From contig JANJGN010000002.1 in the NCBI GenBank assembly GCA_026770705.1, forward strand, positions 210,800,001-210,864,000: DNA of 64,000 nucleotides, given 5' to 3'. Positions 1 through 64,000 of this stretch are shown one piece after another. The notes beneath the pieces were generated by a model. It saw only the letters and a list, made by a program, of their open reading frames with translations. It made no database searches and was not told the origin of the DNA. Within the stretch, counting starts at the first letter, position 1. Each line of letters starts with the position of its first letter. The DNA comes from Isurus oxyrinchus. Its lineage: Eukaryota. The position numbers were made by a program, and so were the translations under genes.

Positions 1-2829
1 TACAATTAAACAAAACAGCTGTTTATCTTTGATTCTTTGTTTGTCATTCAGCTTGTTTTGCCTCTTGCTGGAATAAACATTTTTAGTTTGTTCGTAGGCC
101 ATAGTTTCTGCATTTGTCGAAATTTATATGCAGTGAAACTTGCATTGGTGTTTGCGTGTTTTATCTATATCGGTATTTGCCTCGTTTTGCCTTTTCCTGA
201 CTGTGTGCCTCTGTATTCAATTTTTTTTAACCATGAGCCAATGTATCTCCTTTCTTGGTCCTATACCTCCAGAATTTTTTCCGTTTCTGTGTACATGTGT
301 GTGTATATCAGCAATAATACAAAGCCATGAAAACATGATGAATCATGATCCAATTTTCAATTTAGAATTTTTCTTCCAGCAAGGACAAAAGCACTATTTA
401 ATTTGCTCATGGAAAACTGTGTGTTCTTTCAGACAAGAACAGGAATAATAGTAGATCCGGATAATATGAAATATTTATATATAAAGATCAAAAGCAAAAA
501 CCCTTTAAGAAGCTATTTGGTGAATGCAGCCAGGGCTGACGTACAGTCCAATGGATTAAAGGCATTGTGGTAAATGAGACTGAAATGGACATTAAGACAA
601 CTGGTATTTGCAGATGAGCCTACGGGAGCATGGATGATTCAGTTAGATGATAAATAGCTGGAAGAAATGTGTACAATTTACATGAGTAATGTTTGACAAA
701 TATGGCCAGGAATAGTATGTGTGCTGTCATTTGGTCAGATTTGGTGAATGCGGCTGGAAGATTTAAATGGAGCTTGATTTTTCAATTGCTGTGGGGGTGA
801 GGTCAGGTGTGGGCACGCTTTGAAAATACGGATGGTGTGTCAGTGTCGTGATGCCTCTGGGATGCACTGCTATTTTCAAAGCAAGCATGGACAGAGAGGA
901 TAGGGAGCTAGCAATCCCCTCGCCTCTGTATTAATTGCCAGCTAAGTTCTTTGAGGAGCTTGTTAATAGGCTGGAGAGGACAAATCGCATATTGGCAAAC
1001 TGAAACAGTCTAGTGCTCAGCTGTTGGCAGCAATGTAGAGAGACATTAAGTCATGTTTCTACTGAAAATATTTAGGAGAAAATGGTTATTTTCTCAGCAG
1101 GTCTGGTACCTTATCGCTGACCATCTGGCCACTTGTCTGTGCCGTGAAGCTACTGGACCTCTGATCTTCTGCCTCCTCTATTCTGCAAGGCAGCAGCAAG
1201 CCCAGTCATGGCTTTTGTCTGTCTTCGGGGATTGTAGAGTCAGTTTCCACCTCCTGGCAGCACTTGGCACCTCGAATTGAGCACCAAGCTTGTAGTTGTT
1301 CCAATTTCGGGCATCGGCATTTTAAAATAGCAATGTGGATGTAGCACAGGGTTCGGACCTAGTAATGAACCAGGCATTCCCACCCCCAGCTCGAAAATTA
1401 AGCCCATGGTGATTGTGGTATGACAGATGCTTATGAAAATAGGCATCTGGTGAAGTGTCTGGGATGAAAAGGCCCCCTTTAAATAAATATCATTGGAGGA
1501 AACCTGAGTGGAAGAAGTGTAACTTGTTTAGATGGTTGGCATGTGTTAAGTGTGTTTGGAAAGCAGATAAATACTTCACATAAATGGTTTCTATTGACTG
1601 TAGTTGGAAGTGGAATAGATGTTTTAGACAAGTGGGTCTTTAGTCAAACTGTTGCTCTGACTGATGAAGATTTGGATATATTTTATGTATGAAATCCCTT
1701 GCTTAATTTTGTAAATTGAAATCACGGGCGGGATTTTCCGGCCACTCTCGCCAGCGGGATCTTCCAGTCCCACCAAAGTCAACGGAGATTTGAATGACTC
1801 ACCACATCCCGGTCTATAATATTTGCGTAATTCTTACAATTTAAAAAAAACAAGTTTTTTATTCTTTAGTAATTCCGCCTAACTGATAATTTAAAGGCTG
1901 CAATTTTGGTTTCCACAATTTGATTCTCTGAATGTGTGGAGGAGTTGGATTATGGCACGGCTTTTGCAGCAGCAATGGCAATGAAGCTGTCAATGCTCAT
2001 TGTTATTAATCCTCTGAAACCAATAGCAACTCCTGGAGTCAGCACATGAGGGCAGTGGAGATGGTAAATGTGCTGCAGTTAAGCTTGGAAATCTGGAAGG
2101 TACTGTCAGTGTTCTCCTGAGGCTCTGCTATTGCGGTTCCCCTAGTCTGCATTAATTAAAAATCATTGAACTGAGAAGAACTTCCACTTCTATACTATTA
2201 GCCTCACTGTAAAAACTCTTAAACATTATACCCTGTTGAATGAGTCGAGGTGTGATTGAGTTTTTAATGGCACACTAAGTTCATATTTACTACTAAACAG
2301 CCTCACTGGCCCTGAAAGAGTAATTTAATATTTGTTAAATGCTAATTTTTTCCATTATGACAAGTTCCACATTTATTAAAATATTTTAAGTTTATGATAA
2401 TTTAGCTTCACCTTAATCCAATGTGTATGCCTCAACCATTTATTTTGCTATTTGTCAAATTTACTTCCTGCTTTGCTGTCTGTGAGAGTAATTCAACGTG
2501 ATTGGCTACTTATACTGCTTGATGGCATCACTACTGCTGGAGATCCTCTTGGTCCCAGATTCACACTGACATCGGGAAAGGGAAAGTCCACACCACAGAA
2601 ATTGCTAAATTTTTGCGAGCCGTGTTCTTCAAAGTCAGCAGTGAGCAATGTTCCTTTGCTGCTGACCTGAAATCCAATCCACTAAACTTTTAAAGTCTTG
2701 AAATTGGATGGAGTGATATTAGCTTAGGGGTGGTTAATATTTAATATTTCTGTATGAAAGTCATCTTCTACTCCCATTTATTTTAAATATTTTACACTAA
2801 TTTTGCATACTTAATTTCAGGAGCAAATT

Positions 2830-4340
2830 TTCAAGCAGTCTTTCTCATATATTTGATGACCCAGCTTTATGAACTCATTCTGTAGATCAATTTCCTAACT
2901 GTATTAAATCCACATGAAATTGATGCATACACTGTTATATGCAACCAATTAGGCCAAAGAGAATTTCCACTCTTATCCCCTGTCCCCACAATGCCATTAG
3001 ATACAAAGGCCATAGATATGTTTCTGGCATGAAATTCTGATATTCCAAAAGCTTTTTTATTATGTGCAATTTCATTGTGCCATCTGGTTTCCTTACTGGT
3101 CACTCACTAGATATTATTGAACATATGGTGAACTTTGTAATTAACCTCATTCTTGCAGGATCATTCCTAATGATGGGTACATCCCATGGACCTATCACTG
3201 AAGCAGTCCATCAATACATCACAACCATGAAGAAATATTACACCCAGACAGACTTGCAAATACAATGGTTCCAACATGTTTAATGAGCATGGAAAGTTTT
3301 TGGTGAATTCTGGTGAATTGAAATAAAATTTAGCAATAGCGTCCTCTAATCATTTGTACCAGCAGAAGGAATGCTGAAAGATACTCTAAATTCAACAGTT
3401 TTTATCAGTTCAAATATCGTCCAGGCATATATCATAATAGTTAACTTGTTTTTACTTTCATTGTAATAAAAGCAAAATACTGCGGATGCTGGAAATCTGA
3501 AACAAGAACAGAAAATGCTGGAAAAACTAAGCAGGTCGGACAGCATCTGTGGAGAGAGAAACAGAGTTGATGTTTTGAGTCCCAATGACTCTTCTTCAGA
3601 GCTGCAGAGAAGCAGTCATTGAAGATTGTTTTCTTGATATTTCACTAACCTTCTGCTACATCTACTGAAAGAGATGCCCTTTCTGCAAAGCCCATGGAAT
3701 TGTTTCTGTGACTTCTTCTCACACTAAGAATATTACAGTGGAATCTCTTTAAACACATTACTAGTTCAGCAAGAAATGGATGCTTGCAACAAGAATTATC
3801 CTTTGATGGCAAATGCTATAAATACCAGTTTATAAACCAGCTAGTTAGCATATATATGCTCAAATCCAATTAATCACTTGTTCACTGATTCAAACTAAGC
3901 AAAGACAGAGCACTTATCAAAAATCTGTGATTTCACACAAAAGTGTGAAATCTAAAATATGCTGCTGCATGTAAATGACATTTGGCAATGATTTGATGGA
4001 ACATAGTGTTCTGATAATCAAGATCTGGATAATTTAGAAGTAAGAAATTAGAGCAGACACAGTAAAGATAAATAGGAATTGGTTTAGCCCACTGGGATAT
4101 AGCAATGTCCCATTTCCACTATGGGTTAGGTAACCCAGGATCTGGATACATTCCTGTTCAGCTTCTGTCAATCTAAAACTGTTAGCGCACAAATTACAAA
4201 CTTTTTTTGCCTCTCACTTCAGCATGCATGAATGAGTCAGCACTGCCACACTGATTTCATCTGTTAAGACTTCTTTACATCACAAGTACTACTTTTTCAA
4301 GCAAATCAAACCAGTGCTTTGATGGAAACAGCTCTTTGCA
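2830..4340 (-). mobile_element. Very old hAT-like (ZNF862/Zaphod-type) transposase remnant, interrupted by Penelope pieces
   Basis: Minus-strand peptide scraps resemble hAT motifs: MAFVSNG...GTGDKSG (cf. F.SDGA..M.G...G), a downstream QCMH (cf. HC..H) and YFFMVVM..DG.SD (cf. FS...DGSTD). Heavily frameshifted; recognised by eye only. Confidence 0.3.
3470..3604 (-). mobile_element. Penelope-like element terminal repeat fragment with decayed hammerhead
   Basis: Reverse complement matches the 3' end of the PLE at 6018-6115; minus strand reads AGCT-CTGAAGA-A-GAGTC-ATTGG-GACTC-AAAAC-ATC-AACT. Confidence 0.85.
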
Positions 4341-4358
4341 GAACTCAGGAGATGTTAG

Positions 4359-6118
4359 AGGCCCGAACAATCCCCAACCACCACTACTCTCCTCCGTCTG
4401 GCTGAACTTGTTCTCACATTGAACAATTTCTCCTTAAACTCCTCTCACTTCCTCCAAATAAAAGGTGTGGCTATGGGTACCTGCATGGGCCCCAGCTATG
4501 TTTGTCTCTTTATGGGGTATGTGGAACATTCCTTGTTCCAGTCCTACTCCGGCCCCCTCCCACAACTCTTTCTCCGGTACATCGATTATTACTTCGGTGC
4601 TGCTTCATGCTCTCGTCTGGACTTGGAAAAATTTATAAATTTTGCTTCCAATTTCGACCCCTCCAACATTTTCACATGATCCATCTCTGACATTTCCTTT
4701 CCCTTCCTTGACCTCCCTGTCTCAATTTCTGGTGATAGACTGTCTACCAATATTCATTACAAGCCTACCAACTCCCACAGCTACCTCGACTACAGCTCCT
4801 CACATCCCGCTTCCTGTAAGGACTCCATCCCATTCTCTCAGTTCCTTTGCCTCCATCTGATGATGCCATTTTCAAAAACAGTTCCTCTGACATGTCCTCC
4901 TTCCTTAACCGAGGTTTTCCACCAACGATAGTTGACAGGGCCCTTAACCGTGTCCGGCCCATCTCCTGCGCATCTGCCCTCACGCCTTCTCCTCTCTCCC
5001 AGAAACACAATAGGGTCCCCCTTGCCCTCACTTATCACCCCACCAGCCTCTGCATTCAAAGGATCATCCTCCACCATTTCCGCCAACTCCAGCATGATGC
5101 CACCACCAAACACATCTTCCCTTCACCCCCCCGGCGGCATTCTGCAGGGATCATTCCCTCAGGGACACCCTGGTCCACTCCTCCATCACCCTCTACACCT
5201 CAACCCCCTCCCACAGCACCTTCCCATGCAACTGCAGAAGATGCAACACCTGCCCCTTTCCTCTCCGTCCAAGGGCCCAACCTCTCCTTTCAAGTGAAGC
5301 AGCATTTCGCTTGCACTTCCCTCAATTTAGTCTACTGCATTCGTTGCTCCCAATGCAGTTTCCTCTACATTGGAGAGACCAAACGTAAACTGAGTGACCA
5401 CTTTGCAGAACACCTTCAGTTTGTCTGCAAGCTTAACCAGACCTCCCTGTCGCTTGCCATTTCAACACTCCACCCTGCTCTCATACCCACATGTCCGTCC
5501 TTGGCTTGCTGCATTGTTCCACTGAAGCTCAACGCAAACTAGGGGAACAGCACCTCATCTTCCGACTAGGCACTTTACAGCCATCCGGTCTGAATATTGA
5601 GTTCAACAATTTTAGATCATGAATTCTCTCCTCCATCCCCAACCCCTTTCCGATCATTCCCCCCACCCCACCCCCATCGCCTTTTTTTCTAATAATTCAT
5701 AAAGATTTTTCTTTTCCCACCTACTTCCATTATTTTTAAATATATTTCCATCCATTGTTTTATCTCTACCGTTTAGCCTTTTTTTGATTCCTTCACCCCA
5801 CCCCACCCCCACTAGGGCTACCTGTACCTTGCTTGTCCTGCTTTCTACCCTTAATTAGCACATTCCTCAGATAATATCACCACCATCAACACCTCTTTGT
5901 CCTTTTGTCTGTGACATCTTTTGGTTATCTCCACCTATCACTGGCCCTCTATCCAGCTCTACTTGCCCCACCCCTCCTTAAACTAGCTTATATTTCACCT
6001 CTCTTCTATTTTTACTTAGTTCTGTTGAAGGGTCATTTGGACTCGAAATGTTAACTGTGTTCCTCTCCACAGATGCTGCCAGACCTGCTGAGTTTTTCCA
6101 GGTACTTTTGTTTTTATG
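4359..6118 (+). mobile_element. 5'-truncated Penelope-like retroelement (RT C-terminal half + GIY-YIG endonuclease + 3' terminal repeat), frameshifted
   Basis: RT motifs QIKGVAMG...LRYIDY (4419-4679); GIY-YIG NLVYCIRCSQC..YIGETKRKLSDHFAEH (in ORF 4847-5542); flanking 14-bp duplication tcaggagatgttag (4345-4358) / tcagtagatgttag (6119-6132). Confidence 0.92.
6018..6056 (+). ncRNA. Minimal type I hammerhead ribozyme motif (variant core) in PLE terminal repeat
   Basis: AGTT-CTGTTGA-A-GGGTC-ATTTG-GACTC-GAAAT-GTT-AACT: helix I AGTT/AACT, helix II GGGTC/GACTC, GAAA box, NUH triplet. Confidence 0.65.
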
Positions 6119-8060
6119 TCAGTAGATGTTAGGTTGGCTGGAATTCATATCAATTCACTACTAGTCATTTTGGTAATCTCTTCATAGGTGATTGGAAACT
6201 AAACTGCAAGAAAAAGTCATTGGTAGTTTGTTAACTGAACACTATCTACAAGTTGGAAGAATTAGTGGGAAGTGATCTGGTACATTTTAATTATATAAAC
6301 CACAAATGAATAGGAAGTGGCGTGGTTCACTTTAATTCTGTACGACAACTTTGTAATTCTTTACTGCAGATGATAAGTTAAAGCACTCACTATTAAAAGA
6401 TTTAAAGAATCCCTATCATGCGACTGTGGAACTCCTAATCAGACCCTGAAGCACATCATGAAACACTGCCCTCATAGAAAATTAGCAAACAGCCGCAAGA
6501 TACTTACACTGTTATACCAGATACTTGGTCTCCTTATCTGACTTAAATATTGATATATGTTTTTTTTTTTTTGCTACCAGTATTCAGAAGACGTACTAAA
6601 GGATTGTTCACCCATTGCAACTCAGTTCAGTGGGAATGATTTTGCGCAATTATGGTCAATTGAAGATATTTTTAAAGCGTAGCAGTCAATATGTGATTTG
6701 GCCAATTGGAATTCTATAGCCTGTTAATAAATCATGTAAAGGGGTATGTCTATTCAAATGCTGTACAATAGGACTAAATATGAGAAGGTGGGTATACTGG
6801 AATTTGACAACGGATGAGAAAGGAAATTGTCTACCAAATACGTGTGAATATTAATGGGTTTAGTCTTTTCTAATGAATATGATGAGGGAGGAGTTTAATG
6901 TTGTGGAATTATATGTATGGTTCAGGTATGTGGTTATCTGAAATAAGCAGATTTTTAACAAGTGCTGATGACTATTATGTTTACTGAAAACAGCCGTGAG
7001 AGGCGAGGAGACAGAAACAGTGCATACAAAGAGTTGAATGTAATTATTAAAGAGAGAAACAGTGTTTACACAGAGTGAGAGTGAGAAAGGATGGAGAGAA
7101 GAATAGAAAGGCTATGACTAATGGTAACCAAAAGATCAGGCACCAAGTAAAGATCCATGCAGCAGTTGAATGTGGAAGGCAGTGAGCAAGGATGGAGACA
7201 GTCATAAGGGAGGCAGAGGATGAAGCCATTTATTTTTCTCTCCATTTTCTTTTAACTTCTCCTGCTGATCCCACAAAATATGGTGAGTCTAGTGATGGAG
7301 ATAATTTCATTTGTTACATTAGGAACACATCAATTGAGGCTATGTCTCATAGGGCACATAATTTTTGAGAACTTGTTCTTTTATTATGTTTAAAAAAAAC
7401 TTATTTTCCCTTCCTCCTTTGCTTAAGTAAAATGTGTTCCCTTTATGACACAATATAATGGTGTACTGATTGGTGCTGTCACAGTGAGCTTATTTCTATT
7501 GAACCAATTTTTTGTATTTTCAGATATAATGAACTACTGTCCTAGTCAATAAAACATAACTAGGTATTGATCGTACTGCTCCCATTCTGCTCTGTATACC
7601 TAGTTTGTTAGTCAACTGGGTGCGCACAAATGGAGAAATATGTGCCATAACAAAATGTCTTTTCATCGCAGATGTTAAGTTGTAGCGTTGGAGGTTTCCA
7701 TTGATGCCTTTTCAATCCTAAACAATGCACTAAAAAGATATACTGAGATTACTCCTTTAATCTAAGCAAAACCTTGTATTCTCACGGTTCTTTACCATGC
7801 CTCCATTTGGGTCTTCCTGTCATGGTTGTAGCTTGGGAAACTATCACCGCCGAAAAGGTAGCTTCTTATGTGACCAGGAGGAACTGGAGTGGTCCTGCTT
7901 GCTCCGTAGCAATCCTGCTGACTGTGGTCATCTTCCTTCTGCTGTCCTCCCCACTACCTGAGACTTACCTGAGAGCTTTGGCCAGCATGGCAAGCAGCTT
8001 TTAATCCATTTTTGAAATAGTCAAGCTAACTCCAGAAGCACAATAGGTTGTCTAAATTAA

Positions 8061-8498
8061 GTGAGGCCTGAGGCCTAATATTGGATCAGCCTCAGGTCTC
8101 CTGGTTGGGCTGCAGCTAAGAGGTGCAGAGTAAAGAACTAACATCAGGAGCACCTGATACCGATGTTAGTACCGATGTAACTATGATGCAATGTCACAAG
8201 ACTAAGAGACTGCGATCTGGTGGGAAGCAGAGGTACAACCTCGAGTATTGAGATGTATATGGATCTGTAAATAAACAAGAATGGTTTTTACGAATAACAG
8301 TCTGTGTTAGCATCCTTAGGGTAACCATCAAACCCTAAAGAAACTCTATGTGGACCCCGAATTTGAGACAAAACAAGAGGCTGTGCATAGTTACATCAAT
8401 ATCAGGTACTCCTGATATTAGCCCTTTACTCTGTACCTCTTAGCTTGCAGCCCAACCAGGGGTCTGAGGCTGGCCCAATATTGGGCCTTAGGCCACAC
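8061..8498. mobile_element. Non-autonomous DNA transposon (MITE) with ~125-bp terminal inverted repeats, flanked by TTAA
   Basis: 8061-8185 is the diverged reverse complement of ~8386-8498 (e.g. cctggttgggctgcagctaagagg / cctcttagcttgcagcccaaccagg); TTAA at 8057-8060 and 8499-8502. Confidence 0.8.
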
Positions 8499-8729
8499 TT
8501 AACACTTTAGAGATTGGTATCCTTGCAATTGTCCTGATGAGTACGAGCCAAAAAGCTTTGACAAAATGTCTTTTTTCAGCAATACTTACTAATGGATAAG
8601 AATTACAGGCAGTGTTAATGATTTCTAACAACTGCACAGAAGGCAAAGCTGATGCTTCCAATAGAACCTGCAAGAAAAATGTACCAGTTTGGTGTCAGTT
8701 CTTTGTCAATTTTCTATCTTCTATTGCAG

Positions 8730-8844
8730 TGACTTTGAAGCCTCACAAATGCGTCAACTCTCAGAGCACTTTGAAACAATTCCAGGTAGTGAAGCAGAAC
8801 GTTCCACTTGCACTACAGGGAGCTCCATCACAGCATGTAAAAAG
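8730..8844 (+). CDS. SPHKAP: SPHKAP (SPHK1-interacting AKAP) coding exon, equivalent to mammalian exon 2
   Basis: Pyrimidine tract plus ttgcAG acceptor, AAG|GTAAAT donor. 115 nt (1+38 codons) encoding DFEASQMRQLSEHFETIPGSEAERSTCTTGSSITACKK; the SITACKK ending matches recalled human ...GNSITACKK at the same exon boundary. Confidence 0.88.
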
Positions 8845-9697
8845 GTAAATAATCTTACCACTTCAACGCAAAATGCACTCCATATGTGACTTGCAATTGC
8901 TTGTAGATACCACACAGCAGGCAATTGCACAGCTCCAGAAACTGAGTGGGATCTGACAGCTAGCAAGCAAATGCTATTAAAAGAGTTTTCTGCTGAGGGT
9001 CTAAAAATTATTTCTGGAGAATAATAGTTTCACAGTATGAGCATAATCACCCATCAAAGACAAAATATGAGTTATCAACATCCAGACAGAGGCCATTCTT
9101 CAAGTTGAATAAAACAGTTTTTAAAAGCAGCACCTTTGGAGCAATTTGATAGTTTGTCATTTGGACTCTTCAATTAGACCATGGAAAACAACTCCCTTCC
9201 AGTTTTCTTTTACCCCACAAATAAACCATAGGATCCCCTCTATTAGATTCTAGCCTTTAATTTTCTCCAAGATATCCATTATTATTCAATCTATCATTTG
9301 ACCAAACCCTTCGATTAGATTCCAGCCTGTAACTCATCCTGTGTATTGGCTATCTACGACAAATTAAAGTGGTCAGCAGACTCAATATAACTGTAGATAG
9401 CAATAAGATTGTCACATTCAGTGATGTAAAGGTATCTGACAGAGGAAAATGCCAATAAGACTTTATTATGATCAGTTATAAGCAATGAAGAACACATTAA
9501 AAATATATAAATAGCAAAATAGAATCAAAATGTTCTTGTTAGAAAGCAGCACAGTTCTATCGGAGGTCACCCAGGATCAGGGCAGCTACAGTGATGTTTC
9601 CTTTGCCAATCTTTTTCATGCATCCATGTCTAAATCAAAGCTGTAAGATATGAAGCTGTGTCAATCCTGCAAGAACCAGAATCTGATCATGTCAGTA

Positions 9698-10075
9698 ACT
9701 TTTTTTCGTTTATGAGATATGAGTATTGCTTGCAAGGCCAACATTTGTTGCCCATCACCAATTTCCTTTGGAAAGATGGTGGTGAACCACCTTCTTGAAT
9801 CACTACAGTCTTTTTAGTACAGGTACACTCACAGTGCTAGGAAGTTCCAAATTTTTGACACAGTAACAGTGAAGGAACAGTGAAATATTCCCAAGTCGAT
9901 GGTGTGTGACTTGTTGGCAAACTTGCAGGTAATGGTGTTCCCATCCTTTTGTTGCCTTTGTTCTTGATGGTGGAAGCCCTGTTGAAGAAGTTTTGTCGAG
10001 TTGCTGCTGTTTATTTTGTAGATGGTCCACATGCAAGCATGGTACACCAGTGGTGGAGGAAGTGAATGTCTAAGG
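9698..10075 (-). mobile_element. 3' fragment of L2/CR1-like LINE (same family as 41785-43094)
   Basis: Reverse complement matches the tail ...ttcaagaaggtggttcaccaccatc...gatgggcaacaaatgttggcc of the element at 42980-43090. Confidence 0.75.
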
Positions 10076-11599
10076 TAATAACTGTGATATAGTTTGGATA
10101 GGAATTTAATAGGGTGAATATTATTCCTTGGTATTTTATTAATTACACCATATAAACATAATCACACGTCAATGACATAAAATGTACCAATATTCACCAT
10201 CTAGGCATAGCGATGCCTGAATCAAGAGGCTTAAGAATCAATAGAAATTCATCCTGGGGCCTCATCAACAGATGTGAAACAAGTTCCCAGCACTTTAACT
10301 GCATTGAGCCTGTACCAGCAATATGTTTGAGGGAAGACATCAATGATAGGATACCTGTTTCACAGGCAGCAACCCTCAGGTAAGTTTGGGATGAGTGGGA
10401 TTGGAGCAGGTTCTCATGAGTTGGGAGCTAACAATTCCTGTAGGGGAGTGCTTTGCCTTTCAACTTCTCTATAGAGCTTCAAGAAAGGTTAGGGGTGGTG
10501 GAGGCAGTGGGGTAATGGAGCAATGTGGTGAAGGTGAGTAGAGATGGGGGTAACCTGGGGAAGGAGTGATTGGTCAGTCAGGGCAGGGTTGTTGACTGGA
10601 GGGGTGAGGTAGTAGCCAGGGGGTTGACAGGCAAGTGAGGGGAAGGGGGGGAGTGGGGAATCAAACAGAGGGACGAAGGGTGATCTGGAGAGGCGGTTGG
10701 CTGATTGGGGTAGGATGGAGAATCAGCCAGAGTGGATTAAATTGGGAGGTTGGATGGAGGGGGCTGATCATCCTGGAGGCGAGGTCAGGTTCTGAGAGGG
10801 GAAGGTCGGAGACCCTTTTATTAAACTACCATGTGCAGGCTCTTGGTAAATTACAATTTCTTCAAGTTATGCTTCCACCTGCTTCTATGCGGTGCAGCTT
10901 GGTGGCTTCAGTGGAGATAGAGGCAGGCTGGTCACTCCCCTGCAATGACTGCTCAGATGCTTTTGGCCTATGACCTCTAGCACCAAAGACTGCTCCACCT
11001 GGACTTATGCCAGGGGCAGACCGGCCATTGGGAGAAGAGGCAATATTGCAGGTTCTAGCTGAGGAAAGGAAAGAGTGAAATGTGAGAGATGAAGATTGCT
11101 TTGAGTTGAGATCACACTTCCATGTCCCCACTTAACATCATTCATGTTGATCAGCAGCATCTCAACCCGAACATTCTGCTGGCAGCAGCTGGTTGAAAAT
11201 CAGTGACGAGTTATAGTCACAGATAAACTATCTGCCATCCTGCTTAATGTGGCTGTCGCATAGGCATTCAAAGTCTGCACATACCTTCCTTGAAACTTTG
11301 TGGAGGAGTCTCTCTTTCTCTCTCTGTCTCTCTTATTCTCTCCCTATCTCTCCTGCCTCCTCTCCTTCAGATTAATATACTAACCAATAGCTAAACACAT
11401 TCAAAACCCACTCACTTACACAAAGTTAAAATGGGGCCCAATATGTGCTCTTCACACGATTATGTGAAAATTCTGATGACAACAACTTCTTATACAATTT
11501 GATCCTTACATATATATTTTTTGCAATCACCCATAATGTTTCACTTTATGTAGCTATTATTAGAAACATTTTCAACTTGTCCTTTCTTAGAAGCGAAAT

Positions 11600-14140
11600 A
11601 CATTAATATTGACCTTTATGATTAAAGGCATTGGGCTTGTTCCCAGACACTTAGCAGTCCGCCGTTTGGGAGATACATATACCGGACAGGAACTGAAATG
11701 GTGTCAGATGTGTGTGTGTTCATACTTGTACTGTGAATTGCACATGATACCACCTTGGTAAAGGCATTAGCATGTGAAGCTAACATCCACTGGAAGCATC
11801 CAGGGCAGGCTGATCATGAAGTCAATCAGCATACAATCCTGATGTAAGCCAGTGGTGATATTTTACAGCTCAGTGCTCCAACCAAAACCCTTATCTCTCA
11901 CAGCTGAACCGTGATAAGCAGCAGGAAGTATCTCCCACCAGCGCTATTTATTGTGAACATGAACTACTTAGCAGATCAGTTGCTGGTTGATTTCTTGCGG
12001 CTGTTGCTCTGATTCCATGAGTGTTTTGTTCTTTTGATAGCTCCTTCAAGTTGCAAAAGCCTATGGTGAATGGCGTGGCAGGTACCGAAGAACATTTTGC
12101 TGACTTCAAGGCTTCTGCATAAACGGGTTGCTTCCCAAAATGGGTGCACTGCTAGCCATTCCCCTCAGAATGCAATTTGACTGGGTGAACAAGCAGGGGT
12201 TACGCAGAGAGAGTTAAGATGCTGAGTGAGGGAGGTGGAGGAAGAGAAGGGTTCTTAGCTGGAGGCCATATCTGCTTGGGAACTTTAGAAGTAGAGGTAA
12301 TGTTACTGGAGTGGTAATTCAGAGGCCCGGAGACAAAAGTACAAATCTCACAATAGCAATTGGATTGTTATGAAAAGCTGCTGTCCTTATCTTTTCTATG
12401 TGACTCCAGACCCACATCAATGTGATTGATTCTTAATTGTTTTCTGAAATGGCCTAGCAAACTACTCAGTTGTATCGAGCTGCTACAGAAAAGTCCGAAA
12501 GGCTGAAAAGCCTGCTAGAAAGACTGTTCAACAGAAGCATGCAACAATCAGCACCAATTTGCACAGGGCTTTGTGCAGAGCTTAGAGCCCATCCCTTCCA
12601 GCATGAAAGTGGTTGTCAACTCTATCTGTACACTTGTGGATGCTACCATGATGAAGCTTAGACTGTTGCCATTATGACTATAGATTACAATGTTCAAGGA
12701 GGGGAGTGACAGAGAGGCTCAGTTGAGCATGAACCTGCTGTTGTCTCTTAGAAAGGCAGCATTCATCCTCCCACCCCTGTCACTCCATCAGTGCCCGTGC
12801 TGTTGCCTGTCAGCCAACCATCCCAGGCTGGCTTTGCCCATATCAAGGTAGGGCGGGGCCAAACTTTGAAGGTCAGAGATGTTTGAAGTTTTGCTTTAGG
12901 CCATCTACAGTTCTCCTCAACTACAATGTCTGCTTCATCTCCTTTTTTTGTGAAAACAGATGCTAAGTGTTTCTAATTTCTTCTTGAGATATGTGCAGTG
13001 ACAATATCTGAGCTGGTGGCATTCTCGTGAAATCAATTCAATGAAATTCAATTTTCTCTTCTTTGGTGTCCCTGCACTGCCTGGAACATTTACACCAGCT
13101 GCAGCTTATAAATCAGAAGAGATTGCAGAGTGAGGGGTAAGTGGGATTAGGAGGATTAAGTGTGAGGATAGATTTATGTTTGATGTTTTAAATCCCATGA
13201 CTGACCACAGTTTCTGCAATGGATGCTGCACTAATGATCTCCACCATAGGGGTTAGGACATGTAGGCATATCTGTCCACCTTTTGGTTAACTCCTGCTGC
13301 CTCTGGTTGTGCACCAACTTGTTGTGCAAGAGATTGGTAAGTGTGTCAGTCTGTGTCATGCAATCTGTTTGAGTGATGTGGCTGTCATGGTTGATTAGCT
13401 GGCTGTGTGCAAGTCGCTAGATGAGGGGATGAGGCTTGCAGCAGTGCCAAGTGTGTGAGAGTGAGGTGAAGAGTATGAATGTTAATCATGAGTGCTAATT
13501 GTTATAAATTGTTGTTATGAGTGATGGGATGTAGTGAATTGAGGAGTGGCTGAGACTAATCAAGCAGTTGGTAGGATATGGCATCTGAAAATGCGTTCAC
13601 TGACCTTCACAACTCTTGTGATGTCATTGAACTTCTTTCAACACTGCATCCAGCTCTGTACAAAGTCCTCCACAGCTACCTGTCCCTATTGCCTTTTGAT
13701 TCTGTGTTTTGAGGGACTGCTGTTCCCTTGTGGATACAGGGCATCCCTCGTACATTCCATCTCCTCCACCAAGACCTCCATCCAGCACCTGAAAATCTTG
13801 GAGTTCACTCCGTCACATGCCTCAGTATTTCCAAGTACAGATTCACTTCCTGCACAATTCCCAGAATCTGCTCCAGCCACAATGCACCTCCCCTTTTGAG
13901 AGGTGCAGTCTAGCTTTAAGCAGGGGAAGGTAGCTTTTAAGTAGTCCTAGGAAGTTATGATTTTTGGCTGCCTCCTGATGTATGCAGGCACTGAACCCTG
14001 CAGTTAATGCTGGCTGCATGCAGAAATTATTATAATGACCAGGCAGCACGAACACGGCATGCTGCCTGCATTTCAAGCAACGGGCACAAGTTAATCAGGC
14101 ATCACATTCCTCATTCCTGTTTTTCAGGGGTTATTCAATT
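11600..14140. mobile_element. Decayed PIF/Harbinger-type element with Myb/SANT-like ORF (minus) and probable transposase start (plus)
   Basis: Minus-strand remnant MEVLVEEMECTRDALYP...QC.KKFNDITRVVK (13600-13880) is typical of Harbinger-associated Myb/SANT proteins; possible convergent MGALLAIP.. start near 12140. Limits approximate. Confidence 0.5.
12295..12472 (+). mobile_element. Decayed tRNA-derived SINE (family of 44323-44657)
   Basis: Shares gtaatgttactgga..gtaattcagagg and gtgactccagacccac..caatgtg.ttga.tctta blocks with the 44.3-kb SINE. Confidence 0.55.
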
Positions 14141-15044
14141 TGGTTCCCTTACATTTCAGTGTACATTCAACTTCCATGGATGAACTTAGCAGAGCAGTTT
14201 CTTAATTTGGGTAATGTACAGCAGTCTGAAAGCTGATGATTTTAAACCTTCCCCTCAAATCATTTAGCTTCTTTGTTGTTTCAAAATTAATCATTTGTCT
14301 GCATTGGGAAAAGCCCTTGCTCGATGAAATCACATTTAAACAGTTCCAAAACCTTTCCAGATGAGCTGAATTCATCCTCTTAACATTTTACTAAAGGTAA
14401 GCCACTACCAAAGTTCAGTTGTTGTTGAACCTCCACCGCCTGCCACCACCCCATCCTGCCACGCACGGTCCTGGTTTAGCCATAAATCTCTAAATAATCT
14501 AATGGAGAACCCATATCCTACCAGTTTGTGATCCAGTTTAACAATGCACTAACATTCTGTGCCTCTGGGGGTTCTCAGATTGCAGGATACTTCACATTCA
14601 GTGTTCATTTAAGTGGAATAAATTGTAACCGACTGTCAAATTGAGAGCTGTGACATGAAAGATCTTGGAGTCAAGTGATACTCTGATAATAATTAATGGG
14701 GAGTCTCATGCTGACTTGCCAGGAGGTGCATCCAGTACTATCAATCCTGAGAAGAAGAGACAGACCATCAGGTAAATCACACTAGTAGATTTATGTGGTA
14801 CTTATTAGTTGGGTAGCCACCAGCAAATCCTAATAACCACTTAAATGTTTAACCAAAACAAAACTTCCTTTGGCCTGTGCGACACCCTTTTTAATATTAA
14901 AATTACCTCTTTTAAAGGATTACGGATGGTGAGGTTCTTAAGATGTTTCAATATAACAAGTATTTAGCTATGAAACTGAAGCCAAAGCTCCCATTAAAAT
15001 ACCAAAGAAAAGAAGTTCAGACTTTTGAAGTACTATAAAAGAAG

Positions 15045-15590
15045 CATAGAATGGTGCTACAGAGAGAAGGCCATTGGGCCCATCATGTCTATATCAGTTC
15101 TTTGGTATTCGCTTAAACCTACTACTCCCCTGATCTTTCCCATAGCACTGTCATTTCTGTACCTTTCAAGTATTTATCCAATTCTCTTTTGAATGTTATG
15201 ATTGAATTTGCTTCCACCGCTCTTTCAGTTCATTTCAGAACCCAACAACTCATTCTGTTTTTTTTAAAATTCCTTTGTTGCCTCTAGTGCTTTTACCAAT
15301 CACCTCAAATCTGCCTCTTCTAGCTACCAGTTGAAACAGTTTCTCCTGATTTAATTTTATTAAAACCTTTCATGATTTTGAAATCCTCTATTAAATCTTT
15401 CCTTGATCTGCTCTGCTCTAAAGAGAACAACCCCACCGTCTCCAGTCTTTCCCTGCAACTGAAGTTCCTCACCCCTGGTACCATTTTACTAAATTTCCTT
15501 TGCACTCTCTCTATAAGGCCTTGACATTCCTCCTGATATGTGGTGTTCAGAACTGAACAAAATATTCAGTTGAGACCTAACAAAAAATTT
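15045..15590 (-). mobile_element. CR1 LINE 3' fragment
   Basis: Minus ORF QRKFSKMVPGVRNFSCRERLETVGLFSLEQSRSRKDLIE is the typical CR1 ORF2 C-terminus; catagaa tail. Confidence 0.8.
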
Positions 15591-15671
15591 AGCATGGTAG
15601 ACTTAAGTCAGTAGCCTGCCCATCATTTTGAAAAGTCATTAATGAGCAATTGAGCTTGTTAACAAGTCAAC

Positions 15672-16350
15672 TGTTATGATCCAGTTAGGGACCAGTAACT
15701 TTTTGTTAAAAGTAGACAAATTTTGAAATCCCAGTTATGCACTAAGAGAATAAAGCCAAAATTCCATAGCTTAAAATAAACAAAATAAACGTTACTGTAG
15801 AAAGTCAGAAAAATAAAACAATCTAAGAATTAACAGGCAAACTGTGAATGAACACATCCCTCTGCATATTAAATGGAAGATGCGACCAAGACAGATCCCA
15901 CAGATTTCGCAGCCACGTTCCCAGATGTCAGTGACCACTGTGAACTACACAAGCTTATTATAACTTTGTCTTCCCCATGAGGGATTTCAACTCTTAACTT
16001 TCAAACATCTATGCTTTTAATTCCCTCAAAAACTGCTTCAACTTGGACTCAATGACTGTTTACCTCCCGATATTTCCATCTCTCCTCCTGAGACTGTTTC
16101 ATGGGATTCACAAAGCTGCAATCCCATCTCTAATTATGAAACCCACTTCCAACTCTTTTGCAAACCACAAGTTTCACTAAGCTGATATTGCCCCTGGGTT
16201 TCTCTGAATTCCAATCACCCGGCAGCATTGCACTGTAAATGGCTCCCGGGGCTTCTTGAACCTCTAACTGCCTGGCATGAAACCAACAACCTTCCACCGC
16301 TAGCTCCCCATGGCGTCTCCGAGCCTGAACTGCCTGGAGCCTGTTAACAG
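15672..16350. mobile_element. Possible decayed/truncated LTR
   Basis: Begins TGTTATGA like the solo LTRs at 16791 and 50963; right end uncertain. Confidence 0.3.
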
Positions 16351-16790
16351 CAGCACCTTTTTGGGATGATCAGATGGCAGTAAATTACAAAATGCCTGAA
16401 AATGCACCAAATAAACTGAAACCTTCAGTTGGGTTGGGCATTATTTCTTAAATATTACTTTGAGGGATTTAGAATAGTCTGTGATTAGTTATTGTGGGGA
16501 AAATGCTAATGAATATTATTGAAATAGTCAAAGATAATGGAGTGTGTTTTGCCATGGATAGCCTGGGGATACTGCCAGAATCTGAGATGCTGACAGCAGT
16601 AAAAGCATTTTCAATTCTGCTGGTGGTGAAAGCTGTTGTTCCTGACAACTCTGATTCTTGTGCAAGTGCCAATAAAAGAAATATTGCCAAGAATCAGCCA
16701 TTCTGCTGTACCTGAATCCAATGACCAAATCTTCCATGATCATCATTATTGTGATCTGTCCCTTGATTCCAGGATGATCTCGACTTGGGG

Positions 16791-17695
16791 TGTTACGAGG
16801 CTATACCCTTTTATTTTTGAAATATGATTTTTCAGCTTTCAACTGACAGAAAATTGTGCAATTTAAACTGAGACTGCTTAAAAATGCAAGGCCACATTCC
16901 AAGGTGAAGGTGAGAAATCAACAAATCATCCTTGGGAGTGTGAAGAGAGAGACATTTCCATCGAAACTCATAACAGTCTAAGAAAGAGACATTAAAAATG
17001 CAAAGTGCTGGATATTGAAATGATGGCTGCCAAAGACAGACACACCCAAAACCTCTTGGAAATACATAATAGGTGAAGTATTTCAAGGCAAGGCTGTGAG
17101 CCACTACAGAGAAATTGTAAGTAACACAGGTGGTGTTCAGAAAGTCTTCAGCAAAGGAAACAATTTGAGGCCTGTCTTTCCGCCTCGCTCTCTTTTGGAA
17201 TAAGTGTGTTACCTGGTTTGAGAAGCAACTCTACCATAAACCCATCAAGGAACCTAGGTCTCGTAATAACTACAGCATCTTCTACATCTGCCACATCCAA
17301 GAAACCAGCTAACCTAAATTGGCCATAACGTTCAAAATCTACGCTTCAAGGACAATCAAAAGCCACCGAACTGTATATTTTTTTTTACTGAATTCTAACT
17401 CTCCTTATTTCTGATACCTGTGCATGTGGGCTTTAACAACCGTATGAGGGCTGAATGCTTAAAGTTGCGTTTTTATTAGTTTTCTTGAATTTAGTGATTA
17501 ATAAATTTGCTCTTTCTTTGACTTGAGAAAACCTTGTTTGATTGGTTCCTTATTGCTCACAGCTTAACTAGTAAAATTAATTCTGATTTGGAAAAGGCAT
17601 ATTCTTGACAAAAAGGAACTTAAACCTTTGCTATGGCCAACTGAGGAGGTTGAATAGAGGGGAGCAAGTTCATCCCTTTTCACCTGGTCATAACA
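16791..17695. mobile_element. Solo LTR (~905 bp)
   Basis: TGTTACGA...TCATAACA inverted termini, internal AATAAA; flanks tgggg/agggt only partly match as a TSD. Confidence 0.6.
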
Positions 17696-17946
17696 AGGGT
17701 CATGTGCTTTATGCCATGGCACATCATGTGACTGAACAGGTTGATTCTTAATACACAGATCTTTGGCACACGGGGAAGGATTTCCTACACAGTAATGGGT
17801 CCAGAGTGCAGGATTTGCTTCTTTTTCTTTGCCACTCTGCGTCATCAGTAAGATATTGCAACTCAAATCGTAAAGCAACTTCATACGAACAAGGTTTAGG
17901 AGGAGGCCATTCAGTCCCTCAAGCCTGCTCTCCCATTTAATAAGGT

Positions 17947-20787
17947 TGTGATGTTTGTGTTTAACATTTATGCTTTTTTGTAAAAGGACATTTTAGTTTA
18001 AAAAAAATAGGTCTTATATAAAAACCTGATGGCAGGGTGTACAAAGTACTGGATATATTGCCCTCTGATGTAGAATAAGGAATAAAAGAACCTTCTGGGT
18101 TTTTTTTTTACACCGTGCGTGTGTGCATGTGCATGCATGCATGTATTCTTAATTGTTAAGAAGTGGCAAAACACTTCAAATGACTATGAGGGTGGGACCA
18201 TCATAATTAGGGACTAGAGGCTTTTGATCCAGCTACTATGGACTTTGTAGTTTTATATAGTCAGAGTTTTACAGCATGGAAAGAGGTCCTTCAGCCCATC
18301 TCGCCAGTCATCAAGCCATTATCTACTCTAATCCCATTTTCCAACACTTGGCCCGTAGCCCTGTATGCGATGGCATTTCAAGTGCTCATCTAAATACTTC
18401 TTAAATGTTATGAAGGTTCCCGCATCTACCACCCTTTCAGGCAATGAGTTCCAGATATGCCCCATCATCTGAGTGAAAAAAAATTTCCTCAAACCCCCTC
18501 TAAATCTCCTGCTTCCTACCTTAAATCTATGTCCCCTAGTTATTGACCCCTTTGAAGGGGAAAAGTTTCTCCCCACCTACCCCATCTATGCCCCTCATAA
18601 TTTTGTACATCTCAATCAGGTCCTTCCTCAGTCTTCTCTGCTCTTAAGGAAAACAACCTTACCCTATCCGGTCTCTCTTCAACATCCTACAGCCCAGGCA
18701 ACATTCTGGTGAATCTCCTCTGCAATCACATCCCCCCTATAGTGTGGCGACCAGAACTGCACACACAAGTCCAGAAGTGGCCTAGCTAGCATTTTATACA
18801 GCTCCATCATAACCTCCCTGTTCTTGTATTCAATGCCTCGACTAATAAAGTCAAGTATCCCATATGCCTTCTTAACCATCTTATCTACCTGTCCTGCTGC
18901 CTTCAAGGATCTATGGACATGCACACCAAGGTCCCTCTGATCCTCTGTACTTCCTAGAGTCCTACCATTCACCGTGTCCCTTGCCTTGTTAGTCATCCCA
19001 AAATGCACCACCTCTCACTTTTCGGGATTAAATTCCATTTGCCACTGTTCTGTCCATCTGACCAACCCAGCTATATTGTTCTGTAGTCTAAGGCTTTCCT
19101 CTTCGCTATTTACCACACCACACAATTTTCATGTAATCTACAAACTTACTGATCATACCCCTACATTCATGTCTTGATCATTAATGTACACTACAAATAG
19201 CAAGGGACCCAGCACCAAACCCTGCGGTACACCACTGGACACAGGCTTCCAGTCACAAAAATAACCATTGACCATCACCCTCTACCTCTTTTATGTTGAG
19301 CAAATGGAACAGTTTTTCATTGCGAATGAGATTGAAGAGGAAAAGTTGACCTCAGTTTTAATTACTGAGAAATCTCATTGCTCCTGACAAGCCAGCAGAT
19401 AAAAGCTTTAAAGAGCTTGTGAAAAAGTACTTCGATCCCAAACCAGAAATTATTGCCGAGAAATTCAAGTTTCACTGAAGAGAACAGCATGAAAGTGAGT
19501 CAGTTTCCCAGTTCCTGGCCTAGTTGAGAAAATTTGCAGAATGTTGTGACATTAAAGGTTACCTGAAAGAAGTTTTGTGTAACTACTTGGTTTGTGAACT
19601 AAGAAATGAAAGAATTCAGCATAGATTGTTAGCGGAGCAAGAGTTGACATTGAAGAAAGTGTTCAAGATTGCGCAAAGCATAGAAGTGGCAGAGAAACAA
19701 GCTGGAGATTTGAAGGCACATGCTAACAATGCTGAAGTTGAAATAGTAAAGTCAGGGTACACTCGCTTCCAAACATGTCACCACTGTAATGGAATTGGGC
19801 ATAATGCAGAAACCTGTAAGCGAAAATCCACTGATTGTCGCTACTGTGGGGATAAAAAGGACACAGTGTGCATGTACATCAAAGGTTGATCACAGTAAAA
19901 CAGTACCGCCAAGAAAAGAGCATCACGAGGAGCACATGGACAAGTCACGTTTGAAAATAGAGGCGGTTTAAAAAGATGTGTTACTTGGAAACAAAATACA
20001 AAACTAATGCGAATCCAGATGAGATAGAAAGTGAAACTAACAGCAACAATGCAGAAGAACAATTGTATTGCATTCAGTCTGATCTGAAACTATATGAAGG
20101 ACTAAAAGTTGGCATTGCCTTAAATGGTTGAAATGGAGGTTGACACTGGAGCATCTGTTTCTATTGCTTCAGAGAAGATATGGGAGAAGATTTTCAAGAA
20201 ATGCCCATTGGAGAAAACTCTACATGTCTCGTGGTCACACCTGCATAAAGACCATTGATGCTCTCTGGAATGTGTTTACTACTTTTGGATTGCCGGAGCA
20301 GATTGTGTCTGACAATGGCACACTATTCACATCATGTAAATTTCAAACATTCTTGAAAACCAATAGGATCAAGCAGATTCTCATCTCACCTTAACACCCA
20401 TCCTCAAATGGTGAAGTAGAGTGCTTTGTCCATACATTCAAAATGACCATATTGAAGAGGAGGATGCAAACACATTGGAAGTTGAAGCTGAAGAACTTTT
20501 GATGATGTTTCATAACACTCCACATTCAACAACACGCGTGTCTCCTGCTGAGCTGATGTTTGGAAGACGACTGTGTACCAGAATGGATTTGTTGTGTCTA
20601 GATTTGAAAGGAAAGATTAGTTCAAGGCAACTTGATCAGAAAAGGCCACACGACACAAGTAAACCAGCTTGTGAGTTTAACCTGGATCAGTCTGTTTGGG
20701 TCCGAAATTACTGTGGGACACCAAAGTGGCTCCTTGTGTGTATGTGTGTGCGTACTCTTAACTGTTAAGAAGTGGCAAAACACTTAA
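17947..20787 (+). mobile_element. Internally deleted Ty3/Gypsy LTR retrotransposon (gag, protease, integrase fragment; RT/RNase H missing)
   Basis: 5' LTR 17947-18178 ending cacttCA; decayed PBS tgactatgagggtggga; gag (YVEQMEQFFIANEI, CHHC..GH...C knuckle); protease MEVDTGASVS (~20133) joined to integrase FGLPEQIVSDNG; 3' LTR end repeated at ~20735-20787. Confidence 0.85.
18258..19290 (-). mobile_element. 5'-truncated CR1 LINE inserted in Gypsy gag
   Basis: Minus ORFs 18679-19011 (QRDLGVHVHRSLK...VQFWSPHY) and 18328-18576 (TRGHRFKV...WNSLPE) are CR1 ORF2 C-terminus. Confidence 0.9.
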
Positions 20788-21105
20788 GAGATCATGGCTG
20801 ATCTGATAGTAACCTCAACTCTGCATCCCACCTACCCCCAATAATCTTTCACCCCTTGCTTACCAAGAATTTATCCACCTCTGCCTTCAAAATATTCAAA
20901 GACTCTGCTTCCACCACCTTTTCAAGAAGATAGTTCCAAAGACACTGAGCCTTCTAAGAGAAAAATTTTGCCTAATCTCCACTTTAAATTGGCAACCCCT
21001 TATTTTTAAGTAGTGACCCCTAGTTCTAGATTCTCCCACAAGAAACATGCTCTCCACATCCACGCTGTCACAACCCTCAGGACTTTGTATGTTTAAATCA
21101 AGTGT

Positions 21106-22960
21106 ATGTTTCATGGAAAAGTTGTTGCCATTTTGGATGATTGGTAGCAAGCTCCCACCAGTCATTAATGTCAAAGCTGCTGCACTTCAAGGAGAGCTTC
21201 TTTGAAGTGTTTTCTTTGTTTCCTCCTGGAATGTTGGTCACTTGAGAGTTGGGAAAACCACCAGGAGATATTTTTCGGCCATCTGGGCACAGTGTCCAAT
21301 CCATCAAAGTTAATTTTGCAGGAATTTTGCTTGAATGCTTGTGAAAATGATTTCAAGAAGGACACTGGTGTTTGAAGGTCCTCCCATTGAATCCAGTGGA
21401 TGCAGTGGAGGCATTGCTGTTGGAATTTCTCTAATGCTCTTTTGTGTCACTGATACAGAGTCCAGGTCTCGCTGCAGAACAGGAATGTGGTAATGGCAAT
21501 TACACTACTCTAAATGATTTTTGTTGTCTCGCAGAGATCTTTGTTGTCAAAAACTCGCTACCATAGTGTTGGATCTCTTTGTCAATGGTGGTCTTTTGAG
21601 AGAGGTCACTGCTAAGGTATTCTAGAATGTCTCCTTCAACATATATGGGAGGTGGAATATTTGGCTGAGCAGGTGTGGGTTGATATACAAGTTTTTTTTG
21701 GCAACATTCAAGGACAGGCTGAGTTTCTTGTATGCAGAATTGAAGAGATTGAGAGTGGCTTGCAAATCTTGTGTAGAGTGGGTAACATCACTGCAGTCAC
21801 CTGCAAACTGGATTATATGTGACTATGATAGTCAGTTTAGTTTTGGCACAGGTCAAAGGGTTTTCCATCTAGGCAGCATTTAATATTGATGAAATGAATG
21901 GCCTCTGTCAGGTAGATTGCAAATAATATGGGGGGTATGGGGGCTATTACACAGCCTTGCTTAATCCCAGTCCAGATTTTGAAGGCATTTGTTTCGGAAT
22001 GCAAGATCGTGATGAAGTTTTGTGATGAGACATCCAAATCGTTTGAGCGTAATCCACAGAACCTCATGATTTATGAGTCAAATGCTTTTGTCAGGTCAAT
22101 GAATGCAATGAAGAGTTCCTGGTTTTATTCTCAACACTTTTCTTGGATTTCCCAGGCAACAAAGACCATGTCAGAGGTTCTTCTGGAAGATCTAAAGCCA
22201 CACTGTGCTCTGGGAGCTTTTCCTCAATCACAGGAATTAGTGATTCAGGAGAACATGGATCAGGATTTTCCCTTTTGTGGACAAGCAGAAAATAGCTCAA
22301 TAGTTTCCACAGCATCATTATCTCCCTTCTTGAATATATTTACGGTCTGTCGCACTCCTGACAACAGGTGGGGGGAGTTCTTTACCTGCCCCCCCCACCC
22401 CACCCCACCAAAACACACAAATCTGTAGGATGAGTGCATGGAGTTTTGATGAGAGCAAAAACCCACCAGCTATGATGACCTCAGCTGGAATACCATTGGG
22501 CTTTAGGTTTTGTTGTTTTTCGCAGCTGTTCCAACAATGGTGGTTCACACATGGGTCCTACCTTAGGGTATGTGGGCTACCCTGGAGAGTATCAGCTGCC
22601 ACAGTGGAATCACAGTTGAGGAGTTGTTGAAAATGTTCTGCCGTTGACAACCGTTTGGGCCACACTTTGTCTGGCACGTTACCATAACCTCGTCACCATT
22701 GGTAGCCCTACCAGAAGCAAAGAGTTCCTGACTCTACCGCTCAAGGGATCGTCAGAATACTCAAGCGCTTCCACCACATAGATGTTGCGATCCACAGAGG
22801 GCTTCCATGATCACCTGGAAGGCAAATGCAAGTGCAGCTGCAAGATGTGCTTAAACCTACCATCTGTTCTGGAGAGAGAATCATCTGTTTTACCCAAACC
22901 AGTACTCGCTGATAAATTCAAGGGAAAGTACAAGAAGGCATATTCTATAAAAAGAGAATT
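21106..22960 (-). mobile_element. Decayed RTE-clade LINE
   Basis: Minus peptides TGIKQGCVIAP..LFAIYL and FSQLSSDQHSRRKQRKHFKEALL resemble RTE/BovB-type RT and C-terminus; interrupted by a MITE piece near 22260-22400. Confidence 0.7.
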
Positions 22961-23765
22961 TGTGGGTTCTGAAGTCTGAATGAAGGTTACCAAATTCTGA
23001 AACTATAGAGCAGGTATCTGAAAGAGAAAGATAGATTAATATTTCAGATGGAAGCTTTCAACTAATTTCAACTAATTAAAATCCATGGGGGTTGTGCCAG
23101 AGACATGGCAGGAAGACCGATAGTTGTTTTGCGGGTTATGCTCATAAGCTTCTTAACTTTGGAAACTTCGGTCTGTGAATTGGGTTATAAATGATGGAAC
23201 ATGCTTACTAAACCCAACAGGTAAGATTAAATTGACTAACCAGAAAAAGAAATTGGTGGCAATTTTCTAGACACTTTTCTCTTGCTTCATTGCCATAACT
23301 TTGACAGTAAAATGGGAGAAACCATGAGGAAATTCCTGGAGAGTGTGTAGAAATTAAAAATATAAAAGCTTTTGCATTTCATGAAATGTTTGAAGAACTT
23401 TATTCTTCATAGGGTGAGAGTGATGAAAACTGCCTTTCAGGCTCAGCAGCTCTTTTGCTGTGCCATGAATCCTGCATCTATGTCCAATCTGGGCAGCATT
23501 AATATGGAATGGGCAAACTTTACGCTATAAACCGAGCCTGAGTCAGACCACAGCACCTTATTCAACCCTGAGTTAAGATTCTGACTCCATATCCTCTATA
23601 TTTCAATGATTTCCTCCTCTCCCACATTAGCCTATCTGTTGTTGAAAACCTCAACAATGACTTTGTCACCTCTAGACTAAATATTTCAATGCCCTCTCTG
23701 TCTCCAATTTCTTTCACCCATCAGTTCATCCAGAACATTGCTGCCTGCATTCCTATCTCATGCCA

Positions 23766-24720
23766 GGGCCTAGATTTTCATCTTCCCGATTTTCACAATA
23801 TCGCAATCCCGCCTCCTTCCTGGCAGAGCTAGCTTGTGCTATTTTCAAAGTGGGGTGGCAGGGCTGGGCTGGAGTTGGGGCCACTGCCTTCAGAAGCAGG
23901 TCTGAGGTGGGAATGGAGGCAGGTAGATGCTGAGTTGGGCAGGTTAGAGGACCTGCCTCCATTCACTGGAACATCAGCCCAGTTCTGTAAATGTGTTAGG
24001 CACCCTAGCCCTCACCACCGTCCCCCAGTCATATCTCAATGCCCCCTACATACCGACATGCCCATTCACCCAGTATCCACAAAGGACAGAACTCATGAGA
24101 TCATAATAACATTGGGAATTCTTTGAGTTGCTGATGAAACTGTTAAAATAAATAAACACCCATTCAAAAACCCTTCATAAAGCGTTAATCCTCTTAGGAG
24201 CTCATAAAACTCGTCAATCAAAACAAGCCATTCAAACTCCACTTGGGAAAAAAACTTACTGTTGAGTGGCCACAAAGCTGTCAAAATAAATACACTCCTT
24301 CAAAAAATCTTTAAACCTATTAACTGCTTAGAACTGACAATCAAAACAAAGCTCACCATCCTCCTGACAGCTGTGTCAACAACTGTTAATGAGCTAAATC
24401 CATTAGTGTGTTTGAATCCCAGCCAACCATTCATAATGAGATTCCATTGCAAAGCTATATAAACAATTACTGTTGAGCTATATCCATTAATGGGTTGGTA
24501 CTCAGTCAAGCATTCATAATGAGATTCCATTGCACAGTTGTGCCTACAGCCCTGAATATATCAAAACCTTGATGTCTTTTAAAGACATTTGCCACCAGTT
24601 CAACTTTTGAAGCAGAGAACAGATAGTCATCTGTTCCACTGCTTCAATGGCTTTAACAAATGGTTGGACTGTCAATCAAAGAAATGATTAAAATCTGTAG
24701 GAGATTGGCGGATGAAATTT
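23766..24720. mobile_element. Harbinger/Tourist-like non-autonomous element
   Basis: Starts gggcctagattttcatc and ends gatgaaattt, the GGGCnnGATTTT terminal pattern repeated across the window. Confidence 0.45.
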
Positions 24721-25788
24721 TAATCTCAGTGCTGCTAAATGAGAAAGAGCATGTTATCCACTGGATAAAGTACTCTCTTGTATATGAATGCTTTCATTAT
24801 GCTGGTCAGTGAAGTGGTCAGATGCCTTTTCTAAACAAAGCTTTATCTTTAATCACTACATTCGAAATATATTTGGCATATCACATTATGACATGTACAG
24901 TTGTCAGCACTTTTTGAACTATCTGTCAGAGGTTCCTGACTCTAGATTAGACTTCCACCATCTCGCTGATGCCTCCTCTGAGGTGCCATGAACCATATTT
25001 CCTGCCAAAATGGGTCCGTCTCCATGGAAATAGCGGGGGGCCTAAAATGCCAATGGACACGAGAGTAGGTAAGTGTGGTTTGCTGCGCGTGGCCTTACTG
25101 CCCACACTCATATCCCAGCGCCATGAAAATCCCACACAATGGGAATGGGGTGGGTATCACAGAATCGGGCCCCACCCGCTATTTTTTAAATCCTGCCCAC
25201 TATCTTTCCAACATGCACAGAGACATGAAAATCCGGCCCCAGGTCTCACTTGCCTATCCCCTCAGTTCTCACTGGCATCAAGTGGCTCCTAGTCCTCCCA
25301 TGCCACAAATGCTCTTCCTTATCTTTGAATCCCTCCATGACCTTGCCCTCTTTACTTTAACTCCAAATAATGGACAGGGTTGTGTCAGGTGGGAGACTAA
25401 TTTTAAAAATCTGAAACCGACCACAACCCAGCTTCGATCCGCGCAGGTCTGATGTTAATGCAGGTGGGATGGGTGGACAGCCAATCCACTCCCAGGCTTG
25501 GCAATTTAAATATTATAATGAGACTGCATGCCTCATTTTCATGCAGCCTTTTAAATATAGCTCCGGATGGGTGGGTTTCTCTTGCTTTGGGAAACCTGGC
25601 AGATCTGGGGTGGTGAGGGCTGTGCCAATCCCCCACAAACAGACACACATCCTCACCCTTACAATCTCCCTCACCATATCTTCTCCTCCCACAGCCCCCA
25701 TAAGCTTCCGATCTCTATCTCTCCCCTCCATTCCCCAAGGCCTCTTCGAGGATTCTAATCCTCCCCCTGCCACCGGCACCAACCCCCC

Positions 25789-25820
25789 CACCACCCCCCC
25801 CCCCCCCCCCCCCCCCCCCC
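25789..25820. repeat. Poly-C tract within GC-rich MITE-like sequence
   Basis: Run of about 30 nt, almost all C. Confidence 0.9.
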
Positions 25821-26100
25821 GCCAACCCATGAGGCCTCTGATTGCCTCGATCCCCAAGGCCGATTTAAACTGCCTTGGAGGCATCCAACTGCAACGCCCC
25901 CACCCTCCCGTTCATCCAAATCTTCCAGCCCCCATTGCGAGTTTTGAATGTTGCCCCTTCCCTGGATGTGAACAGCTTCCACTTCCTGCCGATCATGGCT
26001 CGAACTAATCTATCCCTGCAGCGTCTTCTCTCGTGTTCTCCACCGACTAGAAGCCAAGCCTGTCAATCAGGCTAACTTTGGAGTAGGGAATCTACCTGTC

Positions 26101-26153
26101 ACATCACACACGCACGCACGCACTCACTCACTCACGCACGCACATACACACAC
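26101..26153. repeat. (CA/CG/CT)n microsatellite
   Basis: acacacgcacgcacgcactcactcactcacgcacgcacatacacacac. Confidence 0.85.
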
Positions 26154-26304
26154 CTCCTAAAATTTCACGCGTGCATAGAAACCCCGAACTCTAAGTTTCC
26201 TGCTGCCGGGCCCCTTCAATCCCAGCAAAAATTTACAATTGCCCTCCAGTATCTCTAATTTTCTGCATCAAAATTTCCACTCATGTACAAAATCACTAAT
26301 GCAC

Positions 26305-27030
26305 GTCTGTATTCAAGAAAGTAGGGAGACAGAAAGCAGGAAACTACAGGCCAGTTATCTGTCATAGGACAAATGCTAGAATCCATTACTAAGGGGGCAG
26401 TAGCAGGACATTTAGAAAATCATAAGACAATCAGGCAGAGTCAACATGGTTTTCTGAAAGGAAAATTGTGTTTGACTAATTTATTAGAGTTCTTTGAGGA
26501 AATAATAAGCAAGGTGGTTAAAGGGGAGCCTATGGATTTGGTGTATTTAGATTTCCTAAAGATATAAGTTGTGGTATAAAGGCTGCTACACAAAATAAGA
26601 GCTCATGGTGTAGGGGGTAACATATTGGCAAGGATAAGGATTGGTTAGCTAACAAAAAGCAGAGAGTAGAGTTACATAGGTCATTTTCGGAAAGGCAAGT
26701 TGTTATTAGTAGAGTGCCATAGGGATCAGTGTTGGGGCCTCAACTATTTACAATCTATTTCAATGACTTGGGTGAATGGGCCGAATGCATGGTTGCTAAA
26801 TTTGCTGATGACACAAAAATATGTAAGGAAGTAAATTGTTAGGAGGACATAGAGTCTACAGGTAGCTTTAGACAGGTTAAGTGAGTGGGCAAAAATTTGG
26901 CAGGTGGCGTAAAATGTGAATTTGACCACTTTGACAGGAAGAATAGAAAAGCAGTAAACCATTTGAATGGACAGAGACTGCAGGACTCTGGTACAGAGGG
27001 ATCTGGGTGGCCTGGTACATGAATCACAAA
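26305..27030 (+). mobile_element. CR1 LINE ORF2 (RT) internal fragment
   Basis: QSQHGFLKGKLCLTNLLEFFEE...DLVYLDF; downstream GSVLGP and KFADDTK. Confidence 0.88.
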
Positions 27031-27316
27031 AAGAGATTCCTGCTCCTAATTCTTGTGTACTTCTGTGAGCCAGAGCTGCTGTTGCCACTATACCAGAGGC
27101 ACAAGTGGTGACTTGTGCCTGCAGCTCATTGGCCCTTTCATGTGCAAGCTTTCTTGACCCTTTTCACATTTAAATCTTTTTTGCCATAATTGAAATAAAA
27201 AGCATATTAACGGGCAGCAGCCTTGAATGCTGATATAAATATATTAAAAACACTTGCTGATGGTGAAACAAATCTGTAGATTGAAACAGAGATAATTTGA
27301 CTTTCTCTTTCAACAG

Positions 27317-27427
27317 GTCTTGTGCAGCAATAGTTTACTGGACTCTGCGGAATATTGGTTACGGAATGAGAAGAAACTTTGCCGGGTTGGATTCCTGGAA
27401 GATAAGGCAGGAAACAGCTGCCCGACG
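27317..27427 (+). CDS. SPHKAP: SPHKAP coding exon, equivalent to mammalian exon 3
   Basis: ctttctctttcaacAG acceptor, ACG|GTACGT donor; 111 nt, phase 0/0, VLCSNSLLDSAEYWLRNEKKLCRVGFLEDKAGNSCPT versus recalled human VLRSNSLLESTDYWLQNQRMPCQIGFVEDKSENCAS; in frame with the exon ending at 8844. Confidence 0.93.
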
Positions 27428-29479
27428 GTACGTGTGATAGAAATTAAAAGAATGATTTCTACCTATCAACTTTTTAATAGAGGGTACCAGAAGGGATTTG
27501 AATAATTACAGTTCTTAACAAATATTGACCAGATGGGGATCTGTGGTTAGGTAGTTGCTGTGAAATGACTCCTATCAATAATTTTGCTGAAAAAATTCAT
27601 GAGAATTGAAAATTGTTTCCTAAAATTTTACCCTGACTATTATTTAATGCGATACCATTCAGTTATTTTGCACAGAAAGTCAAAAGCTGAACTCATGTCA
27701 TGTGATAGGAGGAAACAACATTACTAAAAAATAATCTATTAATGAAGCTCACATCATGCTCTGGGGTTTCCACAGAAGAGGTAGCAGATGATCATGGCAG
27801 CCCCATAGAAATTCAACTGTTTAGTCTATTCAAGTACCTGGCATTATCTTCATGTTGATTTCTGTTCTTCTTTACACTGGGTGTCGTGAAATCGTAAACA
27901 GATACTTTGTAAATTCATCTCCGTGCATAATGGAAATCTTCCCCCATTTGTACAACAATACATTACCATTGGACAGATAATTCATGCTGTTCTATCCAAT
28001 TATGACAGTGAAAAATGTTCAGAGAAGAACAGTAAAAGTGATTCCTGAACACACATCATTCAGTTCTCAAGAAAGACTAAGAAAGCTAATCTATCCTCAT
28101 TTGAAGCACCGCCAACTGGGACATAATCACACTACAGGTGGCAATCCATCTATCTCTTTGAGTGAAAGCAAATTTTGTGGTTAATCTCTTTCGTGGATCT
28201 CGCATTATTACTGCAAAACTGACAAAATGTGTGAATGCTTAATTTTAATACTCAAATCAATTTAAATGCATGTAAACATGACAGAGTGATTTCCTGTTTG
28301 TAGAATGGAATCATTTTATGTGCTTTGCTCAGCCATCTGGTGTGATCATTAAGTTAAGTTTCATGTCTGATTGCTATTCTTTTGTATGAGCTCTTAATAT
28401 TCATTTTTCAGTGCCTTCTGCTACGGTGCTTTGGAGAGAAGAGGTAAAAAATGTTTAGGTGGAGGTAAGAATAGGGAAATAGGGTATCAGGTTCAGCAGC
28501 TTGATACTAGCTGTTCTTGAAGCATTTGATAGAACAGGAAGAATGAAACAAGAGAAGGGATGTGAAAAAAACTCAAACAATACAAACGTTTATAGGAGCT
28601 CAAGCAACAATGCATCCAAATGCAAACTACAAAATACTGTGGTGGTCGCCAAATCAAATTAAAATGAATGATGGGGTTCATTATAAGTACATTTTCATCA
28701 CCATATGGTTAGTAATCTGGTGAATGAAGATTGGATGGATTCTATAACAGGCGGGCATTCTACTCCATCAGATTACTCCTACCATGTGGTAAAGACAAAC
28801 ATTTACCCCAGAATTTCAGGGTTGATGTGATACAAGATTAAAGAAGGCTTGTCAGGGAGAGCAGCAGGTATCAGAGCTGGACAGTATTCATCCATCATTT
28901 TGCCACCAGCCATATCTGGGTCTCCTGACACATCTACCTGACAATGGTCAAGATAGCTTGCCTCAATAGACTTTGGTCAGGACAGAGCTAGAGATAACAG
29001 CTCCTCACATTAGTAAGGAATATCCATAGCATAAGTACTGTCCTTTCTGGAGTACATCCTTCAGACCTTTTTATACTCTTAATTAGCTTGTGGCTTTTAA
29101 CTTAGAAGATTTTTGTGGCATGATTACCTGGGAACTTTCATTGTTTGAATTAGCTTCACTCCACAATTGTTCATACCTTGAAAAATTCAGGAGGTTTACA
29201 CTTACCAAGCATAATGTGGTGTGCAAATCCAAATGGCAGCCACTCCTGCTCCAGAGGATTGCTGGAAATGGCCTATTATCTTAGTTTGGACGTGCTTTCT
29301 AGCTTTAAAACTCTGAAGTTTGGCGAAGGGAGACAAGGACACATGATCTGTTTAACGCTTGTAGCACTGAAATCACGAGATACCATGTATCCAGTGTCCC
29401 ATCCTGAAAGAAGATATGCCAGGGTGACCATCAGCCAGGGTACCCTGGCTGATTTATGTCCTGTGGAGTGGCAAAATGT

Positions 29480-29892
29480 GTGTCAGCTGTGGTCGCATTC
29501 CAGCCTCTGAATCAGAAGCTAACACCTTCAAGTCACACTCCAGAGACTCGAGTATGTAATCTGGGTTGGCACTGCAGTGCAGTACTGAGCAGAACTGCCA
29601 GAGTTGCTGTCTTTTGGATAATAAGCTAAACTGAGGCTCTGCCTGTCCTCTCAGGCGTATGGATATGGTAGCATTCTAAGAGTAGAAGGTCAGCTCACCC
29701 CCCCAGTGTCCTGGCCAATATTTATATCACAACAAACCCCTAAAACAGAAGGTCTAGTCATTCAATTCACTACTGCTTGTGTAAACTTGCTGTACATAAA
29801 TTGGCTACAGCAGTGACAATCGCAGTTTAGTTGTAAAGTGCTTTGGTTCTTCCTGAGTTCTGAATAGCTCTATTTAAATATGTCTTTTTTAA
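29480..29892 (+). mobile_element. Deu-domain SINE (SacSINE1-like)
   Basis: tRNA-like head, central taaactgaggctctgcctgtcctctcagg Deu-type block, tail gtaaagtgctttgg...tcctgag...tatttaaat. Confidence 0.7.
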
Positions 29893-32800
29893 AAATTTCC
29901 TTATATCCAATTGAGCCACAATGTGATTGTCACCTGTGTTTAATTCTGAAAGATGCTACTCAGACTCAAATAATATTTAATTCTTCCCATTTTAACAGAA
30001 ACCGTAATCCACTTGTTTTAAATGTATTAATTTCTCGCTTAAAATAACTGATTCAACTGACATAAAAATACTAATATTAAACAGTAATCTCTAGGCTATA
30101 TGTATACATTAATTTCACTGATTTTCTTTTAAAACACAAGTTGACATAATTAGAGCAACTGTCTCATTTGATCTAGTGAACATAATCGAGGCATATTCAG
30201 CATCCAATACCTAATTCAATTAAAATGATCATATAATATTTTAGCCCTGTCGTTAATATTCCCTGGTAATGCAAGAAAAGCTAAACCTACTTTGCATTAG
30301 TAATTATGGTAATGTTTCAACATAAACCTTCCCCTCATCCTCAAGTGAACCAAACGAACAATTACTATCTTTAAATATGTATTCTGTGCCTCTATTTCAT
30401 TTGTAGACAGTGACATTGTGATTCTTATCCAGTGACTGGATTGGAGGCAGAGGAGATTTAACTGGCAAGTGACATCATCTCCCCAGTCCCATCATCTCCT
30501 GATGTTGCTATGGGGAGATGTGGGGTAGCATGGTAAAATCAACACTTCACCCCTACCTAAGCTGGAATTTTTCAAATGTCATTAAACATTCAGTTGGCTT
30601 AGTTGCTTTATTCAGTTCTTTATGAAACAGCCCTCATGATAAATAGTACCCAATAAAGCTAAATGTCCTCCTCCCTCTCCGCTGTAGCATTTCTGTCATT
30701 CTGTCATATCAAGAGGAGACCTTTGTGCTTTTTTAACAGTACGTTGCTCCCTTCAGGGGTCCTTTTAGTGTCCAACTGATGATATTTATGTATGACAAGT
30801 CGGAGGGAACAAGGACCAGTTGCTCCAAAGCAAATTCAAGGAATATATATAGAACATTGTTTTACAATATTTTATCCTGCTTTAAAACAAAGCACCAGAT
30901 GCTCATTGTTTTAAAAATGCATATTACTCCTGAAATTTCATTTAATATCCATATAAATAAACAAGTAGAAAACAAATGATGAAAGAAACCCTGAAAAGTA
31001 TAGTTCCAAAATTTGTAAGTATGTTCACTATTCAGAATCCATTCCCTACAGATGATTATTTTAAAAAATCAGAACACCAACAGTGTGTGGGTTGCTTGAA
31101 AATTGTACAGTGAGACGTTAAATTGCAACCCTCAAGTCAAGCTTAAATTTTCAATGTGTGATGATCTCATAAATGACTCAGTACTGCTAAAAAGTCTTTT
31201 TAATATTTATTCGGCGATATTAATCTGTTTTCTGGTTAATCTATAGCAGGAAACCTAAAACAATGTCTAAGAATTTGATGGGCATTTCAGTAAATGCAAA
31301 TATTATCGAAGGACACAATAATCATTTAGTTACAAGTCAATTTTATTTCCTAATCATAAGGTACTTGTTTAGAGATATTTGAATAACATAATTAGTAACC
31401 CAATAATTATCAGAAACCAATTGTGCCTGATATTCAAATTTTGTAACTTTAGTTCAAAACTGATTTAAAGTAATAAACTCTGGGCCAGATTTTGCTCATG
31501 ATTATTTATGTGTAAATGCTACAGCAGCTTCAGGAAAGAGCAAATGCACGATTAAATGCCAATGCCAAATGTTGCTGTTGGAGTGGCACTGCTCCACTGT
31601 TGGGTTCACAAAAACAGAAGTTAGTTGTCTGCCAAACCAGTGACATCCTTTAAATGCCATGAAGCTGCTGCATTTGTGAAAAGGATATGAATAAAAGCCA
31701 CCACAGATATTTAGGCTAGTACTTGCAAAATTAACACAGTAAGTGTTAATTAGTGACAATCAGCACCTCGGACACTGATAATTAATAATTGGAAGTGTGG
31801 AGTCTCTTTCCTTCAAGTTGTTAATTGTTTTACGAGATTTTAGAAATGTCAAATTTAAAATTTAACTTTTTTCCTTATTTGTTCTTTCGGTCTCTTTCAT
31901 AGAAACATAGAAAATAAGAGCACGAGTAGGCCATTCAGCCCTTCGAGCCTGCTCCACCATTCATTATGATCACGGCTGATCATCCAACTCAATAGCCTGC
32001 TCCCGCTTTTTCCCCATATCCTTTTATCCCTTTTGCCCCAAGAGCTATATCTAACTCCTTATTGAAAACATACAATGTTTTGGCCTCAACTACTTTCTGT
32101 GGTAGCAAATTCCACAGGTTCACCACTCTCTGGGTGAAGAAATTTCTCCTCATCTCAGTCCTACGACCGTATCCTCAGACTGTGACCCCTGGTTCTGGAC
32201 TCCCCCACCATCAGGAACACCCTTCCTGCATCTACCCTGTCTGGTCCTGTTGGAATTTTATAGGTTTCTATGAGATCCCCCCTCATTCTTCTGAGCTCCA
32301 GCAAATATAATCATAACTGACTCAATCTCTCCTCATATGTCAGTCCTGTCATCCCAGGAATCAGTCTGGTAAACCTTTGCTGCACTCCCTCTATAGCAAG
32401 AACATCCTTCCTCAGATAAGGAGACCAAAACTGCACTCAATGTTCTCACCATGGCCCTGTATAATTGCAGCAAGATATCCCTGCTCCTGTACTCGAATCC
32501 TCTTGATATGAAGGCCAACATACCATTTGCCTTCTTTACCAAGTGCTGCACCTGCATGCTTACCTTCAGCGACTGGTGTACGTGGATACCCAGGTCTCGT
32601 TGCACATTCCACTCTCTCAATTTATAGCCATTCAGATAATAATCTGCCTTCTTGTTTTTGCTACCAAACTGGATAACCTCACGTTTATCCACATTATACT
32701 GCATCTGCTATGCATTTGCCCACTCACTCAGCTTGTCCAAATCACACTGAAGCATCTCTGCATCCTTCTCACAGCTCACCCTCCCACCCAGCTTTGTGGC

Positions 32801-33333
32801 ATCTGCAAATTTGGAGATATTACATTTAGTTCTCTCATCTAAATCATTAATATATATTGGGAATAGCTAGGATCCCAGCACCGATCCATGCAGTACCCCA
32901 CTAGCCACTGCCTGCCATTCAGAAAAAGACCCGTAAATTCCTACTCTTTGTTTCCTGTTTGCCAACCAGTTTTCTATCCATCTCAACACACTACCCCCAA
33001 TCCCATGCGCTTTAATTTTACATGCTAATCTCTTATGTGGGAATTTGTCGAAAGCCTTCTGAAAGTCCAAATAAACCACATCCACTAGCTCTCCTTTATC
33101 AACTCTACGAGTTATATCCTCAAAATTCCAATGAATTTGCCGAGCATGATTTACCTTTCGTAAATCCATGCTGATTCTGTTTGATTCTACCACTGTTTTC
33201 CAAGTGCTCAGCTATTAAATCTTTTATAATGGACTCTAGAATTTTCCCCACTACTGATGTCAGGCTGACTGGTCTATAATTCCCTGTTTTCTCTCTACCT
33301 CCCTTTCTAAATAGTGGGGTTACATTAGCTAGC

Positions 33334-33574
33334 GATAAAAACAAAAAACTGCGGATGCTGGAAATCCAAAACAAAAACAGAATTACCTGGAAAAATTCAT
33401 CAGGTCTGGCAGCATTGGCGGAGAAGAAAAGAGTTGATGTTTCGAGTCCTCATGACCCTTCAACAGAACTGAAGTTCTGTTGAAGGGTCATGAGGACTCG
33501 AAACGTCAACTCTTTTCTTCTCCGCCAATGCTGCCAGACCTGATGAATTTTTCCAGGTAATTCTGTTTTTTGTT
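33334..33574. mobile_element. Fold-back (palindromic) Penelope-derived mini-element with hammerhead motif on each strand
   Basis: Arms ~33368-33470 and 33473-33576 are near-perfect reverse complements around a 2-nt loop; TSD ttacattagctagc at 33320-33333 and 33575-33588. Confidence 0.92.
33473..33511 (+). ncRNA. Minimal hammerhead motif (core CUGUUGA, GUC site)
   Basis: AGTT-CTGTTGA-A-GGGTC-ATGAG-GACTC-GAAAC-GTC-AACT; predicted cut after C33507. Confidence 0.7.
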
Positions 33575-34219
33575 TTACATTAGCTAGCCTCCAATCTGTA
33601 GGAACTGTTCCAGAGTCTATAGAATCTTGGAAGATGACCACCAATGCATCCACTATTTCTACGGCCACTTCCTTAAGTAGTCTGGGATGTAGATTATCAG
33701 GCCCTGGGGATTTATCGGCCTTCAATCCCATCAATTTCCCCAACAGCATTTCCCTACTAATACTGATTTCTTTCAGTTCCTCCCTCTCTCTAAACCATGT
33801 GTTCCCCAACAGTTCTGTTATGTTATTTGTGTCCTCCTTTGTGAAGACAGAACCAAAGTATGTGTTTAGTTGATCAGCCATTTCTTTGTTCCCCGTTATA
33901 AATTCCCCAGTTTCTGACTGTAAGGGACTAATCTCTTATGTCTTCACCAATCTTTTTCTGTTCACATACCTATAGAAACTTTTACAGTCAGTTTTTATGG
34001 TCCCCACAAGCTTACTCTTGTACTCTATTTTCCCCTTGTTAATCAATCCCTTGGCCCTTCTTTGAGTTCTAAACTGCTTCCAATCCTCAGGAATGTTGTT
34101 TTTTCTGGCCAGTTTATATGCCTCTTCCTTGGATCTAATACTATCTCTAATTTCTCTTGTAAGCCATGGTTTGGCCACCTTTCCTGTTTTACTTTTGCAC
34201 CAGACAGGAATAAACAATT

Positions 34220-34461
34220 ATAAAAACAAAAAAACTGCAGATGCTGGAAATCCAAAACAAAAACAGAATTACCTGGAAAAACTCAGCAGATCTGGCAGCA
34301 TCGGCGAAAAAGAAAAGAGTTGACGTTTCGAGTCCTCATGACCCTTCGACTCTCACTCAAGTTCTGTCGAAGGGTCATGAGGACTCGAAACGTCAACTCT
34401 TTTCTTCTCCGCCGATGCTGCCAGACCTGCTGAGTTTTTCCAGGTAATTCTGTTTTTGTTT
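34220..34461. mobile_element. Second fold-back Penelope-derived mini-element
   Basis: Inverted arms with ~15-nt spacer (34351-34365); TSD aggaataaacaatt at 34206-34219 and 34462-34475. Confidence 0.92.
34360..34398 (+). ncRNA. Minimal hammerhead motif (core CUGUCGA, GUC site)
   Basis: AGTT-CTGTCGA-A-GGGTC-ATGAG-GACTC-GAAAC-GTC-AACT; predicted cut after C34394. Confidence 0.7.
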
Positions 34462-35472
34462 AGGAATAAACAATTGTTGCAGTTCACCAGTGCGCTCTTT
34501 GAATGTTTGCCATTGCCTATCCACCGTCACCCCTTTAAGTAATATCTCCCAATTCATCATAGCCAACTCGTGCCTCATACTATCGTAATTTTCTTTATTA
34601 AGATTTATTAAGATAAGGACACTTGTCTCAGAATCAACTACGTCACTCTTCATCTTGATGAAGAATTCTACCATATTATAGTCGCTCATCTCCAAGGGGC
34701 CTCACACAACTAGATTGCCAATTATTCCTTTCTCATTGCACAATACCCAGTCTAGGATGGCCTGTTCTCAACATTGGTTCCTCAACATATTGGTCCAGAA
34801 AACCACCCCGTATACACTCCAGGATTTCCCCCTCTACGGTATTGATACTAATTTGATTTGCCCAATCTATATGCAGATTAAAGTCACCCGTAATTACAGA
34901 TGATCCTTTATTGCATGGGTCTCTAATTTCCTGGTTAATGCTATTCCCAACATCACCACTACAGTTTGGGGGTCTATATACAACCCCCACTAACGTTTTT
35001 TGCCCCTTAGTGTTTCTCAGCTCTACCCATACATATTCCACAATGTCGGAGATAATATCTTTCCTCACTATTGCGTTAATTTCCTCTTTAACCAGCAATG
35101 CAACTCCACCAACTTTTCCTTTTTGTCTGTCCTTCCTAAATACTGAATACCCCTGGATGTTCAGTTCCCATCCTTGGTCAACCTGCAACCATGTCTCCGT
35201 AATCCCGACTATATCATACCTGTTTACATCTATTTGCATGGTTAATTCATCCACTTTATTGCGAATGCTCCTCACGTTAAGACACAAAGCCTTAAGGCTT
35301 GTCTTTTTAACATTACTTGTTCCAATCCCACTATTTTTCACTGAGTCCCTGTTTGACTCTTGCCCTTGATTTCTCTGCCTATCACTTTTCTTATTCCCCT
35401 TTCTGTTTTTTGTTCTTATCCTTGATTCCCTCTCCTCTGACTTCTTGCATAGGTTCCAATCCCGCTGCTGTT

Positions 35473-36411
35473 TTAGGTTAAACCCTCCTCAACCACTCTA
35501 GCAAATATTCCCCCTAGTAGATTAGTCCTAGTCCAGCCCAGGTGTAACCCGTCCAGTTTGTATTGGTCGCACCACCCCCAGAACTGGTCCCAATGTCCCA
35601 GGAATCTGAAACCCTCCCCCTCACACCATCTCTTAAGCCACGTATTCACCTGATATATCCAGCTATTTCTACTCTGACTAGCACGTGGCACTGGTAGTAA
35701 TCCTGAGATCATTACCTTTGAGGTCCTACTTGTCAACTTACTTCCTAACTCCCTATATTCTACTTTTAGGACCTCATCCTTTTATTTCCTATGTCGTTTG
35801 TACCAATGTGTACCACGACCACTGGCTGTTCACCCTCCCCCTTCAGAATGTCCTGTAGTCACACTGAGACATCCTTGACCCTAACACCAGGGCGGCATCG
35901 TACCAGCCTGGAGTCTCGGTTACGGCCACAGAAATGCCTGTCTATTCCCTCGACAACTGAATTCCCTATAATTATTGCATTCCTATACTTTTTACTCCTC
36001 CTCTGTGCAGCAGAGTCAACCATGGTGCAATGAATTTGGCTGTTGCTGCTTTCCCCTGAGAGGCCATTCCGCTCAAAAGCGGTATGTCAGTTTTGCAGGG
36101 GAATAGCCACTGGAGATTCCTGTACTGCCTGCCTAGTTCTCTTGCTCTGCCTGATGGTCACCCATTCCCTTTCTAGCTGTGGACTCAGCCTGCGCCGTGA
36201 CCACCTCTTTATATGCGCTATCCACTATACTTTCCACCTCGTGGATGCTCCATAATGTCCCCAGCCGCTGCTCCAGCTGCAAAACCCAGGCTTCCAGAAG
36301 CTTCATCTGGAGACACTTCCCACACACATGCTGGCCCTGGGCACTGGAAATGTTCCCCGCTTTACACATAGAGCAGGAGGAGCACACCAAGGCTTTGAGC
36401 TCTCCTGCCAT
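35473..36411 (-). pseudogene. CR1 ORF1 (zinc finger + SGNH esterase-like domain), disrupted
   Basis: MAGELKALVCSSCSMC...CGKC zinc finger; VVVHIGTND and DGLHL esterase blocks. Confidence 0.85.
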
Positions 36412-36632
36412 GACTTACCCCTTTAAATTAAATTAATCCTTTTGGAAGACACATAATATCAAATAGTATCAATTACTCTGTGGCCCTTCTTCCCTGGTCC
36501 TCATTGTTACAGAATATAGCCCTTACAAACAACAAAATAAGACCTTAAAAACTGTAAGCGATTAAAGTAGTAAATACTTACCTGACTGTACTCATGGTAC
36601 TCAAAGGATCACCTCATTCCGAAATCACCAAG

Positions 36633-37013
36633 CTCCCTCAGTCATCAAACTCCAACTTAAGCACTCTACTGTAGCCTAAAGCAGCACTCCAGTGTAGACA
36701 AAGTCAGCACTGTAAGATGGCCTGTTTTTATTCTCTCTGAATCTAGCCTCTGAAAACCTGTTTAAGCCAGTTATCTAATTAACTAGTTGCAGCTGCAAGC
36801 AGAGCCTGTATAAACCCTGTTTTAAAACTGGCCTAAAACTCACCTTCCAAATCAAACAGCAACTTTTAGCTAATTACTAAATTAAACAAAGACTAGACTT
36901 TAACTCTTAAATTCCCTCAGTCACCGAACTCCATCTGAAGCACTCTACCGCAGCCCAAAGCAGCACTGCTGTGCAGACAAAGTCAGCACTGTAAGATGGC
37001 TTGTTTTTATACC
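36633..37013 (-). repeat. ~280-bp tandem monomers at CR1 5' end (one full, one partial)
   Basis: ccctcagtca..aactcca..aagcactcta...agtcagcactgtaagatggc.tgtttttat occurs at 36635-36730 and 36914-37010. Confidence 0.85.
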
Positions 37014-37275
37014 CTCTTTCACTCAATCCAGTCTTCTTTCTATCTTTCTTCTTGTACCTAATTTGACATTGGATTCACTCCCTTTTAGTTTACCCTTCTT
37101 CCTAGTCCTTCTGTTTATTTCCAAATTCTTTAATCTGATTGTTTAAGGTGATGTCTTGTTTATTACCCTGTTCACTCAAATCCCAGGTTCCCTGTTCCCC
37201 TTGTTGTACCATTATCGATGTCAGTAACATAGTTGGCAAATTGTTTTGAGCTGAAGGGCGCAGGGAAAGTCTAAC

Positions 37276-37447
37276 TAATTTAGTAATTAGCTAAAAGTGC
37301 GTGTTTGGGTTGGAAGGTGAGTTTTAGGCCAGTTTTAAAACAGGGTTTATACAGGCTCTGCTTGCAGCTGCAACTAGTTAATTAGATAACTGGCTTAAAC
37401 AGGTTTTCAGAAGCTAGATACAGTGAGTATAAAAACAGGCCATCTTA
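37276..37447 (+). repeat. Inverted copy of part of the CR1 5'UTR monomer
   Basis: Reverse complement of ~36713-36884 with scattered mismatches. Confidence 0.9.
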
Positions 37448-38334
37448 AGAGCAAATGCCATTACATGCACAGCTACTGAAAAATCTGTCCCTTTGTAACC
37501 ACAACTTAAGGAAAGATCAAAGTGCTGAACCTGTTTGGAACTTCTCTGAGTTATGTCCAGCAAATACAGTTAATTTAACATGACTGTATACCTCTTTTCT
37601 ACGTGGCTAGCCCATTTGGTTTTTAAACAATTCTGTGTGTAGTAGCGGTGGTTGGGTTGGAGGTTGGGGTAGTGGAGGGGGTGGGTGGAAAGTGGGCTTG
37701 CTCTGTCCATTCTTTGCATTTTATCCCACTAGCTGCTCCTTATTTATTTAAAAACATATATTTCTTTAAGGCTTTTGTACATTTTTATTATTGGGTTTCC
37801 CATGGGACTTTTTAAGAATGCAGGAGGGAGTGGCTACAGACTGGAGAGTAATGTTTTTGATACTAGCGGATGAACATTCAACATGTTCCAATACAACTCC
37901 CTGGCCCTGCTTTAATGCAGACATTAACCAGTTTATTTTAAATGGGTTAATGATCTTACAAATATACTGGACAGAGGATTGTCATATAAACACATTACGC
38001 ATTTGTCCACTAATATCACAAATGCTAATCTCCATGTTTATGTGTCTAATGTTTCTGGTGTTTCAGAATGTTTGTGCTGACAAAACATCCAATTTCCAGG
38101 GAGTGACATCTATATGTGGTTCTCCCACTTTTACGATATGTCTACTGTGCCATTCCCTGTATTTGCATTGGTCTCCAGAGATCTACAGAGAGAAAATACA
38201 TGGGATTAGTGAATAAAGAACCCTGTGAAATGTAGCACCTATTGGTATTTATACATTCACTTCTTCACACATTTTCCTGAACGCACTTTAGCAGCACATT
38301 AGAAAAATACAAATTTGCTGCCAGTTAGCAGCTA

Positions 38335-38392
38335 GTTTTCTCCACAGATGCTAACTGACCTGCTGTATGTTTCCAGCATGTTCTGCTTTCAT
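38335..38392 (+). mobile_element. Old PLE terminal-repeat fragment
   Basis: tctccacagatgctaactgacctgctgtatgtttccagcatgttctg matches the PLE tail. Confidence 0.6.
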
Positions 38393-38419
38393 CACAGGTT
38401 AAACATATACAAGATCAAC

Positions 38420-39220
38420 ACAGAAGGAGACCATCATGCCAGTGCCAGCTCATGTGGATATTGGTTGGAATCTTGTGAGCCCTCAAGGGTATTGCCTGTC
38501 GGCTGGAGAGCCGGAAAGAGGCCTATGCTGCCTCTTTTCTGGAAGGCCTGCCGAACCACATGCCAACCAGGCAGTGGTGAGGCCAGTTGCAGGCCTTTCT
38601 CTGGAATCAGGCCCCCTGGAGCAGAAGTCTCTCCCAATGAGAGCTGCTGGCCAATCACAGTCCAAAAGCTCTTGCGCTCAGCAGTGCCACGAAGGAGACT
38701 GTGGCTGCTGCCAAAAGTACAAGCAGTGGGGTCCTAGATTATGAGGTGACCCAGAGTAAAGGTAAATGATGATGTGGTGGAGGGGGCTGGTTTCTTAGGG
38801 TGGGGCCGCAGGGAAAGGAAGACAGAGAGGGTCGGAAGCAAGGACAGGGGAGTGGCTCTCAGCAGCCCCCCTTTCCCGATGTCTAGTCCCTCGCTCAGGC
38901 ACTGAGTGCTTTTGATCAAGGGACATCCCCCCTGGAGGTGACGAGCTGCCAGTTGGGTAGTCGTTGTTGCACAAGCTGCGTGGCGATGGGCCTGCCTGCA
39001 GCTAGGTTAATCCCAGTGGTGGTGGGATGAGGCCCTTTAGTGGTCATTAATTGACCAGTCAAGGGCCTCAATCAATGGCAGGGCAGCAAGGTAGGCCACG
39101 GGTCTTCCTGCCCAGAACTTAATTCAGGCAAAGGCAGGAACATGGCAGGATTCAGGTATGCCACAATTCCGCCTAGGTACATGCCCTTCCTGCACCCCCA
39201 ATCTCGTCACCGCCCGTTGC
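38420..39220. mobile_element. GC-rich MITE-like element (family of 53141-54553 and 62690-63350)
   Basis: Shared blocks gcagaagtc.c..c..tgagagctgc.ggcc and cccc.tt.ccc.atg.c..gtccctc. Confidence 0.55.
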
Positions 39221-40019
39221 CTCTAATCCCATTTCTGCCCTTTTCCCTTTTAATTTTAGCAGCCATTTGTGGTAGAGCATTCCTTGTTCTAATACTCTGG
39301 TGTGAAAATAAATGTTTAGCTTTTGATGTGATTTTCTTCTTGATAATCTTAAATCTATGTTCACTTATCACTGACTTGACAACCAGCTAAGATTTTTACT
39401 CTTAAGATCATTTTTTTTATGTTAACGACTTAAATTTTGGAATAATTTTAAAAGAAATCTATAAAACACAATATTTTGAGCCTTTCTTCACAGTTACATC
39501 CTCTCATTCCAGGCCATTTTCCAGTTTTTCTTCATATTATCCTTTCTATGGGTATAATACTACTCCTATACTGGGGTGCTGAAAACCCACTATGGCCCAA
39601 CCAATACCTTACATAAATTCAATATTACTTTTCCTGCTCATGTTTTCACTGGTCCTAGGTGTAAAATCCAGAATCCTCTTTTTCTTTCTGCTTTGTTACA
39701 GTCTTCTACCTGCTCTTCCACAATTGAAGAGCTATATATCTGCAGCATTAGATTTTCTCTTTATTCCTCTGATTACTTCCTTTCGTCCTTTTTCACAAAA
39801 TGCACTATTTCACATTTCAATGCATTAAACTGTATATATCTGCTCACAACAGTAAAATAATTATTCCCTTTGTATTCCTTCTCACTGTTGTCATACCTTC
39901 TAATTGGTATCATAAACATACATCAGTTCCACCCCCAGCTTATGCCTACATACAGTGAGGAAGTTGGGGAGCGGGCAGGGGCTGGAGGGGGAAATGGTGG
40001 TATATCAAATACCAAAGAA

Positions 40020-40780
40020 TAATGAAACATGATACAAGAAGGCATTAGAATATTAGAAATTCTGCAGATTAGGCTGTTAAGTGACAAATGAACTTTAAAA
40101 TATATAAATGTGAGGGGATGCACTTTGGTAGGAAAAATGAAACATCAACCATACCTTAGGAAATAAGAAACTGAATAGGTAGAAAATAAGAAACTAAGTA
40201 GGTAGAAGAGCAAAGGGATCAGGGTGACAGGTGAACAAATTATTAAAAGTAGCATTGAAAGTCAGCAAAGCAATTAAAATGCTAACAAAGCACTGGTATT
40301 TTTTTTTCTAGGGACATAAAATTCATAAGTGGTCAGGTTTTGTTACAGCTATTGGAAAAGATTGAATGGGTTGAGTTTTTACCTCCAGAAAAGGGAAGAC
40401 TTAGAGGTGACCTAGGAAAAGCCTTTACAATTATGAATGAGCTGGACGGGGTAGATGTAGAGAGAATGTTTCCACTTTTGGGAGAATCCAAAGGTTAGGG
40501 GCCATAAAGTCAAGTTATTTAGCAACAATTCCAATAGGGTAATAAGGGGAAATTTCTTTACTCAGTGAGTTAGAATGTGGAACTCATCACCATAGAAACT
40601 GGTTGAAATAAATAAGTCTCAAAAGAAAACTAGACATGTAGATGATAGAAAACAGAGCAGTACGATATGCTGAGATGAGTTGGATGGAATGGGAGGAGAC
40701 TGTGTGGAGTATAAACACCATCCAGACTAGTTGGGACAAATGTCCTATTTCTGTGCATATATTCCATGTAATAGTTGACT
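40020..40780 (+). mobile_element. Old CR1 3' fragment (a second old CR1 piece lies on minus at ~39400-39900)
   Basis: atgcactttggtagga, agacttagaggtgaccta, gagttagaatgtggaactc, tcctatttctgtgc: CR1 3' landmarks. Confidence 0.65.
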
Positions 40781-41289
40781 TAAATAAATGGAAAATGAAA
40801 AAGGATTCTGCATAAATCCCTGGGGCACACCACCATCCATGCCCCACCATTCGAAAAGTCATCCAGTTGTTCATAGGCTCTTCCGATCTGGGTTACGTGC
40901 GTGTTCAGCAGAGGGAGAGAAAATAATTTTTTAAGTCTCTGGTTAGCTAAAGAGCCAAACATGATCTGAAATTCCATCATTGTTGCTGACTGATAAAGCA
41001 ATGGTTTGTAAGTAAAATGGATTTGATAAGAATCAACACCAACAGCAAGCTTAAAAGAACTGAGTTAGTCCTGTAATCATCATATGATTCATTTATATTT
41101 ATACCATGATAATAAATCTCTGAAATCTTTTATTAGATATTATTTGCCTTTGGAGAGTGTTCATGTCATAATTAATTCTTCAAGTCCCTATTCAAACTTG
41201 CAATCTGGCTCAATGAGCTACTTTCTGCCATTCATAAGCTGCTTTGCAGAAGCTAAGGCCTTATTTTCCCTGAATTGCACTAAGTGCAG

Positions 41290-43790
41290 TGGCGGGCGTG
41301 AAAAAGGACATTTTTCCCACCAGCCGCAATGGTGGGTTTTTGCGCTGTATCATCCGCTTCCCATATCATTAATTATGCAGCCACAGAAAACACTCTGTAT
41401 CGCTGGCAGACGGCCTCTGAATCACCCACCATGCTATCACATTGTTTCCACACTCCAGGTGCCTTGTCTAAACTGCAGCTGCTCACACAGTTCTCTATGA
41501 TTGCAGCCCAGGACTGCTCCAGTGAAGACATGACCCCAAAGGCCAAGAAGAGTTGAGTGATATATCTCTGGAATGCCTTTTGGAGGCCTGCTACAATGCC
41601 CTCTACCCATCTCTGGCTGCAGGAGGTCCAGCAATCTCACCACTCTGGCTTGGGAAGCAGTGGCAGTGGTGGTTAGTGCCAATGCTGCACAGAAGAGGTT
41701 GGCCATCTAGTGCAGAAAGAGGATGAATGATCACATCAGTGCTGTCAGGGCAAGGCAGCCATCTCATCACTCTAAATTCACACTCTGTAAATTGATGGAA
41801 GGGGTCATCAACAGTGCTTTCAAGCAGCACATGCTTGGCAATAGCCTGCTCACTGACGTTCAGTTTGGATTCCTGACCCCATTACATCCTTGGTTCAAAC
41901 ATGAATGAAAGAGTTGAACTCCAGAAGTGAGGCAAGAGTGACTGCCCTTAACATCAAGGCAGCATTTGACCAAGTGAGGCATCAAGGAGCCCTAGCAAAA
42001 CCAGGGGCAATGGGAATCAGAGGGAAAGCTCTCCACTAGTTGGCGTCATACCTAGCACAAAGGGAGACAATTGTGGTTGTTGGAGGTCAATCATCTCAGT
42101 TCAAAGACATCACTGCAGGAGTTCCTCAGGGTAGTGTCCAAGGTCCAACAATCTTCAGCTGCTTCATCAATGACTTTCCTTCCGTCATAAGGTCAGAAGT
42201 GGATTGTTCACTGATGATTGCGCAATGTTCAGCACCATTTGCATCTCCTCAGATAATGAAGCAGTCCATGTCCAAATGCAGCCAGACTTGGACAATATCC
42301 AGGCTTGGGCTGACAAGTGGCCATTGACATTCATGCCACACAGTGTCAGGCAATGCCGAACTCCAACAAGAGAGAATCTAACCATCGCCCCTTGACATTC
42401 AATGGCATTACCATCACTGAATTTGCCACTATCAACATCCTGGGGGTTACCATTGACCAGAAACTGAATTGGATTAGTCACATAAATACTGTGGCTACAA
42501 GAGCAGGTCAGAGGCTAGGAATCCTAGAACTCACATCCTGACTCCTCAAAGCCTGTCTGCCATCTACAAGGCATAAGTCAGGGAGTGCGATGGAATATTC
42601 TCCACTTGTCTGGATGAGTGCAACTCCAACGACACTCAAGAAGCTTGACACCATCTAGGACAAAGAAGCCCAGTTGATTGGCACCCCATCTACAAACATT
42701 CACTCCCTTCATCACTGATGCACAGTGGTAGCAGTGTATACCATCTACACGATGCACTGCAGGAATTCACCAAGCCTCCTTGGACAGCATTTTCTAAATC
42801 ACTGTTACCATCTGGAAGGACAAGAGCAGCAGACACATGGGAACACCACCACCTGGAAGTTCACCTCCAGGCCACTCACCATCCTGACTTGGAAATATAT
42901 CACCGTCCTTCACTGTCACTGGGTCAAAATCCTGCAGCTCCTTCCCTAACAACACTTTGGGTGTACCTACACCACGTGGACTGCAGCGATTCAAGAAGGC
43001 AGCTCACCACCACTTTCTCAAAGGCAATTAGGGATGGGCAATAAATGCTGGCCAAACCAACAACACCCACATCCTGTGAATGAATAAAAAAAAACTGACA
43101 AGGCCATTACACATTCACTGGCATCTCACTAATTGCCAGCTGAAGGAACATCACCATTCACTCACACCCTCACATCTCCGTCTGGCCTCATCCCCTCTGG
43201 ACACTGCCTCCTCAGCCCTCACCATCTTGAGGTCACTTGCACAAATCAATATGTTTCCCCACATACACCCTGGGATAATCCCCATCCCCAAGCAAGCCCT
43301 AGCCCTGCAGCTGTTGAAAAGCCAACGCCCCCCTTCACCACTAGTCTGGTAGGTAGAGACCTGCCCATGAACCCTGCTAATCACGATACGGTGATGCCTG
43401 CGAAGCCTAGCACTAATGACTGCGAGTGCTGCCTAAAATAAAGTATGCAAACTAACCTCAAAGTCTCAAGTGAAGTGCAGGTCATGAAGTGCACATTGCT
43501 TATGTACTGTTGTGAAACACGGCATGCAATCATGCCAACATGAGCTCGTGATCCAGTATGAGGAGGGAAGGGTGTGGTTCCAGCAAGCAGAGCTTGTAAT
43601 GAGATGCTAAAGTATTAAAATTAGGTTCCCGACATGCTGCGGCAGGAAATGTAGCTCGTCATTGACAGGTGGAGCAGATGATCACAAACTGGTTTTACGA
43701 AGATGTGAAACCAATTTTTGCCGTCCCCTGATATTTTCCGCTCCCGTCCGTTATGATGCCCACCACACACGGGAGCAGAAAATCTCATCT
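41290..43790 (+). mobile_element. Harbinger-derived element with Myb/SANT-like remnant, interrupted by a LINE
   Basis: Remnant ...LYP...AWEAVAVVVSANAAQKRLAI*CRKRMND at ~41600-41730; right terminus gcagaaaatctc near 43780. Confidence 0.55.
41785..43094 (+). mobile_element. 5'-truncated L2/CR1-like LINE with TGAA/poly-A tail
   Basis: RT GVPQGSVQGPTIFSCFIND, MFTDDC, QAWADKW; tail gggatgggcaataaatgctggcc...tgaatgaataaaaaaaaa. Confidence 0.88.
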
Positions 43791-43799
43791 TAAATGTTA

Positions 43800-44990
43800 G
43801 TGTTGTAATTTGGAGAAAGAGAGAAAACAGAGGTAAACGGGAAAAAGGAGAGGCAGGAATAGCCCTGTAGTGGATAAAGAAACATAGCTGCTTCCCTAAT
43901 GCCAGAATGAAGGACATCAAAAAGCAATTGGAGAAACTTGGAGGGGAGGGCAAATAGCCCCATGGTACCAGGTAGCTGTACATTTGAGCTCCTGTAGAGG
44001 GATTTAAAGGAACTAGATTGAAAACCAAGACCTCAGGGATGGTATTTTTCAGATTGATTGATATGCCACATGTTGGACAGGTTAACAAGAAGGAGCTTAA
44101 CCTGTGGCTGCAGGGCTGATTTAAGAGGGAAAGGTAAGACAAAATGGAATGAGAAAACTAAGAAAAAGGGAAGGTCCTTGTTCAAATAAGTTAGAGCACA
44201 TACTTTGTGTGTTAAATTGACAAAGATTTAACAACAGAATTGGAGTGTCAGGAGCCATTAATAATTGTGAAGAGGTAGATATTAAGAGGTGGCTTAATGT
44301 CTGAATAGGACTAGTAATGGAGTGAGGTGATGGTGTAGTGGTATTGTTGCTGGTTTCACATCTTTTGTGAAACTAGTAATCCAGAGACTCAGGGTTGCTC
44401 CGCCCTGGGTTCAAATCCCATCATGGCAAATGGTGGAATTTGAATTCAATAAAAATCTGGATGACTATGAAACCATTGTTGATTGTCTATCTGGTTCACT
44501 AATGTCCTTTAGGGAAGGAAATCTGCCATCCTTACCTGCTCTGGCCTACATGTTACTCCAGACCCACAGCAATGTGGTTGACTCTTTAAATGCCCTCTGA
44601 AGGGCAATTTGGGATGGGCAATAAATGCTGGTAATCCCATGAATGAATTTTAAAAAAGCTTGAATGTTCCCGGATAAAGAAACATAGCTGCTTCCCTAAT
44701 GTCCAGAGTGAAGGACATCACATCTGTTGTAATATTTTCAGTAAAAAAATAGGGGAAGTAAAAGGTGAGCAGGGTGGCATCATGAGTGAAGGGTTTCATC
44801 ACTCACTATAAAGCAAGATATGGTTGCTGTGATAAATTAGAATTCATATTGATAAAGATAGGAGATAAGAGAAATGGTTGGTTTGGATTTTAACTGAAAT
44901 AGAGCTGGAGATCAGATCTACAGACAGTTCAGGAAGATATGTCAGAACAAAGGCCAATGTTATCTGGCAATCGTAACCATCCAAGACTGG
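43800..44990 (+). mobile_element. Very old CR1 ORF1/ORF2-junction remnant
   Basis: CFPNARMKDI resembles the CR1 esterase CLPGARVKDI; LNVPG resembles the APE domain. Confidence 0.4.
44323..44657 (+). mobile_element. tRNA-derived SINE with LINE-shared 3' tail
   Basis: A box tggtgtagtgg, B box ggttcaaatcc; tail gggatgggcaataaatgctgg...catgaatgaa matches the LINE tail at 43030-43090. Confidence 0.85.
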
Positions 44991-44991
44991 A

Positions 44992-45290
44992 TTTTTTTAA
45001 ATTTGTTTTTGGGATGTGGGCATCCATTTTATTTTTTTAGAGGGCATTTAAGAGTCAACCACATTGCTGTGGGCCTGGAGTCTCACAAGTAGGCTAGAAG
45101 GCAATAATTGAACTAGATGGGGATTTTTAACAACAATCGGCAATGGTTTCATGGTCATCATCAGACTTTTAATTCCAGAGTTTTTTATTGAATTCAAATT
45201 CCACCATCTGCTGGACTCATGAACCCAGGTCCCAAAGCATTACCCTGGGTTTCTGGATTACTGATCGAATGACAATACCACTACACCTCC
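44992..45290 (-). mobile_element. Same SINE family, opposite orientation
   Basis: ttattgaattcaaattccaccat, agagtcaaccacattgctgtggg, ctggattact are reverse complements of the 44.3-kb SINE. Confidence 0.8.
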
Positions 45291-46134
45291 TCTAATGAAG
45301 TTAATGCTGGTGGTCAAAGTGGATGAGGAAGCCGGACAGATGTTCTGCTTTCCAGAATGATTTCAATGCTGCTGCTCTCTTTAGAAGTAATGCTTGATTT
45401 AATTCAACAAAGAACTGGCAGTTCAAATATAAAACTGCTGAACTGTTCTCACTGACTTGAAACATTGGGGGTATTTTTAAATGTGGGGGTGGGTGGTGGT
45501 CAAAGTTAAAATGGAAAGCTGCCTCACAATACACCCATATTTGGTTTTAACAGATTGGGAGATAAGCTACCAACCTGCTCTCAAATGGTGGGTCCGTTAT
45601 TTAAATATGTTAGTGAGGCTGTGTGCCTCAAATTTTACCAAAGTTTCACCCTTAACCCCTATATGCCAGATTTCCCAGAGCTCAGGACCCGAGATGCTGA
45701 AAGAAGGGACGCAGGGCTAGATCTATCAGGAAAGTGCCTTTCCACAACTGCTTGCAGGCCAGGAGGAGCAGGGTTACTGTCCCCAGTCCCATCTGTTTCT
45801 CCTCCCTCTGCCAACCTCTGAGCAGCCACAGACACCAGGATCTGCCTCTCTCAACCTCAGGCTCCCAGCCACAACGTATCCTGTTCTATCCATGAGATCT
45901 CTACCAACCCATGATTTCCCTCCTCTCTCCTTTCTGCTCCCCAGCTGGAGCCTTTCAGCGTAGGCCTTCCCACCTGACAGCCACCGCCTGAGAAATGGAG
46001 ACTCAAAAACAAATGGGTTATGTTGTTAAATTCAGCAGGATCTCTGCGTTACCTGTGTTTCTTGGACGTTGACTTCCATCCTCACTGTCTCCCTGCCTCT
46101 GCCCAACTTTTGGGGCCATTAACTCTTACATTTA

Positions 46135-47124
46135 GGCCCAGATGTTTGCCATGATGGAGAGCTGCTCTGACATGGTGAAAATCCCAGAAATGGCCGAATT
46201 TTCTGAGTCCCGCCCTCGAACACATCATCTCCCATCTTCATGGGAAGAGACTGAAGTTGTGCCGGCGGGTTCATGCATGCGCAAATTGAAGGCTTCTGGC
46301 CATTTAAATCACCTGTTGCCTCCACTGACTTCCAATTTTTGAACTCCAGCTGCATGATTCCCAGAGTATGCAGAGCAACCAGTTAAGAGGTCTGAACTTG
46401 GAGGATTTGTTTGGATAGCCAGGGTAGCCATTTGGTGAGATAAGGTACCCCTTTGGATTTAGTCTTGGTACACCTTTGGGAGAGGTAAGGGACCCTTTGG
46501 GAATTTTAGAAGTAAACATGATTATGCACTTGTTAAACATAAACTAATTGGAACTATCCATCTGTTAAGGAGCTGTTCAGCCATCCAGCAAGTGTCAAAG
46601 CTGTCCAGGAAGTGTCAAAGGATACTTGTTGAAATGGCATGGAGGGGGTAAGGGGCAAAAGATCCTGCTGAATTTAACAACATCATCTGTGTTGGGAGCT
46701 TGGATTTGCATGAGTTGCCACAAAATTGACATGAGGTTATGAGGGGCCATGGGGAATGGGTAGAGGGACATGAGGTGACATGGGTTGGCATGGACATAAG
46801 GAGTGTGTGTAGGGGGTGAAGGCTAGAGAGATGTTTTATTGTCTTATTTTTAAAAATTCATTTAAACATCATGCTGGAACAAAGAGGCAGGCCTTGTGCC
46901 CAGCCCGCCTCAGCACTTGGAAGCCTCTGCATATTTTCCAGTATTGCTGCCCCGACCCTATTTCAGCCCATCCCCACCACCACCACCAACACCACCACCA
47001 CCAAACCAACCCCCCCCCCCTCCACCACCCCGGCTGAAAATCCGAGCAGCAGGCATACATTTTTAAAAATTGGGTTCGCCAAGCCATGCAAACTCTCAAT
47101 GACCTGGGAAGGAAAATCAGGGCC
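46135..47124. mobile_element. Harbinger/Tourist-like MITE
   Basis: TIRs tta|ggcccagatgttt ... aaaatcagggcc|taa. Confidence 0.65.
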
Positions 47125-47444
47125 TAAATGTTTCCAACTTTTTCCATTTTACAATAGCTCATCACATGTATAGAGTCTTTATCATATGGCAAAGAAGGAG
47201 ATCATTCAGTCCATTGTAACCTGTGTTGGCTCTTTGAAAGAACAGCCCCCTGAGGTTTCCCCTTAACCCTGCAAATGTTTCCTTTTCAAGCAGATATTCA
47301 ATTCCATTTTGAAAATTTTACTTTTGAATCTGCTTCCACAACCCTTTCAGGCAGTGCCTTCCAAAGCATAACAATTTATTGCATGAAAAGAAAATTCTCC
47401 TAATTTCCCCTATGGTTCTTTTGCCAAATATTTTCAGTTATACG

Positions 47445-48620
47445 TACACATGAATTAGGGGCAGGAGTAGGCTACTCAGCCCTTCGAGCCTGCTCTGCCA
47501 TTCAATAAGATCATGGCTGATCTGAATGTAACCTCAACTCCACTTGCCTGCCTACCCTGATAACCTTTCACCCTCTTGTTCATCTAGAATCTATCTAGCT
47601 CTGCCTTAAAAATATTTAAAGACTCTGCTTCCATCGCCTTTTGAGGAAGAGTCCCAAAGACTCTCAACCCTCTGAGAGAAAAAAATTCTCCTTATCTCTG
47701 TCTTAAATAAGTGACCCCTTATTTTTAAACAGTGACCCCTAGTTCTAGATTCCCCCACTAGAGGAAACAACTTCTCCACACATCCACCCTGTCAAGACCC
47801 CTCAGGATCTTAAAGGTTTCAATTAAATCATCTCTTACTCTTCTAAATTCCAGTGGATACAAGCCTAACCTGTCCAACCTTTCCTCATAAGACAACCCAC
47901 CCATTCCTGGTATTAGTCCAGTAAACCTTCTCTGAACTGCTTCAAGCGCATTTACTTCTATCTTTCAATAAGGAGACCAGTACTGTACACCATACTCCAG
48001 ATGTAGTCTCATCAGTGCCCTATGCAACTGGAGCATAATCTCCCTACTTTTGTAATCAATTCCTGTCACAATAAATTAAAACATTCTATTAGCTTTCCTA
48101 ATTACCTAATGTACCTGCATACTAACCTTTTGTGATTCACGCCCTAGGACATACAGATCCCTCGGAATCTCAGAGTTCTGCAATCTCTCACCATTTAGAT
48201 GATAAGCTTCTTTATTCTTTCTGCCAAAATTAACGATTTCACATTTTGCCCTCATTATACCCCATTTGCCAGATCTTTGCTCTCTCACTTAACTGTCTAA
48301 TGTCACTTTGTAGCCACCTTATGTCCTCTTCATAATTTACTTTCCTACCTATCTTTGTGTCGTCAGCAAATTTAGCCACTATTCCTTCGGTCCCTTAATC
48401 CAAGTCATTTATATAAATTGTAAAAAGTTGAGGCCCCAGCACTGATCCCTGTGGCACACCACTCGTTCCATCCTGCCAACCAGAAAAAGACCCATTTATC
48501 ACAACTCTCTGCTTCCTGTTAGCTAGCCAGTCTTCTATCCATGTCAATATGTAACCCCTACACCATGAGCTTTTATTTTCTGCAATAACCTTTGATGTGG
48601 CACCTTATCAAATGCCTTCT
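47445..48620 (-). mobile_element. 5'-truncated CR1 LINE
   Basis: Tail gcaggagtaggctactcagcccttcgagcc; minus-strand [10 protein letters not shown] (actgatccctgtggcacacc) and KFADDTK. Confidence 0.9.
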
Positions 48621-48694
48621 GGGTTGTCTGGTTACTGACCCTCCACCCAGTGGTATCTCCATTCTATCAAAACTTTCATAATTTTGAACATGCA

Positions 48695-49900
48695 AATTAT
48701 AGTTCACATTAAACATCTCTTCTCGACGGAAAAGAAAGAAAAGCTTGCATTTATAGAACACCTTTCCCAACCACAGAATGTTCCAAAGTGCTTTACAACC
48801 AATGAAGTGCTTTTGAAATGTAAGCCAGAATTTTATGCCCCCCCCCACTGGTGGATTTTTAGGCGGGGACAAGAGTCAAATTGAAGCGAAAGGATTCCCT
48901 TCAGGTTCCCGCCCGCCCGCCTGCCCCCGACCGCACAACGATTTTACGATGGTGTGGCAAGCCTGCCTTTGACCCAGTTGAGGCCCTTAGGGGCCATTTC
49001 CCATCCAGCCTCAATTTTTAAGCTGACGGGAAGATTGAACCTTCATTGGGGAAGACTGAAATACATCGAAGTTACATCCCGAGTGGGAAGTGGAGGGGGG
49101 AAGGTTCCTCTGACAGAGGCCCCCTTCTGAAGTTGGGGCACCCCCCCTTTAAGGTCCGGTGGTCTCCAGACCTCCTTCCCCCACCTCCCCCCACCCCCAC
49201 CCACCCCCCGGCCTCTCTCCAATGACCCCGATTGTACCACCATTCCCCCAGCAGGGCCTCCCCACCCTGGAACTCCCTGAACTTACTGGGTCTGTGGTTC
49301 CCAAATTTGTCTCTGACATCTTCTTGAACTTGCTTTTCTATCCAGTGCAATTTGTGTTGCTGCAGGGACTGGAGAGCTACCGGCCAATCAAATTGGCCGG
49401 CAACTCTCTAAGGCAGGATTTTTTCCCGAATGGGGGTGGAAGTCCTGTCTGCAGCCAATTGATGCTTGTTGGGGTGTCCATTGGCTGCGGGTCAGTTGGA
49501 GTTGGTGGGGATGTGTTCCCTACCAACTCTTCGGATGGCAGGAAACAAGAACTTGCCATCCTCAAAATTCAGGCCGTAGTGTTGTGATATAGGAAATGCT
49601 GCAGTCCATTTGAATACAGTGACCTTCCACAATTAACACTTAGATAATAACTGCATTATCTGTTTTTCATGTTGTTGGTTGAGGAATAGATATTGACCAA
49701 GATACCGGATCATTCCCCTACTTTGAGCTAGTGTCATGGGATCTTTTACATTCATGTGAGAGGGCAGACAGAGCCTCAGTTTAAATCCTCATCAGAAAGA
49801 CAACACGCCCAACAGTGCAGCACTTCCTCAGCCTGAACCTGAACCCAGAACCTCTGACTGACAGGAAAGTGTGCTACCAACTTAGCCACAGCTGACACAG
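48695..49900 (-). mobile_element. Deu-domain SINE interrupted by a MITE (48823-49575)
   Basis: Tail aagcttgcatttataga...caaagtgctttaca; Deu block gagagggcagacagagcctcagtttaa; MITE TIRs gccagaatttt / aaaattcaggc. Confidence 0.7.
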
Positions 49901-50482
49901 GGGAAACATTCCCCACTAGTCTCTCCACATAACAGAAGTCCCTCATTCCTGGTAGCGTAAACCTACTGTGCCTCTTCTATTGACATCTTTCCTAACTGGC
50001 CAATATTTATCCCTTAGCCGACAGCAGAAAAACGGGTTATCTAGTTATTATCACATAGTTGTGAGAGTTTGCTGTGTACAAATTAGTTACCAAATTCCTA
50101 TATTACTGCAACGACTACACTTCAAAAGTAATTCATTGACTGTAAAGCACTTCGAGACATCCAGTGGTCATGAAGAGTGCTATATTAGTGCAAGTCTTTC
50201 TTTCTTTTTAATGCCCAGAATTGAATGCAATGCTCCAGCTGAAGCCTAGCCAATGATTTATAAAAGTTCAGCATAACTTCCTTACTGCAATGCTTCTATT
50301 TATAAAATCAAGAATCCCAAATGCTTTTTCAATAGCCCTGTCTGGCTTGTCCTACCAACTTTAAAGTGTCTTTAATATTGGAATCAGATGATGGGTTATT
50401 GTGCTCGAGGGCAATTTATGACTTAAAGGTAACAGCTCTCTGCACAACACTGCATTGCTGACAGCTGACATCAGGAATTCAG

Positions 50483-52215
50483 TGCAGGAGTTCCTCAGGA
50501 TAGTGTCCTGGACCCAACCACTTTCAGCTGCTTCATCAATGACCTTCCCTCCATCATAAGGTCAGAAGTGGGATGTTCACTGATGATTGCACAATGTTCA
50601 GCACCATTCATGACTCCTCAAATATTAAAGCAGGTGGTGTTCATTTGCAGGCAAGACCTGAACAACATTCAGGTTGGACTTATAAGTGGCAAGTAACATT
50701 CATGCCACATAAGTGCCAAGCAATGACCATCTCCAACAAGTGAGAAACTAACTATCTTACCTTGACATTCAATAGTATTACCATCACTAAATCCCAAACT
50801 ATCAACATCCAGGCCATTACTATTGGCCAGAAACTGAATATAAATATTGTGGCTACAAGAACAGGTCAGAGGTTGGGAATTCTGTGGTGAGTAACTCGCT
50901 TCCTGACTCCCCAAAGCTTGTCCACCATCTCCAAGGCACAAATCGGGAATGTGCTGGAATACTGTTATGACTGATGCAGTTTGTACAGCTGAGTTATTTA
51001 AAAATCCCAGAGGGAAACTTTAAACAAATGTCATAACCAATCATTTTAAATGTTATGTTTGAGATGTGACTCTAAATTCAGGAATCAGACCCCCAGTTCT
51101 CGAGGTTTTACATTAAACTAAATGAAACATTTTATTAATTTACACAGGTTAGAATATATATAACATGGCTACAAATTACTACTATTATCATTTTTAATAA
51201 ATTCTCAAACTAATCTCCATTAAGGCAACAACAATCCATAGACTTAACACAGACATCAGGCAAAGCATTTTCACTTTACGAATTCAAAATGAGGTTATTT
51301 TCACTTTGGTTCCCGTGGAGCCAGTTGGAGGCTTACAGCTGCCTTTTGTCTCACATTGCCTCTGCTCTGCACACCGCAAAATTGCTGAAATTATACCTAC
51401 CACTGCCCATTGAATGTTAATTCTCATTGTATCAACAGCCTCTAAACTAAACCCCTCTAATGATACAACCCCTTTCATAGTACCAATTTTATTAGTAATC
51501 TAAACATATTGCTTTGTATCTGCTAGATAGACATCAGTTTTCACCCCACTTCTTGAATACTCTATTCAAAAAATGCAGATACACACTATCTCGCTTACAT
51601 ATCAAAATTAGTACACATCAAAACACTCAGACTAACTGGCTTTAATCCAGTTAAGATACACCCACAGATTAAACCTCTATTTTAAAATAAAAATATTTTC
51701 CAAAAATATTACATACATTAATAGCTTCATGACAAATACTCTGCACTTGCCTTGATGAGTGAACTCCAAGAACACTCGAGAAGCTTGACACCATTGAGGA
51801 CAAAGATACACTTGATTGGCATCCCATCTACCACCTAAAACATTCACTCCTTCCACCACTGATGCACTGTATCACTTACAAGATGCACTGCAGTAACTGA
51901 CCAAGGTTCATTCAACAGCATCTTCCAAACCTGTGACCCCTACCACCTAGAAGGTCAAGGGCAGCAGATGTATGAGAACACCATCACCTGCAAGTTCCCC
52001 TCCAAGCCACTCCTGACTTGGAAATATATTACCGTCCCTTCACTGTTGCTCGGTCAAAATCCTGGAGATCCCTTCCAAACTGCACTGTGGGTGTACCTGC
52101 ACCACATAGACTGCAGCGGTTCAAGAAGGCAGCTCACCACCATCTTCTCAAGAGCAATTTGGGATGGGCAATAGATACTGGTTGAGCCGGCAAAGCACAC
52201 TTTCCATGACAGAAT
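50483..52215 (+). mobile_element. L2/CR1-like LINE fragment split by a solo LTR
   Basis: Colinear with 42115-43060 on both sides of the LTR. Confidence 0.85.
50963..51734. mobile_element. Solo LTR (772 bp) with 5-bp TSD
   Basis: TGTTATGA...TCATGACA termini; AATAC at 50958-50962 and 51735-51739. Confidence 0.88.
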
Positions 52216-53726
52216 AAGTTTTTAAAAAAACACAGAACAAGCAGGTTTCAGCTAGCAAATTCAGCAGTGGCTTCCACTCGTTCAGAAACAGTATAATTGA
52301 CTGATTGAAATAAATTGCTAAGATCAGCATTTAATGTACATGAGAAGTGATCAGGCACGTGACACAAAGTATGGAATTAAAGCCAGTTGCATATAATTAC
52401 TCTGCATTCAAAGTTTAAAACTATTGTGAACTAAGTATTTTGGACCAGTTTGGTTGCAAGTAGACTTTGAGGTAGACTTGAGAGAAGCTAGGAGCTACAA
52501 AGAGTCATGTGGACTCTGTCTCCCTTTCAAGTCAATATTTGTCTGGATCATGTTAAGTTTCTTGGTATTCCAAAGAGGTGAGCTCTACAATGCCAATACC
52601 CCACAATATACCATCCATACTCTTTTGTGATCTTGTTTATCGGAATTGTCACAGGACTGCAAATGATAAAAAAATACTTTTAGAGATACATGTGTCGCTT
52701 AATTATGATTCCACTTGCATGTGGCTCACCATGGCAAAAGGTTAAAAAACATTTGGCTGTATCAGACATAAGTATATTTGGACAGGCATTTAGAATAGGT
52801 TCTCAGTTGAACCTAAATGCACAGAAATGAATAGTGTAGAAATTCATTAATGGGAATAAATTGCACGCAGGACAAGGCCATGGGGTGAGACTTTATGTAG
52901 CAAATATTTAATTTTTTTTGTTAACTTAAAATCCAGTATTGCAGTTTGATCAGAATTTGACTGGTTGCACTTTCTACTGACACTCCAGCCTTCCTGCAAT
53001 GATGCCTTTGTTCTACACACTGAGGGAATTGAGTAACATCCATTTTTTTGAATGCTGTAATTAAGTAGGTGGAACAGTAAAGCTAAATTGGTGCATTGTG
53101 GCAATTTTATGCTATTTAAATGAGTACACAAGCCACATAGACCGGGATTTTAGTGGACTGATGGGGGCCTCGCTCACCAGTTGGAGAACTGGCAGGGAAA
53201 CCTGATCAATTCCGTGGAGGAGCCTTATGGGATCAAGTGTCCCTCAGGCACTTAATTGGCCACTGTCAGGCCTTCCCCGTGATTGAGGACCCTGGTGGCA
53301 GAAGTCCCGCCTGCTGAGAGCTGCCAGCCGCTTGGAGGCCAGCATCTCCTTGTGCCACCAGAGGGAGCAGTGGCTGCTGTCAGCAATGCACCAACCCAAG
53401 GCCCAGGATAACAGAGGGATCCCAGGCCACAGGTGATTGAAGGTCAGATGGGCGACTTAGGATGGGGTTCACTGGAGGGGTGAAGGGCATCAGAGACAAG
53501 GGCAGGTAGGTGGTTTTCAGCTTCCAACCCCCTTGCCCAATGCCAGGTCCCTCAATTGAGCCCAGAGTGCCTGATAATGATGGACACTCCCACCCTCAGG
53601 AGGTCACTGGCAAACCCAATAGGTTTTGCCAGGCAGCCTTCCAAGGGCTCGGGAGGCCTATACAGCCTCCATTTAATCCCTGAAGCACCACTTAGTTACT
53701 TATTTCTCAGTGCATTGTCCGTGTTT

Positions 53727-54107
53727 CTACTTGGAGCTGGTGTACTTGGTCACCGCCTTGGTGCCCTCCGACACGGCGTGCTTGGCCAGCTCCCCGGGCA
53801 GCAGCAGGCGCACAGCGGTCTGAATCTCCCGGGAGCTGATGGTGCTGCGCTTGATGTAGTGGGCCAGGTGGGAAGCCTCGCCGGCAATGCGCTCGAAGAT
53901 GTCGTTGACAAAGGAGATCATGATGCTCATGGCCTTGGAGGCGATGCCGGTGTCCGGGTGGACCTGCTTCATCACCTTGTAGATGTAGATGGAGTAGCTC
54001 TCCTTCCTGGATCTCTTCCTCTTCTTGCCGCTCTTGGGCGGCGTTTTCTTGATGATTTTTTTCGCGCCCTTCTTGGCCGCTCCTGTTGCCTTTTTCTCGT
54101 CAGCCAT
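53727..54107 (-). CDS. H2B: Histone H2B, intact 126-aa ORF; isolated intronic copy (orphon/retrocopy, possibly non-functional)
   Basis: [17 protein letters not shown]...[22 protein letters not shown]...[34 protein letters not shown]. CpG-rich; no stem-loop, TATA/octamer or neighbouring histone genes visible. Confidence 0.95.
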
Positions 54108-54247
54108 CGCCACTCTCAACTCGCAACGTAGACTTACAAAATTTATTTTTAATTAGGTGGAACCAGCGAAGCCAGTCATCCGTCCTTTTCGTAGACTTAG
54201 AGTATTGTAGGCACTTGTGCTGAGAGTTTTCTGCTGTCATTACCCCT

Positions 54248-54318
54248 CTGGAAAAACTCAGCAGCATCGGCGGAGAAGAAAAGAGTTGACGTTTCGAGTC
54301 GTCATGACCCTGAGTGAG
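54248..54318 (-). mobile_element. PLE terminal-repeat fragment (3' half of hammerhead), internally deleted
   Basis: ctggaaaaactcagcagcatcggcggagaagaaaagagttgacgtttcgagtcgtcatgaccc matches the 34273-34344 arm, minus a 9-nt and a ~12-nt deletion. Confidence 0.88.
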
Positions 54319-57300
54319 GCTTCAGTAGACTAACCCTTGGACTCGAGGAAAAAGGGTGTCAGTTGGCTCATTAATTAGTCTAATTGACATCCTGCCCTGG
54401 CGACCATATGTCCCACATCAATCCATTCCGCCCACTGACTTAATAGGCAGAGGTTTTCCTGCTGCCAGGACACTGACAAAGTGCCCTCTCCCATGATTAA
54501 ATGGGCTCAGCCCTCATAGTTCCCATATTGTTGGGCTGTATAAAATCCAGCTCATAATATATTTCAACTTCCAACAGAGCATGCAATGCATGGTGTGGTA
54601 GAAAGTTCCAGAAGCTTCTTGCTGGAAATCATCAACCTTTATTTAAAGTTAATAGGTACGCAGCTATTTTGTTGAGCAATTTAACTGAGACTTCAGCAAA
54701 ATTATAAAACTGCTGTTGAAAAAAGAAAGACAGCATTCAATAGTAATGTCACAATAAAGAAGATAAACTGAGAATATCGACATCATTGCAAATATGAATG
54801 AGTTAATAAAGCCGGTGCAAACATTCCTTAAAACATTAAAACCAATTCCAGTGAGCATAAATTGGAGAAAAAGGCTTTAATATAACTGTTTGTTGCAGAA
54901 GTGGGTAATGAGGATGATGTGCCAACTCTGAAGCCTTCGGCACAAGTTGTGCAGTATTGTGTCCCAACTCAATGGCCCAGAATTCACACTCAGCAATGAT
55001 GGCGCTGGCTGCTCACCTTTCTGATAGCTGCTAACAAAGATTTGAAGTAAAGTGGAGTTTTGACCATGTGACTGTATTGACCAATTGCTGCACAGCATGG
55101 GCTTCTTGAGTAACTGGGAAGTCTAGAGCTGGAGGTGATTGAAGAAGCATACATGGTGTCAGTGCTCTGTTCTTAGTCCCAATAAACCATCAGTGTTTGT
55201 TCAGTTAATCGGTCTCTCTGCCTATATTGTTTCAAGCCACTAACTAATGTATTAATATCAAGGGCTCAGCTTGCGTTCGCTGGACAAAGTGAATCTGATA
55301 ACCAAAAACATAAAACTGGCGATGAGGATAAACCAGATCAATTGACGGCAATCAAGAAAGCCGCAGTAAGGCAGCTACGTTACTTCGCCACTACCTTGAA
55401 AGCCTTGAAAGTGCAGTCTCCTTAGTCATCGAGTATACTGCGGTTTGGGCATCTTGAACCATTCAAACCCATTTCTGACGGCTGGTCTCATTACGTTGAA
55501 TGCCTAGTGTTCTTATTTACTGCTAACGACATCATGGGGAGGACAAGAAGAGGGCGATTCTTTTGTCCACATGCGGGAGCAAAACATAGGCGGCTGATCC
55601 GCAGCCTCACGTCACCTAACACTCCTGCACTATGCAGCGTTTTAAATTCAATTCAAGGAATAGGCTTCCAGGAGAGACAATCACTGGCTATGTAGCGGCT
55701 TTAAAGGAATTAACAGAATATTGAGAGTTCAGAACTTCAACTAATGACATGTTGAGAGACGAATGATATGCGGAATCGGGGGAATTGGGGATGATGCTAT
55801 TCAAAAGCAATTGCTATCTGAAACTGACCTAGTCTTCAGTAAGGCATTATAATTGGCAACAGCCATGGAGAGCGCTGTTAGAGACTCGGAGGCAATAAAA
55901 GATACAGAAAATGGCGCCGTCCATCTTGTAGGACGGGATGGTCCAGTAACAAACGATGCAAAAGCGTCGGACTTCAGAGAAAGGCAGGGAACGCCCACTA
56001 TGAACAGACCATTGAAGAATAACAGTACTACAGTGAAAGCCCACGACATTAATGAGAGAAATGCATCCAGGCAGCCTGCAAGCAATCAACAGTTCAGAAA
56101 TATCAAATGCTTTTTCCGTCACTGAAATGGTCACTTAATGCAGCGCTGTCAAGATAGGCTGAGACAGCATTTTGAAAACAAAGGTAGAAATCACGAAATC
56201 TGTCTCGTTGAAGAACCAGAGGAAACAGAATCTGACATCTATTCATTATGCATCCTGAAAGTGGGGAGAACTGACCCATTCCAGGTGGTCATTAGAGTCA
56301 ATGAACAATCAAGATGGAGGTTGATACTGGGGCATCAATGTCTGCTGTAGGAGAACATACTTTCAGACGCTTGAATAAAGGAATCCATCCTTTAAGTTTG
56401 GAAGAATCAGACACTAAATTAAAACATATACAGATAAAGAAACAAGAGTGAAAGGGGTTTGTCAAAGCTCTGGTGCAGTATGGGGATCAGTTTGCAAATT
56501 TATCCCTTATAGTAGTTGCTGGGGTAGGCTCCAGTTTAATTGGTTGCAACTGGCTCAAAAAGATTAAATTGCAATGGGCCTAGATTTTTCAAATCAGCAC
56601 AAGAAACCTACAGTAATTGTCACAAAAGTACGCTTCTATTTTCAGTGATGAGCTAGAATTCATGAGCTACAAGCCAAAATCCGTGTAGACCCTAACGCAA
56701 CTCCCAGATTTATCAGAGCCAGACAGTCCCTTATGCTCTATGGTACAGGGTCGAGACTGAGGTAAACAGGCTGGAAAAGTTGTGTATCTTACAACCGGTG
56801 CAATTTTCCAAGTGGGCGGCACCAGCCATAATACCTGTAGTGAAACCAGACCAAAGTATTCCCTTATGCAGTGCCTGTAAGTTAACTGTAAACAGAGTGG
56901 CCAAATTTGATAGACACCTAATACTGTAGATTTACGAATTATATTCAAAATTGGCAGGGAGCATCACATATTCAAAACTTGACATGAGCCATGCTTACCA
57001 GCAGGTAGAGTTGGAAGAAGGCTCTAGGGAACTTGTGACCATCAATACACATCGAGGATTGTATCACTATACTTGTCAACCCTTTGAGGTCTCATTGTCA
57101 TGTGCTATTTTCCAGCGTTCCATGGAAACTCTGCTTCAGGGACTGTCCCATGTCGTCATTTATCTGGATGATGTCTTAGTTACTGGACGAACTTACAAAG
57201 AGCACTTAGCTAATTTGGAGGAGGTGCTGAAATGCTTCTCACAAGTGGGGGGTGTTCTTGAAGTGAGAAAAATGTCTTTTCCAAGCCGAAGAGGTAGTTA

Positions 57301-59433
57301 ACTTGGGCCATAAGTTTGACATGCAGGGCCTACATCCCGGAGAAGAAAAGGTCAAGGCTATTCGGGAGGCACCTGCACCAAGAAACACTACAGAACTAAA
57401 GGCTGCCTTAGGCATGATAAACTACTATGGGCGATTTCTCCCAAATTTATCAACCATACTTGCTCAAAGCGTATTGAGCGTATTGCTTAAAAATAAATAA
57501 ATGGATTTGGCAAGCTCCACACCAGGATGCATTTCTGAAAGTAAAGCAATTGTTAAGATCATTGGCCCTGCTGGTCCACTTTGGACCCAAAGAAAGAATT
57601 GGTTTTAACTTGCGGCACATCCCCTTATGGAGTAGGGGCTGTACTTTCACATCGGATGGCAGATGGCTCCAAACGACCCACTGGTTATACGACTTGCATG
57701 CTCAGTGCTGCAGAGCGATGATATTCTCAAATTGAGGAGGAGGGTTTGTCTGTTGTGTTTGGTGTTCGGAAATTCCATCAATGCCTCCACGGTCGCCATT
57801 TTCACATTTTATCCGACCACACGCCTCTGCTGGGATTATTTGGAGAAGATAAGACAATACCCCCCCATCGCATCTGCTTGCATCCTGAGGTGGGCACTGG
57901 TATTGGCTGCTTACGAAAGCACTTTTATTCACCAATCAGGAAGCCAGATCACAAATGCTGATGTACTGAGCTGCTGCCCTTGCCAGATAATAACGTGAAG
58001 GTTCCAATTCCCCAGGAACTTGCCTTCATACTAAATTTTTTGGATTCCTCCCCTGTCCAGGTCAAACAAATCTGTGAGTGGACAAGCCAAGATCCATATT
58101 TATCTCACATCCGGGAGCTGATATTAAAAGGATGGTCAGGTGAGCCAAAGTCTGATGACATGTAGCCCTATTTCAAACATAGATATGAGGTCACCTGCCA
58201 GGACGGCATATTGCTCTGGGGAGCAAGGGTTATCGTGCCCCCGAGAGGGCGAAGATCATTACTGGCCAAACTACATTGCAGTCACCCTGGCATTAGTAGG
58301 ATGAAGATACTCGTACGCAGCTGGTTGTGGTGGCCAAGGATGGACATGGACATTGAAACCCTAATCAAAAGTTGTCTTCAATATCAACAGGTACAAAAGC
58401 TACCACCCCCTTAGCTCCATTGCACCCCAGGGAATGGCTGGGGTGGTCATGGGTGCACCTCCATGTCAACCACGTCATGCCCTTCTTGGACACAATCTTC
58501 CTTTTACTAATAGATGCCCACTCCAAGTGGATAGATGTCTAAGAAGTCTGGTCACCCACATCTGCTGCCACCATAGACTGTTTGCAACAGGTTTTTGCAG
58601 TACATGGGTTACCAGAGGTACTTGAGTCAGACAATGGTGCTACATTTACCAATGGGGAGTTCCACAGGTTTACGATCCTCAATGGAATAACCCATATCAA
58701 AGTCTCACCTTACCACCCCACCTCTAATGATTTGGCTTCTGAGACCCCCTTCTCAGGGGTCAACTGTCCACCAGGCTCTTCGGCTGAGCGGGCGATCCAA
58801 ATTTTTAAGCCCGGAGTGAAAAAGCTGGACAGGGTTTTCATCAGCACTAGATTGTCACGATTCCTGCATGCCTCCCAGATGACCACCTCTATCGCCCCCA
58901 ATGAATCACTAATGAAGAGACATCTCTGCACTAGTCTTAACTCTTATCAGGCTGAGTTTAGGGGGAAGGGTGGAGAGAAGCCAAGAGACCCAGAAGGCAA
59001 GACATGATGGCCATAATCATGAAAGAAATTTCACAGTAGGAGACACAGTTCTCACAAAGAACTTTGGAGATGGGCCCAATTGGCTATTAGGTGAAGTGAG
59101 TGCCATGACAGGACCTCTCTCCTATAATGTGTCGGTAAATGGCCTAATAATTAGACAACACGTGGACTATCTCCAGAGAAGAGAGACAATCCCAAAAGAA
59201 GGAACGCCATCATCATTTGCATTTGAGTCTGCACGTGGGAGAAATGTCACATGATTTGGAAGTACCGGTGGGGCCTGTTGGACCCAAGAGAGTTGAAGAC
59301 ATAAATTTGCCCACTTCCAACAAAGAGCCTGGTGGACAGTTGACCCCAGAGAAGGGGGTTCTCAGAAAACCAGCCGAGGTCGTTGAGCTACAACGCTTGA
59401 CACTTTCAAGGAAGCCTCTGAGAGACTTGACTT

Positions 59434-59472
59434 AGTTCTGATGAAGAGTCATACGGACTCGAAACATAAACT
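59434..59472 (+). ncRNA. Minimal hammerhead motif with canonical CUGAUGA core
   Basis: AGTT-CTGATGA-A-GAGTC-ATACG-GACTC-GAAAC-ATA-AACT. Confidence 0.72.
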
Positions 59473-59537
59473 GTATTCCTCTCCGCAGATGCTGTCAGAC
59501 CTGCTGAGTTTTTCCAGCTATTTTTATTTTTGTTTCA
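59434..59537 (+). mobile_element. Solo PLE terminal repeat inserted in the Gypsy 3' region
   Basis: Flanked by gaagcctctgagagacttgactt (59411-59433 and 59538-59560). Confidence 0.9.
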
Positions 59538-60769
59538 GAAGCCTCTGAGAGACTTGACTTGTAAATAGTTATTCATGTAAATAATTGGGATGTTGTGAAG
59601 CTTGTCAATTGTACTTTCAAGTAAAGGGGGAGGTATGTAGTAAAGTGAAGTGCTATGTACCTTTAAGAAAATATAGTTAGTTGGCCATGTGGCTGTATTG
59701 ACCAATCGCTGCACAGCATGGGTAACTGCTAAGTCTAAAGCTTGAGTTGATTGAAGAAGCACAGTTGGTGTTCATGCTCTGTTCTTCGTTTCAATGAACT
59801 TCCAGTGTTTGTTCAGATAATCAGTCTCTCTGCCTATATTGTTTCAAGCACCAACTAATGTGTTAGTATCGAGGGTGCAGCTCATGTTCGCTGGATAAAG
59901 TGAATCTGATAACCAAAAACATAAAAGGTAGGTACATCAACCAATCAGATTGAGGAATCCTCACTGAGCCACAAAGCGTCTAAACCAGAAAGTATAAAGT
60001 AGGAAGTATAAATAAGATTTAAAGATAGGAAAATACAGATGGGATTAAGGGAGAGAGATAAAAGAGAGAGACAGAAAAAGTTTTAAAAAATCTTAAAATC
60101 TTGGACATTAATTTTCTACTGAGGAAATGCGATTGTACATTTGTAAACTTTATTTTTTTCAGGGCCAGAGAGACTGCTTGCTGTTAAAAACAGACTTACA
60201 GCTGATTGCATCAGTCTTAACATTTTTGGTCATTTTCAGTGTGGAATTAGTGGACAAGGACAATAATTCATGTGTTGCATTGTGGAGTCTATTGGCAAAG
60301 ACTACAACCATACAGTCTATGGAAAAGCTGGCTATCTCTGACAGCAACGCATGGATTTCCGCTTTTAACAGTGCCAGAAGGTGCTGCAAATTTAATAAGC
60401 AATAATGGTTATTATTACAGCAAAATCCAAGCCAATTGCCTCATATTTGTGAAGACTTGGGAGGGGAAGAGTGAACTCCTGCTTAACAGCATTGGATGTT
60501 AAGAGTATGTTCCTAATGCAGCGAGTGCTGTGAGTGGTCCTTACAAATCATGGTTCTCACATCTCCATTCAAATTATAGTCTGACAATAATCTGCTCAAC
60601 TCCAGAATATAATTGAAGACATCTGCCAGCTAGGGAGCTGGTTGGAGAAACAGCTCTCTGTAACTTTTGGTGCATTCTATGCTTACCTGTCTCTATATCA
60701 GTTCACTACACTTTCAGTCTCTGCCACTTTTCCAGGCTTTTCCAGCACACTTCATTTTATTAGGGTCAA

Positions 60770-61085
60770 TGTGGGGAGATGTTTCCTCTTGTGGGAGACT
60801 CTAGTAATAGAGGCCACTGTTTAAAAATAAGAGGTCGCCCATTTAGGACAGATATGAGGAGAATTTTTTTCTCTGAGGGTTGAGAGCCTTTGGAACTCTC
60901 TTCCTCAAAAGGTGGTGGAAGTAGAGTCCTTGAATATTTTTAGGGCAGCTATAGATAGATTCTTGATAAGCAAGGGCTGAAAGGTTATCGGGCGTAGGCA
61001 GGAAGGTGGGGTTGAAGTTACAATCAGATCAGCCATGATATTATGGGCCAAATGGCCTCCTCCAGCTCTTTGTTCGCATGTTTGT
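60770..61085 (+). mobile_element. CR1 3' end fragment
   Basis: Reverse complement of the CR1 tails at 20790-21050 and 47450-47770. Confidence 0.85.
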
Positions 61086-61559
61086 ATGTATGCTATATTT
61101 TTCTCAGATTTGCTGAAGTTTGTGTTGCTCAATGGACCTTGATACTAGAGTTCATGGATATCTTATGAGATAAAGAGGAAAAAGAGTGGCAATTGGTAGG
61201 AACCATTGCCAATATTTCAGCTTTGCAACTGCAGCATATAATGCTCCCAATCAGTCTGACTAATCTTACATTTTCAAAAAATTAAACGTCTGGGGCCCCT
61301 GCAATGAGTTGCCCATGGTCATTATTTTCTTTAGGACTGAAAAAAATCATCAATAGATGATGGCTCTTATCATCTATTTTAATCTTCTGGGTAGTTATAC
61401 TCCGCTAAATTAACAATTATGATACACTTTGTAGACTTTACCTTCAGTAACAGCCATAATTCCAGTGGGAGACTTGTGGAACCCAGCAGCAAATGATAGG
61501 GATCTGGTTGCACCAAATCTCTGCTGTTTTTCTATCTTATGGTGATTCATTGTTTAAAT

Positions 61560-62220
61560 CATAGAATAATACAGCACAGAAGGAGACTGTTCAATTATCC
61601 AATTAATCTCTCTTCCCAGCTTTGTGCCCGTGGCTTTGTAATTTTTTTCCCTTCAAGTATTTATCCAATTCTCTTTAGAAAGTTACAATTTGAATCTGCT
61701 CCCTTTCAGGCAATGCATTCCAGATCACAACAACTCACTGCTTAAAACAATGTTTCCTCACATCACCTCTAGTATTTTACCTCCCACCTTAAATCTGCGT
61801 TCTCAGTTATCAACCCCTCTAGCACTCAAACCAGTTCCTCCTTACATAATCTATCAAGCCGTTCATGATTTTAAACATCCTAGCAAATCTCCTCTTACCC
61901 TAAGGAGAACTTTCCAGCTCTAGTCTCCCCACTTAACTTAAGTCTCTCATTCCTCATACCATTCCAGTAAATCTCTTTTGCACCCTTTCTAAAGCTTTGA
62001 CATCCTTTCTAAAGTGTGGTGCCCAGAATTGAACACCATACTCCATCTGTGACTTTAACCAGTGAATTATTAAGGTTAAATATAACTTCCTTGCTTTTGT
62101 AGTCCATGCTTTGTAAAGCCACATGTCTTTATGACAGCCTTCTCAAGGTATCCTGCCATCTTCCCAGGTATGTGTACAAACAACCCCATGTCTTTGCATT
62201 TGCATGCCCCCTTCAAAATT
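61560..62220 (-). mobile_element. Old CR1 3' fragment
   Basis: catagaa tail; gtgtggtgcccagaattgaacacca (minus VQFWAPH). Confidence 0.7.
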
Positions 62221-62689
62221 GTACATTAGCGTTATTATATTATACCAATGGAGGTACGCAATGATGTTGCAGTCCATGGTGACATCATGGTGCACATGTG
62301 CATAATGGGTGCTGGCAAACGAGGGTGCAGGTGTGATTTTGATGACATTGACACTTTGCTTCATTGTCAAGAGTTGCAATGGAAAATACTGCCTTAGTGG
62401 CTCCATATCGGTACTGTGCAAGCAGAATACAGGAACTTGCAATACAGCATTACAACACTGCTTTGATTGAAATAAGATCCAGCCCATGAAATTTGTTAGC
62501 CATGAGCAGTGTTGAATGAATGGAGGAATAAAATGGAGAGTACAAGAGGAATATGGTAATATACCGACAAAATTTGACCAGGAATTTGAATGAAACCAGT
62601 GAGTTATAGCAAGTTCTGAGCAGCAGCTTATTGTGGGAATTAAAGCAATATTGATTTAGACAGTCTGATTAGAAGATTTTATGTTAAGA

Positions 62690-63350
62690 GAATAAAGTGT
62701 GGAATGTAATGCCCTTCCCCTTGATGAGTTGGGTGGTGAAGGGGTATGTAATCAGATGGCGGGTGGGGACCCTGCCACCTTCCTGCCTCCAACCTGATTA
62801 AGTCCGTGGCAGGAAGGTCTGTGGTATTAACCCAGTAGTGGGTGAGAGGGGGGTGTGCTCGCCAAGCAGGGTGCACAAAAGGAAACCTGTCCAGGGTTCC
62901 TTGTGGGCTCCAAGCAGTCTCTTGTTGTCAGGCACTCAGTGCTGGATAAAGGGACCTGGCATAAAGGGACTTGGCAGCAGGTAGAGGTGGCCTGCTGAAA
63001 GCCAATCCTCTGCCTTTGCTGCCAAACTCTGCTCCCACGACATCCATCCTGCCATCACTTAACTGTGGCCTGGGATCCAGCAATAATATTAGGCCCTGGG
63101 TGGGTTTCAAATTGGCAGCAGCCACCGCCTCACCAGTGGCAGTGTTGTTCAATAGAGCTTCCAGCCTCTGATTGGCCGGCAGCTCTCAGAAGGCGGGTTT
63201 TCAGCTCCTGGGGTTCTCAACCCCAGACCTGCCACTGCCCAGTTAGTTGCCTGATTGGCACTTAATACAGTGGGTTTTCCTTAAAAGAAGCGATATTGGC
63301 CTCTCAGCAGTTTTCCAGCCAGCAGATGGGAAGTCTATCACCTCCATTAA
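62690..63350. mobile_element. GC-rich MITE-like element
   Basis: ctctgattggccggcagctctcag and caggcactcagtgc blocks shared with the 38.4, 49.4 and 53.3 kb copies. Confidence 0.5.
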
Positions 63351-64000
63351 ATATCATTCAAAGGCTTTTGCAAGAAATGGATCCATACAGGAACTGGAAA
63401 GCAAGAATCTAAGAAAGGAACTTAGTTGTACCAACAAATCAGACCTTTGAATGAGGCAGGGTGCTGCCACACCAATCGCTGAAACAGTTGGTTGAGGAAC
63501 TGTTGATTACATGGATCTATTGCTCTTGTTCTGATATGAGATGATTGGAATGCAATCCCAATAAGCATGGAGTTGGAGAATTAAGAGTGGAGGTCAGGGC
63601 AGCTGATTCACAGTAATCCTAATTTTCTAATGCTCATCTTTAAATCAGAAGTTTGAAATATCAAACCGAGTTCAGGACATGAGCAAAGGGGGAACCATTT
63701 TCTGACTTTATGCTCGCAATGAGGAGCATATTTTTTTTTTGGATTCATTTACAGGATGTGGGCATTGCTGGCTAGGCCAGCACTTATCGCTCATCTTTGA
63801 TGACACAACTGTTGGTAAATGCTGAGCTGTTCAAATCCCAGCGGGAAACCTGAAACAACTGTCACAACTAATTTTCAATATGTATAAATTTCGAGATGTG
63901 TGCCTTGGGGGAGAATTTTCTCCCCGTCGGCGGGGGCAGAGCAGGAGTATGCCACCATTTTATGTGGTTGAGTCGATTAATGCCCACCTAGCGTGATGTG

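Follow-up and report, generated by a model that had tools for sequence, protein, structure and literature searches.

A 241-bp fold-back insertion in Isurus oxyrinchus, probably the shortest form of head-to-head Penelope element integration

Insertions of EN+ Penelope elements (PLEs) have been described as units with an inverted 5'-truncated copy, a 30-40-bp tail on one end and a TSD (PMC8557442, PMC3846280). The formation of these inverted, one-tailed insertions is called unresolved (PMC8557442). For the PLE of Anolis carolinensis, both strands are cut and extended in vitro, and two internal start sites bracket the tail; the protein has been modelled in dimeric form and works without hammerhead cleavage (PMC11167929). 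The minimal type-I hammerhead of PLEs has a 4-bp stem I, an extra base after A9, a G10.1-C11.1 pair and a palindromic stem III stub (PMC4209133). A further PLE-derived group, the non-LTR retrozymes, is non-coding and forms head-to-tail tandems with at least two intact hammerheads (bioRxiv 10.64898/2026.07.22.740005).

The window analysed here, a stretch of 64,000 nt from the Isurus oxyrinchus assembly, contains a short palindromic insertion that resembles EN+ PLE insertions in its head-to-head arms, one-sided tail, TSD, pLTR hammerhead and tandem full-length parents. In contrast to those insertions, both halves are cut to about 100 nt and are free of ORF sequence, at least 9,325 such stubs are present, and their 5' ends are piled up within a few bases. 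The fold-back structure as such is already described for PLEs; the value of the present data is in the counts, which make the integration mechanism testable. The features of the locus are as follows.

32333..35781, minus strand: decayed host LINE (AP endonuclease and RT; Pfam RVT_1 and Exo_endo_phos), limits approximate
33320..33333, no strand: left copy of the TSD, an exact match to 33575-33588
33334..33367, minus strand: 34-nt PLE tail, on one arm only (arm positions about +103 to +136)
33368..33470, minus strand: inverted arm, pLTR end from position 0 to +102
33432..33470, minus strand: hammerhead-like motif, minimal type I, A6U core, stem III CG lost
33471..33472, no strand: junction GA between the two putative cDNA ends (51 exact junction-context copies genome-wide)
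33473..33511, plus strand: hammerhead-like motif, minimal type I (stem I 33473-33476/33508-33511, stem II 33485-33489/33495-33499, GAAA)
33473..33574, plus strand: direct arm, pLTR end from position 0, tailless
33575..33588, no strand: right copy of the TSD, an exact match to the left copy
34206..34475, no strand: another fold-back of this family, inserted independently (insert of 242 bp at 34220-34461, with a 14-bp TSD of its own and another junction)

The insert is 241 bp long (33334-33574), and its TSD (33320-33333 / 33575-33588) is exact at 14 bp and not extendable to 15, in agreement with an earlier note on this DNA. Its inverted repeats (33368-33470 and 33473-33575) are 103 nt each, 97% complementary and 2 nt apart. 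The same note had composed the insert of two ~103-bp arms and a 2-nt loop; the arms and the spacing are found as described, and an unpaired extension of 34 nt (33334-33367), the PLE tail, has to be added. In the intact parent element at locus L136 this tail is contiguous with the arm. Arm positions are counted from 33473, the A among the first bases of the arm, as position 0. The plus strand of the insert folds as one hairpin (-189.7 kcal/mol, z = -34.5, 0 of 200 shuffles as good); a single arm folded alone gives no structure better than shuffles, which is expected of a minimal hammerhead. The two arms have in common three non-consensus bases (arm positions 54, 70 and 74) and, at position 8, the common T allele; a single CpG site distinguishes them. 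The variants of the arms had been regarded as private. Three shared non-consensus bases are indeed present, and the 70+74 double variant is rare rather than unique, with 11 matches genome-wide, of which two are the arms of this insert and one other belongs to the same subfamily.

The host LINE is presumably CR1-like. Excision of the insert together with one TSD copy restores the open frame of its minus-strand ORF. Both fold-backs (33334-33574 and 34220-34461) sit in this LINE, and their empty sites restore the frame locally. Upstream of the LINE ORFs, the window holds a 172-nt inverted repeat (36713-36884 / 37276-37447, 95%) with a 391-nt spacer, and also a 105-nt direct repeat (36634/36913). 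Further PLE sequences in the window are a decayed 5'-truncated copy of a related subfamily at about 4380-6115 (plus strand), which has long stretches in common with the parent and a terminal arm with the A6U core, and two solo arms of older subfamilies, one with a tail at 3466-3607 (minus strand) and one at 59434-59535 (plus strand) that has kept a canonical CUGAUGA core. An intronless open frame at 53727-54119 (minus strand), which resembles histone H2B, has an internally deleted PLE arm upstream at about 54250-54311.

At L136 the parent is repeated in tandem in units of 3.35 kb, and its ORFs are separated by sequence that includes the arm and tail of the insert. The arm of the insert matches the pLTR end of this element, which bears out its identification as a hammerhead-bearing Penelope terminal repeat. 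The parent ORF encodes 926 aa with an RVT_1 domain above cut-off and, C-terminal to the RT, a GIY-YIG match below cut-off (E 0.0009). The hallmarks of an EN+ PLE insertion are thus found together: an RT followed by a C-terminal GIY-YIG, a tandem-formed pLTR with a hammerhead-like motif, a TSD, and a 5'-truncated copy in inverted orientation, with the one-sided tail of 30-40 bp (34 nt in 33334-33367). The parent translation has a C-x4-C-x2-C linker upstream of the endonuclease. A CX2-5CxxC linker before GIY-YIG defines the Neptune/Nematis clades in PMC8557442, and this motif in the translated sequence points to a Neptune/Nematis-type PLE. The first ATG of the parent follows arm position 0 by about 170 nt. 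A possible intron of 88 nt (L136 6144-6231) reaches from a GT donor at about +84 to an AG just before the ATG and resembles the short 5' intron of D. virilis Penelope.

According to the earlier note, each strand of the insert carries a hammerhead. The layout of the motif is present in both arms; the core reads CUGUUGA instead of CUGANGA, and the minus-strand copy is without the stem III CG. In the plus-strand motif, the core lies at 33477-33483 with the A6U change at 33480, all nine stem pairs are standard or G-U, and the cut is predicted after 33507 (= +35). Stems I and II, the extra base after A9, the G10.1-C11.1 pair, GAAA and an NUH triplet are all present, and only the conserved core C3 U4 G5 A6 N7 G8 A9 departs from the minimal type-I form, by A6U. 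The motif is therefore like the metazoan PLE minimal hammerheads in stem I, the extra base at A9, the G10.1-C11.1 pair and the stem III stub, but unlike them in that A6 is replaced by U in the whole subfamily including the intact parent. Position 6 is T in 237 and C in 3 of 240 aligned arms and A in none, and it is A in one of the 100 arms of the fold-back list. Canonical cores in arm context number 145 genome-wide against 78,036 arm cores, counted with a different pattern, which is about what mutation would give.

An A6C hammerhead variant has low but detectable activity (PMC3088659); judged from the sequence, cleavage by the A6U form would likely be weak. In the literature searched, the one match for this change in a hammerhead concerned twister. 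An Rfam scan of the insert gave no hit to a hammerhead family, only miRNA-hairpin hits below the gathering score that reflect the hairpin alone. The suggestion that the ribozyme would be self-masked in a transcript of the full palindrome is borne out by the folding model, with predicted pair probabilities for the hammerhead of 1e-21 or less in the full hairpin. Such masking would matter little, because the core is A6U family-wide.

For the first 100 arm cores of contig C1, the surrounding DNA was fetched (all 100 were recovered), and ends were mapped by BLAST chaining. A head-to-head partner accompanies 61 of the 100 cores, corresponding to 43 distinct insertions once a double count in the initial 44 is corrected. 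The other 39 are without a partner in the fetched DNA, and 15 of them start at the position-0 hotspot. Altogether, 44 of the 100 arms start between -15 and +15. The layout of the pairs is uniform: of the 39 pairs in which both ends could be resolved, 37 combine a tail end (about +135 to +137) with a tailless end (about +103), and 33 of the 44 counted pairs have a TSD of 13-16 bp. By their starts, 18 pairs are hotspot-hotspot, 17 are long-long and one is mixed (concordant in 35 of 36; binomial p about 1e-9); in seven further pairs one arm starts downstream of +15. In six of the 17 long pairs, the parent positions at which the two arms start are no more than 8 nt apart; two of these six have 50-61 unaligned bases between the arms. 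The layout of one tail and a 13-16-bp TSD continues without a break up to an arm length of 2.3 kb.

Palindromes that are nearly perfect, with 1.1-2.3-kb arms and this tail and TSD layout, are found at L141 654-2956, L142 787-3359 and L139 4167-8621, and both arms of the palindrome at L141 begin at the same parent base. Insertions at L238, L244 and L252/L253 end at +279, about 100 nt into the ORF, and one at L243 ends at +231. The ends at +279 possibly mark a third RT start site.

The hairpin probably represents head-to-head insertion of a Neptune-type PLE in its shortest form, made in one event in which both nicks prime cDNAs on the same RNA. The enzyme of the element would nick both target strands about 14-15 bp apart. 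The two 3' ends would prime reverse transcription on one RNA at internal sites 34 nt apart (about +103 and +137). If the first pLTR is primed, the two cDNAs would each run to the RNA 5' end near position 0, which is the predicted transcription start, and leave a 240-bp stub; if a later pLTR is primed, long palindromes would be formed. The cDNA ends would then be joined bluntly, via microhomology or with a few extra bases. Twin priming on one RNA would entail the one-sided tail, the shared alleles, the pairing of short with short and long with long arms, and the equal lengths. The hammerhead would be a passenger whose A6U core makes it a predicted poor cutter, and the fold-back stub is likely a dead end. 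In L1 twin priming, both target nicks prime on one RNA and an inversion of a non-overlapping upstream part results. The process proposed here is alike in its two nicks on one RNA, whereas both primers would copy the same stretch and thereby produce a mirror duplication.

The Anolis Poseidon PLE (PMC11167929) is an experimental counterpart, being alike in the two tail-bracketing RT start sites, the cutting and extension of both strands and the dispensable hammerhead. It differs in clade and in pLTR layout, as the ORF starts in stem II there and the ATG is located about 170 nt past position 0 here. In the accessible text of that study, head-to-head products or a shared 5' end are not derived. 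A literature search, with most subscription journals outside its coverage, found no paper stating a one-RNA run-off model for PLEs. A more far-reaching formulation is put forward tentatively, its chance being somewhat short of even. The stubs may be double 'strong-stop' cDNAs, with a PLE dimer priming both nicks on the first pLTR of one RNA, and their junctions would map the transcription start to the base. Twin priming would then explain head-to-head PLE insertions of any size, the hammerhead would have been A6U in some 78,000 such events, and junctions may be handed on by a minority of fold-backs to neighbours or offspring.

The abundance and the junctions of the family were assessed by exact-pattern counts in the 4.98-Gb genome. 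Arm cores number 78,036, and arms in one native upstream context 3,345. Short fold-backs, counted with a pattern of 10-30 nt between two core anchors that limits arm ends to about -21 to +9, amount to at least 9,325, so that fold-backs recur as the earlier note had anticipated. The GA junction context of this insert accounts for 51 copies, about 0.5% of the short fold-backs. Among 30 GA-junction copies, the tail is on the left in 13, on the right in 12 and undetected in 5. With the three variable core letters disregarded, 33 junction classes are distinguished among the first 50 fold-backs of contig C1; at most seven copies belong to one class, and inserted bases occur in 18 of the 50. In a sample of 50 longer junctions, about 33, counted by eye, were seen once. 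Recurrence of the top class (7/50) has a P of about 0.05 in a simple independent-ends simulation (34 draws, against 32 insert-free junctions in the sample), and repeated junctions occur on different arm haplotypes. Junctions unique to each copy had been named as the outcome that would speak against a propagating unit. This is largely what is seen, given the 33 classes in 50 and recurrent junctions on different haplotypes and on both tail sides.

Two pairs of nearby loci have complex junctions in common. L292 and L293 (contig C1, 123 kb apart) are the only genome matches to their junction, and the junctions of L318 and L319 (622 kb apart) are one base apart; in both pairs, the TSDs and tail haplotypes differ and the tails lie on opposite sides. 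Because these junctions are shared between loci with different TSDs, junctions are sometimes copied between loci. We read this sharing as local gene conversion or templating, with sharing by descent still a candidate.

The origin of variants common to both arms bears on the choice of template. Sharing was counted in 125 de-duplicated pairs from loci L001-L225, a biased set as the loci were partly chosen by likeness to the query. In short fold-backs, both arms have 29 non-CpG variants in common, where shuffled pairing predicts 1.4 (at most 11 in 500 shuffles), and 116 are unshared. Pairs more than 400 nt apart have 8 shared variants against 0.4 expected, and ten mid-size pairs have none. Most shared variants are subfamily alleles; non-CpG alleles of this kind agree between arms in 5/5 pairs for 46C, 5/6 for 69A, 4/5 for 63G and 5/8 for 21A, and arm alleles also agree across spacers of more than 1 kb. 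The earlier proposal that both arms came from one template is likely correct, as paired arms share subfamily alleles far above the shuffled expectation.

Its alternative, homogenisation of the arms, concerns the private variants. Here, 9 are shared and 116 unshared in 102 short fold-backs, against 0 and 37 in 23 wider pairs (p = 0.12). Because private sharing is seen nine times in short fold-backs and in none of the wider pairs, conversion may add to the three private variants of this insert. That all three stem from later arm-arm gene conversion and not from the template RNA is a real possibility, although we lean against it. Conversion as such is suggested by the junction sharing between nearby loci, but most arm differences are left unrepaired (the 116 unshared non-CpG sites) and a rare core variant is common to both arms of a 2.1-kb pair. 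In addition, an arm at L220, of the same subfamily, carries both 70A and 74A, though this may be due to chance.

The pile-up of 5' ends is sharp, with 59 of 100 arm ends of 50 fold-backs on contig C1 mapping to -1, 0 or +1. A TATA-like motif lies 29-32 nt upstream of the arm start in five of six upstream variants examined. One upstream variant reads YYANWYY at position 0, which we take to be the initiator consensus. Contigs from public runs (23 runs listed, most of them only guessed to be RNA) cover the arm and are of a kind that carries no start, strand or level information. Nine of 12 listed joints in such contigs land at -3 to +2, eight coming from a run of probably DNA kind, and there are six more beyond those listed. 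An extra, cap-derived G did not emerge clearly: G is the commonest letter before position -1 among the listed matches, and at the 30 loci read most cases have an explanation in microhomology to the TSD or the opposite arm. The promoter of D. virilis Penelope is described as TATA-less and internal (PMC2377424), which counts against reading position 0 simply as a start site. Hammerhead cleavage was considered as a source of the arm 5' ends and rejected, as the ends peak at -1 to +1 and the predicted cut at +35 is without a pile-up.

Twin priming might also have occurred without position 0 being a transcription start; at the hammerhead's 5' edge, the RT might pause or the RNA might have been processed to an end. 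We consider this unlikely, if worth keeping in view. Position 0 coincides exactly with the 5' strand of stem I, the D. virilis Penelope intron ends at helix I (PMC4209133), and one subfamily here has a pyrimidine tract and AG at position 0. Among 30 units holding the ORF start, only four begin at -12 to +9, 13 begin further upstream, six pass the locus edge and seven begin at +96 to +141; many templates therefore do not start at position 0. However, a pause passed by about half of the arms should yield many short-long pairs, and one was seen in 36. A processed end is likewise opposed by the lack of a pile-up at +35 and by the search for spliced copies or templates, in which two junctions of a donor near +82, with +2 and with the base preceding the ATG, gave 0 matches and no spliced joint was found in the public-run contigs. 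A run-off at the transcription start remains the preferred reading for twin priming.

A second arm could also be a DNA copy of the first, made from a single cDNA whose 3' end folds back and serves as primer on the same strand. Self-priming of this type was proposed for bdelloid PLEs (PMC3846280) and would suit the shared alleles of the arms, their often near-equal lengths and the several junctions that are short palindromes. We regard it as improbable here. Only one arm carries the tail, and in six of nine clearly unequal long pairs it is the arm lacking it that is longer, by up to 1.2 kb, which self-copying of the tail-bearing cDNA would not easily produce. Moreover, the tailless end lies consistently near +103 and directly against the TSD, which a priming site would lead one to expect.

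The self-propagating, non-coding 'hairpin retrozyme' of the earlier note, whose whole palindromes would be transcribed and re-inserted as a unit, has in its favour thousands of copies of nearly one length, the recurrent top class and the two look-alike junction pairs with tails on opposite sides, but it is very improbable and largely refuted by the junction spectrum: the junctions are too diverse, the GA junction is rare, occurs with the tail on either side and on different arm haplotypes, the look-alike pairs differ in tail haplotype and fit local conversion better than descent, and the layout runs unbroken to 2.3-kb arms. Non-LTR retrozymes are alike in being non-coding, PLE-derived and hammerhead-bearing and differ from the present head-to-head pair with its variant A6U core, tail and TSD; head-to-tail units with intact hammerheads were not found here, nor was propagation of a fixed unit, with the two look-alike junction pairs as the exception.

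For twin priming, the counts predict one RNA, two primers and a shared 5' run-off point, which is testable with the existing in vitro system. That the A6U core occurs throughout the family favours the view that jumping does not depend on hammerhead cleavage. In host transcripts, dsRNA could potentially arise in large amounts from these hairpins, which number in the thousands and are nearly perfect over 100 bp.
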